A program made the translations under genes and the position numbers. The notes below the pieces were generated by a model. The model was not told the origin of the DNA and did no database searches. It saw nothing but the letters and a program-made list of their open reading frames with translations. A stretch of 64,000 nt of DNA from Longimicrobiales bacterium (GTDB taxonomy: Bacteria; Gemmatimonadota; Gemmatimonadetes; Longimicrobiales; Gaopeijiaceae): contig OZ241892.1 of the NCBI GenBank assembly GCA_965203485.1, positions 1,568,001 through 1,632,000 of the forward strand. The letters are read 5' to 3'. The stretch's first letter is position 1; each line of letters starts with the position of its first letter. This document shows positions 1-64,000 of this stretch, piece by piece.

Positions 1-357
1 TTCGCGCACTTGCTCGTATTCGAGAAGACGGCGCACCAGCTCCGCCCGCGGATCCTCGTCGTCATCGTCGCCGGGCGCTCCCGGCAACAGCAACCGCGCC
101 TTGATGCGCACCAGCGTCGCCGCCATTTCCAGGAATTCTCCGGCTTCGTCGATTCGGCGGGCCACCACGCTCTCGACGGCCTCGACGAACTGCCGCGTGA
201 TCGGCGCGATGGGAATGTCGAAGATGTCCACGTCCTGCGTGCGAATCAGGTGCAGCAGCAGGTCGAGCGGGCCTTGGAAGTGGTCGGTGTCGACCATGAG
301 GAACCCGTCTGTCGACGCGCCGTCGTCGAGTCCCCGAACGGCGACTCGGCCGGTCAT
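1..357 (-). CDS. scpA: Segregation and condensation protein A (partial, runs off window start)
   Basis: Manual translation of the minus strand (absent from the ORF track): MTGRVAV...HFQGPLDLLLHLIRTQDVDIFDIPIAPIT...GEFLEMAATLVRIKARLLLP...EDPRAELVRRLLEYE, the ScpA signature. Its ATG overlaps the upstream TGA (ATGA at 354-357). Confidence 0.92.
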   Translation of the reverse strand, partial: MTGRVAVRGLDDGASTDGFLMVDTDHFQGPLDLLLHLIRTQDVDIFDIPIAPITRQFVEAVESVVARRIDEAGEFLEMAATLVRIKARLLLPGAPGDDDDEDPRAELVRRLLEYEQVRE

Positions 358-1004
358 CCGAGCACCAGCCCGAGAATCCAAGTCAGGGCCAGTCGGACCG
401 GCGCGAAGACCACCGAGAACGCGCCCGGCGCCAGCGCCACCACGAGCAAGACGCCCACCGCGCCAAAGCGGCCAAACCGCAGGTAAGGCGCCCGCAACGA
501 CCGCGGAAGCAGGTGGAGGAGCACCCTGGAGCCGTCCAGGGGCGGGACCGGAATCAGGTTGATCCACGCCAAGGTAAGATTGATCAAGATGCCGTAGAAG
601 AGAACCGAGGAGAAACCGGCGCCCGCAACGACGGCCGAGCCGAAGGCCCCGCCCGTGGTCCGCCAGAGGACGAACCCCGCAACCGACAACACCGCCACGA
701 GCGCCAAGTTGGCCGCGACGCCGGCCAGCGACACGCGAATGTCGCCGCCCCGGTAGTCGCGGAAGTTCTCGGGATTGACGGGAACCGGCTTCGCCCAGCC
801 GAACACGAAACCGCCCGGAAGGAGATGGAGGGCCACGGGCACCAGAAGCGATCCGACCAAGTCCAGGTGCGGAAGCGGGTTCAGCGTGATGCGACCCAAG
901 TCGCGAGCCGTGGGGTCGCCCTCGCGCCAAGCCTGCCACGCATGGGCGACTTCGTGAACGACGACGGAGAAGACGAGGACCAGCACGACGACGAGAAAAT
1001 CCAT
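354..1004 (-). CDS. Site-2 protease family (M50) membrane metalloprotease
   Basis: HEVAH zinc motif, GDPTA..GRITLNPLPHLD, FGWAKPVPVNP and NLIPVPPLDG motifs. ATG at 1004 with TATATT about 8 nt upstream (probably leaderless). Confidence 0.9.
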   Translation of the reverse strand: MDFLVVVLVLVFSVVVHEVAHAWQAWREGDPTARDLGRITLNPLPHLDLVGSLLVPVALHLLPGGFVFGWAKPVPVNPENFRDYRGGDIRVSLAGVAANLALVAVLSVAGFVLWRTTGGAFGSAVVAGAGFSSVLFYGILINLTLAWINLIPVPPLDGSRVLLHLLPRSLRAPYLRFGRFGAVGVLLVVALAPGAFSVVFAPVRLALTWILGLVLG

Positions 1005-1067
1005 TGCGATGCAATATAGGCGAACGGGGGGACGCGCGGAGCGGGACGGGTCGGTTCGGCGCACCCG

Positions 1068-1096
1068 TTGACCCTTGGGCGGCGCGTCTCTATTCT
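1068..1096 (+). promoter_or_regulatory. Sigma70-type promoter for rpsT
   Basis: TTGACC-N17-TATTCT upstream of the rpsT start. Confidence 0.6.
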
Positions 1097-1163
1097 TGTC
1101 GGTGCCGATCGGGACTTCGCGGCGGAAGCGGAGCGGCGGATTGCCGGAAGCGAAACGGAGAAA

Positions 1164-1418
1164 ATGCCGAACATCAAGAGCGCGAAGAAGCGCATGGAGC
1201 TCAGCAGGCGGGCGCGCGACCGCAACCGGGTGACGCGGTCCCGCATCCGAACGGCCGTGCGGCGCGTTCGCGAAGCCGGTTCGCGCGAGCAGGCGGAGGG
1301 CCTCCGCCGGCAGGCAGTCGCCATCGTCGACCGGGCGGCGGCGCGACGCGTCATGCACCCCAACAGGGCCGCGCGCATCAAGTCGCAACTCGACCGGCTG
1401 GTCCGCGCCGCTTCCTGA
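1164..1418 (+). CDS. rpsT: 30S ribosomal protein S20
   Basis: MPNIKSAKKRM...RNRVTRSRIRTAVR...MHPNRAARIKSQL; GGAG RBS upstream. Confidence 0.97.
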   Translation: MPNIKSAKKRMELSRRARDRNRVTRSRIRTAVRRVREAGSREQAEGLRRQAVAIVDRAAARRVMHPNRAARIKSQLDRLVRAAS

Positions 1419-1442
1419 GGGAGGTTGCGCGGTTCGGACCGC

Positions 1443-2801
1443 TCAGCCGGCGGAGTCCAGGCTCCAGGCGGTGCGGCCCGCCACCAGCGTTCGCACGGGA
1501 CGTCCGATCGCGTTGAAGCCGGAGAACGGCGTGTTGCGGCTCTTCGACAAGAACCCGCCCGCGTCGATGGTCCACCGGCGCGACGGGTCGATCAGCGCCA
1601 CGTCCGCCGGGCGGCCGGGAGCCAAGCTGCCTGCAGGCACGCCCAGGAGTCTGGCGGGGGCGGCGGACATGCGCTCGATCAGAGTGGGCAGATCGATGAC
1701 GCCGCCCAGAACAAGCTCGGTGTGCAGCACGGCGAACGCGGTCTCCAGACCGACGACGCCGAACGGCGCGTCGTCGAACGCCTGCTCCTTCTCGTCGTAG
1801 TGGCAGGGCGCGTGGTCGGTCGCCACGCAGTCGATCACGCCTTCGGCGAGCGCCTGGCGCAATGCGCCGACGTCCTCGGCCGGGCGAAGCGGCGGGTCGA
1901 CCTTGTACTCGGCGCCGTAGCCGGCCAGCATCTCGTGGTGGAGGAGAAGATGATGCGGCGTGGCCTCCGCGGTCACCCGCGCGCCTCGCTCCCTCGCCCT
2001 CCGGATCAAATCGCATGCGGCGGCGGTGGTGACTCGCTGCACGTGAAGACGGCCGCCCGTGGCCTCGGCCAGCGCCACGTCGCGCGCCGTTCCAACCTCC
2101 TCGGCGACCGCGGGCTTGCCTCGCAATCCCAGGCGGGTCGAGACGACGCCCTCGTGCATGACCCCGCCCTCGGCGAGCCACGAATCTTCGGCGTGGGCCA
2201 GGACGGGCACGCCGAAGGACTGCGCGTACTCCAGCGCGCGCCGCATGATCAGCGTGGACCGCACGGCCCGGCAGTCGGCCAGGGCCACGGCGCCCGCCGC
2301 GACGACCTCGCCGAATTCGGTGAGCCGCTCGCCCGCGCAGCTCACCGACAGCGCCGCCGCCGGAAGCACTCTGGCGCCGACGGCCCTGCGCCCGGCCGCG
2401 ACCGCAAAGCCCACGGCGGCCGGGTCGTCCACGACCGGGTCGGTGCCGGGCATCGTACAGACGGCCGTGCAACCACCGGCCGCAGCCGCGCGCGCGCCCG
2501 ACGCGATCGTCTCCCGATGCTCCCCCCCGGGCTCGCAAAAATGCACGTGCGGATCCACGAAGCCGGGCGCCGCCACCAGGCCCGACGCATCGATGAGGCG
2601 ATCGCCGTTCGCCGCCCGTTCTCCGCCGCCGGGTCCCCCGCCCACCCGGGCCGACGCCGCTCGGCCTCCGGTCGCTTCCGGCGCAAGTCCGGCGCCCACG
2701 GCCGCGATCCGTCCGTCCTCGATCAGCACGTCGGCCCGACGGTCCACCCCTTGCGCCGGGTCCACCACCCGCCCGCCGCGTATCCAAAGCCGGCCGCTCA
2801 C
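1443..2801 (-). CDS. pyrC: Dihydroorotase (class I)
   Basis: PGFVDPHVHFCEPG, YKVDPPLR, ATDHAPC and SKSRNTPF motifs; follows pyrB. Start uncertain (GTG at 2801). Confidence 0.9.
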   Translation of the reverse strand: MSGRLWIRGGRVVDPAQGVDRRADVLIEDGRIAAVGAGLAPEATGGRAASARVGGGPGGGERAANGDRLIDASGLVAAPGFVDPHVHFCEPGGEHRETIASGARAAAAGGCTAVCTMPGTDPVVDDPAAVGFAVAAGRRAVGARVLPAAALSVSCAGERLTEFGEVVAAGAVALADCRAVRSTLIMRRALEYAQSFGVPVLAHAEDSWLAEGGVMHEGVVSTRLGLRGKPAVAEEVGTARDVALAEATGGRLHVQRVTTAAACDLIRRARERGARVTAEATPHHLLLHHEMLAGYGAEYKVDPPLRPAEDVGALRQALAEGVIDCVATDHAPCHYDEKEQAFDDAPFGVVGLETAFAVLHTELVLGGVIDLPTLIERMSAAPARLLGVPAGSLAPGRPADVALIDPSRRWTIDAGGFLSKSRNTPFSGFNAIGRPVRTLVAGRTAWSLDSAG

Positions 2802-2847
2802 TGCGCCGTTCGCTCCGTTCGAGTCCCGGACGCGCTCGGGCGCCGCG

Positions 2848-3813
2848 TCACGCGCCCGCCGCCTCCGACTCGGCCGCCGACGGAGCTCCTCCGGCAACGA
2901 GATAGAGCACGGCCATCCGGACGGCGATGCCGTTGGTCACCTGCCGAAGGATCACGGAGTGCGGTCCGTCCGCCACGTCCGAATCGATCTCGACGCCGCG
3001 GTTCATGGGGCCGGGATGCAGGACCAGCAACGGCTTCCGGGCGTTCGCAAGGCGTTCCCGGGTAACGCCGAAGACGCGGTTGTATTCCCGCAGCGACGGG
3101 ACGAAGCCGCCGCGCATGCGCTCGAGCTGCAACCGAAGCACGTTGAGCGCATCCGCCCACTCGACGGCTTCCTCCACGCGCGCCAGCACTCGGGCTCCCA
3201 AGTCCTCGATCCCCGCCGGCACCAGAGTGCGGGGTCCGCACACGGCCACCCGAGCGCCCATCTTCGTCAGCCCGTAGATGTTGGAGCGCGCGACGCGGGA
3301 ATGCAGGATGTCGCCCAGGATGCAGACCTTGAGGCCGTCGAGCCGCCCGAAGTGATCGCGCAGCGTGAGGAGGTCGAGGAGAGCCTGGGTGGGGTGTTCG
3401 TGGGCGCCGTCCCCCGCGTTGATCACGTTCGAAGGGATGCGCCGGGCCAGAAATGCCGCGGCGCCTGCGCTCCAGTGGCGCAACACCACCATGTCGATCT
3501 GCATGGCCTCGAGGTTGCGGGCCGTGTCGACGAGAGTCTCGCCCTTGGTCACCGACGAGTCGGAGGGCGCCACGTGCACCGTGTCGGCCGACAACCGCTT
3601 CTCGGCGAAGTCGAACGACAGCCGCGTGCGGGTCGAAGGCTCGAAGAAGAGGTTGACGATGGTCTTGCCCCGCAGCACGGGCACCTTCTTGATGCGCCGG
3701 GCCGAGACTTCCTTGAAGGGGCCGGCCGTGTCGAGGAGCAGCGTGATCTGTGCCGCGGACAAGGATTCCAGCCCCGTGAGGTCCTTGCCCAAGGCCGCGG
3801 GCGCGGCGCTCAC
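2848..3813 (-). CDS. pyrB: Aspartate carbamoyltransferase catalytic subunit
   Basis: [28 protein letters not shown] and [11 protein letters not shown] motifs; GTG overlaps the pyrR stop. Confidence 0.96.
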
Positions 3814-4364
3814 GGGGCGTCGCGGGCGCACAGCTCCACGGCGAGGTCGCCGTCCACTTCCGGCACGAGGACGTCGACCCTCCGGCCGGCAGCCACGCTG
3901 CACGCGTGTCCCGCCACGTCGGCTTGCACCGGCAGCTCGCGTCCGCCCCGGTCCACCAAGACGCACAGGAGAATCCGCGCCGGGCGGCCCAAGTCGGTGA
4001 GCTCCTTCATCGCCGCGCACACGGTGCGGCCGGTGTAGAGGACGTCGTCGACCAGCACGACGGTCTTGGCGTCCACGCCTCCCGGCGGGATCCGCGTCTC
4101 CCGCACTTCCGGGCGCGGACCGATCTTCATGAGATCGTCGCGGTAGAAGGTGATGTCCAGCGTGCCGGTGGGAACCGGGCCCCGGCCGGTCTCGGCGATG
4201 GCGCGGCCGATGCGGTCGGCCAAGTGCACGCCGCGCCGCTGGATGCCCATGAGGGCGATGTCTCCGGCGCCATCCAGCGCCTCCAACGCCTCGGCGGCCA
4301 TGCGGGCGACGGCCCGCCGGACTGCGGCGGCGTCCATGAGGACGACGGGAGGGACGGAAGTCAC
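3810..4364 (-). CDS. pyrR: Pyrimidine operon regulator / uracil phosphoribosyltransferase PyrR
   Basis: [23 protein letters not shown] and [14 protein letters not shown] motifs; first gene of pyrR-pyrB-pyrC. Confidence 0.95.
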
Positions 4365-4658
4365 GTTGTTGGGTCGTTCCCCGGTCGACAGGACGGGCGG
4401 CGCTGCCGGCCAGCGGTCGCGAAACCGAGTCCGGCGCGCAGGGGGTGCGCCGGAACACCAGACGGCCCGCTTGGGCGGGACGAGAGTTCGGCTCTACGCG
4501 AGTCGGCGGGCGGGCGCGGGCGGCCCGTTCGCATTCGCTCGGCGACCTCCGCCCCGCCCGGCGCCGATTGGAAGCTAATTGCGCGCAAGGCCGCCAACCA
4601 GCATCATGGTCTCTCTCTCTCTCGCCCCCCCACGGACCCTCGACCGCCTGCTCGTCCC

Positions 4659-6644
4659 ATGCACCGCCGCCATGCCTTCGCGGGCTCGTTCCGGCCCGTT
4701 CCTCGACGACGCCCCGGCCGTTCGGCGCGACGGGCGACGCTCGCGTGGTGCGCGGCGGCGCTGTTCGCCGCGCCGATGCAGTCGGCAGCGCAGCTGGTGG
4801 AGGACGGCCCCAAGGTCGTGCTGGGATCGGTGCCCTTCGCGCTCTCCGTGCGCACCGAAGACGACGCCGCAGCCGTCCAAGTGCTCGACGCGGCAGGCGC
4901 GTTGCTCGCCGAGGCGCCCGCAGACGCCGGAGAGACGACGCAAATTCGCGACATCGTCGTTCCGTCGCGCGACGCGTTGCCGCTCGAGGTCCGGGCGGGG
5001 GGGGCTCGGGAGGCGTTCGACCGGCCGTTCGCGCCCGGATGGTTCTCCCTGCTGCCTCCACTCCTGGCCATCCTTCTGGCGCTCGTCCTGAAGGAGGTGA
5101 TCAGCGCGCTCCTCGCGGGGATATGGCTGGGCGCGCTGGCGGTGGCGGGCTACGACCCCGTCCAGGCGACGTGGCGGCTCGTGGACCAATATGTGGTTCA
5201 GGCGCTCGCCGACACGGACAGCGGCCACGTGCACATCGTGGTCTTCAGTCTCCTGCTGGGAGGCATGGTCGGGATCATCGGCAAGAACGGCGGCACGGCC
5301 GGGATCGTGCAGGCGGTCGCGCCGCTCGCGCGAAACCGGCGTCGCGGCAAGCTGGCCACCGCGTTGGCGGGCCTCGCGATCTTCTTCGACGACTACGCGA
5401 ACACGCTGGTCGTGGGCAACACGATGCGGCCGATCACCGACAAGCTGCGGGTCTCGCGCGAGAAGCTGGCGTACTTGGTGGACTCGACGGCGGCGCCCGT
5501 CGCGGCCCTCGTGCCGGTCTCCACGTGGGTCGGCTACGAGATCTCGCTCATCGACGGGGGCCTCGAGGCGGCAGCCGCGGGCACCACGGGAGCGGACGCG
5601 GCGTTCCTCGGAGGGCTCAGCCCCTTCGGCGTCTTCCTCGACACCATCCCGTACCTCTTCTATCCCATCCTGGCCATGGCGATGGTGTTCCTGACGTCGT
5701 GGACGAACCGGGACTTCGGTCCCATGGCGCGCGCCGAGACCCGCGCAGCGGACGGCGGCGGCCTCTGCCGACCGGGCGCGACGCCGGCTACCGACACGTC
5801 CGGGTCCTTCCTCGCGCCAAAGGCCGACGTGCCCCGGCGCTGGTGGAACGCGGGCTTGCCGGTGCTGACCGTGGTGACGGTCGTGCTGGCCGGGCTCTAC
5901 ACCACGGGGAGCGCGGCGGCGGGGCCGGAAGCGTCGCTGCGCGAAGTGTTCGGGTCGGCCGACCCGTTCCGCACGCTTCTGTGGGGATCCCTGTCGGGAT
6001 GCGCGGCGGCGGCTCTGCTGTCGCTGGCGCAGCGCGCGCTAACGCTGTCGGAGTGCGTGGAGGCGTGGGCCGGAGGCGTCAAGGCGATGATGGTGGCAAT
6101 GGTGATCTTGACGCTGGCGTGGGCGCTGGGGTCGGTGGCGCAAGACGTCGGCACCGCCGCGTACCTTGCGCAGATCATCCAGGGCAACCTGCCGCTCTTC
6201 CTGCTGCCGGCCGTGGTCTTCACGACCTCGGGCCTGATGGCCTTCGCTACCGGAACGTCGTGGACGACGATGTCGATCATGATCCCGTTGGTCGTGCCGC
6301 TCGCCGTGGCGCTGGCCGGAGGCACGGGGTTCGCGGACGGCTCGCAGTACGGGCTGCTGCTGGGGACCGTGAGCGCCGTGCTCGCCGGCGCGATCTGGGG
6401 CGACCACTGCTCGCCGATCTCGGACACCACGGTGCTGTCCTCCACCGCCGCCGCCTGCGACCACATGGACCACGTGCGCACGCAGATGCCCTACGCGATG
6501 CTGGTGGGCGGCGTGGCGCTCGTTCTCGGCAGCATCGGGACGGCGCTCTGGTTGCCTCCATGGCTGGCGCTCGCTGGCGGCGTGGCGCTTCTGGCCGTCG
6601 TCTTGCGGTTCTTCGGCACGACCGTGGCGGAAGCGCGGGGGTAG
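4659..6644 (+). CDS. Na+/H+ antiporter NhaC family membrane protein with N-terminal extracytoplasmic domain
   Basis: [49 protein letters not shown] and [10 protein letters not shown] motifs. Start uncertain (4659 or 4776). Confidence 0.85.
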
Positions 6645-6719
6645 CTGGAGCGGCGCGTCCAAGCGGCGGGGTCGGGCGGCATCGAACCGGCCGGTGCGCG
6701 GCCGAGGCGGCCCCCGGAC

Positions 6720-7151
6720 TCAGCTCCGCCGGGCGCGGAAGAAGTCGCGCAGCAACGCGGCGGATTCCCGGGCGAGCACCCCGCCCCGCACCTCGGCACG
6801 GTGGTTCAGGCGTTCGTCGCGGACGATGTCGCCCAAGCTTCCGGCCATCCCGGACTTCGGATCGGCGGCCGCAAAGACCAGGCGGTCGACCCGGGCGAGC
6901 ACGACCGCCCCTGCGCACTGGGCGCAGGGCTCCAGCGTGGTGTACAAGGTGCAACCGTCCAGCCGCCAGTCGCCCCGCCGGCGCGCGGCCAGCCGGATTG
7001 CCACGTGTTCCGCGTGGGCCGTCGGATCGGACCACTCGACGGTCCGGTTGTGGGACTCCGCCACAAGTTCGCCGCCCGACACCACTACGGCGCCCACAGG
7101 CACCTCGCCCCGGACGGCGCCCGCTCGCGCGGCCTCGAGCGCCCGCGCCAT
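6720..7151 (-). CDS. tadA: tRNA adenosine(34) deaminase
   Basis: GEVPVGAVVV, DPTAHAE and TLEPCAQCAGA motifs. Confidence 0.93.
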   Translation of the reverse strand: MARALEAARAGAVRGEVPVGAVVVSGGELVAESHNRTVEWSDPTAHAEHVAIRLAARRRGDWRLDGCTLYTTLEPCAQCAGAVVLARVDRLVFAAADPKSGMAGSLGDIVRDERLNHRAEVRGGVLARESAALLRDFFRARRS

Positions 7152-7245
7152 CCACGATCGGTCGGCGCGGTCCCGGACGTCAGCGCTCGGCGAACGCCCC
7201 GGCTGCCCTTCCCTTCGGCGGATCGGGACCAGCGGCGCCCCCGGC

Positions 7246-7947
7246 CTAGTGCGGGGCGGCTCCGGCCCCGGTCGAGAGCGACCGGATGCGTCGCACGAGG
7301 GCCGACACGCGGCCGACGATCACGAGAGCAGTCGGTTCTTCCACGAGCATGGCGGGAGCCTTCCCCGCAACGGGGTGCAGCGAGACCCGCGAACCGCGCC
7401 TCTCGGAGCGGTAGTAGTCCGGCGAGCCTTCGACGCTCGCCACGATCAGTTGTCCGTTGGCGAGTTCCTCCCTCAGCACCGGCTCGACGACCAGCTGGTC
7501 GCCCTCCTCGATTCCAAGCGCGCCCAGTTGCGCGTTGGCGCGCACGACGAAGGCGCCCCTGCCTTCCACGAGTTGGCGGTCGAGGGACATGTGGGCGGCG
7601 GCCGGCTTGCGACGCGGGCCGGTGGCCTCGGCCAAGCTGCCGAAGCACGGCATGGACGCCGTCTTGGCGTGCAGGTCGACGCCGAGGATGCGGATTCCCC
7701 TGGAGCGCGAGGGGTCCCTCTCCAGAAAGCCCTTGTCGGCCAACGCCTGCAGGTGCTCGGACACCGTCTTGGTGCTCTTGATGCCGAATTCGCGCCCGAT
7801 CTCGCGGATGGAAGGCTGGTAGGTGCGGGACCGCAGGTAGCTGACCATGAAGTCGAGGATGCCTCGCTCGACGTCTGTCAGGACCGACGTGACCTTCGGG
7901 TCGACGGCCACGGGGGAAGATGCGCCCCGTCCTGGTCCGTTGCTCAT
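7246..7947 (-). CDS. lexA: LexA-family repressor, catalytically degenerate C-terminal S24 domain
   Basis: N-terminal winged HTH (YQPSIREIGREFGIKSTKTVSEHLQALADKGFLERDPSRSRGIRI) plus an S24-like fold (GIEEGDQLVV, NGQLIVA). The Ala-Gly site and the catalytic Ser and Lys are not present. Confidence 0.8.
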   Translation of the reverse strand: MSNGPGRGASSPVAVDPKVTSVLTDVERGILDFMVSYLRSRTYQPSIREIGREFGIKSTKTVSEHLQALADKGFLERDPSRSRGIRILGVDLHAKTASMPCFGSLAEATGPRRKPAAAHMSLDRQLVEGRGAFVVRANAQLGALGIEEGDQLVVEPVLREELANGQLIVASVEGSPDYYRSERRGSRVSLHPVAGKAPAMLVEEPTALVIVGRVSALVRRIRSLSTGAGAAPH

Positions 7948-8031
7948 GCGGTCGGGGTGGCGGGTGGGCGTTGGGGAGGGGCGCAGTCGGGTCGCGCGAG
8001 CGGGCCGGGCTTCGCGACGACGACGGGCGGC

Positions 8032-8060
8032 AACGTAGGCGCTCGCTTCGCGTGGCGCAA
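8032..8060 (-). promoter_or_regulatory. Putative sigma70 promoter for lexA
   Basis: Minus strand reads TTGCGC-N17-TACGTT, about 85 nt upstream of the lexA ATG. Confidence 0.45.
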
Positions 8061-8167
8061 ACCGCCGGGCGCCGGACATCCGATCGAGAAGTCCGGCCAT
8101 GGCGGCGGGGTCGGCCGAGGCCGATTCGGGCGGAATGGAGCGGCCCTCTCGTGGGGCCGAAACACGC

Positions 8168-9781
8168 TTACTTCGGCGCCTCGGGCGGTCCTTCGGCCAC
8201 GGCAAGCGCCGACAGCGCCGAGTCGATGCGCCCGAGGGACGGCCGCCGGCCCAGGAGGAGCAGGACGTCGAAGATGCCGGGACTGGCCCCCGACCCCGTG
8301 AGCGCCACCCGCAAGGACTGAAAGACCCTGCCCGCCGCCATGTCCAGCCGGCCTGCGAGGGCTCGGAGCGCGTCCTCCAGGGCGACGGCATCCCAATCCG
8401 CTTCCGCCAGAATCGCGCGCGCGCGCTGGAGGACCCGGACGGCCGCGGCCCGGTCGCGGCCCCAGGCCCTTCGAGCCGCCTTGGGGTCGAAGGCCCCAAC
8501 CGGCCCGACGTAAGGCCGCGCCAGAGCCGCCATCTCCCGCAGCGTGCTGCTCCGCGGGGCCAGCAGCTCGGCGAGCCGGACGAGAGGCCCCGAACCCGTG
8601 CCCGGCCCCAGCACAGGCGACGACGGAGCGAGGGAGCCGGACGGCGGAAGGCCGCATGGCGCGGGCCAGCTGGTTCGCTGCCGATCTCCGGAAGCGCCGG
8701 GTCCCCCAGGCGGCCCCCCGGACGGACCCGCCGGGCGTGCCGGCGGCGCAGCGGCCGCGCGCTCCCGCTCGATCTCCTCCTCCAGCACGGGAATCAGTTC
8801 CTCGGCCAGCCGCTCGGGTCTCATGCGGGTCATGTACTGGCGGTTCAGCCAACGGAGCTTCTCGGCGTCGAAGACGGCCCCCTTGCGGATCACGCGGCCC
8901 AGCCCGAAGCCGGCAACGAGGTCGTGCTCGGCGAGCAGTTCGTCGCCCGTCCCCGGGGACCAGCCCAGCAGGGCCAGGAAGTTGACGAGCGCCGCAGGCA
9001 GTATTCCGTCGCGCCGGTACGCCTGGACCGACTCGGCTCCGTGGCGCTTCGAGAGGCGGCTGCCGTCGGGGCCCAGGATGAGCGGCAGGTGGCCGAACTT
9101 GGGAACGGGCTCGCCGGCGGCGCGGTACAGAAGCGCCTGCTTGGGGGTGTTCGAGACGTGGTCGGCGCCGCGCACCACGTGCGTGACGCCCATTGCGGCG
9201 TCGTCGGACACGACGGCCAGGTTGTACGTGGGCGTGCCGTCGCTTCGCAGGATCACGAAGTCCTCGATCTCTTCGTTGTCGAAGCGCAGGCTCCCGAGCA
9301 CGAGGTCGTCCCAGGCGGTCGCGCCGGCCGGCACGCGAAAGCGCACTGCGAACGTCCGCCCTTCGGACGCCAGGCGGTCGCGCTCCTCCGCGGACCAGCG
9401 TGCTGCGAGCATTCGGGGCAACCGAGTGACGGCGCCCGTGCCGGCCGCGACAGCCGCCTCGCGTGCGCGGACGTACTCGTCGGGCGGCGTGAAGTCTCGG
9501 TACGCAAGCCCCTGGTTCAGGAGGCGCAACGCCAGCTCGCGGTGCCGCTCGGACCCCGCGGCCTGGAACACGGGCTCCTCGTCCCACCCGATTCCGAGCC
9601 AGGCCAGCGCGTCCAATATCTCCTCGACGTGCGCGGGCAGGCTGCGTTCGCGGTCCGTGTCCTCGATGCGCAGCAGAAACTGCCCGCCGTGCCGCTTTGC
9701 CAGGAGCCAGTTGAAGAGCGCGGTTCGGGCGCCGCCGACGTGAAGGGCGCCGGTCGGGGACGGCGCGAAGCGTACCCTCAC
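8168..9781 (-). CDS. gltX: Glutamate--tRNA ligase
   Basis: VRVRFAPSPTGALHVGGARTALFN, LRIEDTD, DGTPTYN and RLSKRHGA motifs. Carries a Pro/Gly-rich insertion of about 55 aa. Confidence 0.95.
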   Translation of the reverse strand: MRVRFAPSPTGALHVGGARTALFNWLLAKRHGGQFLLRIEDTDRERSLPAHVEEILDALAWLGIGWDEEPVFQAAGSERHRELALRLLNQGLAYRDFTPPDEYVRAREAAVAAGTGAVTRLPRMLAARWSAEERDRLASEGRTFAVRFRVPAGATAWDDLVLGSLRFDNEEIEDFVILRSDGTPTYNLAVVSDDAAMGVTHVVRGADHVSNTPKQALLYRAAGEPVPKFGHLPLILGPDGSRLSKRHGAESVQAYRRDGILPAALVNFLALLGWSPGTGDELLAEHDLVAGFGLGRVIRKGAVFDAEKLRWLNRQYMTRMRPERLAEELIPVLEEEIERERAAAAPPARPAGPSGGPPGGPGASGDRQRTSWPAPCGLPPSGSLAPSSPVLGPGTGSGPLVRLAELLAPRSSTLREMAALARPYVGPVGAFDPKAARRAWGRDRAAAVRVLQRARAILAEADWDAVALEDALRALAGRLDMAAGRVFQSLRVALTGSGASPGIFDVLLLLGRRPSLGRIDSALSALAVAEGPPEAPK

Positions 9782-12700
9782 GCGGCAGCGCGTTCGCGAC
9801 GGCGCTCGAACAGGTAGTAGAGGCCCGGCGTGGCGGCGAGCACCAGGAAGGTGGACGACAGAAGACCGCCGATCATCGTGTAGGCGAGAGCGTTCCACAC
9901 GTTGGCGTCGGCGCTCGTGCTGAACAGCACCAGCGGCAGCATGCCCGTGATCGTGGTTGCGGCGGTCATCAGTATCGGGCGGGCGCGCTCCACCGTGCCT
10001 GCCACGAGCGCGTCGTGCAGGCTGAGCCCTCGGTCTGTCCTGATCCTGTTTACGTGATGCACCAGGAGAATCGCGTTGTTGACGACGACGCCTCCCATCA
10101 TGATCACGCCGATGCTCGCTTCGCGCGTGAACGGAGTGTCCAGGATCAAGAACAGGCTGAAGACCCCGATCAGCGCCATCGGCACCGTGAGCAGCACGCA
10201 GAGGGGGAGCAGAAACGACTCGAAGAGCGCCGCCGTGACCATGTACACGAGGACGATGGAGACGATCAGCACCAACCGCATCTGGTTCTTCTCGCTCTGG
10301 CTGATCGAAAAGCTGTCGCTCCGTTTGACGGTGTATCCCGGAGGCACTTCGGTCAACGAGACCACTGCGTCGCTCGTCGCCGACCCAAACTTGTACGATC
10401 CTCGAAACTCGTAGCCCACCGTCCGTTCGTACTGCTGGTCCTCCCGGCGAATGCGCGCCAGCACGTCGCGCGAATCGACGTTCACCACGTCGCCCAAGCG
10501 CACGGGCACGCCGTCGGCGTTGAGGACGAGAGTCTCGACCAGCTCGTGAACGTCGATGTCGCGACTGCCCTCCAGCTTCACCTCGTAGTCGACCTCGTCG
10601 CCGCCGAGCTTAAGGGTGCTTCGGCCCGCGTTGCCCCGGACCGCCGCCAGCACTTGGCGCGAAAGGTTGTCCACCGGCATGTTCTGGAACGCGGCCACGG
10701 CGCGACGGATGTCCACCGCGAATTCCGCCGTCCTTTCGTCGCTGGAGAAGTACCCGCGTTGCGCGTTCGTGTTCACGTCGCGGACGCGCGGCAAGCGTCC
10801 CAGCCGCGTGCCGATGTCCTCGGCAATGTCGCGTACCTTCTCGTAGTTGTATCCCAGCACCTGAATCCTGAACTGAGGCGCTCCTCCCCCACCGCCGTAG
10901 AACGACGGACCGTATCCATAGACACGCACGTCGGCGCCCGTGAATCCGAGCGAGAACGCATAGAGCTGGTCCTTGATCATGACCGGGATGTTCGTGTGCT
11001 CGACCTCGTCGCGAAAATACACGTTGGTGTAGCTCTCCGTGCCTTGCACGTTGGACACGAACTGCTTGACTTCGGGCATCAGCCGCAAGCGCTCCTCGAA
11101 GTAGCTGGTCAGCTCGTCCACGCGTTCCAAGTCCGAGCCTCGAGGCAAGCTGATGTTGATCGCGACGTACGTGGACGGCGCCCAGCTTCCGCGCCACGTC
11201 ACGCCCGTGACGACGTTCTTCTCGAACAGATACCCCGAACCCGCGAGGAGCAATGCGCCGATCGCCACCACGACCCACGGCCAGCGCAGCGTTCGCACCA
11301 CGAGACCGTGGTAGAAGCGCTCGTAGACGGGCGGCCGTCCGGCGTCCGGCGCCGCCGATGCCCCCTGGGCGGACTTCCGGGTCGGCAACAACTTGCCCGC
11401 GAGCGCCGGGATCAAGCTGAACGCCACGACCAACGAGGCCAGCAACGTCATCGCCACGACGACCGCCATCGGCAGGTAGTAGACGCGGAGCTCGCCTTGC
11501 ATGTAGACGAACGGAGCGAAGACGATCAGCGTCGTCGCCGTCGCCGCCAAGACCGGAAGGACGACGTGAGCCGCGCCCTGGCGAACCGATTCGGTCACCG
11601 ATCGTCCGCGCTGCCATCGCCGATAGATGTTCTCCAGGACCACGATGGAATTGTCCACGATCAGCCCGAATCCCATGGCCAAGCCCATCAGCGTAAAGAT
11701 GTTCAGGGAAAGGCCCGACCAGTAGATCAGGTTGAGGGCGATGAGCACGGAGAAAGCGATCGTCGTGAAGACGACCAACGACGAACGGAACGAGCGGAGG
11801 AACAGCAACAGCACGCAGAAGATGACGGCAACGGAAACCAGGGCGCGATTCCTCAGGTCGGAAAGCTGGCTGCGGATCTGCTCGCTCTCGTCGGAGTCGA
11901 GGAGCAGGCGCGTGTTGGCGGGGAGGACTTGTTCCACGGCCGCGATGCGCTCCTTCACTCGGTCGGCGACGCGCACCGTGTTGGCTCCGATCTCCTTCCG
12001 AAGGACGACGCCCACGGCCGGGCGGCCGTTGACGCGATAATGGCTGACAACGTCGTGGTGCGTGTCGCGCACTCTCGCAACGTCCGCGACGCGCACCACT
12101 CGGTCCTCGCTCGTCGTGAGAATCGCGTTGCGGACGTCCTGGGCCGATGCAGCGCGGTTCTGGATCGTGACCGTCCATTCGTTGTCGCCGGAGCGCACGG
12201 CGCCGGCTTCCTGGACCAGGTCGAGGTCGCCGATCTTGGTGGCCACGGCGTACGGGTTCAGATTGAACGCGGCCATCAAGTCCTTGTCCAACTCGACTTC
12301 GAGCAGCCTGTCGCGGCCGCCGCGCACAACGACCAGCGCTACGCCCTCGACGCGTTGCAGCTCGGGCACCACCTGCTCCTCCAGATAGTGCCTGAGGAAC
12401 TCGAGGGTACGAGCGCCCGTGAAGGTGTACGCAAGAAATGGCCGGCGCTGCTCTTGCACCTCGGGCGGCAGGTACGGCTGCACGCCGATGCGGTCCAGTC
12501 CGGGGGGGAGTTCGTTCTCCTCCAGGGTTGCCAGCCGCTCCGACAAGTCCAGCCGCGCGAAGTCCATGTCCGTGTCCCGGGCAAACCAGACTTCGATGCG
12601 GGCGCTTCCTTCCTCGGACGTGGAAATGACCTTTTCCGTGCCGGGCACCAGCTGCACTGCGGCCTCGATCGGCGACGTCACGAAGGCTTCGATCGTCTCC

Positions 12701-12861
12701 GGCGAAGCGCCCCACCAAGAGGCCGTCACTGTGAGGCGCGGCAGGCGCGCGTCCGGGTAGAACTCGAGGGGAACGTTGCGAAACGCGGCGAAGCCCAGCA
12801 GGGCCACGGCGACGTAGCCCATCGCGACGGCCACGGGACGGCGCAGGCTCCCCCGGATCAT
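9778..12861 (-). CDS. RND efflux transporter permease subunit (AcrB/MdtC-like)
   Basis: RRPVAVAM start, GLIVDNSIVVLENIY and ERARPILMT motifs; about 1027 aa; ATGA-coupled to the upstream permease. Confidence 0.92.
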   Translation of the reverse strand: MIRGSLRRPVAVAMGYVAVALLGFAAFRNVPLEFYPDARLPRLTVTASWWGASPETIEAFVTSPIEAAVQLVPGTEKVISTSEEGSARIEVWFARDTDMDFARLDLSERLATLEENELPPGLDRIGVQPYLPPEVQEQRRPFLAYTFTGARTLEFLRHYLEEQVVPELQRVEGVALVVVRGGRDRLLEVELDKDLMAAFNLNPYAVATKIGDLDLVQEAGAVRSGDNEWTVTIQNRAASAQDVRNAILTTSEDRVVRVADVARVRDTHHDVVSHYRVNGRPAVGVVLRKEIGANTVRVADRVKERIAAVEQVLPANTRLLLDSDESEQIRSQLSDLRNRALVSVAVIFCVLLLFLRSFRSSLVVFTTIAFSVLIALNLIYWSGLSLNIFTLMGLAMGFGLIVDNSIVVLENIYRRWQRGRSVTESVRQGAAHVVLPVLAATATTLIVFAPFVYMQGELRVYYLPMAVVVAMTLLASLVVAFSLIPALAGKLLPTRKSAQGASAAPDAGRPPVYERFYHGLVVRTLRWPWVVVAIGALLLAGSGYLFEKNVVTGVTWRGSWAPSTYVAINISLPRGSDLERVDELTSYFEERLRLMPEVKQFVSNVQGTESYTNVYFRDEVEHTNIPVMIKDQLYAFSLGFTGADVRVYGYGPSFYGGGGGAPQFRIQVLGYNYEKVRDIAEDIGTRLGRLPRVRDVNTNAQRGYFSSDERTAEFAVDIRRAVAAFQNMPVDNLSRQVLAAVRGNAGRSTLKLGGDEVDYEVKLEGSRDIDVHELVETLVLNADGVPVRLGDVVNVDSRDVLARIRREDQQYERTVGYEFRGSYKFGSATSDAVVSLTEVPPGYTVKRSDSFSISQSEKNQMRLVLIVSIVLVYMVTAALFESFLLPLCVLLTVPMALIGVFSLFLILDTPFTREASIGVIMMGGVVVNNAILLVHHVNRIRTDRGLSLHDALVAGTVERARPILMTAATTITGMLPLVLFSTSADANVWNALAYTMIGGLLSSTFLVLAATPGLYYLFERRRERAAA

Positions 12862-15800
12862 CCGGCCGGCTCCGGAGCGGGCGCGGCGTCGGCGGACGCG
12901 CGGCGCCGGCGTCCCACCGGCGCCAGGGCGCGGAGGTCTTCCATGACCGAGTAGGTGACCGGCACGACGACCAACGTGAGCGCGGTGGCCACCACGAGGC
13001 CGCCGATGACCGACACCGCCATCGGAGCCCGCAGGTCGGCGCCGCGCCCCAGACCCAGAGCCATCGGCGCCAAGCCCAGCACGGTCGTGACCGTCGTCAT
13101 CACGATGGGCCTGAGCCGCACTTCGCCGGCCTTGAGGATCGCGGCTCGAAGGCCGCTTCCGCGTCCACGCGCCTGGTTGATGAAGTCGACCTTCACGATG
13201 GCGTCGTTGACCACGATGCCCACGAGAATGACGATGCCGATCAAGCTCATCGTGTTCATCCCCTGCCCGGCCAGCGCCAAGGCCAGGATGGCTCCGACCA
13301 GCGCCAACGGCACGGCGGTGAGGATCGTGAACGGGTGGACGAAGGACTCGAACTGCGCGGCCAAGATCATGTAGACGAGCAGCAGGGCGAGCCCGAACGC
13401 AAACGCCAAGTCGCGAAACGACCTTCGCATTTCCTCGTTCTCGCCTCCCACCTCCACGCGCACGGCGGCCGGCGTGCTCATCGCCGCCATCGCTTCGTCC
13501 ACGGCCGCGATCGCGCCTCCCAAGCCCCCCGAAGCCACGTCCGCGTAGACGGTGATCAACCTCGCCTGTTCTTCGTGCCGAATCTCGGCCGGCCCGATCG
13601 TCTCGCGCACGTCCACGAGCTCGGCCAGCGGCACGCCCTCGACCCGAAGCAGGTCGAGCGTCTTCGCGTCGTACCGCAACGAGTCGGGCAGGCGCACGAC
13701 CACGGGGATCTTGCGGTCGAAGTCCACGAACTCGGTGGCCCGGCGCCCGCGCATCGACGTGGCGATCACTTCGGCCACCAGGCGCGGCTCGCGGCTGTAC
13801 TGGGCCGCCGCGTCGCGGTCGATGCTCACTTGGTACTGCGGCTGGCCGCGCTCCGAGCCGATGCGCACGTTCCTGACTTCCGGGACTTCGGCCGCGAGGC
13901 GGCGTTCGACCTCCTCGGCGAAGGCGTAGGCCGTCTCCAAGTCCTCCGACACGAGGCGAACCGCGATGTCCGCCTCGGTGCCGCCGAGCAGTTGTCCGAG
14001 CGCCGTGGCTTGGCCGGTCTCGAACGCGAGAGCGCCCGCCGGAAGCGCCGCCGATGCCTCGGCCCGGATACGTTCCAGCACCGCTTCCGTCTTGGCGTCG
14101 CCGCCGAGCCGCACCTGCAGGACGGCCGTGTTGACGCCGGCAGCCTCCTCCTGCTCGCCTGCGGTCTGCACGTCGCGGCCGATGCGGCTGAAGACCGCGT
14201 CCACGCCCGGATCGTCGAGCAGGATGCGTTCCAGGTCGCCGACCAGCTCGGCCGTTGCGGTCAACGCCGTGCCTTCCGGCAAGTCGACGCTCACCGAGAA
14301 CACGCCCTGGTCCACGTCGGGAAGCAGATCCGTCTCGAGCGCCGAGGCGAGCAGCATCGAACCGGCAAGCGCCGCGCCGGCGATCCCCAGGACCCGTGCC
14401 CGGCGATCCAAGGCTCGGTCGAGGAGGCGGTGGTACCAACCGGCGAAGGCGGCGAAGGCGCGGTCGAACGCCTGGAACAAGGGCGAAAACGCCGCGGCGC
14501 CCGCCCTTCGCGCCAGGTCCGTCCAAAACGCGACGAGTTGGCGGGCGACGGAGAAGAGGACCGCGAGCGCGCGAAACGGCAGCCGGGCCAGCCACCCCAG
14601 CGCGCGGCCCACGCGCCGCCAGAACCCGGCCCGGAGTTCGGCCGCGCCTGCCGCGGGGGCCGGCGGCGGAACCGCGCGCGCGCCGCGAAGGTTGCCCGCC
14701 ATCGTCGGCAGCAACGTGAGCGCCACCAGAAGGCTCGCCAAGAGCGAGAACGCGACCGCCAGCGAAAGCGCGCCGAAGAGTTCGCCGGCGACCCCCTGCA
14801 CGTAGATGATGGGGCCGAACACCGAGATCGTGGTGAGCGTGGAAGCCGTGATCGCGCCTTGGACCTCTTCGGCGCCCTTGGCCGCGGCTTCGAGAAGCGG
14901 GGCCCCCGCTTGGCGGTGGCGGAAGATGTTCTCCAGCACGATGATGGAGTTGTCCACGAGCATGCCGACGCCGAGCGCGAGCCCGCCCAGACTCATGATG
15001 TTCAGCGAAACGCCGAAGGCGTCCATGAGGGCGAACGTGCAGATCACGGACACGGGAATCGCGAGCGACACGGCTACCGGGTACCTGGGATCGCGCAGGA
15101 AGAAGAAGAGCACGACGAACGCCAGAAGGCCCCCGAGCACCAGCGCCTGGACCACGTTGTTGATCGAGTCCGCGATGAACGTGGCTTGGTTGGACGCGAC
15201 CTCGACCGCGAACTCCGGGTACTCCTCGGCCAGCAGGTCCAGCGTCGCCTGCACCTCCCCGGACACCGCCACGGTGTTCGCGTTCGGTTCCTTGTAGACG
15301 AGGATGCCGACCGATTCCAAGCCGTCGTAGCGGGCGATCGCTTCGCGTTCGGCGAATCCGTCGACCACGGTCGCCACGTCCGACAAGCGCACCAAGTGGT
15401 ACGGCGACGCCTCCGCCCCGGGCGGCTCCGGGGAACGTCCCCCGGGCTGCGGGCTCGCGCCCCGCCCACCGCTTCCTCCGCGCCGCGCCACGACGACGTG
15501 GCGAATCTCCTCGACCGACTGGAACTCCCCCAGCGTCCGGAGCGGGTACCGGTAGCGCCCCTGAAGCACCGACCCTCCCGGCGACGAATAGTTGGCTCGC
15601 TCCAAGCCCTGGACGATGTCGTCGAAGGCGACGCCGTAGGTCTCCATGAGCACGGGATCGGCCTCGACCTGTATCTCGCGGTCGAGACCGCCGGTGACGC
15701 TTGCCTGAGCCACGCCGTCCAGCTGCTCCAGCCGTCGCCGAAAGATCGTCTCGGCGATCTCCTTGTTGCGAAGCAGGTCGTCCCGCCCGGTCTCGGCCGA

Positions 15801-16253
15801 AGCGCCGGCGGCGTCGGCTCGCGAGATCGACACAGTCATGATCGGCTCGGCCTGCGGATCGACGCGCAGGATGTTGGGCCGGGCGGCCGTCTCCGGCAGG
15901 GTTTGGCGGATGTTGTCCAGGCGCTCGCGGACGTTCAGGGTGGCGAAGTCCATGTCCGTGCCCCACGCGAAGCGCAGCGTCACGAGGCTGACGCCTTCCT
16001 GCGAGACCGACGTGACCTTCTCGACGCCGGGGACCGCCGCCGCCTGTGCTTCGATCGGCTCCGTGACGAGCCGCTCGACCTCGGCCGGCGCCACGTCCGA
16101 GTAGGCCGTGTGGACCACCAAGCGCGGGAAGCTGACGTCGGGGAGCAGGTCGATCGGCAGGCGCGCATAGGAGATCGCGCCCAGCAGCACGACCGCGAGG
16201 ACCAGCATCGCGACCGCGACGGGCCGTCGAGTGCACGTCCGGGGAACGGACAC
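12858..16253 (-). CDS. RND efflux transporter permease subunit (AcrB/MdtB-like)
   Basis: LPIDLLPDVSFP, GMLVDNSIIVLENIFR, AAQFESFVHP and RLRPIVMTT motifs. Confidence 0.93.
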   Translation of the reverse strand: MSVPRTCTRRPVAVAMLVLAVVLLGAISYARLPIDLLPDVSFPRLVVHTAYSDVAPAEVERLVTEPIEAQAAAVPGVEKVTSVSQEGVSLVTLRFAWGTDMDFATLNVRERLDNIRQTLPETAARPNILRVDPQAEPIMTVSISRADAAGASAETGRDDLLRNKEIAETIFRRRLEQLDGVAQASVTGGLDREIQVEADPVLMETYGVAFDDIVQGLERANYSSPGGSVLQGRYRYPLRTLGEFQSVEEIRHVVVARRGGSGGRGASPQPGGRSPEPPGAEASPYHLVRLSDVATVVDGFAEREAIARYDGLESVGILVYKEPNANTVAVSGEVQATLDLLAEEYPEFAVEVASNQATFIADSINNVVQALVLGGLLAFVVLFFFLRDPRYPVAVSLAIPVSVICTFALMDAFGVSLNIMSLGGLALGVGMLVDNSIIVLENIFRHRQAGAPLLEAAAKGAEEVQGAITASTLTTISVFGPIIYVQGVAGELFGALSLAVAFSLLASLLVALTLLPTMAGNLRGARAVPPPAPAAGAAELRAGFWRRVGRALGWLARLPFRALAVLFSVARQLVAFWTDLARRAGAAAFSPLFQAFDRAFAAFAGWYHRLLDRALDRRARVLGIAGAALAGSMLLASALETDLLPDVDQGVFSVSVDLPEGTALTATAELVGDLERILLDDPGVDAVFSRIGRDVQTAGEQEEAAGVNTAVLQVRLGGDAKTEAVLERIRAEASAALPAGALAFETGQATALGQLLGGTEADIAVRLVSEDLETAYAFAEEVERRLAAEVPEVRNVRIGSERGQPQYQVSIDRDAAAQYSREPRLVAEVIATSMRGRRATEFVDFDRKIPVVVRLPDSLRYDAKTLDLLRVEGVPLAELVDVRETIGPAEIRHEEQARLITVYADVASGGLGGAIAAVDEAMAAMSTPAAVRVEVGGENEEMRRSFRDLAFAFGLALLLVYMILAAQFESFVHPFTILTAVPLALVGAILALALAGQGMNTMSLIGIVILVGIVVNDAIVKVDFINQARGRGSGLRAAILKAGEVRLRPIVMTTVTTVLGLAPMALGLGRGADLRAPMAVSVIGGLVVATALTLVVVPVTYSVMEDLRALAPVGRRRRASADAAPAPEPAG

Positions 16254-16256
16254 GGA

Positions 16257-17672
16257 TCAGCCTCCGGGCGGCACGGTCTCCGGCGCCGGGGCGCCGGGGC
16301 GGCCGAACAGCCCGGCGGCCTCGTGCAGGCTCACCAGAACGGCCGCGAACTCGTAGCTCTGGTCGACCGAGTCGCGCAGCGCCGACGCCCGCTCGCGCAC
16401 GGCCGCCCTCAGCTCCTCCACCGACTTGACGGCCAGCTCGTACTCCTCTCGCACGATGGCGAGGCGGCGCTCGGCGACGTCCAAGCGGCGCGCGAGTTCC
16501 GTGGCCGACCGCCACGCGGACTCGAGGTCCACGAACTGGACGCGAACCTGCCGCTCGACGTCCAGCTCGATTTGGCGAATCGACTCGGTGGCGTTCCGCA
16601 TTTCGACGTCGGCTTGGGCGATCGCGAAAGACGTCTGGAACTGCCTGAAGATCGGCACGGACATGCTCACCGACACTCCGCCGGACACGTCCCTGGGACT
16701 CATGTCGAACAGGGCGGCGCTCTTCGAGGCGTACGAGCTCCGCCTGAAGCTGCCGGTCACGGTAAGGGTCGGCCAGCGCGTGGCCTTCTCGCTTCTGAGC
16801 GACGCCTGCTGGACGGACAGCGACGCGCGGGCCTCGTCGACGCGCGGACTCGCCTCCATCGCGCGGGCGACGAGCTCGTCCACGTCGAGTTCGGCTGGAT
16901 CGAAGACCCTGGGCGCGGCTCCGTCCACATCGATCTCGCCGAGCGAGGGATCGCCAAGATTGGCGCGCAGCTCGTAGAGCGCCTTGCCGAGGGCGGCGCG
17001 GGCGTTGTTCACCGCCGTCTGCTGGGCCTCGAGGTCGAGCTGGGCGGCCAGCACGTCCGAACGACCGATCGCCGCAATTTCGAAGCGGCTCCGCGCGAGA
17101 TCCATGTCTCGCTCCCGCTCGGCCAGGAGTTCTTCCTCGACTGCCAGCTTCGCCTTCTGGCGCTGGGCCGCGAGGAAGTGGCGCCGGGTCACGGCCTGGA
17201 TGCCGTTCAGCTCGCGGTCGCCGGCGCGGCGGGTCATCTCCGCCTGGGCCCGCGCGCGGGCGAGATCGTGAAAGCGACGTCCGCCCTGGAAGACGTCGAC
17301 CGCGATCGACGCGCCCTGGCTCGCGCTCGAGTTCTTGATCGTCTTGACGTCTTGGCGCTCGATCGGATTGTCGAAGTTGTCGAACGCCGTCGATCGCCTG
17401 CTGAAGCTCTGGCCGGTGTTGTAGCTCAGGCTGAGGTTGGGGAGGAACGCACCCCACGCTTGGCGCGCCTGCGGGCCGGCCAGTTCGACCCGGTTCAGGG
17501 CTTGGCGGTACTGCGGGTTGTGCCGGGCGGCCCGCGCGAGCGCCTCTTCGAGCGTCAGCACGGTGACCTCCTGCTGGGCCGCGGCCACGGCGGGCAAGGC
17601 GGACAACGCCGCGAGCCACGCCCACGCCAGGAGGGCCGATCTTCGCGCCCGCACCCGGCCGGCCGCGCTCAT
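16257..17672 (-). CDS. TolC-family outer membrane efflux protein
   Basis: Signal peptide, then LTLEEALARAARHNP, FLPNLSL and WPTLTV...SVPIF duplicated OEP pattern. Confidence 0.88.
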   Translation of the reverse strand: MSAAGRVRARRSALLAWAWLAALSALPAVAAAQQEVTVLTLEEALARAARHNPQYRQALNRVELAGPQARQAWGAFLPNLSLSYNTGQSFSRRSTAFDNFDNPIERQDVKTIKNSSASQGASIAVDVFQGGRRFHDLARARAQAEMTRRAGDRELNGIQAVTRRHFLAAQRQKAKLAVEEELLAERERDMDLARSRFEIAAIGRSDVLAAQLDLEAQQTAVNNARAALGKALYELRANLGDPSLGEIDVDGAAPRVFDPAELDVDELVARAMEASPRVDEARASLSVQQASLRSEKATRWPTLTVTGSFRRSSYASKSAALFDMSPRDVSGGVSVSMSVPIFRQFQTSFAIAQADVEMRNATESIRQIELDVERQVRVQFVDLESAWRSATELARRLDVAERRLAIVREEYELAVKSVEELRAAVRERASALRDSVDQSYEFAAVLVSLHEAAGLFGRPGAPAPETVPPGG

Positions 17673-18844
17673 CGGGTTGGCCTCCCGTCCGCGGCGGCGA
17701 CGTCTTCCACCAGCGTCACGGCGGCGTCGTGGGGCAAGTAGTAGTGGCCGTCGACCAGGACGATCTCGCCCGGCTCCACCCATCCGTCCTCGGATCCTTC
17801 GCGAACGAGTTCGTAGAAGTCCTTGTTCTGCAGGCCGATGTTGATGTAGCGCCACTTGGCCCGGCCCTCTTCCAGGACGAACAACATGGTGCGGCGGCGC
17901 TTCTCGAGGACGGCTTGGCGAGGGACGATGAGGCGGCCCGCGTAGTGTTGCGCGCGCAGGGTTCCCTCCGCGTACATGCCGGGCTTGATGCGGCCGTCGT
18001 GGTTGGGCAGGTAGACCGTGACGCGCGCGGTGCCGGTCTCGCGGTCCACCATGGGGTTGATGGTGGCGATGCGGCCCACGAAGGTCGTGTCCGGCAGGGC
18101 CGAGAACACCATCGACGCGTTTCGTCCTTCGGCGAGGTGCGGCACCTGGGTGCCGAGGACCTGGAACTGCACCTTGATCGGGCTGATCTCGAGCACCGTC
18201 AGCAACTCGTCGCCTTGGGCGACGTGCTGGCCCGCCACGACCTTGAGGTCCGCGACGCGGCCGGCGAAGGGAGCGCGGACAGTCGTCTTCTCCAGGTTCA
18301 GCACGGCGCGCCGGTGCTCCGCCTCCGCCTGGTCGAGTCCGGTCACCGAACGAGCCAGCCGCGCCCGCTCGGCACGGGCCTCTTCGTCGAGCTCCTCGTC
18401 CATCAGCGTGCGCGCCTTGAAGTCCACCTCCGCCTTGCGCACCGCGGCGGCCCGGGCGGCAACCTCCAGTCCGTACTCCGCCGTGTCGATCTGGACCAGC
18501 AGGCGGCCCTCGCCCACGCTTTGGTTCTCTTCGACCGCCACGGCCGTGACGATCCCCGCCACGCGCGCCTGGACCGTCGACTGGCGCATCGCTTCGGACA
18601 CGCCCCGGGCGTCGAAGGAAACCCAGAACGTGTCGCGGACGGCGGCGGCCCCCACCACGGGTTGCGGAACCTCGGTGGAGAACTGCTCCTGAACCGACTG
18701 GACGACCGCCTCGTTCTCCGCCGGCTCGGCGTCTTGGGCGGCGGCGTCCTCCGCCGGCCTCGTCCGCCAATAGACTCCGGCCGCCACGACGCCGACGATC
18801 AGCGCCGCGCTCAGACCTCCGAGCGCCTTTCGTGAAAGCGCCAT
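17669..18844 (-). CDS. RND efflux periplasmic adaptor (membrane fusion protein)
   Basis: N-terminal TM, lipoyl-like halves (VEENQSVGEGRLLVQID, TVRAPFAGRV), IKPGMY. Confidence 0.92.
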   Translation of the reverse strand: MALSRKALGGLSAALIVGVVAAGVYWRTRPAEDAAAQDAEPAENEAVVQSVQEQFSTEVPQPVVGAAAVRDTFWVSFDARGVSEAMRQSTVQARVAGIVTAVAVEENQSVGEGRLLVQIDTAEYGLEVAARAAAVRKAEVDFKARTLMDEELDEEARAERARLARSVTGLDQAEAEHRRAVLNLEKTTVRAPFAGRVADLKVVAGQHVAQGDELLTVLEISPIKVQFQVLGTQVPHLAEGRNASMVFSALPDTTFVGRIATINPMVDRETGTARVTVYLPNHDGRIKPGMYAEGTLRAQHYAGRLIVPRQAVLEKRRRTMLFVLEEGRAKWRYINIGLQNKDFYELVREGSEDGWVEPGEIVLVDGHYYLPHDAAVTLVEDVAAADGRPTR

Positions 18845-19112
18845 TGCTCAACCCCTTCCTCGTGTGGGCGACTTTGGGGAACCGCTTTCCTGGCCAGTCC
18901 TGCGTGCAGCCGCCGTGCCCGGCGCTGTTTTGCTTGGGATGGATTCGAGCGCACCGGCGGTTGCCCCGGCTTGGGCGGGCCTCTTTGGGAAGCGCCGCGC
19001 CAGAATGCCTGGGAACTGGCCTTCAAGGTGACATACACCGGTGGGTTCCGCAAAGTTCCCGGGGCGTTCGCATGGCCCTTTGGGACGTGCCGCTTGGGGG
19101 CCCGCGAAACGG

Positions 19113-20330
<1,218 letters not shown>

Positions 20331-20466
20331 CGGGCGTGCCTCGAGAGCGGGCTGGTCGCCGCCGACGGCCTTCGGCGGACTTGTCGCCGGGGCGGCCGCC
20401 GCGCGGGACCGGTCGGTCGGCGGCCGCGGCGCGCGTGCGAGAGGGCCGCCAAGAAAGAGGCGGCTA

Positions 20467-20548
20467 CGGAGGGGGTGGGATTCGAACCCACGTGCCCGAA
20501 GGCGCCGGTTTTCAAGACCGGTGCATTGAACCGCTCTGCCACCCCTCC
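20467..20548 (-). tRNA. tRNA-Ser (anticodon TGA)
   Basis: GGAGGGGTGGCAGAGCGGTTCAATGCACCGGTCTTGAAAACCGGCGCCTTCGGGCACGTGGGTTCGAATCCCACCCCCTCCG. Cloverleaf with a class II variable arm; CCA not encoded. Confidence 0.96.
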
Positions 20549-20565
20549 TGCTCCTGCTGCGACGG

Positions 20566-20594
20566 AAGATGGCGGCAAGGCGGCTGCGCTTCAA
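20566..20594 (-). promoter_or_regulatory. Putative promoter for tRNA-Ser/ispG
   Basis: TTGAAG-N17-CATCTT just upstream of the tRNA 5' end. Confidence 0.45.
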
Positions 20595-20724
20595 CCCGGC
20601 CGGGCGGGCCGCAACTCCGGAGCGCCGCGGCCCCCGCGCGAGGTGATGCGGGCGAGCGATCGCCGACGGATCGGCTGGATGCGCCACGCGGCTCGTCCGT
20701 CCCGCGCGGTTGCGCCGGTCGCGG

Positions 20725-20937
20725 TCACGGGATGTAGGTAACGGATGCCGTGCGCCCCCGCGTGCAAACCACGGCTTCCCTCTCGATCGGCTGGCCGGAC
20801 GGCCCGTGGTCCTCGATGATCCGGACTTCGCAACGCTCCTCGAGCAGGCCGAACGCCCAGTTTCGGGCGGGAGTCGTCGCTAGCAACGCGACTGCGGTCG
20901 CGAGGCCCAGGCACGCGATCGCGCCGCGTCGTCGCAT
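20725..20937 (-). CDS. Small hypothetical exported/membrane protein (70 aa)
   Basis: [22 protein letters not shown] is signal-like, followed by a short beta-rich segment with two Cys. Fills the purH-tRNA gap. Confidence 0.5.
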
Positions 20938-21058
20938 GATCGCTCGGCTCAACAGGCATGTCCCTATGTCGGTGGAAACAGGCGCCGGCCAGCCGGAACC
21001 GACGGGCCGCCGCGGCGCCCGTCGCAGGGCGATCGGCCCGGCTGGAACGGCACCAAAG

Positions 21059-22891
21059 TTAGTGGCGAAAGAGCCGCTGGCCAGTGAAGACCATGGCGAT
21101 GCCGTGCTCGTCGGCCGCGTCCACGACGTCCTGGTCGCGCATCGAACCGCCCGGCTGCACGACGGCGCGCACGCCCGCCTCTGCCGCCTCGTCCACGCCG
21201 TCGCGGAACGGGAAGAAGGCGTCGGAAGCCATGCAGGCCCCCGCCAAGCGTTCCCCCAGGCCGGCCTCTTCGGCCTTGCGGACCGCCAAGCGCACCGCGT
21301 CCACGCGGCTGGCGAGTCCGCCGCCGACGCCGACCGTCGCCCCGCTGCGCGCCAACACGATGGCATTGGACTTGACGCCCGCGACCGCGGCCCACGCGAA
21401 CGCCAGGTCGTCCGCTTCGGCCTCCGTGGGCTCCCTGCGGGTGACCACCCGCCGAGCGCGGCCTCGGGCGTCGCCCTCGTCGTGGGCCGGGACCGGGCCG
21501 GGGCCCCCGGAGCCGCAGGGCTCGCGGGCGGGGCTTCCCGCGGGCGCGCCCAGGTAGAAGGGCAGCGGCGCAGGCGACTGCACGAGCGCGCCGCCGTACA
21601 CGGAACGCCGTTCCTCGCCCCCGGGATGCTCCGCCGCCCGCGCCAGGAACCGGGCCGCCGCTCGCGCCCCGCAACCGGCGTCTCGCCACCAGCGGACATC
21701 GGCCGGTTCCGACTCGTGGGGACCCTGCCCCGCTGCTTCTGCCGCACCGGGGAACGCCAGCAAGCGAAGGCTCTTCTTGCGTTCCAGCACCTCCAGCGCC
21801 TCCGCCGAGTACGACGGGGCCACCACGCACTCAACGAACATCGTCGCAAGCTCGGCGGCCGTCGCCGCGTCCACGGGCCGGTTCGCGGCCACCACCGAGC
21901 CGAACGCGGAGACGGGATCCGTCCGGCGGGCCCGCGCCATCGCCTGGGCGAGGGTGGCGGCGGCGGCGAGGCCGCAGGGGCTGGTGTGCTTGACTACGGC
22001 GACGGCGGGCCTGGAGCAGAACGCGAACGGCGCCAAGGCGCGCAACGCGCCGTCGAGATCGAGGAAGTTGTTGTAGGACAGCGCCTTGCCGCGCAACTGG
22101 CGGAGAGCCGCCAACCCCGCGGGTTCGCCGGCGCCGAGAGAAAGGAAGGATGCCGTCTGCCCCGGGTTCTCGCCGTAGCGCAGGGGACGAGCGCGCGGGC
22201 GGTCGCGCGCGCAGACTTGGTTCCGCGCGGCTGGAGGCGGCGGCGCGGGCTGGGCGGTTGCCGGGGCGCCGCCGCCTGCCAGAAAGTCGGCGGCGGCGCG
22301 GTCGTAGGCCGCCGAAAGAGCGAACGCCTTGGCGGCCAAGCGGCGGCGGAGGGCGGAGAGGGCCTCGCCGCCGGGAGGGCCCTGGGCGACTTCGGCGCGC
22401 CCGTTCGTGTCGTCCGCCAGCGCGGCGGCGAGGGTCTCGTAGTCGGACGGGTCGGTGACGACCCAGACGTGGCGATGGTTCTTCGCCGCCGCCCGCAGCA
22501 TGGCGGGGCCGCCCACGTCCAAGTTGTCCATGGCGGTCTCGATCGTCGCGCGCGGGTCGGCGATCGTCTCGCGAAATGGGTACAGGTTGACGGCGACCAG
22601 ATCGACCGGCTCGTAGCCGCGCGAGCCGATGGCGGCCATGTCGGCCGGCACGTCGCGGCGGGCGAGGATGCCGGCGTGGATCGCAGGATGCAGCGTCTTC
22701 ACGCGGCCCTCCATCATCTCCGGATGCCCGGTCGCGGTCTCGACTTCGGTGACGGCGACTCCCGCGTCCGCGAGCAGCCGCGCCGTGCCGCCGGTGGAAA
22801 GCACTTCCCACCCCAACCCCGCCAAGCGTTCCGCGAACTCCGCGACGCCGGTCTTGTCCGACACGCTCAACAGCGCGCGGCGGCTCGTCAT
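21059..22891 (-). CDS. purH: Bifunctional AICAR transformylase/IMP cyclohydrolase
   Basis: [45 protein letters not shown] and QPGGS motifs; 610 aa because of several insertions. Confidence 0.95.
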
Positions 22892-23568
22892 GCGGACGCC
22901 CGGGCGGCCGGCGCTCCGAACGCCGCGCGGACCGCCGAGCGAAGCTCTCCGCGGTCCCAAGGGTCCAGGCCGGGCCAGCGAAACGGCGGCGGCGCACCGG
23001 CTCCGAGGCTGCGGGCCAGGGCCGCGGCGGATTCGGGAAAAAGGACGTGCTCGACGGCCAGCACGCGAGCCGCAAGCGATTCGGGCGTGTCGTCCCGCAA
23101 CACGGGGACGGGCCACTGGGCCATGATCGTGCCCTCGTCGTACCGCTCGTTCACGTAGTGGACCGTTGGGCCCGACACGACCGCGCCCGACGCCAGCACG
23201 GCCTCGTGTATCCGGCGCCCGTGCATCCCCCTGCCCCCGAACGAGGGGAGCAACGAGGGATGGACGTTGAGGATCCGTTCGCGGTAAGCCGTGCAGACCG
23301 CGGCGGGGACGAGCGCCAGGAAGCCGGCCAGAAGGACTCCGTCGACGGCGTGTCCGTCCAGCAGGCCGAGCAGCTCGTCCGCGGGGGCGCGGCCGAAGTC
23401 GACTCGGTGGACGGGACGCCCTGCGGCGCGAGCGCGCGCTTCCGCTGCGCAGGGCCGGTCGGCGAACACGACCGCGATGCGGTAGGGGGCGTCCGGCGCT
23501 TCGGCGTCCAGCAACGCTTGGAGGTTGGTGCCGGAACCGGACGCGAACGCGGCGAAGCGCGCGCTCAC
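22888..23568 (-). CDS. purN: Phosphoribosylglycinamide formyltransferase
   Basis: FASGSGTNLQALLD, LNVHPSLLPSFGG and SGPTVHYVNERYDEG motifs. Confidence 0.95.
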   Translation of the reverse strand: MSARFAAFASGSGTNLQALLDAEAPDAPYRIAVVFADRPCAAEARARAAGRPVHRVDFGRAPADELLGLLDGHAVDGVLLAGFLALVPAAVCTAYRERILNVHPSLLPSFGGRGMHGRRIHEAVLASGAVVSGPTVHYVNERYDEGTIMAQWPVPVLRDDTPESLAARVLAVEHVLFPESAAALARSLGAGAPPPFRWPGLDPWDRGELRSAVRAAFGAPAARASA

Positions 23569-24200
23569 GCGAGGGCGGTGTCCGGGCCGTGCGACGCCAG
23601 GAAAGGATTGTAAGTCCGCTCGCGCGCAACCGTGGTGTCGGGCCCGTGGCCGGGATGAAGCGTCGTCTCGGACGGCAGCGTCAGCACCTCGGAGCGGATC
23701 GACTTCATGAGCGCGTGGTAGTCGCCGCCGGGCAGGTCGGTGCGGCCGATCGAGCCCAGGAAGACGACGTCGCCGACGAAGGCCGCGGAGGCGGCCTCGC
23801 AGGCGAACAGGACGTGGCCGGGCGAGTGGCCCGGCGCGAAGGCGACGCGGAACTCGGATCCGCCGAACTCCAGGACCGCGCCGGGTTGCAGGTCCGCGTC
23901 CGGGGACGGCGGCCGGACGGGCAGCTGGCCGGCGGACCAATCGTAGATCGGGCGCTCGGCGGGGTGCAGGTGAACCGGCGCGCCGGTGGCCCGCTTGGCG
24001 TGCGCGAGCCCCTCGACGTGATCGACGTGGGCGTGGGTCAGCAGGATCGCGGCGACGTCGAGCCGATGCGACCGAGCCGCGGCGAGCGCGTCGCCCGTTG
24101 CCGCGCCCGGATCGACGAGCACGCCCGCGCGTCCGTCGTCGCACGCCGCTAGAAACGTGTTCTGCTGGTACGCGCCGCCCGCGAACGCGAAGACTCTCAC
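23565..24200 (-). CDS. MBL-fold metallo-hydrolase (glyoxalase II-like)
   Basis: THAHVDH, PGHSPGH, GSIGRTDLPGG and PGHGP motifs. Confidence 0.9.
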   Translation of the reverse strand: MRVFAFAGGAYQQNTFLAACDDGRAGVLVDPGAATGDALAAARSHRLDVAAILLTHAHVDHVEGLAHAKRATGAPVHLHPAERPIYDWSAGQLPVRPPSPDADLQPGAVLEFGGSEFRVAFAPGHSPGHVLFACEAASAAFVGDVVFLGSIGRTDLPGGDYHALMKSIRSEVLTLPSETTLHPGHGPDTTVARERTYNPFLASHGPDTALA

Positions 24201-24221
24201 GGCGCGGCGGCGGCCGAGCCG

Positions 24222-24551
24222 TCAGACGGTGAAGGAACTCCCGCAGCCACAGCCGCCCGACGCCTGCGGATTCTTGAAGGAGAAGCCCGAACCCATCATG
24301 GAGGTCACGTAGTCGATCTCCAAGCCCTCCAGGTACTGGGCGCTGAAGGGGTCGACGAAGACCCGGATGCCGCTCGTCTCGAACACCTCGTCGTCCTCTT
24401 CGGGCGCCTTGTCGATGTCGACGCCGTATTGGAAACCCGAACAGCCCCCCGGCAGGACGGAGACGCGCAAGCCCGAGGCCCCGCCGGTTCCGTGCTCCGC
24501 CAGAAAGCCCCGCACCTTCTCGGCCGCGTTTGGCGTGAGAGTCAGCTGCAT
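24222..24551 (-). CDS. A-type Fe-S cluster carrier (IscA/ErpA/HesB family)
   Basis: GGCSGFQY and NPQASGGCGCGSSF motifs. Confidence 0.93.
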   Translation of the reverse strand: MQLTLTPNAAEKVRGFLAEHGTGGASGLRVSVLPGGCSGFQYGVDIDKAPEEDDEVFETSGIRVFVDPFSAQYLEGLEIDYVTSMMGSGFSFKNPQASGGCGCGSSFTV

Positions 24552-24641
24552 GCCGCCTGCGATCCCCGTTCTCGGTTGGGCCGGCGACTCGACTGAAGGC
24601 GCCCGCGCGACGTTGGCCAGCCGACCGCCGACATGCAAAAC

Positions 24642-25268
24642 CTACCGGGGTCGCGACGAGGGGTCAACTGGCGGCCGGAGGTCCTCGCGGTGGTCTTCGC
24701 GCCGGGCTTCGAGGCGACGCGCGAGAGCCGACGCGGCGAGCAGGTCGTCGACCACGCGCGTGGTCGCGGGAACGCGGGACTCCATCTCCCTTCCGTACCC
24801 GGTGCGCACGAGGATGCCGGTGCCTCCCGTCTCCAGGGCCGGCAGCACGTCCGTCACGTTGTCGCCCACGTAGTAGGAGCGGCCGAGGTCGAGGCCGAGT
24901 TCGGCGGCCGCGGCGCGGTGCATCGCCGTGCTCGGCTTTCGGCACGTGGTCTCGGGATCGCCGGCGGGGGTGTCGGGGCAGAAGTGCGTGGCGTCCAGCG
25001 CAACGCCCTCTGCCGCGAGTTGCCGCTCGACCTCCGCGGCGACGCGGCGGTAGTCGGACAGTGCGTAGAGACCGCGACCGATGCCCGACTGGTTCGTGAC
25101 CACGACGAGCGCCAAGCCCAGGTCCCTTAAGCGCCGCAGGGCTTCCGCGGCGTTGGGCAACAGCGCAACTCCGGCGGGATCGGACAAGTAGTGGCGCTCC
25201 TCGACGATGGTGCCGTCGCGGTCCAGGAAGGCGGCGGGGCGCGGGACCGCGGGCGGCCGGGCTAGCAC
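24642..25268 (-). CDS. HAD-IIIA hydrolase, D,D-heptose 1,7-bisphosphate phosphatase (GmhB-like)
   Basis: FLDRDGTI, VVTNQSGIGRG, CRKPS and YVGD motifs. Start approximate. Confidence 0.85.
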   Translation of the reverse strand: MLARPPAVPRPAAFLDRDGTIVEERHYLSDPAGVALLPNAAEALRRLRDLGLALVVVTNQSGIGRGLYALSDYRRVAAEVERQLAAEGVALDATHFCPDTPAGDPETTCRKPSTAMHRAAAAELGLDLGRSYYVGDNVTDVLPALETGGTGILVRTGYGREMESRVPATTRVVDDLLAASALARRLEARREDHREDLRPPVDPSSRPR

Positions 25269-26728
25269 GCGGGCGGCTCGTCGCGGCGGCGACCCTCGGT
25301 TGCGGCGCCTTCGGAAACGCGGCGGGCCACGGCTTCCAAGGCGGATGCGACGAGGGCGTCTTCGTCGGGGGCGACGGTGCGCAGGTCCACCAGCAAGCGG
25401 CCCTGGCGGCCCCGCGCGACGATCGGCGGATCGTGGGCGCGCAACTGGGCCAGCCACGCACCGAGCTGGGCCCCGGCGTCGATGCTCGCGAGGGCTGTCG
25501 GCAGGCGAACTCCGGGGCAGGCGCCGCCGCCGACCACGGAATCTCCGTCCACGACCTCCGCGTTCGCGAGAACGGAGCCGCGGGGCGCGCCGCCCAGCCG
25601 GTCCAGGAACTCGTGGGCGCGCCGCCGCAGGGTGTCCGCTGGAACTGCGATCATTCGCAGCGCCGGCACTTCACGGAGCGCCCGGGGCGGGTCTCGGTAG
25701 AGGGCCAGCGTAGCCTCCAGCCCCGCCAGCGCGATTTTGTCGCACCGAAGAGCGCGGCAAAGGGGATGCGTCTTGGCCGCTCCGACGGCCTCGCTCGTTC
25801 CCGCCAAGAGTCCGGCCTGCGGCCCCCCCAGCAACTTGTCGCCGGAGAAGACGACCAAGTGCGCGCCTGCGGCGACGCTGGCGGCGGGGGTGGGCTCGTC
25901 GGGAAGGCCAAGCGCGGCGGGGTCCGCAAGAAGACCGGTTCCCACGTCGTGAATCACGGGGATCCCCGCTTCCGCGCCGAGCGCGGCCAAGCGTTCGACG
26001 GGCGTCTCCTCCGCGAACCCGGAGAGACGGAAGTTGGACCGATGGACCTTGAGGATGGCCCCCACCTCTTCGCCGTCCAGCGCCCGCGCGTAGTCGTTCG
26101 GTCGCGTCCGGTTGGTGGTCCCGACCGGCAAGAGGCGGGAGCCCGCGGCTTCTACGACCTCGGGAACGCGGAAGCCGCCGCCGATCTCCACGAGCTCGCC
26201 GTGCGACACCACGACGCCGCGCCCGCCCGCGAGCGCCGCCAACGCCAGGGCGAGCGCGCCTGCCCCGTTGTTGACGGCAAGGCCGTCTTCGGCGCCGGTC
26301 AGTTCCGCGACGAGCCGGGAGCAGTGCACGTAGCGGGAGCCGCGCCCGCCGACGGCCAAGTCGAACTCGAGGTTGCCGTACCCGGCCGCGGCCGCCATGG
26401 CCCGGCGGGCGGCGGCGGCCAGGGGCGCGCGGCCCAGGTTCGTGTGCAGGATCACGCCGGTGGCGTTGACGACGCGCCTCAAGCCGGGGGCGGCCGCGCG
26501 CCCGGCGTCGTGGCGAACGAGATCGCGGAGTTGGTCGTCGGTCGAAGGAACCGGCACGTCGCCGGCGCGCATGGCCGCAAGCACGGCTCGGACGCGCGCG
26601 GCGACCCATGGCCGACCGTAGCCGGCGGCGAGCTCGGCGCACCACGGCTGGGCCAAGACGCGGTCCACGCCGGGAATCGACCGCCGCGGGTCGGACGTTG
26701 CGGCCGGAGGCGGGGACGCCGTGCTCAC
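25262..26728 (-). CDS. selA: L-seryl-tRNA(Sec) selenium transferase
   Basis: VVNATGVILHTNLGRAPL, GELVEIGGGFRVP, VGTTNRT, KVHRSNF and FSGDKLLGGPQAG (PLP Lys) motifs. Confidence 0.93.
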   Translation of the reverse strand: MSTASPPPAATSDPRRSIPGVDRVLAQPWCAELAAGYGRPWVAARVRAVLAAMRAGDVPVPSTDDQLRDLVRHDAGRAAAPGLRRVVNATGVILHTNLGRAPLAAAARRAMAAAAGYGNLEFDLAVGGRGSRYVHCSRLVAELTGAEDGLAVNNGAGALALALAALAGGRGVVVSHGELVEIGGGFRVPEVVEAAGSRLLPVGTTNRTRPNDYARALDGEEVGAILKVHRSNFRLSGFAEETPVERLAALGAEAGIPVIHDVGTGLLADPAALGLPDEPTPAASVAAGAHLVVFSGDKLLGGPQAGLLAGTSEAVGAAKTHPLCRALRCDKIALAGLEATLALYRDPPRALREVPALRMIAVPADTLRRRAHEFLDRLGGAPRGSVLANAEVVDGDSVVGGGACPGVRLPTALASIDAGAQLGAWLAQLRAHDPPIVARGRQGRLLVDLRTVAPDEDALVASALEAVARRVSEGAATEGRRRDEPPAC

Positions 26729-28158
26729 AAGAGCCGCAACAGCATTCTCGTCGCCCGCATCGCCGAGGACGAAGCCCGCGGGGCAACCATCGTGTCCGGC
26801 GGAGTTCGTGTCGTGTCGGGCCGACTTCGCGTCGTGTCGGACGCGGCCTCCTCTGCCCCGGCGGTCGCGCTGTCGGACTGGGCCGCCTCCCGCGCAACGA
26901 CGATCTTGACGCCCCGCGCCTCCAGGCCGGCCAGGTTGAAGACGCCCGTGAGCACGGCCTCGTAGGCGCGGTTCGCCTCCAGCGGCTCGGGCAGCGTTCC
27001 GGTCAGGGTCTGGGACGGGAGGATCAGCCCGGAGAGCCCGACCACCGGTTCAGGAGCGTCCGCAGGCGCAGCTTGGCCGGCGGAGTCCGCCTGCTCGGCC
27101 TTCCACGCGGCGTGTTCGTGGTCGTGGAAGAGGGGGAAGACGATGACGCCGTCCTCGCCGTCGGGGAACAGGACGCCTTCGATCGCCGCGCCGGGCTCGT
27201 GCGGGTCCAGGTAGTCGTCGAACTCGAAGGTGATCGTGACCGAATCCGAGACCGTGGCCCCGACCAGCTGGGCCGCCGTCGTGTCGGGCTCGACCAGCGA
27301 GAGCACGTCGTACGCGGTATCCGCCGCCGCCAGCGCACCGCCCGTCCGCGAGGCGAACGGCTCCGACGGGCCTGGCTCGCCGTCCCGGTCGCGGTCTTGC
27401 CACGCCCGGAGTTCGAATGGGCCCGCGGGCACGAACCGGAGCGAGTAGAAGCCGTCCGCGTCCGCGTAGCTCCAGTGCGGCGGCGCATCGCCGTCCTGGC
27501 CAAAGACGGCCTCGACGCGCACCCCCGCCGCCGCCGTTCCGTCCACCCGGTTCTCGACCACGCCGGCCACCACGTTGGGCACGAATTCGGCTCCCGTGGA
27601 GACCAGCAAGTCGAACGGATCGCGAAGCGTGTTGCCGAACATGTCGCTGACGACGGGGAGGACCGTGACCCGGTAGACCCGGTTCGGAAGAAGCCCTCGC
27701 TGCGCCTCGACGGAGATCGCGTCGCGCCGGTGTCTCACGCGAAGCGCGCCAACCTCGGGCGAAACCAAGACGGCGTCGCGCATGGCGCCGCCCGCCGCGC
27801 GTTCGCTGATTCTCTCGCTGAACTTGAACTCGAACTCTCTAAATCCTTCCTGTACAACGGCAAATGTGTCGGGAACCGTCGCCACGACATAGGGGGGAAA
27901 CCGATCCTCGGGGCCTCCGGGCGGGGCCTCTGGGCGAGCGCATCCCACGACGGCGACGCACGCGGAGCCCAAGAGCAAGACCAGCCGCCGGCCGGGAAGA
28001 CGGCCAGGCGCGACGGCGCGGCGACGGAGGATGGAGGCGAGGCGCCGACCGCGGCGGACGGAGCCCGGCCAGCCGCCGACACGAACCGTCCGCGTCGCCC
28101 TCCGGCCCGCGCGGGTGCCCGGCCAGCGCCGCGTCCGGCCGCCGCCCCGGTTACGCAT
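26725..28158 (-). CDS. Ig-like (Big_5) domain lipoprotein
   Basis: Hydrophobic stretch and lipobox VVGC, then ARPEAPPGGPEDRFPP and FSERI...LVSP. The true start probably lies downstream of 28158. The C-terminus has PDTT-type repeats. Confidence 0.7.
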   Translation of the reverse strand: MRNRGGGRTRRWPGTRAGRRATRTVRVGGWPGSVRRGRRLASILRRRAVAPGRLPGRRLVLLLGSACVAVVGCARPEAPPGGPEDRFPPYVVATVPDTFAVVQEGFREFEFKFSERISERAAGGAMRDAVLVSPEVGALRVRHRRDAISVEAQRGLLPNRVYRVTVLPVVSDMFGNTLRDPFDLLVSTGAEFVPNVVAGVVENRVDGTAAAGVRVEAVFGQDGDAPPHWSYADADGFYSLRFVPAGPFELRAWQDRDRDGEPGPSEPFASRTGGALAAADTAYDVLSLVEPDTTAAQLVGATVSDSVTITFEFDDYLDPHEPGAAIEGVLFPDGEDGVIVFPLFHDHEHAAWKAEQADSAGQAAPADAPEPVVGLSGLILPSQTLTGTLPEPLEANRAYEAVLTGVFNLAGLEARGVKIVVAREAAQSDSATAGAEEAASDTTRSRPDTTRTPPDTMVAPRASSSAMRATRMLLRLL

Positions 28159-28164
28159 TCGGCG

Positions 28165-30984
28165 TCACGACCCGGCGAGCGCCGACCGTTTCCGCTCGAG
28201 GCTCTCGATCCGCCGGCTCAAGGACGCCGCCCGCTCGCGCTCGCGCTCGACCACGTCCGGCGGAGCCTTCGAGACGAACCCGGGGTTGCCGAGCTTGGCC
28301 CGCGCGGCCTTCAGCCGGCCCCCGGTGCGCTGGACGTCGCGCTCCAGCTTTGCGCGCTCCAGCTCCAAGTCGACCAAGCCCTCCAAGGGCAAGAAAAGCT
28401 CGACGCCGTTGCTCAGTACCGCCGCGGCTCCGGGAACGCCCGGCGACGGAGAGGCGTACGCGACGGCATCGACGCGAGCCAGTCTGCGGAGCAGCGCCTG
28501 CGCGCCCTCGACGAACGTTCGCACCGCGGCCCATCCCACCGTATCCGCAACGTCCCCCGCTCGTCCGTCCGCTTCCGCCTCTGCTTCGGCGCCGACCATC
28601 TCGGGCGACCACAGATGCAGCGTCACGCCGCGGCCCTCGCCCACCCCGTACTCCTTGCGCATCGCGCGCACGCGCCCCACCACGTCTTGGAGCCAAGCGA
28701 ACTGCCGCTCGGCCTCGGCGTCGTCGAACGCCGCGCGCGGCCGGGGCCACCGGGCGTCCACGAGCGGACCGCGTTCGCCCTCCGCGCGCGGAAGCCGGGC
28801 CCAAATATCCTCGGTCACGAACGGGACGATCGGGTGCATCAGGCGGCACACCGTGTCCAGCACGTGGACGAGCGTAGCGCGAGCGGCCTCGCTGCGGCGC
28901 CCGTCTTCGCCGAGTCGGTTCTTGGCCGCCTCCAGGTACCAGTCGGCGAATTCGCCCCGGAAGAAGTCCCGCAACGTCTCGACGGCGGCATGAAGGCGCA
29001 GCTCCTCCAGCTCTTCCGTGACCCGGCGCACCGCGGCTTGGCGGCGGGACAGAATCCACCGGTCCTCCAGGCGAAGGCGGCCGGCCACGTCCTGAAGGGC
29101 CAGCGGAGGGCGGTCGCCCGCGGAGAGCAGCACGAACCGCCCGGCGTTCCAGAGCTTGTTGACGAAGTTGCGGCCGGGCGCGAACGACGCTTCGAGGTCT
29201 TCGTGGTCCAGCCGAAGGTCCGCGCCCACGCCGGTTCCCGCCACCAGCGTGAAGCGCAGGGCGTCCGCGCCGTACAGGCGAACGACCTCGAGCGGATCGA
29301 TGCCGTTGCCAAGCGACTTGGACATCTTGCGGCCCTGCGCGTCGCGCACGGTGCCGTGCAGGTAGACGTCCCGGAACGGCGGCTCGCCAAGCGCGTAGCA
29401 TCCGGCCATGATCATGCGCGCAACCCAGAAGAAGAGTATCTCCGGCGCCGTCGAGAGCACGTGGCCCGGATAGAAGGCCGCCAAGTCGCGCGTCTTCTCG
29501 GGCCAGCCGAACACGGAGAAGGGCCAAAGCCACGACGAGAACCACGTGTCCAGCACGTCCGGGTCCTGCTCGAGGGCGCGCCCGCCGCAAGAGGCGCACT
29601 GCTCCGGGTCCTCGCGGGCGACGACGACCGCCTCGCAGTCGCCGCAGTACCAGACGGGGACGCGGTGGCCCCACCACAGCTGCCGGGAGATGCACCAGTC
29701 GCGGATGTTCTCCATCCACTGCTCGTAGACCTTCGTCCAGCGGCCGGGCGCGAAGCGAACGGCGCCGGTCCTCGACGCCTCCAGCGCGGCCTCGGCCAGC
29801 GGCCTCATCCGAACGAACCACTGCTCGCTCAACCGCGGCTCGACCACGACGTCGCACCGGTAGCAGCGGGGCACCGCGTGCGCGTAGGCGTCCCGCCCGG
29901 CGAGCAGGCCCCGCGCTTCCAGGGCCGACAGCACGGCTTCGCGGGCGCGTTCTCGTTCGAGTCCCCGGAACTCCTTCGGCGCGTTCTCGTTCACGACGGC
30001 CCGCTCGTCCATGACGCTCACCACGTCCAGCCCGGCGCGCTCGGCGATCGCGAAGTCGTTGGCGTCGTGGCCCGGCGTCACCTTGACCATCCCGGTCCCG
30101 AACGCCGGATCGACATGCGGGTCGGCGACCACGGGGATCGTCCGGCCGACAAGCGGAAGCCGGACGGCCGCGCCCACGAGCGCTTCGTAGCGGGGGTCGT
30201 CCGGCGACACGGCCACGCCGGTGTCTCCCAGCATCGTCTCGGGCCGGGTGGTGGACACCGTGAGGAACCAGCGTCCGTCCGCGGCGCGGTTCACGACCGT
30301 GGCGCCCGCGTCCCGGGCCCGGCGCGCGACGTCTTCGTGGCCCCGCGCCAGCGGGTAGCGAAGACTCCACAGGGACCCCTCCGTCTCCCGTCCCTCCGCC
30401 TCCTCGTTGGAGAGCGCGGTCAGGCAACGAGGGCACCAGTTGATGATGTACTCGCCGCGGTAGACCAGATCGTCCTCGTAGAGCCGCACGAAGATCTCGC
30501 GCACCGCCGTGGACAGGCCCTCGTCCAGCGTGAAGCGCGCGCGGCTCCAATCGCAGCTGCAGCCGATGGACTTGAGCTGCTCCAGGATCTGGCCTCCGGT
30601 GCGGTCCACGTGCTCCCAGACGCGCCGCACGAACTCCTCGCGGCCCACGTCGTGGCGCGACGCGCCCTCGGCGGCCAGCCGGCGCTCGACGACGTTCTGC
30701 GTCGCGATGCCGGCATGGTCCGTGCCGGGGATCCAGAGCGCCCGGCGGCCCTGCATTCGCCGCCAGCGGACCAGCACGTCCTGCACGGTGTTGTTGAGGC
30801 CGTGGCCCATGTGCAGGACGGCGGTGACGTTGGGGGGAGGGATGACGACGACGAACGGCTCCGCTCCGCCTTCCGACGACGAGGCGCCGAAGCTGCCGCT
30901 TCGCTCCCAGAGCGCGAGGACGCGGGGCTCGGCGGAACGCGGGTCGAAGACCGTGGGAATCGGCGCGGGGGCGTCTGCGGTCAA
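28165..30984 (-). CDS. valS: Valine--tRNA ligase
   Basis: PPPNVTAVLHMGH, DHAGIATQ, DWCISRQLWWGH, DVLDTWFSS and KMSKS motifs; C-terminal coiled coil. Confidence 0.97.
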   Translation of the reverse strand: MTADAPAPIPTVFDPRSAEPRVLALWERSGSFGASSSEGGAEPFVVVIPPPNVTAVLHMGHGLNNTVQDVLVRWRRMQGRRALWIPGTDHAGIATQNVVERRLAAEGASRHDVGREEFVRRVWEHVDRTGGQILEQLKSIGCSCDWSRARFTLDEGLSTAVREIFVRLYEDDLVYRGEYIINWCPRCLTALSNEEAEGRETEGSLWSLRYPLARGHEDVARRARDAGATVVNRAADGRWFLTVSTTRPETMLGDTGVAVSPDDPRYEALVGAAVRLPLVGRTIPVVADPHVDPAFGTGMVKVTPGHDANDFAIAERAGLDVVSVMDERAVVNENAPKEFRGLERERAREAVLSALEARGLLAGRDAYAHAVPRCYRCDVVVEPRLSEQWFVRMRPLAEAALEASRTGAVRFAPGRWTKVYEQWMENIRDWCISRQLWWGHRVPVWYCGDCEAVVVAREDPEQCASCGGRALEQDPDVLDTWFSSWLWPFSVFGWPEKTRDLAAFYPGHVLSTAPEILFFWVARMIMAGCYALGEPPFRDVYLHGTVRDAQGRKMSKSLGNGIDPLEVVRLYGADALRFTLVAGTGVGADLRLDHEDLEASFAPGRNFVNKLWNAGRFVLLSAGDRPPLALQDVAGRLRLEDRWILSRRQAAVRRVTEELEELRLHAAVETLRDFFRGEFADWYLEAAKNRLGEDGRRSEAARATLVHVLDTVCRLMHPIVPFVTEDIWARLPRAEGERGPLVDARWPRPRAAFDDAEAERQFAWLQDVVGRVRAMRKEYGVGEGRGVTLHLWSPEMVGAEAEAEADGRAGDVADTVGWAAVRTFVEGAQALLRRLARVDAVAYASPSPGVPGAAAVLSNGVELFLPLEGLVDLELERAKLERDVQRTGGRLKAARAKLGNPGFVSKAPPDVVERERERAASLSRRIESLERKRSALAGS

Positions 30985-31059
30985 CGTGGACTCTCTCGTC
31001 TCTCGGCGCAGTGGCGGGGCGAGGACGCGACCGGAGCTCGATGCCGGCGCGCCCGAAAG

Positions 31060-31935
31060 CTACCGGATGCCGGGGCGCTGGGCGGACGAAGCCGGCGGAA
31101 GCCCCCGTCGGCCAAGGGTGTCCGGCCTGGGCGACGGCGGCGTCCGGCGCTGCGCCGACTCCTTCTCCGCTTGCTCGGCGGCGCGCTGGGCCTCGCGGCG
31201 GAGCTTCATGAACTCCAGCCTCTCCTTCCACGTCAGCTGAACGGCTCGCGTGCCGGCCGCCCGGTCGATGTCGTTGAAGCGAAAGGCCCGAGCCGCCAGC
31301 TCTCCGTTGTAGTCGCGGCGGCCGGCGAAGCCGAACGGAACTGGGAGCGGCACTCCGCCGAGGTAGACGACGCCGTCCTGAGCGCCCCACTTCCGGCCCT
31401 CCGCGTCGGTATGGGTCCAGTCGGTCGCGCGGCGCAAGGCGGCATCCACGGCGGCGGCCGAGTCCGCCATGGCTTCGAGCGCCACCAAGATCTCCATTCG
31501 CAACAGCTCGTCGGGCGTGGGCTCGACGAGTTCGGGCGCAACCGGCAACCAAAGGCGCGGGTCTCCCTGACCCGCCCTCAATCGCTCTGCGGCGGGCCGG
31601 TACCCGGACGGGAAGCCGAAGCGCGGCCCGTCGAGCGCCGGAGCTTGCGGCGCGGCGCTCTCCGGCACGGACGCGTCGATCTCCACGGGTTCGTCCTGCC
31701 CGCTTGGGTCGCCCTGCTCCGCCTCGACGATCCTGACGGCCTGGATCGCGCGAAGCGCCGGAGCCGAACGCTGGACGCGAACGCCGGCGTCCGGCGGCCC
31801 GCCCGCCAAGACCGGGTAGAGACGGAGCACGACCCAGTGCAGCAACGCCGAGGCGACGAGACCGGCCGCGAACGGCGACGCGCCCTTCCGCACGGAGCGT
31901 TCGCGGGGCGCTGGAGGCTTGGCGGCGTGCGACAT
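31060..31935 (-). CDS. Hypothetical membrane-anchored protein
   Basis: N-terminal TM with a SALLH motif (TonB/TolA-anchor-like), a Pro-rich linker and a conserved-looking DWT..DAEGRKWG segment. TGGTACACT extended -10 lies 9 nt before the ATG. Confidence 0.7.
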   Translation of the reverse strand: MSHAAKPPAPRERSVRKGASPFAAGLVASALLHWVVLRLYPVLAGGPPDAGVRVQRSAPALRAIQAVRIVEAEQGDPSGQDEPVEIDASVPESAAPQAPALDGPRFGFPSGYRPAAERLRAGQGDPRLWLPVAPELVEPTPDELLRMEILVALEAMADSAAAVDAALRRATDWTHTDAEGRKWGAQDGVVYLGGVPLPVPFGFAGRRDYNGELAARAFRFNDIDRAAGTRAVQLTWKERLEFMKLRREAQRAAEQAEKESAQRRTPPSPRPDTLGRRGLPPASSAQRPGIR

Positions 31936-32029
31936 GTCCCTAGAAGTGTACCACCGCGACGGCGGCCGAGCCCGCGACAGGCGGACGGCGGCCCCGCGGC
32001 CGCGAGGAGCATGCCGTTCGGTCTAGGCT

Positions 32030-32689
32030 CTAGGCTCCAACGCGCGGCGACACGCTCGGGCCGCCCAGCGGCAAGTCCGCCTCCACCGGGTTGGTCGCCG
32101 ACGAGCCGCACGACAAGACGACGGCGACGGTGTCGCCGGGGGCCAGAGGCCCGACGCCGGCGGGCGTTCCGGTGGCCACGAGGTCGCCGGGCTCCAGGGT
32201 CGTGAAGCGGGAGATGTAGCTGACCAAGCCGCGCAGGGAGAAGACGAGATCGGAGGCATGTCCGCGTTGCCGTTCCCGGCCGTTGACCCGCGTGGCGACG
32301 GACAGGTCTTCCGGGTCGACTTCGCGGGCGTCCACGGGATCGCCCACCGGGCAGAACGTGTCGAAGCCCTTGGCGCGCGACCACTGGTCGTCCGCGCGCT
32401 GCAGGTCGCGGGCCGTGACGTCGTTGAGCGCCAGCACGCCGCTCACGTGCTCCCACGCGCTCGCTTCCGGCACGCGGCGGGCGCGTTTGCCGACCAGCAA
32501 CCCGATCTCGCCTTCGAAGTCCACGCGCCCGGCGTCGGGCGGAACGCGGATCGGGGCGCCGCTGGGGATCAGGGCCGACGGCGGCTTGAGGAAGAGGAGC
32601 GGCTCCGACGGCGCCTCGTGGCCCAGCTCGGCCGCGTGGGGAGCGAAGTTTCGGCCCACGCAGACGATCTTGCCGGGCCGGTCGATCAA
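32030..32689 (-). CDS. Fumarylacetoacetate hydrolase family protein
   Basis: KIVCVGRNF, PLLFLKP, DFEGE, NDVTARDLQ, AKGFDTFCP and TGTPAGVG motifs. Start uncertain. Confidence 0.9.
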   Translation of the reverse strand: MIDRPGKIVCVGRNFAPHAAELGHEAPSEPLLFLKPPSALIPSGAPIRVPPDAGRVDFEGEIGLLVGKRARRVPEASAWEHVSGVLALNDVTARDLQRADDQWSRAKGFDTFCPVGDPVDAREVDPEDLSVATRVNGRERQRGHASDLVFSLRGLVSYISRFTTLEPGDLVATGTPAGVGPLAPGDTVAVVLSCGSSATNPVEADLPLGGPSVSPRVGA

Positions 32690-32763
32690 GCGGATCGCGC
32701 GGGCGGGCGGAGACCGGGCGAGACGCCGAGGCCGGTAGAGATGCCGGGCGCGCGGAGGCCAAG

Positions 32764-32961
32764 TCAGTCGGCCGCCCGCGAATGCACGGCCGTGCCGATC
32801 AGGGCCGCCAGGGCCGCGATCAGCAAAAGGCTGGCGATCACCGTCCACCAGAACCCCACGTCCGAGCGCCCGGCGTCCCATCCCGCGAGCGACGTCCGGG
32901 CCGCGCCCATGGCGAGCGCAAGCAAACCGAGACCGGCGAGAGCTCCTAGGGCCTTCTTCAT
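32764..32961 (-). CDS. Small two-TM membrane protein (65 aa)
   Basis: MKKALGALAGLGLLALAM and GFWWTVIASLLLIAALAALIG hydrophobic helices. Confidence 0.65.
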   Translation of the reverse strand: MKKALGALAGLGLLALAMGAARTSLAGWDAGRSDVGFWWTVIASLLLIAALAALIGTAVHSRAAD

Positions 32962-33082
32962 CGTGCGGCGATTCCGGGGATTCGAGACGTTGGGCGCGGA
33001 GGAGGCGGCGGACGGTCGGGCCGCCGCTGAAATCTAGCAAGCCGCGGACCTCCCCGCACCGCTCGGTCCCGGCGCTTGGAAA

Positions 33083-33262
33083 TCAGAACGGCAGATCGTC
33101 GGCGGGCGCCGAGGGAACCGGCGACCGGCCGGGCACAAGCACCTTCTTGCGGCCCACGTCGTCAAAGTCCACGGTGAGCTTGAAACCCGTGCCCGATCTC
33201 TCGCGCTCGACGATCGTGCCATGTCCAAAGACGTGGTGGTCGAAGGGGCCGCCCGGCGCGTG
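33083..33262 (-). other. In-frame continuation of dinG beyond TAG: PcrA/UvrD-type C-terminal Tudor domain plus DDLPF tail
   Basis: Same frame as dinG: HAPGGPFDHHVFGHGTIVERERSGTGFKLTVDFDDVGRKKVLVPGRSPVPSAPADDLPF, then TGA. No start codon precedes the domain after the TAG. Confidence 0.8.
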
Positions 33263-36055
33263 CTACGCCCGCACGGGCTTCGGCGACCGCCGAGGAGGCC
33301 GGTCGCCCTCTTTCCCGGGCGAGGCGGGCAGTGCGCGACCTCGCGATTCGCGGCTGACCGGGCCCCTGGGGCCGCCCACGGCCGCGCGCGGAGGGCCCGC
33401 GGCGTAGAAATCCCGCAGTGGCGCATCGAGCGCTGACCATTCGCGGTACTCCACCGGCATCGGCGGCAGCGCGGCCAGAATTGCGCGCCCGTAGGGCTTC
33501 GTCCACACCCGGTCGTCGAGCAACACGACGGCGCCCCGGTCGCTGCGCGCGCGGATCAGCCGACCCACGCCCTGCTTGAGGCTCAGGCCCGCCACCGGAA
33601 CGGTATAGCCGAAGAAGCCGTTTTCACCCCGCGCCTCGATCTTCGCCTTTCGCGCGGCCGCCACCGGCTCGCCGGGGACCGGGAACGGCAACTTGTGGAT
33701 CACGAGCGCGCGAAGCGATTGCCCGGGGATGTCAACGCCCTCCCAGAACGACTGCGTACCGAACAGGATCCCGTTGCCGGCGCGCTTGAATTTGCGGATC
33801 AGCTTGTAGCGCGACGACCCGCCCTGCACGAACACCTCCCAACGAGCACCGGGCAAGCTCTGGAATTTCTTCGCTGCGTCGCGAAGCGCGTCGTGCGACG
33901 TGAACAACGCCATGACGCCGCCGCCCGTGATCTCGGCCAGCTCGGACAGAATGCGCGCCACGTGCGGACCGGACATCGTCCCGTCGGCACCCTTGCACAC
34001 CTTGAGCACCGCCTGTTTGCGGTAGTCGAACGGCGACTTCACGACATCCTCGTGCACGCTCGTCCGATCGCCTTGCAGGCCCGTCCATTCTTTGAAGTGG
34101 TCGAAACTCTTGCCTAACGCCATCGTGGCCGACGTGAGCACAGCGGCGTCCACGCGGCCAAACAAATGTTTCCGAAGGAGCGGTCCCGCGCTCACCGGCG
34201 CCGACACCGCTTGCACGTCGTCCTTGCTCATCTCGAGCCAGCGCACCCAGTCCACATCTTCGGCCTCGCCGGGAAGGAGACAACGCTCGAGATCGGCGCC
34301 CGCCTCGACAAGCCGCTCGGCTGAGCTGCGAAGGTCGAGGACCCGACCCTTGAGGTCGTCGCCCAGGCTCTCTTCGTTCTCGTCGTCCACGCGTTCGCAG
34401 ATACCGCTCAGCTCCTTGGATACGGCGCCCAGGGCAATCCGCAGGTTGTCCAGGGCCGTGCACATCCGGATGTCGTCGGCCGGCTCCTGGCCCCGGCCGA
34501 TAGGCAGGCGAACCCGGTCTTGCCGAGCGGCTGGTTGACGACGGGCGCGTTCCCCGTTGGCGCGCCTCACGGTCCAAGCCCTGAGCGCGTCGAAGAACTC
34601 GTCGGTCCGTTCTCGGGCAAGCTCCACGGCCTCAACGGCGTTCTCCGCCACGCGCTGCCGCAACTCGGCGTCCAGAACCCCGCCCTGCTTCTCGAAAGCC
34701 TTCGCAACCGCAACCAGCAAGCCCATGGGCCGACGCTTGTCGTGCAACCGGGACAGGAGCGCGAGCACGCCATGGCGCTTGACCTTGGTCTTGAAAGCCT
34801 CAGTGGCGGCCTCGTCGAGGCGGTGCGCCTCGTCGAAGATCACCCTCCGGTAGCGGGGCAACACGACGGCGTCGTCGAAATTGTCATGCTCTATGCGGAT
34901 GTTCAGATCCGCGAAGAAGAGGGCATGGTTGACGACCACCACGTCCGCGTCGGCTACGCCCCTGCGGGCTCGAAAGTAGAAGCACTCCTGGTAGTGCGGA
35001 CACTTGTCGCGCAAGCAGGCGTCCGTATCGCTCTTGACTTCGTTCCAGACTTCCTCGGCGGGCTTCACGGGCAGATCGCTCTTGGATCCGTCCCGAGTCT
35101 TCTCGAGCCACTTCATGATCTCGTCGATATCGGTGCCCTTCCCGTCCGCAAAGAGGGCGCCCGCCGACTTGGCCGCCAAGCGGGCGCGCCGGATCGACGC
35201 GTAGTTGCCCCGGCCCTTGAAGAGGGCCCACTTGAGCGGCTCGCCGAGGACGTCCTGGGCGAGCGGAAGATCCTTGAAGACCAGTTGCTGTTGCAGGTTG
35301 ATGGTGTTCGTGGACACGATCGTCCGTTCGCGGTTCCGGAGCGCCCAGCTCGCGGCGGGCGTCAGGTAGGCAAGCGACTTGCCCGTTCCGGTGCCGGCCT
35401 CGACCAGGCCGACGCCGCCTTCGTTGAAGCGGCGGGCCACCAACCGCAACATCTCCCGTTGCCCTCTCCGATCCTCGTATTCCGGCTCGGCGGCGAAGGC
35501 GCCGCCCGGCGCCAGCAAGGCGGCCAGGGCGTCCTCGTCAAGCAGCCGGGGTCCCTCGCGGCCCCCTTTAGAGAGCCGCTTCGGCCAGGGCTCGCCGAAG
35601 TCCAGCGCGCCGCGAAGCCCTTCCAGCACTTTCTTGTTGCGATCCACGAGCGTCCGCAGCTGGGCCGCCACGTCGCGAAGGTCGCTGACATCGGCGGCTC
35701 GGCCGACGGCCGCCGCCAGCCTCTCGAAGTCCTCCAGCGGGATCTGGTCCTCGGACCACAGCGCCTTGAGCCTCTCGGTCAGCGCTTCCCGCGCGTCTTC
35801 GAGCGAAGGGCCGCCGGCGCGTTCGGAAGCAGCGCGGATACTCTCCACGACCCCCACCACCTCCGCGATCTTGGCCACGCGGGCGCGCAACTCGGCCGCG
35901 ACCGCCAGCAGATCGTTCATGTTCGCCGCCGCCCCGGCCGCCTTCGCCAGCTCGCCGTGCTCCCGTTCCGTCAGCTGGTCCGCCGCCCAGGCGTCGCCGA
36001 GCGCCTGCACCACCCGATCTCTCGCCTGCTCCAGAGACGCCGGCGCGGCGCTCAC
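33263..36055 (-). CDS. DinG/YoaA-family ATP-dependent helicase with two N-terminal DUF1707-like repeats
   Basis: Q-motif (YEDRRGQ), EAGTGTGKSLAY, FDEAH, LTSAT, LFTS, SFWEGVDIPG, KLPFP and QGVGRLIR motifs; Fe-S region C-x4-C-x5-C. Confidence 0.9.
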   Translation of the reverse strand: MSAAPASLEQARDRVVQALGDAWAADQLTEREHGELAKAAGAAANMNDLLAVAAELRARVAKIAEVVGVVESIRAASERAGGPSLEDAREALTERLKALWSEDQIPLEDFERLAAAVGRAADVSDLRDVAAQLRTLVDRNKKVLEGLRGALDFGEPWPKRLSKGGREGPRLLDEDALAALLAPGGAFAAEPEYEDRRGQREMLRLVARRFNEGGVGLVEAGTGTGKSLAYLTPAASWALRNRERTIVSTNTINLQQQLVFKDLPLAQDVLGEPLKWALFKGRGNYASIRRARLAAKSAGALFADGKGTDIDEIMKWLEKTRDGSKSDLPVKPAEEVWNEVKSDTDACLRDKCPHYQECFYFRARRGVADADVVVVNHALFFADLNIRIEHDNFDDAVVLPRYRRVIFDEAHRLDEAATEAFKTKVKRHGVLALLSRLHDKRRPMGLLVAVAKAFEKQGGVLDAELRQRVAENAVEAVELARERTDEFFDALRAWTVRRANGERARRQPAARQDRVRLPIGRGQEPADDIRMCTALDNLRIALGAVSKELSGICERVDDENEESLGDDLKGRVLDLRSSAERLVEAGADLERCLLPGEAEDVDWVRWLEMSKDDVQAVSAPVSAGPLLRKHLFGRVDAAVLTSATMALGKSFDHFKEWTGLQGDRTSVHEDVVKSPFDYRKQAVLKVCKGADGTMSGPHVARILSELAEITGGGVMALFTSHDALRDAAKKFQSLPGARWEVFVQGGSSRYKLIRKFKRAGNGILFGTQSFWEGVDIPGQSLRALVIHKLPFPVPGEPVAAARKAKIEARGENGFFGYTVPVAGLSLKQGVGRLIRARSDRGAVVLLDDRVWTKPYGRAILAALPPMPVEYREWSALDAPLRDFYAAGPPRAAVGGPRGPVSRESRGRALPASPGKEGDRPPRRSPKPVRA

Positions 36056-37347
36056 GTCTTCAGCTTCTTCTTCTTTGCCGCCGGGAAGAGCACGTTGTTC
36101 AAGATGAGCCGGTAGCCGGGCGAGTTGGGATGCAGGTCGAGGTCGGTGGGCGCGTCGCCGATCTGGTGCTCGGGGTCCTCCGGGTCGTGGCCTCCGTAGT
36201 AGGTCCAGGTGCCCTTTCCGGCGGATCCATGGACGTACTTGGCCGAGCCGCCTTCCTTGGCGAGCTGCACGACGCCGGGCTTGAGGCGGTCGATCTCGAA
36301 CGACGTCGTCAGGCCGTAGAAGTCCGGCAGAACGGACTCGTGATTCTGCGTGAGCATCGTGGGGACCGGATCGAACTTGGCCGAGAATTCAAATAAGGTG
36401 AAGGTGCCTAACTGCTTGCGCCACGGGGTGTTGACTTGATGTCCGTCTATGTCCGAGAAGGCGTTCACCGAGGGCGACGTCTGAATCCGGGCGTCTTGAA
36501 AGGCCATAGCGGCGCGCCAGTCCATGCGGTCGGTAGCGGCGGGGTCGGGCGGCGTCCCGTCCGAGTACGCCGCCGCGATGTCCACGCCGTCCGCGGCCAG
36601 CGCCAGCTCCAACGTCTCCGGGGCCGAGCACATCGCGAACAGGAATCCGCCGCCCTCGACGTACTCCTTGATCCGCCGGCTGACCGCCTTCTTGAGCGCC
36701 GGCACGTCCGCGAATTCCAGCGCGCGCGCCTCCTCTTCGTTGCGCGCCACCTCTTCCTCGAGCCATGGCGTGCCGGCGTACGTGATGTAGAACTTGGAGT
36801 ACTGGCCGGTGAAGTCCTCGTGATGGAGGTGGAGCCACTCGTAGCGGCTCATGTCGCCGCCGAGAACGTCCCCGTCCCACACCTTCTCGTAGGGAATCTC
36901 GGCGTACTCGAGCGCCATGGTGACGGCGTCGTCCCACGGCGCGCTGTTCGGCGGCGTGTAGATCGCGATCCTGGTGGCCTTCTCCAGGACGATGGCGTCC
37001 ATGTTGGATTCGGCGACGACGCCCCGAATGCGCGCCTCGTCCGCCGGGCCGACGCGGGTCGTCGAAACGCCCATGAGCGCCGCGCGGCGATGCACGGCCT
37101 CCGTGTCCGGCAACAGAAACGAGCCGCCCCGGTAGTTGAGGAGCCACTCCGCCGTGCTGCCCGCGCGCAGAACGGCGTAGGCCAAGCCGTACGCCTTGAG
37201 ATGGTTTGCTTGGGCGCGGTCCATTGGCACAAGGACGGACTGGCCCGCCGCCGAGCGGGCGGACGGAGCCGCCAGCAGGCACGCGGCCAACGCGACGGCC
37301 CGAACGGGGACTGGGAGCGCGGCGCGGCGCGGCGCCGGACGGCTCAT
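36052..37347 (-). CDS. Conserved secreted hypothetical protein (family often labelled 'asparagine synthetase B'; class I GATase-like)
   Basis: Signal peptide, then LVPMD..QANHLKAYG, WLLNYRGGSF, PWDDAVT, WLHLHHEDFTGQY, FLFAMCSA, GGHDPED and RLILNNVLFPAA motifs. Confidence 0.75.
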   Translation of the reverse strand: MSRPAPRRAALPVPVRAVALAACLLAAPSARSAAGQSVLVPMDRAQANHLKAYGLAYAVLRAGSTAEWLLNYRGGSFLLPDTEAVHRRAALMGVSTTRVGPADEARIRGVVAESNMDAIVLEKATRIAIYTPPNSAPWDDAVTMALEYAEIPYEKVWDGDVLGGDMSRYEWLHLHHEDFTGQYSKFYITYAGTPWLEEEVARNEEEARALEFADVPALKKAVSRRIKEYVEGGGFLFAMCSAPETLELALAADGVDIAAAYSDGTPPDPAATDRMDWRAAMAFQDARIQTSPSVNAFSDIDGHQVNTPWRKQLGTFTLFEFSAKFDPVPTMLTQNHESVLPDFYGLTTSFEIDRLKPGVVQLAKEGGSAKYVHGSAGKGTWTYYGGHDPEDPEHQIGDAPTDLDLHPNSPGYRLILNNVLFPAAKKKKLKT

Positions 37348-39386
37348 CGGCGCGGCGCGGCGCCGGATCCGCCGCCGACCCGGAGACGGTTGAGTTCCCG
37401 GCGCGCTTCGGGCACGACGGCGCTGCCCGGACGGGCCACGATGACGCTCTCGAGGATCCGCATTGCGTCGGCGACGCCGTCGGGGCGCCCGGCGATTGCC
37501 TTGGCGAGGCGCACGGCCGCCTCCGGGAACTCGTCGGAGTCGGGATGGTCCGCCACGATCCGGCGTCGCAACTCCTCGGCCGCCTGGGCGAGTCCGCCCC
37601 CGTCGGCAACGCGCGCCGCCAACGCCAGCAGGGGCGCCCGCTCGTCCGGGGCCGCCTCGCCGACTGCCGCGCGGGCCGCCCGCACCGCGTCTTCGGGCCT
37701 GCCGCGCCGTCCCAGCACAGCCACGCGAGCGGCCGCGCGGGCGGTCCGCGTGGTCAGCCGGGTCACGGTCATCACGACATCCAGGACGCCGGTCGCCTCC
37801 GCCGGGGCCAGGTCCGGAAGCGCGTCTCGGAGGGCTTGCGCGCCTTCGGGCACGGCCCCCGCCTCCAGGAGCAGATAAGCGCGCTCGAGGCGTGCGCCCG
37901 GGCCCGCGATTCCGTCCAGCGTCCGAAGCGCAGCCTCTCTCTCGCCGTTCTCGATGAGCGCTGCGGCCACGGCCGCGGCGAGGCCGCCGACCTCGTCGTC
38001 GTCGGGGAACTCCCGTCGGAACTCGGCGAACGCGGCGCTGCCGACTTCCGGCCCTTCGGCGGCCAGCCGCATTCGCACCTCGGCGATCCATGCGTCCCGG
38101 CGCTCGGGCGATCCACGGGGATGGGCGTCCCGAACGCGCCGCATGGCCGCGATCGCGGCGCCGGTGTCGCCCGCCGCTGCCGCCGCGACGGCCAGCCGCT
38201 CGTCGCTTCTGCGCGCGTCGGCGGCGCTCGGCGCGGTCTCGCGAAGCCGCTCGTAGGCCCAGACGGCGCTCGCGTGGAACTCGAGGTCCTCCGCCCTGCG
38301 GGCGAACGTTCGCAGAAAGCCGCGCGCCTCCATCGGATCCATTGCGCGCAACCCTTGATCCACCAGTGCGCGCGCATCTTCCTGCCGTCCTTCGCGGAGC
38401 GCGAGTTCGGCGCCCATCTCCAAGCTCGAGGGCCGCAACGGCGCCGAGCCGTGAATGGCGAGCATGCCCCGCACCACCGCGTCTCGGCCGGTCTCGAGTC
38501 TGTCCAGCCTGACGAAGACCTCGGCGGCGGCCGCGCGGTCGGCGCTCATGGCGGCGGCCCAAGCACGGGCAACTTCGTCGAAGCGTCCCATGGCCGCGTG
38601 CACGTCGCCCGAAGCAAGCAGCAGCGCGGGCGGCGAGCCGAGCGCGCCGACGCCTGCGGCAAGGAGACGGGCGGCCGCTGGCAGGTCGCCCGCCTCCACG
38701 AATGCGCGGGCGCCCTCTCGGTACGGCCGAGCAGCCCCGGGGTCGGCTCGGATCCAGCGCCGTACCGCGGCGTCGATCGCCGCCGGCGAGTCCGCGTCGC
38801 GCAGGACGCGCAGTTGGAGCGAGCGCACCGAGACGGCCGCCGGGTTGGCGTCCAGGTGCGCCGTCAGAAGGGGCGCGAGCGCGTCCAGACGACCAGATCT
38901 CCGCAACACGCGTTCAAGCGCGAAGACCGCCGCGGTCGACTCGGGCCGCCGTTCGGCGAGCTCGCGCAATCTGGCCTCGGCGCCAGCCAAGTCGCCCTGC
39001 GCCTCCAGGGCGGACGCCTCGCGCAATGCCCGGCCCTCGTAGGGATCGCTGGACCACCGCTGAGGCTGGCCGGCCACGGCCGGGACGGCCAAGGCGCCAA
39101 GGACGGCCAGCGCGGCGCCAAGGCACGCGGTGTTCGGTAGACGCGAGCGCGACGCCGGGAAGACGGAAGGCCGAGGCCCCGCGGGCCGTCCGCGGCCTCT
39201 TGGCGCGGAGGGCGCGCATGGACGCCGAACGCCGACCAGCTCGACGACTTCCCCCGAGCCAACTCGCCGTTGGACGGCTGCGACGGACGCGCGCCGACGC
39301 CGGCCGCCGACCGATTCGACGACGTAGGCGGCGCGGACTCGCCGACGGGCCGCCGCGACGGACGCGCGAAAGCGCGGAAGCGTCAT
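37344..39386 (-). CDS. Tetratricopeptide-repeat exported protein
   Basis: Ala/Arg-rich helical repeats ending in a BamD/CpoB-like motif (RIVADHPDS...ESVIVARPGS). ATGA-coupled on both sides; true start uncertain. Confidence 0.65.
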   Translation of the reverse strand: MTLPRFRASVAAARRRVRAAYVVESVGGRRRRASVAAVQRRVGSGEVVELVGVRRPCAPSAPRGRGRPAGPRPSVFPASRSRLPNTACLGAALAVLGALAVPAVAGQPQRWSSDPYEGRALREASALEAQGDLAGAEARLRELAERRPESTAAVFALERVLRRSGRLDALAPLLTAHLDANPAAVSVRSLQLRVLRDADSPAAIDAAVRRWIRADPGAARPYREGARAFVEAGDLPAAARLLAAGVGALGSPPALLLASGDVHAAMGRFDEVARAWAAAMSADRAAAAEVFVRLDRLETGRDAVVRGMLAIHGSAPLRPSSLEMGAELALREGRQEDARALVDQGLRAMDPMEARGFLRTFARRAEDLEFHASAVWAYERLRETAPSAADARRSDERLAVAAAAAGDTGAAIAAMRRVRDAHPRGSPERRDAWIAEVRMRLAAEGPEVGSAAFAEFRREFPDDDEVGGLAAAVAAALIENGEREAALRTLDGIAGPGARLERAYLLLEAGAVPEGAQALRDALPDLAPAEATGVLDVVMTVTRLTTRTARAAARVAVLGRRGRPEDAVRAARAAVGEAAPDERAPLLALAARVADGGGLAQAAEELRRRIVADHPDSDEFPEAAVRLAKAIAGRPDGVADAMRILESVIVARPGSAVVPEARRELNRLRVGGGSGAAPRR

Positions 39387-42300
39387 GGGCGCGGATCCTC
39401 GTCGCGCGCTCCGCGAGGAGCGGGCGGGGCACGCTCGTTCAGCCGCTGGAAGTAGCGCACCACGAGGGCCTGCATCGCGGGGGGCAACGAGCGCATCGCA
39501 ACGGGATCGGGAAGGCGGTAGCGAATCGCGTCCATGGCGGAAGCCGCGACGGGCGCGACGTCCTCATGCAGAAACTCGCCCGGTGTCTCGGATTCGCGCT
39601 CGTGCGACTCCTCGTCGCGCTCCAGGCCGCGGCCGGCGTCCAGCAGTCGGTGGAAGAGACGCTCCTGCCGCCTCAGGACATCCGGATCGAAGCGTCCCTG
39701 GGCCAGCGCTTCGGCCAGTCTCCGGGCTTCCGCGGCCATGCCGCCCAGGTCGCCGAGCGGGCCCTCCTCGCCCCGAGTCTCGTCCCGGCCGGCCAGCGTC
39801 CCCAGTTCGCCCGCCACTTCCTCCTGCTCGCCGGCGATCTCGCGCATCGCTTCGTTCGACGTCTCGGACCCCTGCTGCATGGGGGCGAGCCCCGCCGCAT
39901 CCTGAATGATGTCGCCCTGCTGCTGGGCAAGCTCGGCGAGCTGCTGCATCATGGCCTCGCCCGCGGAAGACGCGCCGGCGGACGGATCCTGTTCCGCCGC
40001 CTCCATTGCCAAGCGCGCGGTCTCGTTCAGCGCCCGAACCACTTCGCGGGCGCTCTCGTACGGGGACGCCGAGCTGCGACGGGCGCCCATTGCCTCGACG
40101 GTGCGGTCGACGTGTTCGAGAGCCCGGCCCGCAGAGGTCATCACGTCTCGCGCCCCGGGTGCGCCCATGCCGGTCCCAATCGCATAGTTCTCCGCCAAGT
40201 TGCGAATGCCCTGCGCAATCGCCGCCTCCGCCCCGCGCAGATTCGCCACGTCGGCGGCGGCGGCGCCTCGCATCTGCTCCTGCACCTCCGCTTGGCGGCG
40301 AGAGAGCGCCAGCGCGTCGACCGCCGTGCGCGACAGAGCGGCACGAAGCGCGGCCATCCTCCGTTCCCGCATCTGCGCTCCGGCCTCGTCCACGGCCCGC
40401 GCGGCTTCGGACAGATTGCCCGCCGCCTGGGCGGCCTGCCGCTCCGCCGAACGCGAGTCCCGCCGACGGGCCGCTTGGGCGGCCTCGTTCATGCGGGCGC
40501 CCCCCTCGGAAAGACGCGTCGCCGCCGCTTCGAGTCCCGCTTGCGCCTTCGTCTCGCCCATGCCGGCCAGACGCTCCATGAGTTCCTGCACCTGCGCCTC
40601 GAGCCCGGCAGTGCGCTCGGCAAGGGCATCCTGGCGCTCGGCGCTCGTCTGGTCTCCAGCGTCGGCCGGGCCGGCCATCTCGGCGGCCAGCGACGCCTGC
40701 CGTTCTGCCAAGGCCTCCGCTTCCTGGACGGCCACGTCGAGTCCCTGGTCGACGGCCGCCCGCTCGAACCCGGCCAGCGATTCCTCGAGCCGGCTCCGAA
40801 TCTCCTCCTGCTCGCGGGCGGCCCGGCGCAGCGCGTCCATCAGCTCGCTCGAGTCCATGCCGGCCGCGTCGGCGAGAGGCGCGCCCTTCGGATCGGCGGC
40901 CTCGGCGACGTCGTCCAGCGCGGAAGCCATTTCGCCCAGGCGTCCGCGCGCTTCGGCGCTCGACAGCCCGCTGCGCTCCAGGGCGGCGCGGAGCGCGGCG
41001 AGTTCGCGCCGCAACGAATCCACGGACGCCGCCAGCTGGTCCCGGCGTTCGACCGCCCGCACCATCTCCTCGCGGTCCGCGAATTGCCGCTGCTCCGCCC
41101 CCGGCTCGCCCGCCGGGCCCCGACGCTCTCCGCGCTCCAGCAGCGCGCGGGCGTCTTCCTCCGCTTCGCGCGCCTCCGCGGCCAGCCCCTGAGCGGCGTC
41201 CGCGGCTCGCGCCATCGCCTCGCCCGCCGCCCGCTCGAGGTCCAGCGTTCCCGGCACCCGCAACACGTGCTCGGCCGTCTCTGCCGACTGCGCCGAAGGA
41301 TGATTGTCGGTCGCCCTGGCCAAGTAGCGGACCGTGTCGCCCGGAGAGAGCCGCCAACCGGACACGTCGAGGGCGGGGCGCGCGACCACCCCCGGCCCCG
41401 GCTCCGTCGCCGCGACGGCGACGACCGGCTCGCCGGCATCGCCGAACGCGCTGACCCGCCAAGCCACGATCTCGAGGCGCCCGATGCCGAAGTCGTCCAG
41501 CGCGCGCACCACAAGGGGCTGGCGCATTGCGGCGGGCAGAACCGCCAGGGCCTCGGGATGCTCGATCGAGACGCGAGGCGGCGAGTCTGCGATCATCCGA
41601 ACGCGCAACGGCGGCGGCGACAGCGCGCCCGCGGCGTCGGCGAACTCCCACGCGAACACGCCGCCCGAGCGCGGAACCCACTCCGCGGAGAAGGACGTGC
41701 CCCGAACGTCGAACTCGACCTCGGCGCTCCCGTCGCCGCGCACCAGCCTCGCGCGGCCGATTGCCCGGTTGCCGCTGCCCCGCAGGCTGATCCGTGAGCC
41801 CTCGACGATTTCCAGGTGCGGGACGGCGCCCCGGTGCTCGCTCGGGGGAAGCCCCGTGTGCGGCGGATGAAACACGGTCGCGTCCACGCTCGCGACCAAG
41901 AGCGGATCCACGGGCGTCAGCACGTACTCGGGACTCCGCGCCCCGTCCGGGGCCTCGACCCAATAGCGGGTCACGGAGGTCAGCGGGGGCAGGCGGGTCC
42001 GGGCGATGCCGTCCAAGAGAGGCATGGCGCGCAACCGGGCGACCTGGCCGGTCGCCGCCCAACGAAGGTCGGCGTCGTCGCGGAGCGGGGCCCGAACCTC
42101 CACTTCCACTTCGGAGCCGCGGGCGGCCTCGACGGTGCCGGGCCGGGCGCTGACGGGAGGCAGAACGGGCTCCGCCAAGATGGCGATGGGAGTCAGGAGA
42201 CCACCCCACGCGTCCATCGCCCGCCCTGGCGCGCGAGCCGCTACGGCGACGACGACGGCCGCCACGGCGGCCAGGCAGGCATGCGCGCGGCGCGCGTGCA

Positions 42301-42838
42301 GCCGCAACCGATCGCCAAGGACGCCCGAGAGCGCCGCGGGCCCCGCGCCCAGACGCTCGCTCACGGACCGCAACGCCATGGCGCGCAGGCCGGCCGACGT
42401 CCCCGCCGGCGACCCGCGGGAGAGCTCCAGGCCGCCCAGGACCGCTCCAGCCGAGAGTCCGGCCGCTCCGTCCATCGCGCGGGCCACGACCCGTTCGTCG
42501 GCCCACCGCGCCCGCAGGGCCGCCCACAGCCACGCCGCCGCCAAGACGAGGGCTCCCATCGCGGAAACCACCAGGAGCGGTCCGGGGCTTCCGGCCGCCC
42601 ATCCGCCGCCTCCGGCCGCGACGCGCGCCGCAAGAAGCAACCCGAACGCGGCGGTCGCCGTCCACGCGGCCGCCAGCCCGGTCACCCGGCCCGCGACGCG
42701 CGCCCGCACCTCCGCGACCGCCCGTTCCACTCCTTCGCCGACTTGCGACGCGCCCGCGGCGCCTCGGCCTCCGGGCCGGCGAGGGCGGGGGCGCAACCCG
42801 GATCTCGCGGAGGCGTCCGGCTCCCTCACGAAGTCCAC
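39383..42838 (-). CDS. DUF4175-family membrane-anchored coiled-coil protein
   Basis: N-terminal TMs, Ig-like section (PPHTGLP, DSPPRV, ALDDFGI, PGDTVRY..RATDN), long Q/E/A coiled coil, and RQERLFHRLLDA...YFQRL C-terminus. Confidence 0.75.
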   Translation of the reverse strand: MDFVREPDASARSGLRPRPRRPGGRGAAGASQVGEGVERAVAEVRARVAGRVTGLAAAWTATAAFGLLLAARVAAGGGGWAAGSPGPLLVVSAMGALVLAAAWLWAALRARWADERVVARAMDGAAGLSAGAVLGGLELSRGSPAGTSAGLRAMALRSVSERLGAGPAALSGVLGDRLRLHARRAHACLAAVAAVVVAVAARAPGRAMDAWGGLLTPIAILAEPVLPPVSARPGTVEAARGSEVEVEVRAPLRDDADLRWAATGQVARLRAMPLLDGIARTRLPPLTSVTRYWVEAPDGARSPEYVLTPVDPLLVASVDATVFHPPHTGLPPSEHRGAVPHLEIVEGSRISLRGSGNRAIGRARLVRGDGSAEVEFDVRGTSFSAEWVPRSGGVFAWEFADAAGALSPPPLRVRMIADSPPRVSIEHPEALAVLPAAMRQPLVVRALDDFGIGRLEIVAWRVSAFGDAGEPVVAVAATEPGPGVVARPALDVSGWRLSPGDTVRYLARATDNHPSAQSAETAEHVLRVPGTLDLERAAGEAMARAADAAQGLAAEAREAEEDARALLERGERRGPAGEPGAEQRQFADREEMVRAVERRDQLAASVDSLRRELAALRAALERSGLSSAEARGRLGEMASALDDVAEAADPKGAPLADAAGMDSSELMDALRRAAREQEEIRSRLEESLAGFERAAVDQGLDVAVQEAEALAERQASLAAEMAGPADAGDQTSAERQDALAERTAGLEAQVQELMERLAGMGETKAQAGLEAAATRLSEGGARMNEAAQAARRRDSRSAERQAAQAAGNLSEAARAVDEAGAQMRERRMAALRAALSRTAVDALALSRRQAEVQEQMRGAAAADVANLRGAEAAIAQGIRNLAENYAIGTGMGAPGARDVMTSAGRALEHVDRTVEAMGARRSSASPYESAREVVRALNETARLAMEAAEQDPSAGASSAGEAMMQQLAELAQQQGDIIQDAAGLAPMQQGSETSNEAMREIAGEQEEVAGELGTLAGRDETRGEEGPLGDLGGMAAEARRLAEALAQGRFDPDVLRRQERLFHRLLDAGRGLERDEESHERESETPGEFLHEDVAPVAASAMDAIRYRLPDPVAMRSLPPAMQALVVRYFQRLNERAPPAPRGARDEDPRP

Positions 42839-43527
42839 GCCGCCTGTCTCATCGCGAAGACGAAGATGTTCACGCCCATCTGCAACGCGGCCTCGCGAAC
42901 CGCCGGGGGGTCGTCGTGCACGCCCGCGTCCTCCCAGCCGTCTCCGAGGTCGGCCTCGAACGTGTAGAGAACCGCCAGCCTGCCGTCGCGAAAGATGCCC
43001 AGCGCTTGGGGGCGGCCGCCGTCGTGCTCGTGCACCTTCGGCAGTCCGCCCGGCAGGCGGTACGGAACGCGGAACAGCGCGTGGTCGGGGGGCAACTCGA
43101 CCATGGACTGGTCCGGGAAGAGCAACGCCATCTCACGCCGAAACGATTCGTCCATTCCGTAGTTGTCGTCCGCATGCAGGAAGCCGCCGCCTTGCAGGTA
43201 TGCGCGGAGCGCGTTCCGCTCCTCGGGCGAGAAACGTATGTTTCCGTGTCCCGTCATGTAGATGAAGGGGTAGTCTCGGAGGCCCAGGTCGGCGGGCGTC
43301 AGCACGGCGTCGCGGGTCGCGGTCGCGATGCCGGTGCGTTCCCGCACTGCCGCAAGCAGGTTGGGCAGCGACGACGGATTGGCGTACCAGTCTCCGCCCC
43401 CGTCGTACTTCAGACGGCCGATCGTGGGCGGCCCGGCCGCTTGGCCAGCGGCCCCGCCGACCGCGGCCGCCAAGCCGGAAGAGGCGAGGAGAAGGGCGGA
43501 GACGAGGAAATGCCCGCGGGCTCTCAA
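42826..43527 (-). CDS. DUF4159 domain protein
   Basis: RLKYDGGGDWY, YPFIYMTGHG, GGFLHADDNYG, GLPKVHEHDG and DLGDGWED motifs. Start uncertain. Confidence 0.8.
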   Translation of the reverse strand: MRARGHFLVSALLLASSGLAAAVGGAAGQAAGPPTIGRLKYDGGGDWYANPSSLPNLLAAVRERTGIATATRDAVLTPADLGLRDYPFIYMTGHGNIRFSPEERNALRAYLQGGGFLHADDNYGMDESFRREMALLFPDQSMVELPPDHALFRVPYRLPGGLPKVHEHDGGRPQALGIFRDGRLAVLYTFEADLGDGWEDAGVHDDPPAVREAALQMGVNIFVFAMRQAAWTS

Positions 43528-43922
43528 GGTGCGTTCGCGGCGCGCGCCGGAGCCGTGAGGTGGGTCCTTCGGGCGGCAGTCTTGGGAGCGTCCGCCGGGA
43601 CGGGCGTCGCCGGGCTCTCCGCATTCTCGGAAGGCCGGGCAACCGGTCGCGCCCCGGCCAAGCCGGCAAGCGCCCGGGCGGCGCCTGCTCGGCCGGGGCC
43701 GGAGGGAACGCGCGCGGTTCCGGCATCCGGTCCGACGACGCGGGCGGGACGTTTGGCTTCGGGGGGCTCCACGATCACGTTGGCAATCATAGCCGCGGGA
43801 TTCCCGACGCCGCCGGCCCGAACCAGCGAAGGGCCGCCGTGGAGGGGTGGCGCCGACGACGCCGGTCCCCCACGCGGCCTCGCGGCGACGCGCTGCATCC
43901 GCCAAGAAGGCGGCGGCGCACA

Positions 43923-45899
43923 TCAGGGCGCCCCCAAGGGCACGGGCGCCGACTCGCCGTTGCCGCAACGGCGGTCCCCTGCCCCGCCCCCGCGTTGGAA
44001 ACCTCCCGCCTCCCCGGCGGAGCCGACGTCGGGCCAGCCCGGCAGGCGGAGCACTTGCCCCGCCCGGGCTTGGGCCGCCAGGCACCAGGCGCTGCCGACG
44101 TCGTCCAACTGGAACTTGAACCGGTCGTCCAACGCCGAAGCCGGCCACGGAGCGTCGTCGTCCCAGAATACGAAGACGCGCTCGCCGTCTTCCTCCGCCG
44201 GCCCCTCGACGCGACGCGCGGTCACCTTGCGCCCGCCCGGGAGGATGGCGTCGGCGGCAGGCGACAACGGCCGCCCGGCGGCGCGCAAGTGGAAGAAGAC
44301 GATCTGCCCCAACGCCCAGTCCGCCGCGACCGCGTCGCCAGGACGCAGGCCCGGCTCGACGGCGGCGACCAGCGACGCGGCGGCCGGGGACCATCCCGAC
44401 CTCCCCGTCAACCATTCCGCCGCGGTGGACCGTGTCCACCAAGCGCCCGCCCCAAGCACCAGCAGGACGGCCAGCACGCGGCCCGCGATCCAGTTCCGCT
44501 TCGCGACGTCGCCTCTCCCGAGGGTCTGCAACGCGCGGGCGAGCCCCGCACCCGCCAGCATCGTCAGCGCGAACACCAGCCAAAGCGTCATGCGAGGTTG
44601 CAACGACACGGGCCTGATCGCCAGGACCGACGCCGTTCCTCCGACGACCGCGGCCGCGAAGAGCCCTCGCGGCCCTGCATCGCGCCGCCGCGCGAACGCA
44701 CCCGCGACGACGGCCGCGAAGAGCGTCGGTTGCGCCCAAAGGGGGACTGCCAGATTGATCCGCATCCAGGCGCCCACCGTGTTCATGGCCCAGAGTCGCC
44801 AGCGCCACGCTCCCTCCGCCCAGCCCTCCACGTGCTTGTTGGCCAACAGCGCGCCGCTCCCCGACTCCCAAAGCACCGGCGCGTACAGCAAGCTCGCCAG
44901 CGCCAGCGCGACGCCGGTCCACGCCGCGAGTCGCAACGCGAACGGTCCGAGCGCCGCCGGTCCACGCTCCCGCCAGCAAAGCAGCAGCATCCAGCAACCC
45001 GTGACCGCGGCGGGGAACGCCATCAATGGAATCGTGAAGAAGCCCAGGCCGGTCGCGGCCGAGTACCCGGCCCACAGCCGTGGGCTGCCGGGGCGCAGGA
45101 CGAGCTCCCCCCCGAACCAGAGCGCGGCCACGAAGCACAGCAGCATCAGCGAGTAGCCGCGTGCGCTCGACGCGAACTCGGTGAACAGCGGCGAAGTGGC
45201 GAGCAAGGCGGTTGCGAAAGCGGCGGCGGTCCATCCGTGTTCTCTGCGCACGAGCCACCATGCCGCCGGCAACGCCGCGCAGGCCGCGAGGAAGGCTGGC
45301 ATCCGCAACGCCACCGGATGCCAACCCCCGAGCCGGTGCGCGATCCACACCAGCAACGTGTGCAGCACGTGGTTGTTCGGAGCGTCGTACGCGCTCCAAG
45401 CGTGCCACAGCGGTCCGGTTGCGTAGTGCAGCGCCGTGACCGTCTCGTCGACCCGCATGGGCCCGGCGAGGCCGCGGGCCGCCAGGAGGACGCCGGCCGC
45501 GACCACGACCACCGCGACCACCCGTTCCGCGCCGGCCGGCCGCACCCCAGCCCCAGCCCCGGCCACCGCCAAGGCCGGCCGGGTGCGCCCCCGGCCGGAC
45601 TCGGGCGGCGCCGGGGCGCTCGCCGACCCCGCCGCAAGAGAGCCCGCCCGACGCCGCGCCAGGAGCAACATCGCGGCCAGCGCCCCGAATCCGGCAGCCA
45701 TCTCGATCGCGGCGCCCGCGAGGGTTCGGCCCAGAACGCGCTCCAAGCCGGCAGGCTCGCCGTCGATCGCGAGCAGGTCCGCCCAGCTCTGCAACGTCCC
45801 GGCGTCCAGCTGCGAGACCACCGCCAAGCCGCCGCACGCGGCGGCAGAGACCCCGCCCGCGATCGTGGCGGCGCGAACGCGCGACTCGTCGCTCCTCAA
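43923..45899 (-). CDS. GT-C fold membrane glycosyltransferase (family 39/ArnT/PMT-like)
   Basis: MRVDE motif after a TM, YDAPNNHVLHTLL, ALRMPAF and ARGYSL motifs; many TM helices. Confidence 0.78.
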   Translation of the reverse strand: MRSDESRVRAATIAGGVSAAACGGLAVVSQLDAGTLQSWADLLAIDGEPAGLERVLGRTLAGAAIEMAAGFGALAAMLLLARRRAGSLAAGSASAPAPPESGRGRTRPALAVAGAGAGVRPAGAERVVAVVVVAAGVLLAARGLAGPMRVDETVTALHYATGPLWHAWSAYDAPNNHVLHTLLVWIAHRLGGWHPVALRMPAFLAACAALPAAWWLVRREHGWTAAAFATALLATSPLFTEFASSARGYSLMLLCFVAALWFGGELVLRPGSPRLWAGYSAATGLGFFTIPLMAFPAAVTGCWMLLLCWRERGPAALGPFALRLAAWTGVALALASLLYAPVLWESGSGALLANKHVEGWAEGAWRWRLWAMNTVGAWMRINLAVPLWAQPTLFAAVVAGAFARRRDAGPRGLFAAAVVGGTASVLAIRPVSLQPRMTLWLVFALTMLAGAGLARALQTLGRGDVAKRNWIAGRVLAVLLVLGAGAWWTRSTAAEWLTGRSGWSPAAASLVAAVEPGLRPGDAVAADWALGQIVFFHLRAAGRPLSPAADAILPGGRKVTARRVEGPAEEDGERVFVFWDDDAPWPASALDDRFKFQLDDVGSAWCLAAQARAGQVLRLPGWPDVGSAGEAGGFQRGGGAGDRRCGNGESAPVPLGAP

Positions 45900-46779
45900 C
45901 GCTCGGTCTCGCCGGGCAACGCGACGGAGGCCGCCGGGCCCTCGTCTTTAGGGCACTGTTCGCCGACCGCGCGCCCTTCGAGCGACCACGCGCCGAGCGC
46001 GGCATCGCGCAGCGACGGCCAGCGATTGAACCGCAACACCTTGCGAATGTCGGGCTGGGCGGCGACGACCGGAGCGGACGTGCCCGGCGCCCAGCCGGTC
46101 TCTCGCGCGAACCACTCGAAGACGCCGGGTCGCGCCGCCCACCACGCGAACGCTCCGGTCGCGGACGCCACCGCCGCCACCGCCGCCACCGACTGCGAGC
46201 GAGAACTCGGCAAGAGCCGCCCAAGCGCGGCGTCGCAAGACGTGGCCACCCCAGCGCCGCCCATGACCGCGACCGGAACCAGCATGAACACCGTCATGCG
46301 CGGAGGAAACAAGACCGGATGCGCGGCGAGCACGGCCCCCACCACCACGGCCAAGGCGAGCAAGCCTCTGTGCCCCGTCCCGAGCCGCGGCGCCGGCGAC
46401 AGACCACGCCGCGACGCGCAACGCAAACAACGGCAACGCCCGCAGACCCCGCTCGCGCCAGCCCAACGGAATCGTTCAGCACGCCGCGATTCGCGGCTCG
46501 GGGCGGGCTCCGCGCATCCCGGGCTCTTCATCGTCTCCGCGGTCCCGCGGTCGCCTCACCGGCCCGAAGCCGTGGAACGCGCAGTACACGAATCGCCGCC
46601 GGCAGCGCCATGACCGGAATCGCGAAGAGTCCCAGCCCGATCGCCGCCGCGTACGCCGCCCACAGCCGTCGCGCCCCGGGCCGACGCGCAAGCTCGCTCC
46701 CGCACAGGAGAGCCGGCACGAAGCAAAGCACCGTCAGCGAGCAGCCCCGCGCGTTCGACGCGTACTCCGCGAAGAGCGG
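45896..46779 (-). pseudogene. Distal remnant of a second GT-C glycosyltransferase paralog (frameshifted, IS-interrupted)
   Basis: Fragments in different frames align to the 43923-45899 gene: PLFAEYASNARGCSL, LCFVPALLCGSELARRPGARRLWAAY, HPVLFPPRMT and EWFARETGWAP. Confidence 0.75.
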
Positions 46780-46783
46780 CTAG

Positions 46784-48312
46784 CAGTCCGTGGACAAAGT
46801 CCCGGCGCGCCGGCGATTTGGTGGGGAGTAGATTGGAGGGACGGAACGATTCCCTTGAAGGAGGACGGCGATGGCGTTGGGCAAGCGTCGGAGCGAGCGG
46901 CAGCAGGCGTTGTTCGTGGCGACGAGCAAGATCAGCGCGTCCGAGCACCCGTTCTACCGCGCGCTGGACAGGCTGTTGCGGGAGGACGGCTTCGACGAGT
47001 TCGCGGAGGAGGTGTGCGCCGAGTTCTACGCGGGCAACGTGGGCCGTCCGGGGATTCCTCCGGGGGTGTACTTTCGGGCGCTGATGGTGGGGTACCTGGA
47101 GGGCATCTCGTCGGAGCGGGGCATCGCCTGGCGGTGCAGGGACTCGTTTTCGTTGCGTGCGTTCCTGGGGTACGAGCTGACGAGGAACCCGCCGGACCAT
47201 TCGAGCCTGTCGAAGACGCGCAAGCGGCTGAGCGTGGAGGCGCACGTCGCAGTGTTCGCGCGCGTGTTGCGGCTGCTGGACGACTCGGGGCTGTTGGGAG
47301 GCGGGACGCTGGGCGTGGACTCGACGACGCTGGAGGCGAACGCGGCGATGCGCTCGATCGTGCGGCGGGACGGGGGCGCGGGCTACGAGGCGTGGCTGCG
47401 GGAGCTGGCGCGGTCGTCGGGGATCGAGACGCCGACGCGCGAGGAGTTGGCGAAGCTGGACCGAAAGCGTCCGAAGAAGGGGTCGAACGCGGAGTGGGTG
47501 CATCCGGGGGACCCGGAGGCGCGGATCACGAAGATGAAGGACGGGCGCACGCGGCTGGGTCACAAGCTGGAGCAGGCGGTGGACCTGGAGTCGGGCGCGG
47601 TGGTGGGCATGACGGTGCAGACGACGGACGGGGGCGACGCGGCGTCGTTGCCGGAGACGCTGGACGAGGCGGAGCGGCGGCTGGCGGAGCTGGGGGCTGG
47701 GGCGGCGGAAGTGGTGTGCGACAAGGGCTATCACTCGAACAAGACGATGACGGAGTTGGAGGACCGGGGGCTGCGCGGCTACGTGAGCGAGCCCGCGCGC
47801 GGTCGGCGGAGCTGGAAGCAGAACAAGGAAGCCCAGAAGCCGGTCTACGCGAACCGGCGGCGGATTCGGGGCGAGCGCGGCAAGGCGCTGCTGAGGATGC
47901 GGGGCGAGAAGCTCGAGCGCTCGTTCGCGCACCTGCTGGGGACGGGCGGACTTCGCCGCGTGCACGTGCGTGGCCACGAGGACATCCGCAAGCGGATGCT
48001 GATTCACGTCGCCGCCTTCAACCTCGGGCTGCTCATGCGAAGACGCTTCGGCGTCGGCACGCCACGAGGCCTGCAGGGCCGCCCCGCCGCAGCGCAAGCT
48101 GTGCTCGATTCCTGCGCGACGGGCGCCGCAGGCTCCGTTTTGCGCCGATTTTGCCGCCAAATCGCCGCTCTCGAGCCGCTTCGACGCCTCTCGGGGCCGC
48201 TCCAAGCCCTATTGCGCGACTTCCGCGCGTTCGCGCCTTCGAGAGCCCGGTAAACCGCCGTGTCCCACCAAGTTTCGTCGCGGACGCGCCAAGCCCGTTT
48301 GTCCACGGGCTG
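46784..48312 (+). mobile_element. Insertion sequence, IS1182/IS5-like, 1529 bp
   Basis: TIRs CAGTCCGTGGACAAA and TTTGTCCACGGGCTG (1 mismatch in 15). CTAG target duplication at 46780-46783 and 48313-48316. Single transposase. Confidence 0.92.
46871..48253 (+). CDS. DDE transposase (DUF772 + DDE_Tnp_1-like)
   Basis: GRPGIPPGVYFR, SERGIAWRC, PDHSSLS, VDSTTLEANA, DKGYHS and KLERSFAH motifs; AAGGAGG RBS. Confidence 0.93.
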   Translation: MALGKRRSERQQALFVATSKISASEHPFYRALDRLLREDGFDEFAEEVCAEFYAGNVGRPGIPPGVYFRALMVGYLEGISSERGIAWRCRDSFSLRAFLGYELTRNPPDHSSLSKTRKRLSVEAHVAVFARVLRLLDDSGLLGGGTLGVDSTTLEANAAMRSIVRRDGGAGYEAWLRELARSSGIETPTREELAKLDRKRPKKGSNAEWVHPGDPEARITKMKDGRTRLGHKLEQAVDLESGAVVGMTVQTTDGGDAASLPETLDEAERRLAELGAGAAEVVCDKGYHSNKTMTELEDRGLRGYVSEPARGRRSWKQNKEAQKPVYANRRRIRGERGKALLRMRGEKLERSFAHLLGTGGLRRVHVRGHEDIRKRMLIHVAAFNLGLLMRRRFGVGTPRGLQGRPAAAQAVLDSCATGAAGSVLRRFCRQIAALEPLRRLSGPLQALLRDFRAFAPSRAR

Positions 48313-48316
48313 CTAG

Positions 48317-48475
48317 GTGGCGAGGAAGGCCGTCGCGAACGCCGCGGCACGGGGGCCGTGCTCGCGCCGGGCGAACCACCAAGTCGCGGCAAGCGTCGCG
48401 CAACCGGAAAGGCGGGCATCCGCAAGGCGACCGGCTCCCAGGCCGCCAGCCGGTGCGCCACCAGAAGGTTCGGCG
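48317..48475 (-). pseudogene. Proximal remnant of the IS-interrupted glycosyltransferase paralog
   Basis: LVAHRLAAWEPVALRMPAF and WWFARREHGPRAAAFATAFLAT match IAHRLGGWHPVALRMPAF and WWLVRREHGWTAAAFATALLAT of the intact paralog. Confidence 0.75.
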
Positions 48476-48538
48476 GGCGACCGGGGAAGCTCGATCGGCC
48501 CAGCCGACCGGACGGATTGGCCCGGCCCCGGGCCGGCT

Positions 48539-49477
48539 TCACGGGCCGGGGGATCCCGCGCCGCGCACGGCCTCGTATGCCGCCGCGCGGGTCGTCGAGG
48601 CGTGGCGGGCCACGACCTTGGCCGCCGCTCCCGGCGCAAGCCCCGCGGCCAGCAGCGACGCGGCCAGCGCGCGCGCCTCCGCTCCCGCCCGCACCTGCCG
48701 CGAGGACGCCGGCCGGCCGCCGACGACCAAAGTCGTTTCGCCGCGCGGAGGCGACTCCGCGAATCGCGCCGCGCACTCGCCCGCGCGCCCCCGCACGATC
48801 TCCTCGTGCACCTTGGTGAGCTCGCGACAAACGGCGACGCGGCGGTCGGCGCCGGCCGCGTCCGCCACGTCCGCCAACAAGCGCGCCAGACGGCGCGGCG
48901 ACTCGAACAGCACCGATGTCTCGCGGGCACAGGCAAGCGACTTCAAGGCCGACCGCCGCGCCGCACCTTTGCGAGGCAAGAACCCCCAGAACGTGAAGGG
49001 AGCGACGGGAAGCCCCGACGCGACAAGCGCCGCGAGGACCGCCGACGGCCCCGGCACCGGGCTGACGTCGCAACCCGCTCCCACCGCGGCGGCTACAAGC
49101 CGGCCGCCGGGGTCCGACACGAGCGGCGTGCCGGCATCCGAGACCAGGGCCACGTCCTGGCCCGCCGCGAGCCATGCGAGCGCTTGGCGCGCGCGGGCCG
49201 ACTCGTTGCGGGCGTGGAGCGAAGCCGGGCGGACGGCCGCGCCGACCCGGTCGAGAAGAACGCGGGCCCTGCGAGTGTCCTCCGCCAGCACGCGGGTTGC
49301 CGAACGCAGCACGCGACCCGCGCGTTCGCCGAGATCGGACAGGTTGCCGATGGGGGTCGAGACGACGAAGAGCGTTCCCTTGGCGCCGCGGCCCGGAGTC
49401 TCGACGCCTCTCTTTCTTTCGCGCAACGGCGGCGAGTCCGCCTGCGAGCGTTCCGCTCGAACGGCGAGCGACCTCAC
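48539..49477 (-). CDS. rsmI: 16S rRNA (cytidine1402-2'-O)-methyltransferase
   Basis: LFVVSTPIGNLSD, AEDTRR, VSDAGTPLVSDPG, FESPRR and RELTKVHEE motifs. Start approximate. Confidence 0.93.
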   Translation of the reverse strand: MRSLAVRAERSQADSPPLRERKRGVETPGRGAKGTLFVVSTPIGNLSDLGERAGRVLRSATRVLAEDTRRARVLLDRVGAAVRPASLHARNESARARQALAWLAAGQDVALVSDAGTPLVSDPGGRLVAAAVGAGCDVSPVPGPSAVLAALVASGLPVAPFTFWGFLPRKGAARRSALKSLACARETSVLFESPRRLARLLADVADAAGADRRVAVCRELTKVHEEIVRGRAGECAARFAESPPRGETTLVVGGRPASSRQVRAGAEARALAASLLAAGLAPGAAAKVVARHASTTRAAAYEAVRGAGSPGP

Positions 49478-49806
49478 AAGTGCTGCTCGATCTTCTCCTG
49501 CAGGTGGGCCTTCGGGGTCGCGCCGACCACCGTGTCCACCAGCTTGCCGTCCTTGAAGAAGAGGATGCTGGGAATCGAGCGCACGCCGAAGCGGATCGGA
49601 GTCGCTTGGTTTTCGTCCACGTTCATCTTGCCCACGAGCACTCGGCCCGCGAAATCGTCGGCCAGCTCGTCGACGACCGGCCCCACCATCCTGCACGGAC
49701 CGCACCATTCGGCCCAGAAGTCCACCATCGACAGACCCTCTCCGCCCTCGATCTCCTCGGCGAAGTTGTCGTCCGTGATCTCGTTGACGTTCGTGCCTTT
49801 CGCCAT
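49474..49806 (-). CDS. trxA: Thioredoxin
   Basis: VDFWAEWCGPCRM and GVRSIP motifs. Confidence 0.96.
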   Translation of the reverse strand: MAKGTNVNEITDDNFAEEIEGGEGLSMVDFWAEWCGPCRMVGPVVDELADDFAGRVLVGKMNVDENQATPIRFGVRSIPSILFFKDGKLVDTVVGATPKAHLQEKIEQHL

Positions 49807-50030
49807 CTTCTCGTCTCCTCTGTTGTGGCCGGGAATCCGGCCGTGCTCGTGACTGCCTGGAACAGTTAGTCCGTCCCCGGCCCGGGGCCGACGACAGCGC
49901 GGCCCAGCGCTCGTCCGCCAAGCGTCGGCGCTCCCTCCCTGGACGGCCGGCGCCCCGGCGCGCGGGACGGCGACGCTCCACGCCGACAGGCCGAAGGACC
50001 GCATGGCGCGCGTCGGCGAAGGAAGCCGGC

Positions 50031-50181
50031 GGACCACCCGCGCGCAAAGGGGACCGCCGCGCGCCGGAGCTTGCCAGTCGCGGCGTTCGGCGGGACCACC
50101 CGCGCGCAAAGGGACCGCCGGCTTGCGAAGCCTGCGGCGGCCGTGTCGGCGACGGCCACCCGCGTGCACGGGCCGACGCCG
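50031..50181. repeat. Three degenerate 28-29-bp direct repeats, period about 61 bp
   Basis: GGACCACCCGCGCGCAAAGGGGACCGCCG (50031), GGACCACCCGCGCGCAAAGGGACCGCCG (50093) and GGCCACCCGCGTGCACGGGCCGACGCCG (50154), separated by two different 33-bp segments. Confidence 0.7.
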
Positions 50182-50188
50182 TCATCTT

Positions 50189-50217
50189 ATTGTAAGCGAT
50201 GCGCCCTGTCTCTTCAC
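50189..50217 (-). promoter_or_regulatory. Putative sigma70 promoter reading toward the repeat array and trxA
   Basis: GTGAAG-N17-TACAAT on the minus strand in a locally AT-rich patch. Confidence 0.5.
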
Positions 50218-50409
50218 CTTGCGGGCCGCGCGCCGGGCACGGGCCGAGCCGCGACCGTCCTGCTACGGCCCACGCCGGTTCGGACGCGACCCGCCTGTGG
50301 CCGCGCGCCCGCGCAGAGCCGCCGCATCCACCCGTTGTGCGGACCGGCCGCAGACGCGACCGCGCCGCCCGAGCCCACCCCTGCGCAAGGCCCGCCAGGA
50401 GCCAACGCC

Positions 50410-51027
50410 ATGACCCTGCGCCCCGACTTGCCGCCGTTGCCGCTAGACCACATTGGCGTGGCCGTCCCGTCGCTAGGGGGCGCCGCCCGGCTCCTCGAGC
50501 GCCTCGCTGGGCGCCGCGCGACCGCGCCGGTTCGGGCGGAATCGCAGGCCGCGGAGATCTGCTTCGTCGGCGCTCTGGAGCTTCTGGCGCCGACGGGCGA
50601 GGACGGCCCCGTGGCCCGCTTCCTCGCACGGCGCGGGCCGGGGCTCCATCACGTGGCCTACCGGACGGAGGACCTACCGGCGCTGATGGACAGTCTGCGG
50701 GACGAGGGCTTCGAGTTCACGTCGCAAGAGCCGATGACGGGGGCCGGCGGGCACCGCATCGCCTTCGTTCATCCCCGCTCCGCGGGCGGCGTGCTGGTCG
50801 AGCTGGTCGAGAAGCGGAACGCATCGTCTCCGCCGACGAGCTCCCGCAGGTCCACCTCGCGAACCAACCAGGCTCCGTCGCGATCCTGCACCACCACAAA
50901 GGGCGCGAGCGCCGTAGATCCGGAAGCCAAGTCCAGCGCAACGACGACGGCGACCGGCGGGCCGGACCCCGCTCCGTGCCCGTCCACGGCCGTGGACCCT
51001 TCGCCGACCACCCGAAAGCCGGTGTGA
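50410..51027 (+). CDS. mce: Methylmalonyl-CoA epimerase (VOC family), C-terminally extended
   Basis: LDHIGVAV, LELLAP, FLARRGPGLHHVAY, GAGG and FVHPRSAGGVLVELVE motifs. The ORF runs about 70 aa past the usual end. Confidence 0.85.
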   Translation: MTLRPDLPPLPLDHIGVAVPSLGGAARLLERLAGRRATAPVRAESQAAEICFVGALELLAPTGEDGPVARFLARRGPGLHHVAYRTEDLPALMDSLRDEGFEFTSQEPMTGAGGHRIAFVHPRSAGGVLVELVEKRNASSPPTSSRRSTSRTNQAPSRSCTTTKGASAVDPEAKSSATTTATGGPDPAPCPSTAVDPSPTTRKPV

Positions 51028-51380
51028 TCGAGGAGCCGGGCGAGCACGGCCATCCGCCGTTCGACGTCGGCCCGAGAGGGACAGGGACGGCCCATCCGCA
51101 GCCACGCCCCCATCCGCCGCAGCGCGCAGCCCGCGCGCCCACCGTCCGCCAACGGACCGGACGCCGTGCCGAAGAGCGAAGCCATCGTGGCGTGGTCTCC
51201 CCTTTCGGCCGCTTCCAGGAAGCGCGCCACGACCGCCTTCGGTCCGGCCGCGCGGGCCGGCGGAGACGGCGACGGCCGAACACCGCAGGCCAACGCCGCC
51301 ACCGCGACGGCCGCCACCGCGCGCCGCCGCGCGGCCGCCGGTCCACCCCTCCGCGCCAGCGGTCCCGAGGCCGGCGCCAA
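50769..51380 (-). CDS. Hypothetical lipoprotein (NTF2/DUF4878-like)
   Basis: AVAAVAVAALAC lipobox, VVARFLEAA..GD..TMASLFGT, PFVVVQ..DGAWLVREVDL. Start uncertain. Confidence 0.65.
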   Translation of the reverse strand: MAPASGPLARRGGPAAARRRAVAAVAVAALACGVRPSPSPPARAAGPKAVVARFLEAAERGDHATMASLFGTASGPLADGGRAGCALRRMGAWLRMGRPCPSRADVERRMAVLARLLDHTGFRVVGEGSTAVDGHGAGSGPPVAVVVALDLASGSTALAPFVVVQDRDGAWLVREVDLRELVGGDDAFRFSTSSTSTPPAERG

Positions 51381-51484
51381 TCGTCCAGCCGCCCATCGCG
51401 ACGCCGAGGCGAGTCCGGCACGCCGACATCGTCCCGCCCATCCAAGGCCCGGATGCCGCCCGGCGCGGCCGCCGCCCGCCAGCG

Positions 51485-54100
51485 CTACGCCGGCCTTTCC
51501 GGCGCGGCCGCCGCCCGCCCGTCCACCCGGAACTCCAGTCGGGCGCCGTTCCCCGCCTCGGCCAGCTCCGCAACGGAGCCCGGCGGCAGCGTTCCGTCCA
51601 GAATCCGCAACGCCAGGGGGTCCTGCACCCATCGCTGCACGGCGCGCTTGAGCGGCCGCGCCCCGTAGACCGGATCGAAGCCCTCGCGCGCGATCCGCGC
51701 ACGCGCGCACGGCGACACCGACAGCTCGATCCCCTGCTCCGCCGCGAGCTTCGCCATGCGCGCCAACTGCAACTCGACGATCTTCTCCAGCTCGGGCTCG
51801 CCGAGCGGCCGAAACACCACCACGTCGTCCACGCGGTTGAGGAACTCGGGACGAAAGCGCTCCCGCAGACGCGACCGCACCATCCGCTCCACGTCGTCCC
51901 ATGCATCGGTCTCGGCGCGGGCGAGAATCTCCGGGCCCGCGACGTTGGAGGTCATGACGACCACCGTCGAGCGGAAGTCCACGGTGCGGCCCTGCGCGTC
52001 GGTGAGCCGCCCGTCGTCGAGCAGTTGCAGGAAGGCGTTGAAGACCTTGGGGTGCGCCTTCTCCATTTCGTCGAGAAGCACGACCGAGTGCGGACGGCGC
52101 CGCACCGGCTCCGTGAGCTGGCCGCCCTCCTCGTAGCCGACGTAGCCGGGAGGCGCGCCCAGCAGACGCGACACCGCGTGCGCCTCCATGTACTCGGACA
52201 TGTCCAGCCGCACCATCGCGCGCTCGTCGTCGAAGAGGAACTCGGCCAGCGCGCGGGCGGTCTCGGTCTTGCCGACGCCGGTCGGTCCCAGGAAGAGAAA
52301 GGACCCCGCCGGCCGGTTCGGGTCCTGCACGCCCGCCCGGGAGCGCCGCACCGCCCGGGCCACCGCGCTCAGCGCCTCCTCCTGCCCGACGACGCGGCGG
52401 CCCAGGAGGCGCTCCAGCTCGACCAGCCGGCGCCGTTCCGACTCCATCAGCCGGGTTACCGGCACGCCCGTCCACTCGGCCAGGACCTCGGCCACGTCCT
52501 CCGCCGTCACGTCCTCCTTGAGGAACTTCCCTTCCTTCTGGAGTTCGCCCAGGCGCTGCTCGGCCTCCGCGATCTCGCCCAGCGCGGCCGGGAGTTCGGC
52601 GTACTGGAGCTTCGCCGCGCGCTCGAGCTCGCCGAGCCTCGTGGCCCGATCCTGTTCCGTACGCAGGCCGTCCACCCGCTCCTTGAGCCTCTGAATGCGC
52701 AGGATCTCCTCCTTCTCTGCTTGCCAGCGCGCCTTCATGGCTTGGCTCGACTCGCCAAGGGCCGCGAGCTCCCGGGCGATGCCGTCCATCCGCTCCCCGG
52801 CGCTGGCGTCGTCTTCGCCGGAGAGCGCCTGCCTCTCGATCTCGAGTTGCACGATGCGTCGCTCCACTTCGTCGATCTCCTGGGGCAGCGAGTCGATCTC
52901 CATGCGCAAGCGGCTGGCCGCTTCGTCCATCAAGTCGATCGCCTTGTCGGGCAGGAAGCGCCCGCCCACGTACCGGTCCGAGAGTCTGGCCGCGGCGATC
53001 AGCGAATCGTCAGTGATGCGCACGCCATGGTGCACTTCATACCGCTCCTTGAGACCGCGCAGGATGGCGATCGTGTCCTCGACCGACGGCGGCGCGACGA
53101 AGACCGGCTGAAAGCGGCGCTCCAGAGCAGGGTCCTTCTCCACGCGCTTGCGGTATTCGTCGAGCGTGGTCGCGCCCACCACGCGCAGTTCGCCCCGCGC
53201 CAGCGCCGGCTTGAGCATGTTGCCGGCGTCCACCGCCCCCTCCGCGGCGCCCGCTCCCACGAGCGTGTGCATTTCGTCGACGAAGAGGACGTAGCGGCCG
53301 TCGCCGCTCGTGACCTCGTCGAGCACCGCCTTCATTCGCTTCTCGAAGTCGCCCCGGTACTTGGCGCCCGCCAGCATCGCGGAGATGTCGAGCGCGGCCA
53401 GCGTCTTGCCGTGCAGCGAGCCCGGCACGTCTCCCGAGGCGATTCGCTGGGCCAAGCCCTCGGCGATCGCGGTCTTGCCCACGCCCGGCTCGCCAATCAG
53501 GACGGGATTGTTCTTGGTCCGGCGACCCAGGACCTTGATCACCCGGCGAACCTCGTCGTCGCGGCCGACGACGGGATCGAGCTTGCCGCGGCGCGCCATC
53601 TCCGTCAGGTCGCGCGAGTACTTGGCCAGCGCCTGGAACTGGTCCTCGGGGCTCTGGTCGGTCACGCGGTGCGAGCCGCGAACGGCGTCCAGGGCGGCTT
53701 CGAGGCGCTCCGCGGTGGCTCCGTGCTCTGCGAGGATGCGGGCGGCCGCGCCCTTGGCGGCGGCGAGTCCGAGCAGCAGGTGTTCGGTCGACACGTACGC
53801 GTCGCCCAGCCGGGAAGCGGCTCGATCGGCGGCGTCCAGGGCCGTCCGCAAGGAGCGCGACGCCGCAGGCGCGCCGCCCCCGGTCGCGCGCGGCAACTTC
53901 TCCAGGGCCGCGGCGGCCGCCCGGGCGACCCGGGCCTCCGCCACTTCCATCTTGCGCAGGACGGGCGGCGCCACGCCCTCCTGCTGTTCGAGCAACGCCT
54001 TGAGGAGGTGAACGCCCCCCGTCTCGGGATGCCCGCCGCGGCGCGCGGCGGCCGCCGCCGCTCCGAGCGCCTCCGCCGCCTTGATCGTCAGTCGTTCCAT
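51485..54100 (-). CDS. clpB: ATP-dependent chaperone ClpB
   Basis: Two AAA+ modules ([16 protein letters not shown]), a long middle coiled coil, [13 protein letters not shown] and [19 protein letters not shown]. Confidence 0.96.
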
Positions 54101-54233
54101 CGCGTCTTCCCTCCTCTTCCCGTGAGCTTGCAGCCAAGATTCCGTCGTCTGCGGCGCCCCCTCCCCGGGCCGCGCCTCCGTCGTCTCTTGGGGACCGGCC
54201 GCCTTCGGCGGGACCGAGCGGGCCCGTCCGGAA

Positions 54234-54347
54234 ATCTGCCGTTTTGGCAGGACGACGGCCGCGCGACCTGCCATTTTGGCAGGACCGGCGGAGGCGATCT
54301 GCCATTTTGGCAGGAAACGGGGCCCGGACCTGCCGTTTCGGCAGGAA
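54234..54347. repeat. Four phased 20-bp palindromic repeats upstream of clpB (probable operator array)
   Basis: AYCTGCCRTTTYGGCAGGAM at 54234, 54266, 54297 and 54328 (period 32/31/31). Core is the palindrome CTGCC-N5-GGCAG; the spacers are unrelated to one another. Confidence 0.9.
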
Positions 54348-54607
54348 CTGCGGGCTCCGGCCGGTGCCTTCCCAACAACGTGAAAGAATCAGGCCAAGGG
54401 CCGCGACGCGAGCGCGCGGCCCGGCTGGATGCCCCGCCCGCGCGGAGGCGGGGCGGCGGGCCTCGCAGGCCGAGCCAGGAGCCGGCGCCGGGTTGACACA
54501 GGGAGGCGGTTCGGGCGAAGCTAGCGTTGGTTGTCGCGCTCCATCCGCCGCGCGGCTTCGGGCCCGCGCACTCCTCCGAGCCTCCAAAGTCGCGAAGGGA
54601 CCGTGCC

Positions 54608-55018
54608 ATGGGCCGTCTCGTTGCCGACCGGCGCCGCGGTTCGGGGAAACGCTTCGCCGCGTCGGCCGGCCCGAGAGTCTCGGGGGCTCGCCGACCGCGC
54701 TTGCTGGCCGGCTTCGCGGTTGCGGCGGCCTTCTTGCCCGGCGGGTGCGGGGGGCCGCAGGTCGACCCTGCCGACGATCCGGCCCGTGAACGCTTCGTGG
54801 CCGCGTTCGTGGCTCTGCGGAGGGCGGCGGCGCGCTCGCCCGACCGGGTCGTGCCGGCCCAGGACCGGGACCGCATCTTGGCCGAGCACGGGATGTCGGG
54901 CGACGAGATGCTCGCGTTCGTCGACGAGCACGGCGAGGACCTCGACTACATGGAGGGGGTCTGGTCGGAAGTGGACGCTCGAATCCGCGAGACCGAACCC
55001 GGCGCCCCCACTCGCTGA
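54608..55018 (+). CDS. Hypothetical lipoprotein (DUF4296-like helical)
   Basis: Hydrophobic stretch then GGC, RERFVAAFVAL, RDRILAEHGMS and VWSEV. A perfect TTGACA lies at 54493 upstream. Confidence 0.65.
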   Translation: MGRLVADRRRGSGKRFAASAGPRVSGARRPRLLAGFAVAAAFLPGGCGGPQVDPADDPARERFVAAFVALRRAAARSPDRVVPAQDRDRILAEHGMSGDEMLAFVDEHGEDLDYMEGVWSEVDARIRETEPGAPTR

Positions 55019-55053
55019 CGAGACCCGGCTCCGCCGGACGGCGGCGGCCCCCG

Positions 55054-57423
55054 TCAGCGGTTGAAGCACACCTCCGCGTCGGCGACGTCCGCCGGGTGCA
55101 CGATCTTCTGCTCGAATCCGCCCCGGCCGTCGTCCTGCCACTGGATCTGGAGGCCACGCAGGCCCTGCTGGCTGCCGGCCGCTGACGACCCAAGCGGCGC
55201 CACGCGATAGGGGCCGAGCACGGTTTGGACGTCGGCGCCGAACAGGAAGTCGCGCATCGCCGTCTCGTCGAGATCGCCTGCGGACGACAGCGACGCCTCC
55301 AGCGCCGCGGACAGCAACTCGACGGCTCCGAAGCCGCCCGCGGCGTGGTAGCCTGGCAACGCGCCGTGGAGCTCTTCGAACCGGCGGACGAACGTCTCGC
55401 TGCCGACCAAGATTCCGCGAGTGCGCACCGTCGCAATCCACGGTGCGTTGCCGGCCACGCACGCCGCCGACGCGCCGACCGCCGACGCGAAGCGGGGGTC
55501 GGCGGGACCGATCGACCAGCTCGCCAGCTTCGGCACGTAGTTCGCGGCGGCCGCCGCCTTGGTGAGCTCGATCGCGTCGTCGAAGTAGCCGCCCCCGATC
55601 AGCAGATCGGCCGCGCTCCGCCCGGCGGCGGCGGCCAGGGCCGCATGGTCCGCTCCTCCGGCCGGATAAGACTGGTCCAGAACGATGCCCATGCCCGCGG
55701 CGGCGGCGGCCGACCGCACGCCTTCGGCGACGCCTCGCGGGAAGCTGCTGTTTTCCCAAACAAGCGCCACGGTTTGCGCGCCGGCGGCGGCCGCCAGCTC
55801 GACCGATCCCTGCAGATACGTCTGCGCCGAATTGAGCATCTGGACGCTCCACCGCCGGTCCCGGCCCTGCCACAGGCCGGTCGACGCGGCCATCGCCGTG
55901 ATCAGGGGCTTCGACGCGGCTTCGGTCACCGGCAACACTGCTTCCGTCACGGGACTCGAGTAGGGCCCCAGGAGGACGTCGACCGACGGATCGGCGACGA
56001 ACTGGCGGTACAGCGAGGCCGCGAGTTGCGGATTGCTCTGGTCGTCGCGCATCTCCAGCTCCAGCAGGCGGCCCTCGATCCCGCCCCGCTCGTTCAGCAT
56101 CGCGATTCCAAGCTCGTAGCCGTCGCGCATCTTGGCGCCGTCCACGCCCAGGCGTCCGGTCGCGGGGAACGACGCGGCCACTCGGAGGGGCCCCGGAGCG
56201 CGACTGAAGCAGGGCGCGGCCTCCGCGGCCGACGGCGGATGGACGACGCGCCGGACGAGGCCGCCCTGTCCGTCGTCCTGCCACTGGACGTGCAGTCCGG
56301 AGAGAGCCTGCTGGCTCCCCGCGGCCTCGCTCCCCAGCGGCGCCACGCGGTAGGGCCCCAACACGGTCCCGGCCGTGGTCGAGAAGAGGTAGTCGCGCAT
56401 GACTTCGTAGTCCACGCCGACCGGCGTCAGTCCGGCCGCCAGCGCCCCTGCAAGAAGCTCCACCGCGGCGAAGGCGGCCGCTTCGTGGAAGCCCGGCAGG
56501 CGCCCGTGCTTCTGCTGGAATCGGCGGACGAACGTCTCGGTGTCCGCCAGCCGGCCGCGAGTTCGGCTGGAAGGCGCCCAGGGAGTATGCCCAGTGACGC
56601 AGCGGGCCAGCGGACCCACGGCGTCGGCGAACCCCGGGTCTTCCGAGCCCAGCATGAGGCTCGTCAGCTGCGGCCGATAGCCGGCGGCGTCCGCCGCCTT
56701 GACGAACTCCACCCCGTCGTCCGAGTAGCCGGCGATCAGGAACATGTCGGCCCCCGCCGCCTTGGCCGCGCGCACGAGCGCGGCGTGGCCTGCGGCGCCC
56801 GGACGATACGATTCGTCCAGCGCCATCCGCACGCCTGCGCGGGCCGCCGCCGCCCGCGCCCCCGCCGCCACCGACGCGGGAGCGCGGGAGTCCTCCCACA
56901 CCAGCGCCGCTGTCCTTGCCCCGCCCTCGGCGCCCACCGCGACTGGGCCTTCCAGAAACGTGCTTGCCGGGTTGAGCAACTGCACGCTCCAGCGGCGGTC
57001 CCGTCCACGCCAGATCTCCGTGGACGCCGCCAAGCCGGCGATCACCGGCATCGACGCGGACTCGGTCACCGGCAACACGGCTTCCGTGATCACGCTGCTG
57101 TATGGCCCCAGCAGCGCGTCCACCGTCTCGTCCGCAATGAAGCCGGCGTAGAGCCGGGCCGCGGCCGCGGCGTCGCTGCCGTCGTCGTGCAGCGCGAGTT
57201 CCACTTCGCGGCCGTCGACGCCCCCCTGCTCGTTGAGCATCTCGACGGCCAGCTCGTAGCCGTCGCGCATCTTGGCCCCGTCGGTGCGCAAGTAGCCGGA
57301 CTGGGGGAAGGTGGCCGCGACCCGCACCGCCCCCGGTTCGGGCAACGGCCGCACGGCCTCGGAGCAGGCGGTCGCGGCGGCGGACGCCGCCAGGAAGACG
57401 AGAGGAAGGCGGGGCGGACGCAT
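55054..57423 (-). CDS. Lipoprotein with two tandem branched-chain amino acid ABC substrate-binding (PBP type 1) domains
   Basis: Lipobox ATAC. Two closely similar halves, each containing DGAKMRDGYEL, LLGPYSS.. TEAVLPVTE and QWQDDG. CAGGAG RBS. Confidence 0.88.
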   Translation of the reverse strand: MRPPRLPLVFLAASAAATACSEAVRPLPEPGAVRVAATFPQSGYLRTDGAKMRDGYELAVEMLNEQGGVDGREVELALHDDGSDAAAAARLYAGFIADETVDALLGPYSSVITEAVLPVTESASMPVIAGLAASTEIWRGRDRRWSVQLLNPASTFLEGPVAVGAEGGARTAALVWEDSRAPASVAAGARAAAARAGVRMALDESYRPGAAGHAALVRAAKAAGADMFLIAGYSDDGVEFVKAADAAGYRPQLTSLMLGSEDPGFADAVGPLARCVTGHTPWAPSSRTRGRLADTETFVRRFQQKHGRLPGFHEAAAFAAVELLAGALAAGLTPVGVDYEVMRDYLFSTTAGTVLGPYRVAPLGSEAAGSQQALSGLHVQWQDDGQGGLVRRVVHPPSAAEAAPCFSRAPGPLRVAASFPATGRLGVDGAKMRDGYELGIAMLNERGGIEGRLLELEMRDDQSNPQLAASLYRQFVADPSVDVLLGPYSSPVTEAVLPVTEAASKPLITAMAASTGLWQGRDRRWSVQMLNSAQTYLQGSVELAAAAGAQTVALVWENSSFPRGVAEGVRSAAAAAGMGIVLDQSYPAGGADHAALAAAAGRSAADLLIGGGYFDDAIELTKAAAAANYVPKLASWSIGPADPRFASAVGASAACVAGNAPWIATVRTRGILVGSETFVRRFEELHGALPGYHAAGGFGAVELLSAALEASLSSAGDLDETAMRDFLFGADVQTVLGPYRVAPLGSSAAGSQQGLRGLQIQWQDDGRGGFEQKIVHPADVADAEVCFNR

Positions 57424-57956
57424 CGAAGACTCCTGTTCGAGGTTGTGCTCGGTTGCTCGACGCGCTTGACGATCCACCGGGCCGGGCGCGGAACCGCCAT
57501 TCGGCGCCGGAAACAACCGAACGAAATCTACAAGGCGCGCGGAGCTTCCGCGCGAACCGGACGCCGGGATCGCCGCGCTCGCGCCGAACCTCGCCCCGGG
57601 CCGCTCGCGCGGCGGTCATGCCTCCCGCTCGGGCGAGCAAGTCTGCGTCGGCCCCCTCGCGCGGCCGCCCGGCTCCCGAGCAACTGCCGGGCGCCCCGAA
57701 CGACCACAGGCCCGTGCGCGCGGCCCGACCTCGGTCTACCGTGACGGGAGCCGCCCCAACCAGAATCGGCCCGCGCGCGCGGGCCGACCAACCACGGCCA
57801 GCCCCGGCGGCGGCGCGACAGCCTCGTTTGCCGCTCTCCTCGGCGACGGACTAGGTTCCTGCGCGCGGCCCGCGCGGCTTCCTTGTGCCACGGGCGCCGT
57901 TGCGGCGCCGCCAGGCCGCCGGACCCGCCCCTATCCGCCAGCTCCGAGACCAAGCC

Positions 57957-59999
57957 ATGGCAGCGCAGGACGACCCCGACGCGCGCAACCGCCCCAACCG
58001 GCGCGGCGGACTGCCTCCGGAGGCGTACGAAGTCGTTCCCGGAGACGAATACCAGCCCTACGTTCGCCCGGAGCAGAGCCTCCCCGAACTCACGTTGCGC
58101 GCCGTGGTCGCCGGCCTGGCGCTCGCCGTCGTCTTCGGCGCGGCCAACGCCTACCTGGGGTTGCGCGTCGGCTTGACCGTCAGCGCATCGATTCCGGCCG
58201 CCGTAATGGCCGTAGCAATCTTTCGAATGCTGAGACGGGGATCGATCCTCGAGACGAACATGGTGCAGACGATCGGTTCGGCCGGCGAGTCGCTGGCCGC
58301 CGGCGTCATCTTCACCATCCCCGCGCTGTTCATATGGAGCCGTTCCGATCCCGAGATCGTGGTCAACGTGCTTCACGTCTCCGTGATCGCCGGCCTGGGC
58401 GGCGTGCTGGGCGTGCTGTTCATGATCCCGTTGCGCCGGTACTTGATTTCGCGCGAGCACGGCAAGCTGCCCTATCCCGAGGGCACGGCCTGCGCCGAGG
58501 TGCAGGTGAGCGGCAAGGAAGGCGGCGCCAGGGCCAGGCTGCTCTTCGGCGGCCTCGGCGCCGGAGCTCTCTACCAGGCGCTCGCCAACGGCGCCGGCCT
58601 CGGCCTGTGGAACGAGTCTCCGAGCCTGCGGCTGCCCAAGAAGGCCGAGATCGGGGGCGACTTCACGCCCGAACTCCTGGGCGTGGGCTTCATCGTCGGT
58701 CCGAGGATCGCCGCCATCATGTTCAGCGGCAGCGCATTGGCGTGGCTGGTCCTCATCCCCCTGATCGCGGCGTGGGCTGGCGAATCCACCGTCTATCCCG
58801 GCGACGCGCCGATGTCGAGCTTGGAACCGTCGGCGATATGGAACCACTACATCCGCTACGTGGGCGCGGGCGCCGTGGGCTTCGCCGGCATCGTGACCTT
58901 GGTCAAGTCGCTGCCGACGATCGTCGAGTCGTTCCGGCTGGGCGTCGGGCACGCGGCGAAGGACGCGGACCCGGGCGGCGGCGAGGGTCGGCCGCGCACG
59001 CAGCAAGACCTGCCCCTGAAGGTCGTCCTGGGTCTCGCCGGGCTGACCGCGGTCGCCCTCTGGAGCTGGCCGGGAATTCCGGTCGGCGCCGTGGGCGCGC
59101 TCCTCGTCGTAGCCTTCAGCTTCTTCTTCGTAACCGTGTCGAGCCGCATCGTCGGCCTGATCGGATCGTCGTCGAATCCGGTCTCGGGGATGACGATCGC
59201 CGCGCTGATCCTGACGGCTCTGATCTGGGTGGGCCTCGGCCTCGACGACGGCAGCGCGGAAGCCAAGGTAGCGGTTCTGGCCGTGGGGGCAGTCGTGTGC
59301 ATATCGGCGGCGGTGGCCGGAGACACCTCGCAGGACCTGAAGACGGGGTTTCTGGTGGGCGCCACGCCGAAGCGGATGCAGCTGGGCGAGATGCTCGGCG
59401 TGCTCGCCGCGGCCACGGTGATGGGCGGCGTGCTCGTCGTGCTGAACGAGTCGTACGGGATCGGCACGGCCGACGGCCTTCCGGCGCCGCAGGCCACGCT
59501 CATGGGACTGGTGATCGACGGCGTCCTGGAGGCTTCGCTGCCCTGGGGCTTCGTGCTTGTCGGGATCGCGCTGGCGGCCGTGGCCGAGTTCGTCTTCAAG
59601 GTGCCGTCGCTCGCGTTCGCGGTCGGGCTGTACCTGCCGGTCTCGCTCATGACGCCGATCTTCGTGGGCGGACTGATGCGGCTGGGCCTGGCGCGGAGGC
59701 GCCGGCGCGAAGAACCGGAGGGCGGCCGCGCGGCCTCGGAGCGCCGCGAGCAAGGCGTTCTCTTCGCTTCCGGCCTCATCGCCGGAGCCGCGCTCGTGGG
59801 CGTGTTGATCGGAGGCGCCATCTACGCGGTCGGGCGCATTTGGGGAGATTCGGGCGGCCAGCCGGCCTGGACGGTCGGCCACGCATGGTTGGACGCGGTC
59901 GTCCCGCACGGCGGCGCGGTCGTCGGCACGCTGGCGTTCGTCGCCCTTTGCGCGAGCCTCTGGGGCGCGGCGAACTGGACTCGCCGCAAGGCCGAGTGA
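57957..59999 (+). CDS. OPT-family oligopeptide transporter
   Basis: ELTLRAV, ANAYLGLRVGLTVSASIPAAV, LPYPEGTACAEV, SSSNPVSGM, QDLKTGFLVGATP and APQATLM motifs. Confidence 0.95.
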   Translation: MAAQDDPDARNRPNRRGGLPPEAYEVVPGDEYQPYVRPEQSLPELTLRAVVAGLALAVVFGAANAYLGLRVGLTVSASIPAAVMAVAIFRMLRRGSILETNMVQTIGSAGESLAAGVIFTIPALFIWSRSDPEIVVNVLHVSVIAGLGGVLGVLFMIPLRRYLISREHGKLPYPEGTACAEVQVSGKEGGARARLLFGGLGAGALYQALANGAGLGLWNESPSLRLPKKAEIGGDFTPELLGVGFIVGPRIAAIMFSGSALAWLVLIPLIAAWAGESTVYPGDAPMSSLEPSAIWNHYIRYVGAGAVGFAGIVTLVKSLPTIVESFRLGVGHAAKDADPGGGEGRPRTQQDLPLKVVLGLAGLTAVALWSWPGIPVGAVGALLVVAFSFFFVTVSSRIVGLIGSSSNPVSGMTIAALILTALIWVGLGLDDGSAEAKVAVLAVGAVVCISAAVAGDTSQDLKTGFLVGATPKRMQLGEMLGVLAAATVMGGVLVVLNESYGIGTADGLPAPQATLMGLVIDGVLEASLPWGFVLVGIALAAVAEFVFKVPSLAFAVGLYLPVSLMTPIFVGGLMRLGLARRRRREEPEGGRAASERREQGVLFASGLIAGAALVGVLIGGAIYAVGRIWGDSGGQPAWTVGHAWLDAVVPHGGAVVGTLAFVALCASLWGAANWTRRKAE

Positions 60000-61525
60000 G
60001 CGGGCGGGCGACGGGCGGCGCGTCGTCCGCGCTGGACGGCGGTCGCGGCGCTGAACGAGCGGACGACCGGCGGCGCAGGCGGGCCGACCGGGCGTCCAAG
60101 TGGCTGTTCCGGGTTGCGGTGGTGGTCGCGTCCTTCGGCGCCGGCATGTACTTGGCGGCGACGGGCGCGCTTCCGGCGCGGTTGGCGCACCGGTGGGCAA
60201 CGAGCGCCGCAAGGATGCTCGACGCGCATCTGGGGGGGCTCTCCAGCGCCGGGAGCTGGGAGACGTCGGGCGTGCCGGCCGACAGTCTGGCGCTCGCTCG
60301 CGTCCGCACGGCCGACGGCGCGCCGCTCGCCGATCCGGTGTTGTCCGCCGGGGGCAGATGGCAGTTTCGCGAGCACTGTCCTCTGGCCGACGGATGCCTC
60401 GCCGTGGAGCACCGGGGGGCCGGGCACGTGGCGAGGGCATGGCCGTTCCGGACCGGCGAACTGGCGAAGGCGGAGCCCGTCGACGCCCTGCCGTACAAGC
60501 GGACCCCCGGCGTAGACGCAGGCGAAGTCGTAGTCGTGGACGAAGTCGTGGCCGCTTCGAACGGAGACTTGCTGGCCACGCTGCGGTACCGCGACCACGT
60601 CTCTCCGTCGAGCGGCGGGATCGTACGGGTCGACTCGACGGGTCGCGTGCTCTGGTACCGGCGCGACTACAGCCACGGCGAACCGCACATAGAGGGCGAC
60701 AGCACGATCTGGACGCCGAGCCGGCAACCTCCGGACTCGCCCGCCATTCAGTGGCCGGGGCAGTCGCAATCGCAGTTTTGCCCTGCAACTCCCCTGCTCG
60801 ACGTCGTCAACGTGCTGGACCGAGACGGCCGGCTGACGAAGCAAGTGTCCGTCGCCCACGCGTTGCTCGACTCCCCTTGGGCGGCGTCGCTCGTGTGGTC
60901 GATCGACGCTTGCTATCCGCTTCACGTGAATTCGGTGTCGCTCGTCGGCCGCGACGTCTCGGACTTGGGCGAAGCGAGCGCGGGCGACCTGGTCGTTTCT
61001 CTTCACAGCCTCAACGCGTTCGCGGTCCTGGACCGGCGGACGAGCGCCGTGCTTCTCTACGTCCGGGGCACGTTCGCGGGGCAACGCAGCGTCAAGCACT
61101 TGCGGGGCTCGAAGTTCATCATGTTCGACGGCTCGGGCGGGTGGGAGAGCCACGCCGGCGCTTTTGCGAACTATTCGCGCGTGCTGGTGGTCGACGCCGC
61201 AACCGGCGAGGAAAGAACGGTCTTTCCGACGAACCCGCGAAGCTTCGAGGCCTGGAAGCCCCGCGGCCGCGGGCGCGTGTCCATCTCGCCGGACCGCCTT
61301 CGGGCGCTCGCGTCGCATGCGGGACGAGCGAGGGCCGTGGAAGTGCGGATCGAAGACGGAACGGTCCTGGCCCAGTTCGAAGCCGTGCACGACGTGCGAG
61401 GACTGCAAGCCTTTGCGGGCGCCGGCAGCGTGCGGTTCCTCGACGGGAGCGCCTTCTTGTATGCTCGCCAACGCGCGGACGGCGAGGTCCACGACGACGA
61501 TGATCCGGCTCGACCACGCCGGTAG
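59996..61525 (+). CDS. Arylsulfotransferase (ASST)-like beta-propeller protein 1
   Basis: N-terminal TM, NGDLL, DYSHGE, LHVNSV, GDLVVS and MFDG motifs; GTG overlaps the OPT stop. Confidence 0.72.
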   Translation: MSGRATGGASSALDGGRGAERADDRRRRRADRASKWLFRVAVVVASFGAGMYLAATGALPARLAHRWATSAARMLDAHLGGLSSAGSWETSGVPADSLALARVRTADGAPLADPVLSAGGRWQFREHCPLADGCLAVEHRGAGHVARAWPFRTGELAKAEPVDALPYKRTPGVDAGEVVVVDEVVAASNGDLLATLRYRDHVSPSSGGIVRVDSTGRVLWYRRDYSHGEPHIEGDSTIWTPSRQPPDSPAIQWPGQSQSQFCPATPLLDVVNVLDRDGRLTKQVSVAHALLDSPWAASLVWSIDACYPLHVNSVSLVGRDVSDLGEASAGDLVVSLHSLNAFAVLDRRTSAVLLYVRGTFAGQRSVKHLRGSKFIMFDGSGGWESHAGAFANYSRVLVVDAATGEERTVFPTNPRSFEAWKPRGRGRVSISPDRLRALASHAGRARAVEVRIEDGTVLAQFEAVHDVRGLQAFAGAGSVRFLDGSAFLYARQRADGEVHDDDDPARPRR

Positions 61526-62912
61526 TCGAAGGCCGCGCCGGACGTCTCGGCTCGTCTGGAGCGCTGTCGCGGCGCTCGCGTTCGGTGGCGGCATGCTCGC
61601 GACTTGGAAGCAAGCGCTCCCCTGGCGCTTGGCCCGCGACGGCGTCAAGTCGCTCGCTAGAGCCGTGGCGGTGCACACGGAGGACAGCCTGGATCGGTCG
61701 AGATGGCTTTTCGCGGATGTTGCGGCGAGCGACGCGGGGGCGAGCCGGTTTCCAGCGGTGACCACCGAGGGAATGAGAGACCGCGTCGTCGCGGGAGGCG
61801 GCCGGTGGCAGTTCGGCGAACACTGCCCCGACGGCTGCTTGGCCGTCGAGTACGCGGGACCGGCCGACATCGGACGCGCTACACCCTTCAGGCCCGAGCT
61901 GCTGCGTGCCGCCGTGATCGCCGAAGCGCAGTACGAGAAGACGTTGGGCGCGAGCAGCGACGAGGTGATCCAACCGTTCTACATGAGTTCGTATCCCAAC
62001 GGAGACCTGCTCGCAACCTTCTACTACGCCGACTTCCACTTCCCGTCGTTCGCGGGAGTGGCCCGTCTGGACCGCGCGGGGCGCCCTATTTGGTACCGGC
62101 GCGACTACAGCCACCACGAGCCCCATGTCGCGGCGGGAGACACCGCCTTGGTTCCGGGCCTCAAGTTCGAGGATGAAGTGGAGTTGCCCGGCAACCTGGC
62201 AACTTGGCGCTGCCGTCCTCACGCCACTTACGTGGACGTGGTGGACGTGCTCGACCCGGACGGCGGGCTCGTCGAGCGGATATCCGTGCTCGACGCCTTC
62301 CTGGCGTCGCCTTGGGCCAGCGTGCTGACCGCTGCGGACCCCTGCGATCCTTTCCACCTGAACTCCGTCTCGCTGGTGCGCGACGACGTCTCGGGGCTCG
62401 GCGACGTGCGCCCCGGCGACATCGTGCTTTCGCTCAAGCACTTGAGCGCCGTCGCGATCCTCGACAGGCGCACCCATGCGTTGAAGCGCTACGTCAGGGG
62501 CACGTTCTCGCAGCAGCACAGCGTCAAGCACCTGCGCGGGTCCAACTTCGTCATGTTCGACAACCGCGGCGGCTACGGGGGTCGGCGCGGCGAGCGCTAC
62601 CCCTACTCCCGGGCGCTCGTCGTGGACTTGGCCACGGGCGAGGAGACGGTCGTCTTTCCGAAGAGCGGTTCGGAGCGCTACGGGAACTGGCACTCGCTCG
62701 GGCGCGGCCGGATATCGGTATCGCCCCGGGGCGACCGGATGCTCGCGTCCTACACGCGACTCGGCCGGGCCGTCGAAGTGCGCATCGAAGACGGCGAAGT
62801 TCTGGCCGAGTTCAACTTGCTCCACGACATGCGGAAGTTCGGGCGGGCGGACGGCCGCGCGATCCACTTTCAGCACGGCAATCTCTTCTATGTCCGCGAA
62901 GCATCCCGTTAG
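61500..62912 (+). CDS. Arylsulfotransferase (ASST)-like beta-propeller protein 2
   Basis: N-terminal TM, YPNGDLL, DYSHHE, DPFHLNSV, QQHSV and VMFDN motifs; paralog of the upstream gene. Confidence 0.78.
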   Translation: MIRLDHAGSRRPRRTSRLVWSAVAALAFGGGMLATWKQALPWRLARDGVKSLARAVAVHTEDSLDRSRWLFADVAASDAGASRFPAVTTEGMRDRVVAGGGRWQFGEHCPDGCLAVEYAGPADIGRATPFRPELLRAAVIAEAQYEKTLGASSDEVIQPFYMSSYPNGDLLATFYYADFHFPSFAGVARLDRAGRPIWYRRDYSHHEPHVAAGDTALVPGLKFEDEVELPGNLATWRCRPHATYVDVVDVLDPDGGLVERISVLDAFLASPWASVLTAADPCDPFHLNSVSLVRDDVSGLGDVRPGDIVLSLKHLSAVAILDRRTHALKRYVRGTFSQQHSVKHLRGSNFVMFDNRGGYGGRRGERYPYSRALVVDLATGEETVVFPKSGSERYGNWHSLGRGRISVSPRGDRMLASYTRLGRAVEVRIEDGEVLAEFNLLHDMRKFGRADGRAIHFQHGNLFYVREASR

Positions 62913-62974
62913 CCCGAAGTTCTGGAATCGATAACGCCGTAAGTCGTTTCGGTTCGTCTGAAGCGCGGCCCGAA

Positions 62975-63368
62975 TGCGCAGGGTCGGGCCGACGTAGGAC
63001 GCGCTACGCCCTTCGGGCCCGAGCTGCTGCGTGCGGCCATGGTCGCCGAGTCGCGGTACGAGAAGACGTTGGGCGCGAGCAGCGGCAACGTGATCACGCC
63101 GTTCTGCATGACCTCGTACCCCAATCGCGACTTGCTCGCAACCCTCTTGTACGCCGGCTTCCACTTCCCGTCGTACGCGGGAGTGGCTCGTCTGGACCGC
63201 GCGGGGCGCCCTATTCGGTACCGGCGCGACTACAGCCGCCACGAACCTCATGTCGCGGCGGGAGACACCGCCTGGTTCCGGGCGTCAAGCTGGAGGAAGA
63301 CCCGGCGCTGCCCGGAACCTGGGCACGCGGCGTTGCCGCAAGCACGCCGCGTTCGTGGACTTGCTGGA
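62975..63368 (+). pseudogene. Internal fragment of a third ASST-like paralog
   Basis: Close nucleotide copy of about 61851-62246 (YEKTLGASS, FHFPS.AGVARLDRAGRPI, HVAAGDTA). Has a 1-nt deletion (GCCTGG vs GCCTTGG) and lacks both N- and C-terminus. Confidence 0.8.
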
Positions 63369-63383
63369 GCGGCCTCGTGCCCG

Positions 63384-64000
63384 CTACTCCCACTCGATCG
63401 TGGACGGCGGCTTCGAGCTGACGTCGTAGGCGACGCGGTTGACGCCGGCGACCTCGTTGACGATGCGGCCCGACGCTTTCCGCAGAAGGCTGGGCTCGAA
63501 CGCGTACCAGTCCGCCGTCATGCCGTCGGTGGAAGTGACGGCGCGCAGGACCACTGCGCTCTCGTAGGTGCGCGCATCGCCCATCACGCCGACCGAGCGC
63601 ACGGGCAACAGCACCGCGAACGCCTGCCAGATCGCGTCGTAGAGGCCCGCCGCTTCGATCTCTTCCAAGAAGATGGCGTCCGCCTCGCGCAACACGGCCA
63701 AGCGTTCCTCCGACACGGGACCCAGCACGCGGACCGCCAAGCCGGGGCCCGGAAACGGATGGCGGCCGACGATCCGCTCGCCTAGGCCCAGCTCGCGGCC
63801 CACCCGCCTGACTTCGTCCTTGAAGAGGTCGCGCAGGGGCTCGACGAGCTCGAAGGCCATGTCGCCGGGGAGCCCCCCCACGTTGTGGTGCGTCTTGATG
63901 ACCGCCGATGGGCCGCCGGACGACGCGGACTCGATCACGTCCGGGTACAGGGTGCCCTGCACGAGAAAGCGCGCCTCCGCGCCGATTTCCCGCGCAGTGC
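63384..64000 (-). CDS. guaA: GMP synthase (glutamine-hydrolysing), partial (5' end outside window)
   Basis: [33 protein letters not shown] and [14 protein letters not shown] motifs. Confidence 0.97.

Follow-up and report, generated by a model that had tools for sequence, protein, structure and literature searches.

A premature TAG strands a PcrA/UvrD-type Tudor domain behind a DinG-family helicase gene in a Longimicrobiales bacterium

The 59 codons that follow the TAG of a dinG-family gene in this Longimicrobiales genome encode a PcrA/UvrD-type Tudor domain, and the TAG was shown to be a real mutation and an ordinary stop codon. Most likely it is a nonsense mutation, recent but fixed, that removed a dispensable add-on; a second lineage has lost this add-on too. 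In the window, the whole stretch of 64,000 nucleotides that was analysed, the dinG open reading frame runs on the minus strand from 36055 to 33266 (930 codons) and is followed by the TAG at 33265-33263. As the first-pass annotation had read it, the same frame then stays open for 59 residues and ends in a TGA at 33085-33083. The gene (33263..36055, minus strand) encodes a dinG-family SF2 helicase of the RadC-like/YoaA-type lineage, 930 aa under code 11 (Helicase_C_2, E 3e-42; DEAD; DEAD_2), with the SF2 motor domains, DEAH box and motif VI of the DinG/XPD family. Its GTG start codon overlaps the TGA of a conserved upstream gene without Pfam family (36052..37299, minus strand, 4-nt overlap). Downstream on the same strand lie a gene for a small two-helix membrane protein (32764..32961), found at this place here and in many family members, and the conserved neighbouring gene of the fumarylacetoacetate-hydrolase family (32030..32704).

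All parts of the gene are on the minus strand. The N-terminal part (35546..36055) consists of helical repeats in tandem, with two units that each span about 75 aa, at the position of the JAB/RadC-like domain of the order; it was modelled as helices in the congener (pLDDT about 78), and its Pfam match to DUF1707 was weak and below the cut-off. Structural matches of these repeats to helical bundles (Z about 10-11) were uninformative. The helicase core (33401..35545) comprises the motor domains, the Fe-S region and the arch. The Fe-S cysteines number three, not four, the first ligand position being Ser in 30/30 loci read. In structure, the second motor domain was matched best by DinG proteins (Z 12.0-12.3); the core was modelled poorly in the full-length prediction (mean pLDDT 45), and only the N-terminal helices, the second motor domain and the Tudor domain were read from it. 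A disordered linker of 45 aa rich in Pro, Arg and Gly follows (33266..33400; pLDDT <50), with near-neutral evolution (dN/dS 0.98 against the congener G001). Then come the premature TAG (33263..33265), the Tudor domain of 43 codons (33134..33262), a Pro-rich tail with a DDLPF end (33086..33133) and the ancestral TGA (33083..33085), whose position is identical in G001.

The call of a Tudor domain of the RNA-polymerase-binding PcrA/UvrD type, made at first from the letters alone, was borne out by profile and fold. The 59 residues alone matched Pfam PF21196 (PcrA_UvrD_tudor) with E 4.3e-6 and 26.9 bits at a cut-off of 23.9; the fusions of relatives scored 29.4 (P0003) and 31.5 bits (P0006), and that of P0013 remained below the cut-off with 15.2. 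The segment was modelled as a four-stranded Tudor beta-barrel with pLDDT 83.7, from a 6-row alignment that included the Tudor domain of the host UvrD. With this model the top seven rows of Foldseek were UvrD/PcrA Tudors (probability 1.00, E 0.006-0.07, none <0.001), and the barrel superposed on PcrA/UvrD Tudors (PDB 5DMA, 6YI2, 7EGS and 9DQS) at 1.4-1.7 A over 42-44 residues. The host keeps a separate UvrD with its own Tudor domain, and the stranded Tudor is 74% identical in DNA to the 3' end of that uvrD over 88 nt. The equivalents of H681, W684, K712 and L714, the PcrA residues required for RNA polymerase binding, numbered from the match coordinates of 1PJR and PMC5397179, are H, F, K and L in 6/6 intact fusion rows and H, F, K and V in this genome; V at the last position was also present in 1/31 UvrD rows. 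Tudor residues 1 and 7, which are Y/F and V/I in 37/37 other Tudor rows, are H and F here.

In relatives the domain is part of the helicase. The congener G001 aligned over all 990 positions free of stops, with CCG (Pro) at the site of the TAG, and 9/9 Tudor-bearing database relatives have a sense residue there (Pro, Leu or Ala). By the reasoning of the first-pass annotation itself, this sense codon refutes a conserved readthrough and confirms that the DinG-linker-Tudor fusion is real. The Tudor domain stands in one open frame in 9/10 genus-type database proteins (5/6 clusters at 90%), and its residues are conserved among proteins that share only 65-95% identity with P0003, in contrast to a freely diverging linker. 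In the tree this dinG falls among Tudor-bearing copies, and a second loss of the Tudor domain is seen in P0012. G002 and 27/27 non-genus loci lack the add-on, and judged by these sequences the fusion appears to be confined to one Longimicrobiales genus. A GTDB scan for the C-terminal segment gave only G001 and one short unrelated match, and a metagenome scan with a two-row C-terminal alignment gave one locus among 457 candidate stretches, with 30% identity, which by its frames is not a DinG fusion. When longer proteins were searched with the 59 aa alone, 0/65 candidates scored, in a weak search that also missed the known fusions. A second Tudor match in G140 was rejected as a fusion, as it is a near-duplicate of the uvrD end of G140 at a contig end. 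The DinG C-terminus is also found fused to a metallo-beta-lactamase-fold domain in the same genus.

The SSB-like sequence of the tail was likewise upheld: its last five residues are identical to those of the host SSB, and ssb ends in DDLPF-TAG in 3/3 genus genomes. Only one of 2390 script-called genes in the genome, ssb, ends in a match to [DE][DE][LIVM]PF, so this is not a common ending. Across the nine intact fusion proteins the tail reads DDLPF in five, DDPPF in one and GDLPS in two, and one has none; the SSB-like tip thus varies or is missing in 4/9 and is the less conserved element. The DNA likeness of the dinG and ssb tails was dropped as a sign of relatedness, being explained by preferred codons. 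Like the SSB C-terminal tip (DDDIPF in E. coli), the motif sits on a disordered tail, but only two acidic residues precede LPF in the fusion, compared with EPEDD in the host SSB. E. coli DinG is itself a binder of the SSB tip (PMC11981726). Among the papers listed in literature searches, none dealt with a helicase carrying its own SSB-like tip.

Among known systems, the RadC-like (JAB-domain) DinG subgroup (Cheng 2025, PMC11981726) is orthologous by sequence and gene neighbourhood and shares the helicase core and the three-cysteine pattern. An N-terminal JAB motif is present in 27/27 non-genus loci of the order, whereas in the genus it is replaced by the helical repeats (3/3 genomes, none with JAB or a JAB Pfam match) and a Tudor domain is appended. 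Judged by sequence, the genus DinG descends from this subgroup and no longer fits its definition; the word Tudor is absent from the main text of that paper. With PcrA/UvrD the fusion has in common the linker-then-Tudor layout and the kept H, aromatic and K positions for RNA polymerase binding. The PcrA/UvrD Tudor sits on a 3'-5' SF1 helicase, whereas that of the fusion sits on a 5'-3' SF2 helicase with a DDLPF tail, and is cut off here. A precedent for the module on another DNA-repair enzyme is the mycobacterial DinX polymerase with a C-terminal PcrA-type Tudor/DUF3553 domain, for which a link to RNA polymerase was proposed (Timinskas and Venclovas 2019, PMC6511836). DinX is a widespread subfamily of Y-family polymerases, whereas only a single genus was seen to have the DinG fusion. 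Literature searches found no paper on a DinG-Tudor fusion and no description of its arrangement with an SSB-like tail.

The Tudor domain is what brings PcrA/UvrD to RNA polymerase, for UvrD as already shown in PDB 7EGS, and by analogy a helicase that unwinds R-loops is probably tethered to RNA polymerase in the intact fusion. The RpoB of this genome carries a DPETGEV hairpin motif like that mapped in PMC8318588, departing at a single residue (Ala at position 1) from the motif in its strict published form, and rpoB gave the best relaxed match to the motif among 2390 called genes. It is possible, though not the probable case, that the Tudor domain of the intact relatives targets another hairpin-bearing partner than RNA polymerase or that the add-on is a near-neutral passenger. 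In favour are the binding of UvrB and other proteins by the PcrA Tudor (PMC8318588), the absence from G002 and all the non-genus loci, the losses in P0012 and here, and the C-terminal fusion to the metallo-beta-lactamase-fold domain. Against both stand the conservation of the Tudor residues beside a diverging linker and the best hairpin match in rpoB.

The TAG itself had been given three explanations, of which a recent nonsense mutation fits best, while sequencing error and recoding fell away. The stranded segment has a dN/dS of 0.48 against G001, compared with 0.46 for the helicase core; private changes were 4/25 in the stranded segment versus 38/427 (p 0.28), and the DDLPF and the TGA are kept behind the TAG. 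There is thus no measurable decay, which fits a recent stop and equally fits use by readthrough. A leaky, selected TAG, read through at times by near-cognate tRNAs to give a major short helicase and a minor Tudor isoform tethered to RNA polymerase, is nevertheless unlikely. In its favour are the downstream frame, as conserved as the core, the position of the stop exactly at the boundary of linker and domain, the still confident predicted fold (pLDDT 84) and a C at the +4 base, whereas +4U is reported to lower readthrough (PMC5289835). Coding-like sequence was in excess behind TAG ends (8/758) as compared with TGA ends (2/1525, p 0.003), but only dinG among the ends flagged in this genome scan proved on reading to be an interrupted gene. 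TAG-C is the commonest TAG context here (314/758), the sequence downstream of the TAG gave no signal of RNA structure (z -0.46; 66/200 shuffles fold equally well), and the stop is shared by 0/6 non-self clusters retrieved by a search with the first 200 aa, with CCG in G001, all of which speaks against programmed readthrough. The private changes at the two class-invariant Tudor positions and the L to V change at the L714 equivalent argue in the same direction. A newly evolved leaky switch at this boundary, giving DinG mostly in its free form, beside a small share of a longer isoform that would dock on RNA polymerase and recruit SSB-client repair proteins via DDLPF, is quite improbable; if it were true, one gene would supply both a fork-associated and a transcription-tethered R-loop helicase. 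Most likely the stranded 59 codons were silenced recently and persist as a remnant.

A sequencing or assembly error is highly improbable. Separately assembled contigs from 4/4 sequencing runs span the site without difference at a depth of 23-420, although all four runs are from one study with up to two samples, possibly the source of this genome itself, and contigs hide rare alleles. The codon differs from the CCG of G001 at two positions and the neighbouring codon at one, although apparent frameshifts against G001 in gcvP and a lytic transglycosylase may be errors. Translation of the 59 codons as a separate mini-protein has hardly any chance: Atlas clusters do include Tudor-like proteins that stand alone, with 64-79 aa (a lead only), but the TAG abuts the first Tudor residue, and the first in-frame ATG, GTG or TTG is 30 codons on, inside the domain with three of four strands already begun, in agreement with the earlier remark that no start precedes it. 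A promoter and terminator scan gave nothing between TAG and TGA. Comparison of stops with G001 orthologues gave 22 rows, from which four (one antisense ORF), one upstream of a real start and 15 close to C-terminal ends, where identity downstream was poor, were dropped, leaving dinG and one other gene, both with TAG. A second in-gene TAG in this genome stands where an in-genome paralogue has CAG. Although both in-gene stops are TAG, recoding by pyrrolysine, an amber suppressor or a code change can practically be dismissed: in this genome, 95% complete in one contig, none of 52 called tRNAs has a CUA anticodon, nor was one seen at the default or relaxed threshold, a genome profile search gave at best 24.8 bits for PylS (cut-off 178) and nothing over the cut-off for PylB, prfA (RF1) is intact and over its profile cut-off, 758 of 2390 called genes including ssb and tuf end in TAG, and of 42 genes that end in TAG in G001, 30 have a TAG at the corresponding position in this genome.

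The favoured course of events, a recent nonsense mutation in a dispensable add-on, would begin with an ancestor in the genus that appended a copy of the uvrD/pcrA 3' end (linker and Tudor) to DinG; a sub-lineage would then have given this end its DDLPF tail. In intact relatives the Tudor domain most likely acts as in PcrA, gripping the helicase-interaction hairpin on the beta subunit of RNA polymerase, and this grip would keep the 5'-3' helicase close to transcription complexes, the place at which enzymes of the DinG type unwind R-loops. Through the tail, partners of SSB may be recruited, or the tail may fold back onto basic surfaces of the same enzyme. The TAG directly before the Tudor domain arose in this genome by a real point mutation. 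Termination at this codon by RF1 presumably leaves a helicase of 930 aa whose motor domains are complete and whose linker dangles, with no useful readthrough.

The two losses and the narrow distribution suggest a modest, optional advantage, so that the fusion is useful as a natural variant and does not amount to a new system. In E. coli, DinG relieves conflicts between replication and transcription, by a route that PMC6547429 describes as indirect and unresolved. A DinG that naturally bears the Tudor domain offers a ready way to ask if R-loop removal changes once DinG is tethered to RNA polymerase, and matched forms that have the domain, lack it or have it cut off all occur within the genus.

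The dinG-family helicase ORF was read on the minus strand from a start at 36055 to a TAG at 33265-33263 (930 codons), and in-frame translation past this TAG gave the 59 open codons described in the first-pass annotation, ending in a TGA at 33085-33083. The assignment of these residues to a PcrA/UvrD-type Tudor domain was borne out. On their own they matched Pfam PF21196 above the cut-off (E 4.3e-6), and structure prediction from a six-row alignment gave four strands with a mean pLDDT of 83.7. In the structure comparison that the annotation had proposed, the seven best Foldseek rows were all UvrD/PcrA Tudor domains (rmsd 1.4-1.7 A, probability 1.00; E 0.001 reached by none). The sequence-only match in the PDB was weak, the best being the E. 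coli UvrD Tudor (E 0.07). The SSB-like tail, DDLPF, was identical to the C-terminal pentapeptide of the main SSB in this host, and ssb was the sole gene with such an ending among 2390 script-called genes of this genome. Each genus genome also had a second SSB paralogue, short and lacking the acidic tail (L044, L045, L046). The first Fe-S cysteine of DinG was replaced by Ser in 30 of 30 dinG loci (27 non-genus and three genus genomes).

The predicted DinG-Tudor fusion is real in relatives. Among 61 genomes searched, the congener G001 matched positions 1-990 of the read-through protein without a stop; it reads CCG in place of the TAG and shares the TGA. The protein of G002, the third genome of the genus, stopped earlier and had no Tudor. 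Protein searches yielded ten genus-type proteins (six clusters at 90%), and nine of these proteins carried the Tudor in a single frame, the TAG-site residue being Pro (6), Leu (2) or Ala (1). The suggested whole-gene search of relatives thus found a sense codon in G001 and all nine Tudor-bearing proteins, confirming the fusion. No other protein stopped at the TAG site (0/6 non-self clusters) in a search with the N-terminal 200 residues, a query that cannot see the tail. The nine tails were DDLPF (5), DDPPF (1), GDLPS (2) or absent (1). In the tenth protein, P0012, the Tudor's place was taken by a transmembrane segment plus a domain of metallo-beta-lactamase fold (ComEC-like); in G001 a gene of this kind, joined to the beginning of the small membrane gene, adjoined the 3' side of dinG (P0012; L004:455-1381).

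The extension was absent from all 27 non-genus dinG loci. A Tudor match was found in 194 of 201 genomes of the order, in single copy except in this genome and in G140, whose second match was a duplicate uvrD end; the 61- and 201-genome tallies take in the unpublished genomes G037, G056, G115 and G173, on which no sequence-level claim rests. Among the best 150 of 4475 matches (1.84 billion representatives), only the genus-type protein P0003 had a clear Tudor score. In P0055, a 252-aa metagenome fragment, the DinG C-terminal domain leads into a Tudor/DUF3553-like tail of another type, with weak profile support (hhalign probability 8.5; 0.88-0.90 for Atlas features; one sequence); it is possibly an independent fusion and serves as a lead only. 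At the N terminus, 27 of 27 non-genus orthologues had a JAB/RadC-like domain and the three genus genomes helical repeats. This genus-specific replacement of the order-wide JAB domain, at 35546-36055 in the window, consists of one or two repeats. In the helicase-core tree G002 was basal, followed by P0013 and then by this gene amid Tudor-bearing copies, while P0006/P0011 formed the sister group of P0012. This topology suggests a single Tudor gain, later replaced in P0012 and truncated in this genome. The extension was likely derived from uvrD within the lineage, since its best other DNA match in this genome was the 3' end of the genome's own uvrD (74% over 88 nt) and a GRKKL motif is common to fused Tudors and UvrD of the order.

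Among the explanations first offered for the TAG, a recent nonsense mutation was favoured, a leaky stop was given low weight, and recoding and sequencing error fell away. The gene has probably suffered plain truncation. Codons CAG, TCG and TTG are each one change from TAG. A rough likelihood using an assumed branch length dated the stop to the last 5-30% of the lineage branch, with upper limits of 36% to 100% by assumptions. Useful readthrough into the Tudor appears quite improbable. The dN/dS of the extension against G001 was 0.48 (core 0.46, linker 0.98), which indicates that the Tudor was under selection during the greater part of the interval since the two lineages separated; of the sites that are otherwise invariant, 4/25 in the Tudor and 38/427 in the core had private changes (p 0.28). 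Two changes adjoined the stop, at positions where all 37 other Tudor rows (31 from UvrD, picked as best matches and including one duplicate, and six from fusions) had Y/F and V/I, and the equivalent of PcrA L714 was Val in the stranded Tudor. An RNA folding test gave no folding signal 3' of the TAG, and TAG-C was the commonest TAG context in this genome (314/758).

TAG is an ordinary stop in this organism. Recoding by a pyl system or an amber suppressor was contradicted: no CUA tRNA was found among 52 calls or at a relaxed threshold, profile searches of this genome placed PylS far below the cut-off and did not find PylB, prfA was intact, and ssb ended DDLPF-TAG in all three genus genomes. Seventeen tRNA genes lay within about 2.1 kb (G000:C1:2694800-2696932). 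From G001, 400 kb (12% of that genome) was sampled, with orthologues for 239 of 271 called genes; of 42 TAG ends aligned through the last residue, 30 were also TAG in this genome. Internal stops flanked on either side by conserved sequence occurred in dinG and one other gene, which was lipoprotein-like (G000:C1:1936576-1937721) with a premature TAG at codon ~44; a near-identical paralogue (C1:1660713-1661858), differing in its C-terminal half, had CAG there. By these cases, recent amber mutations affect roughly one gene in 240. When sequence resembling coding DNA was sought past stops across the whole genome, ten genes were flagged, one of them, with a probable selenocysteine TGA, serving as positive control. 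TAG ends were in excess (8/758 versus 2/1525 TGA ends, p 0.003), which counts against the ordinary-stop reading. Of the seven TAG cases besides dinG, inspection showed five to be the next gene in the same frame, one a fragment of an unrelated gene and one probably an antisense artefact. One such next gene was pgk (G000:C1:1138578-1138650), which comes after the gene gap and whose start seems to be CTG (TTG in G001). The organism likely uses selenocysteine: judging by motifs, it has a selA-like gene (window 25262-26728), a tRNA-Sec (G000:C1:1755561-1755657) and a peroxiredoxin-like motif that contains an in-frame TGA (C1:2512049).

The dinG TAG is genuine, and the proposed sequencing error is contradicted by Logan contigs from four of four runs (a single study with two samples at most, which may be where the genome came from), which cover the site at depths of 144, 23, 420 and 61. 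The main contig had no other letters or gaps there among the rows listed (18 variant rows besides); contigs lose rare alleles, and run X3 had ~1.5 extra depth in the TAG-containing bin. Apparent frameshifts relative to G001 were seen in gcvP and a lytic transglycosylase gene (G000:C1:2751538 and C1:2745045).

The Tudor of PcrA recognises a hairpin motif in the SI1 insert of the RNA polymerase beta subunit, also present in UvrB (PMC8318588), through H681, W684, K712 and L714 (PMC5397179). The intact fusions have H, F, K and L at the inferred equivalents of these four residues. DinG is a 5'-3' helicase that unwinds R-loops, and it also binds the SSB tip (PMC11981726); E. coli DinG relieves conflicts indirectly (PMC6547429). 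RpoB of G002 contains IVDPETGEVLL, which fits the published hairpin pattern, the first position being Ala in this genome and G001. The intact Tudor is fairly likely to bind RNA polymerase. Because the tail varies among fusions, a function for it, in recruiting SSB clients or acting in cis, is judged slightly less likely than not.

No published DinG-Tudor protein came up in literature searches, and the main text of a 2025 DinG review (PMC11981726) has no occurrence of such a fusion; its supplements tabulate architectures and could bear on novelty. The same module is already known on DinX polymerases (PMC6511836). The fusion is a new DinG variant confined to one genus, with a truncated allele in this genome. 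In the simplest model, the Tudor would tether DinG to elongating RNA polymerase and complement the host UvrD, which has the opposite polarity.
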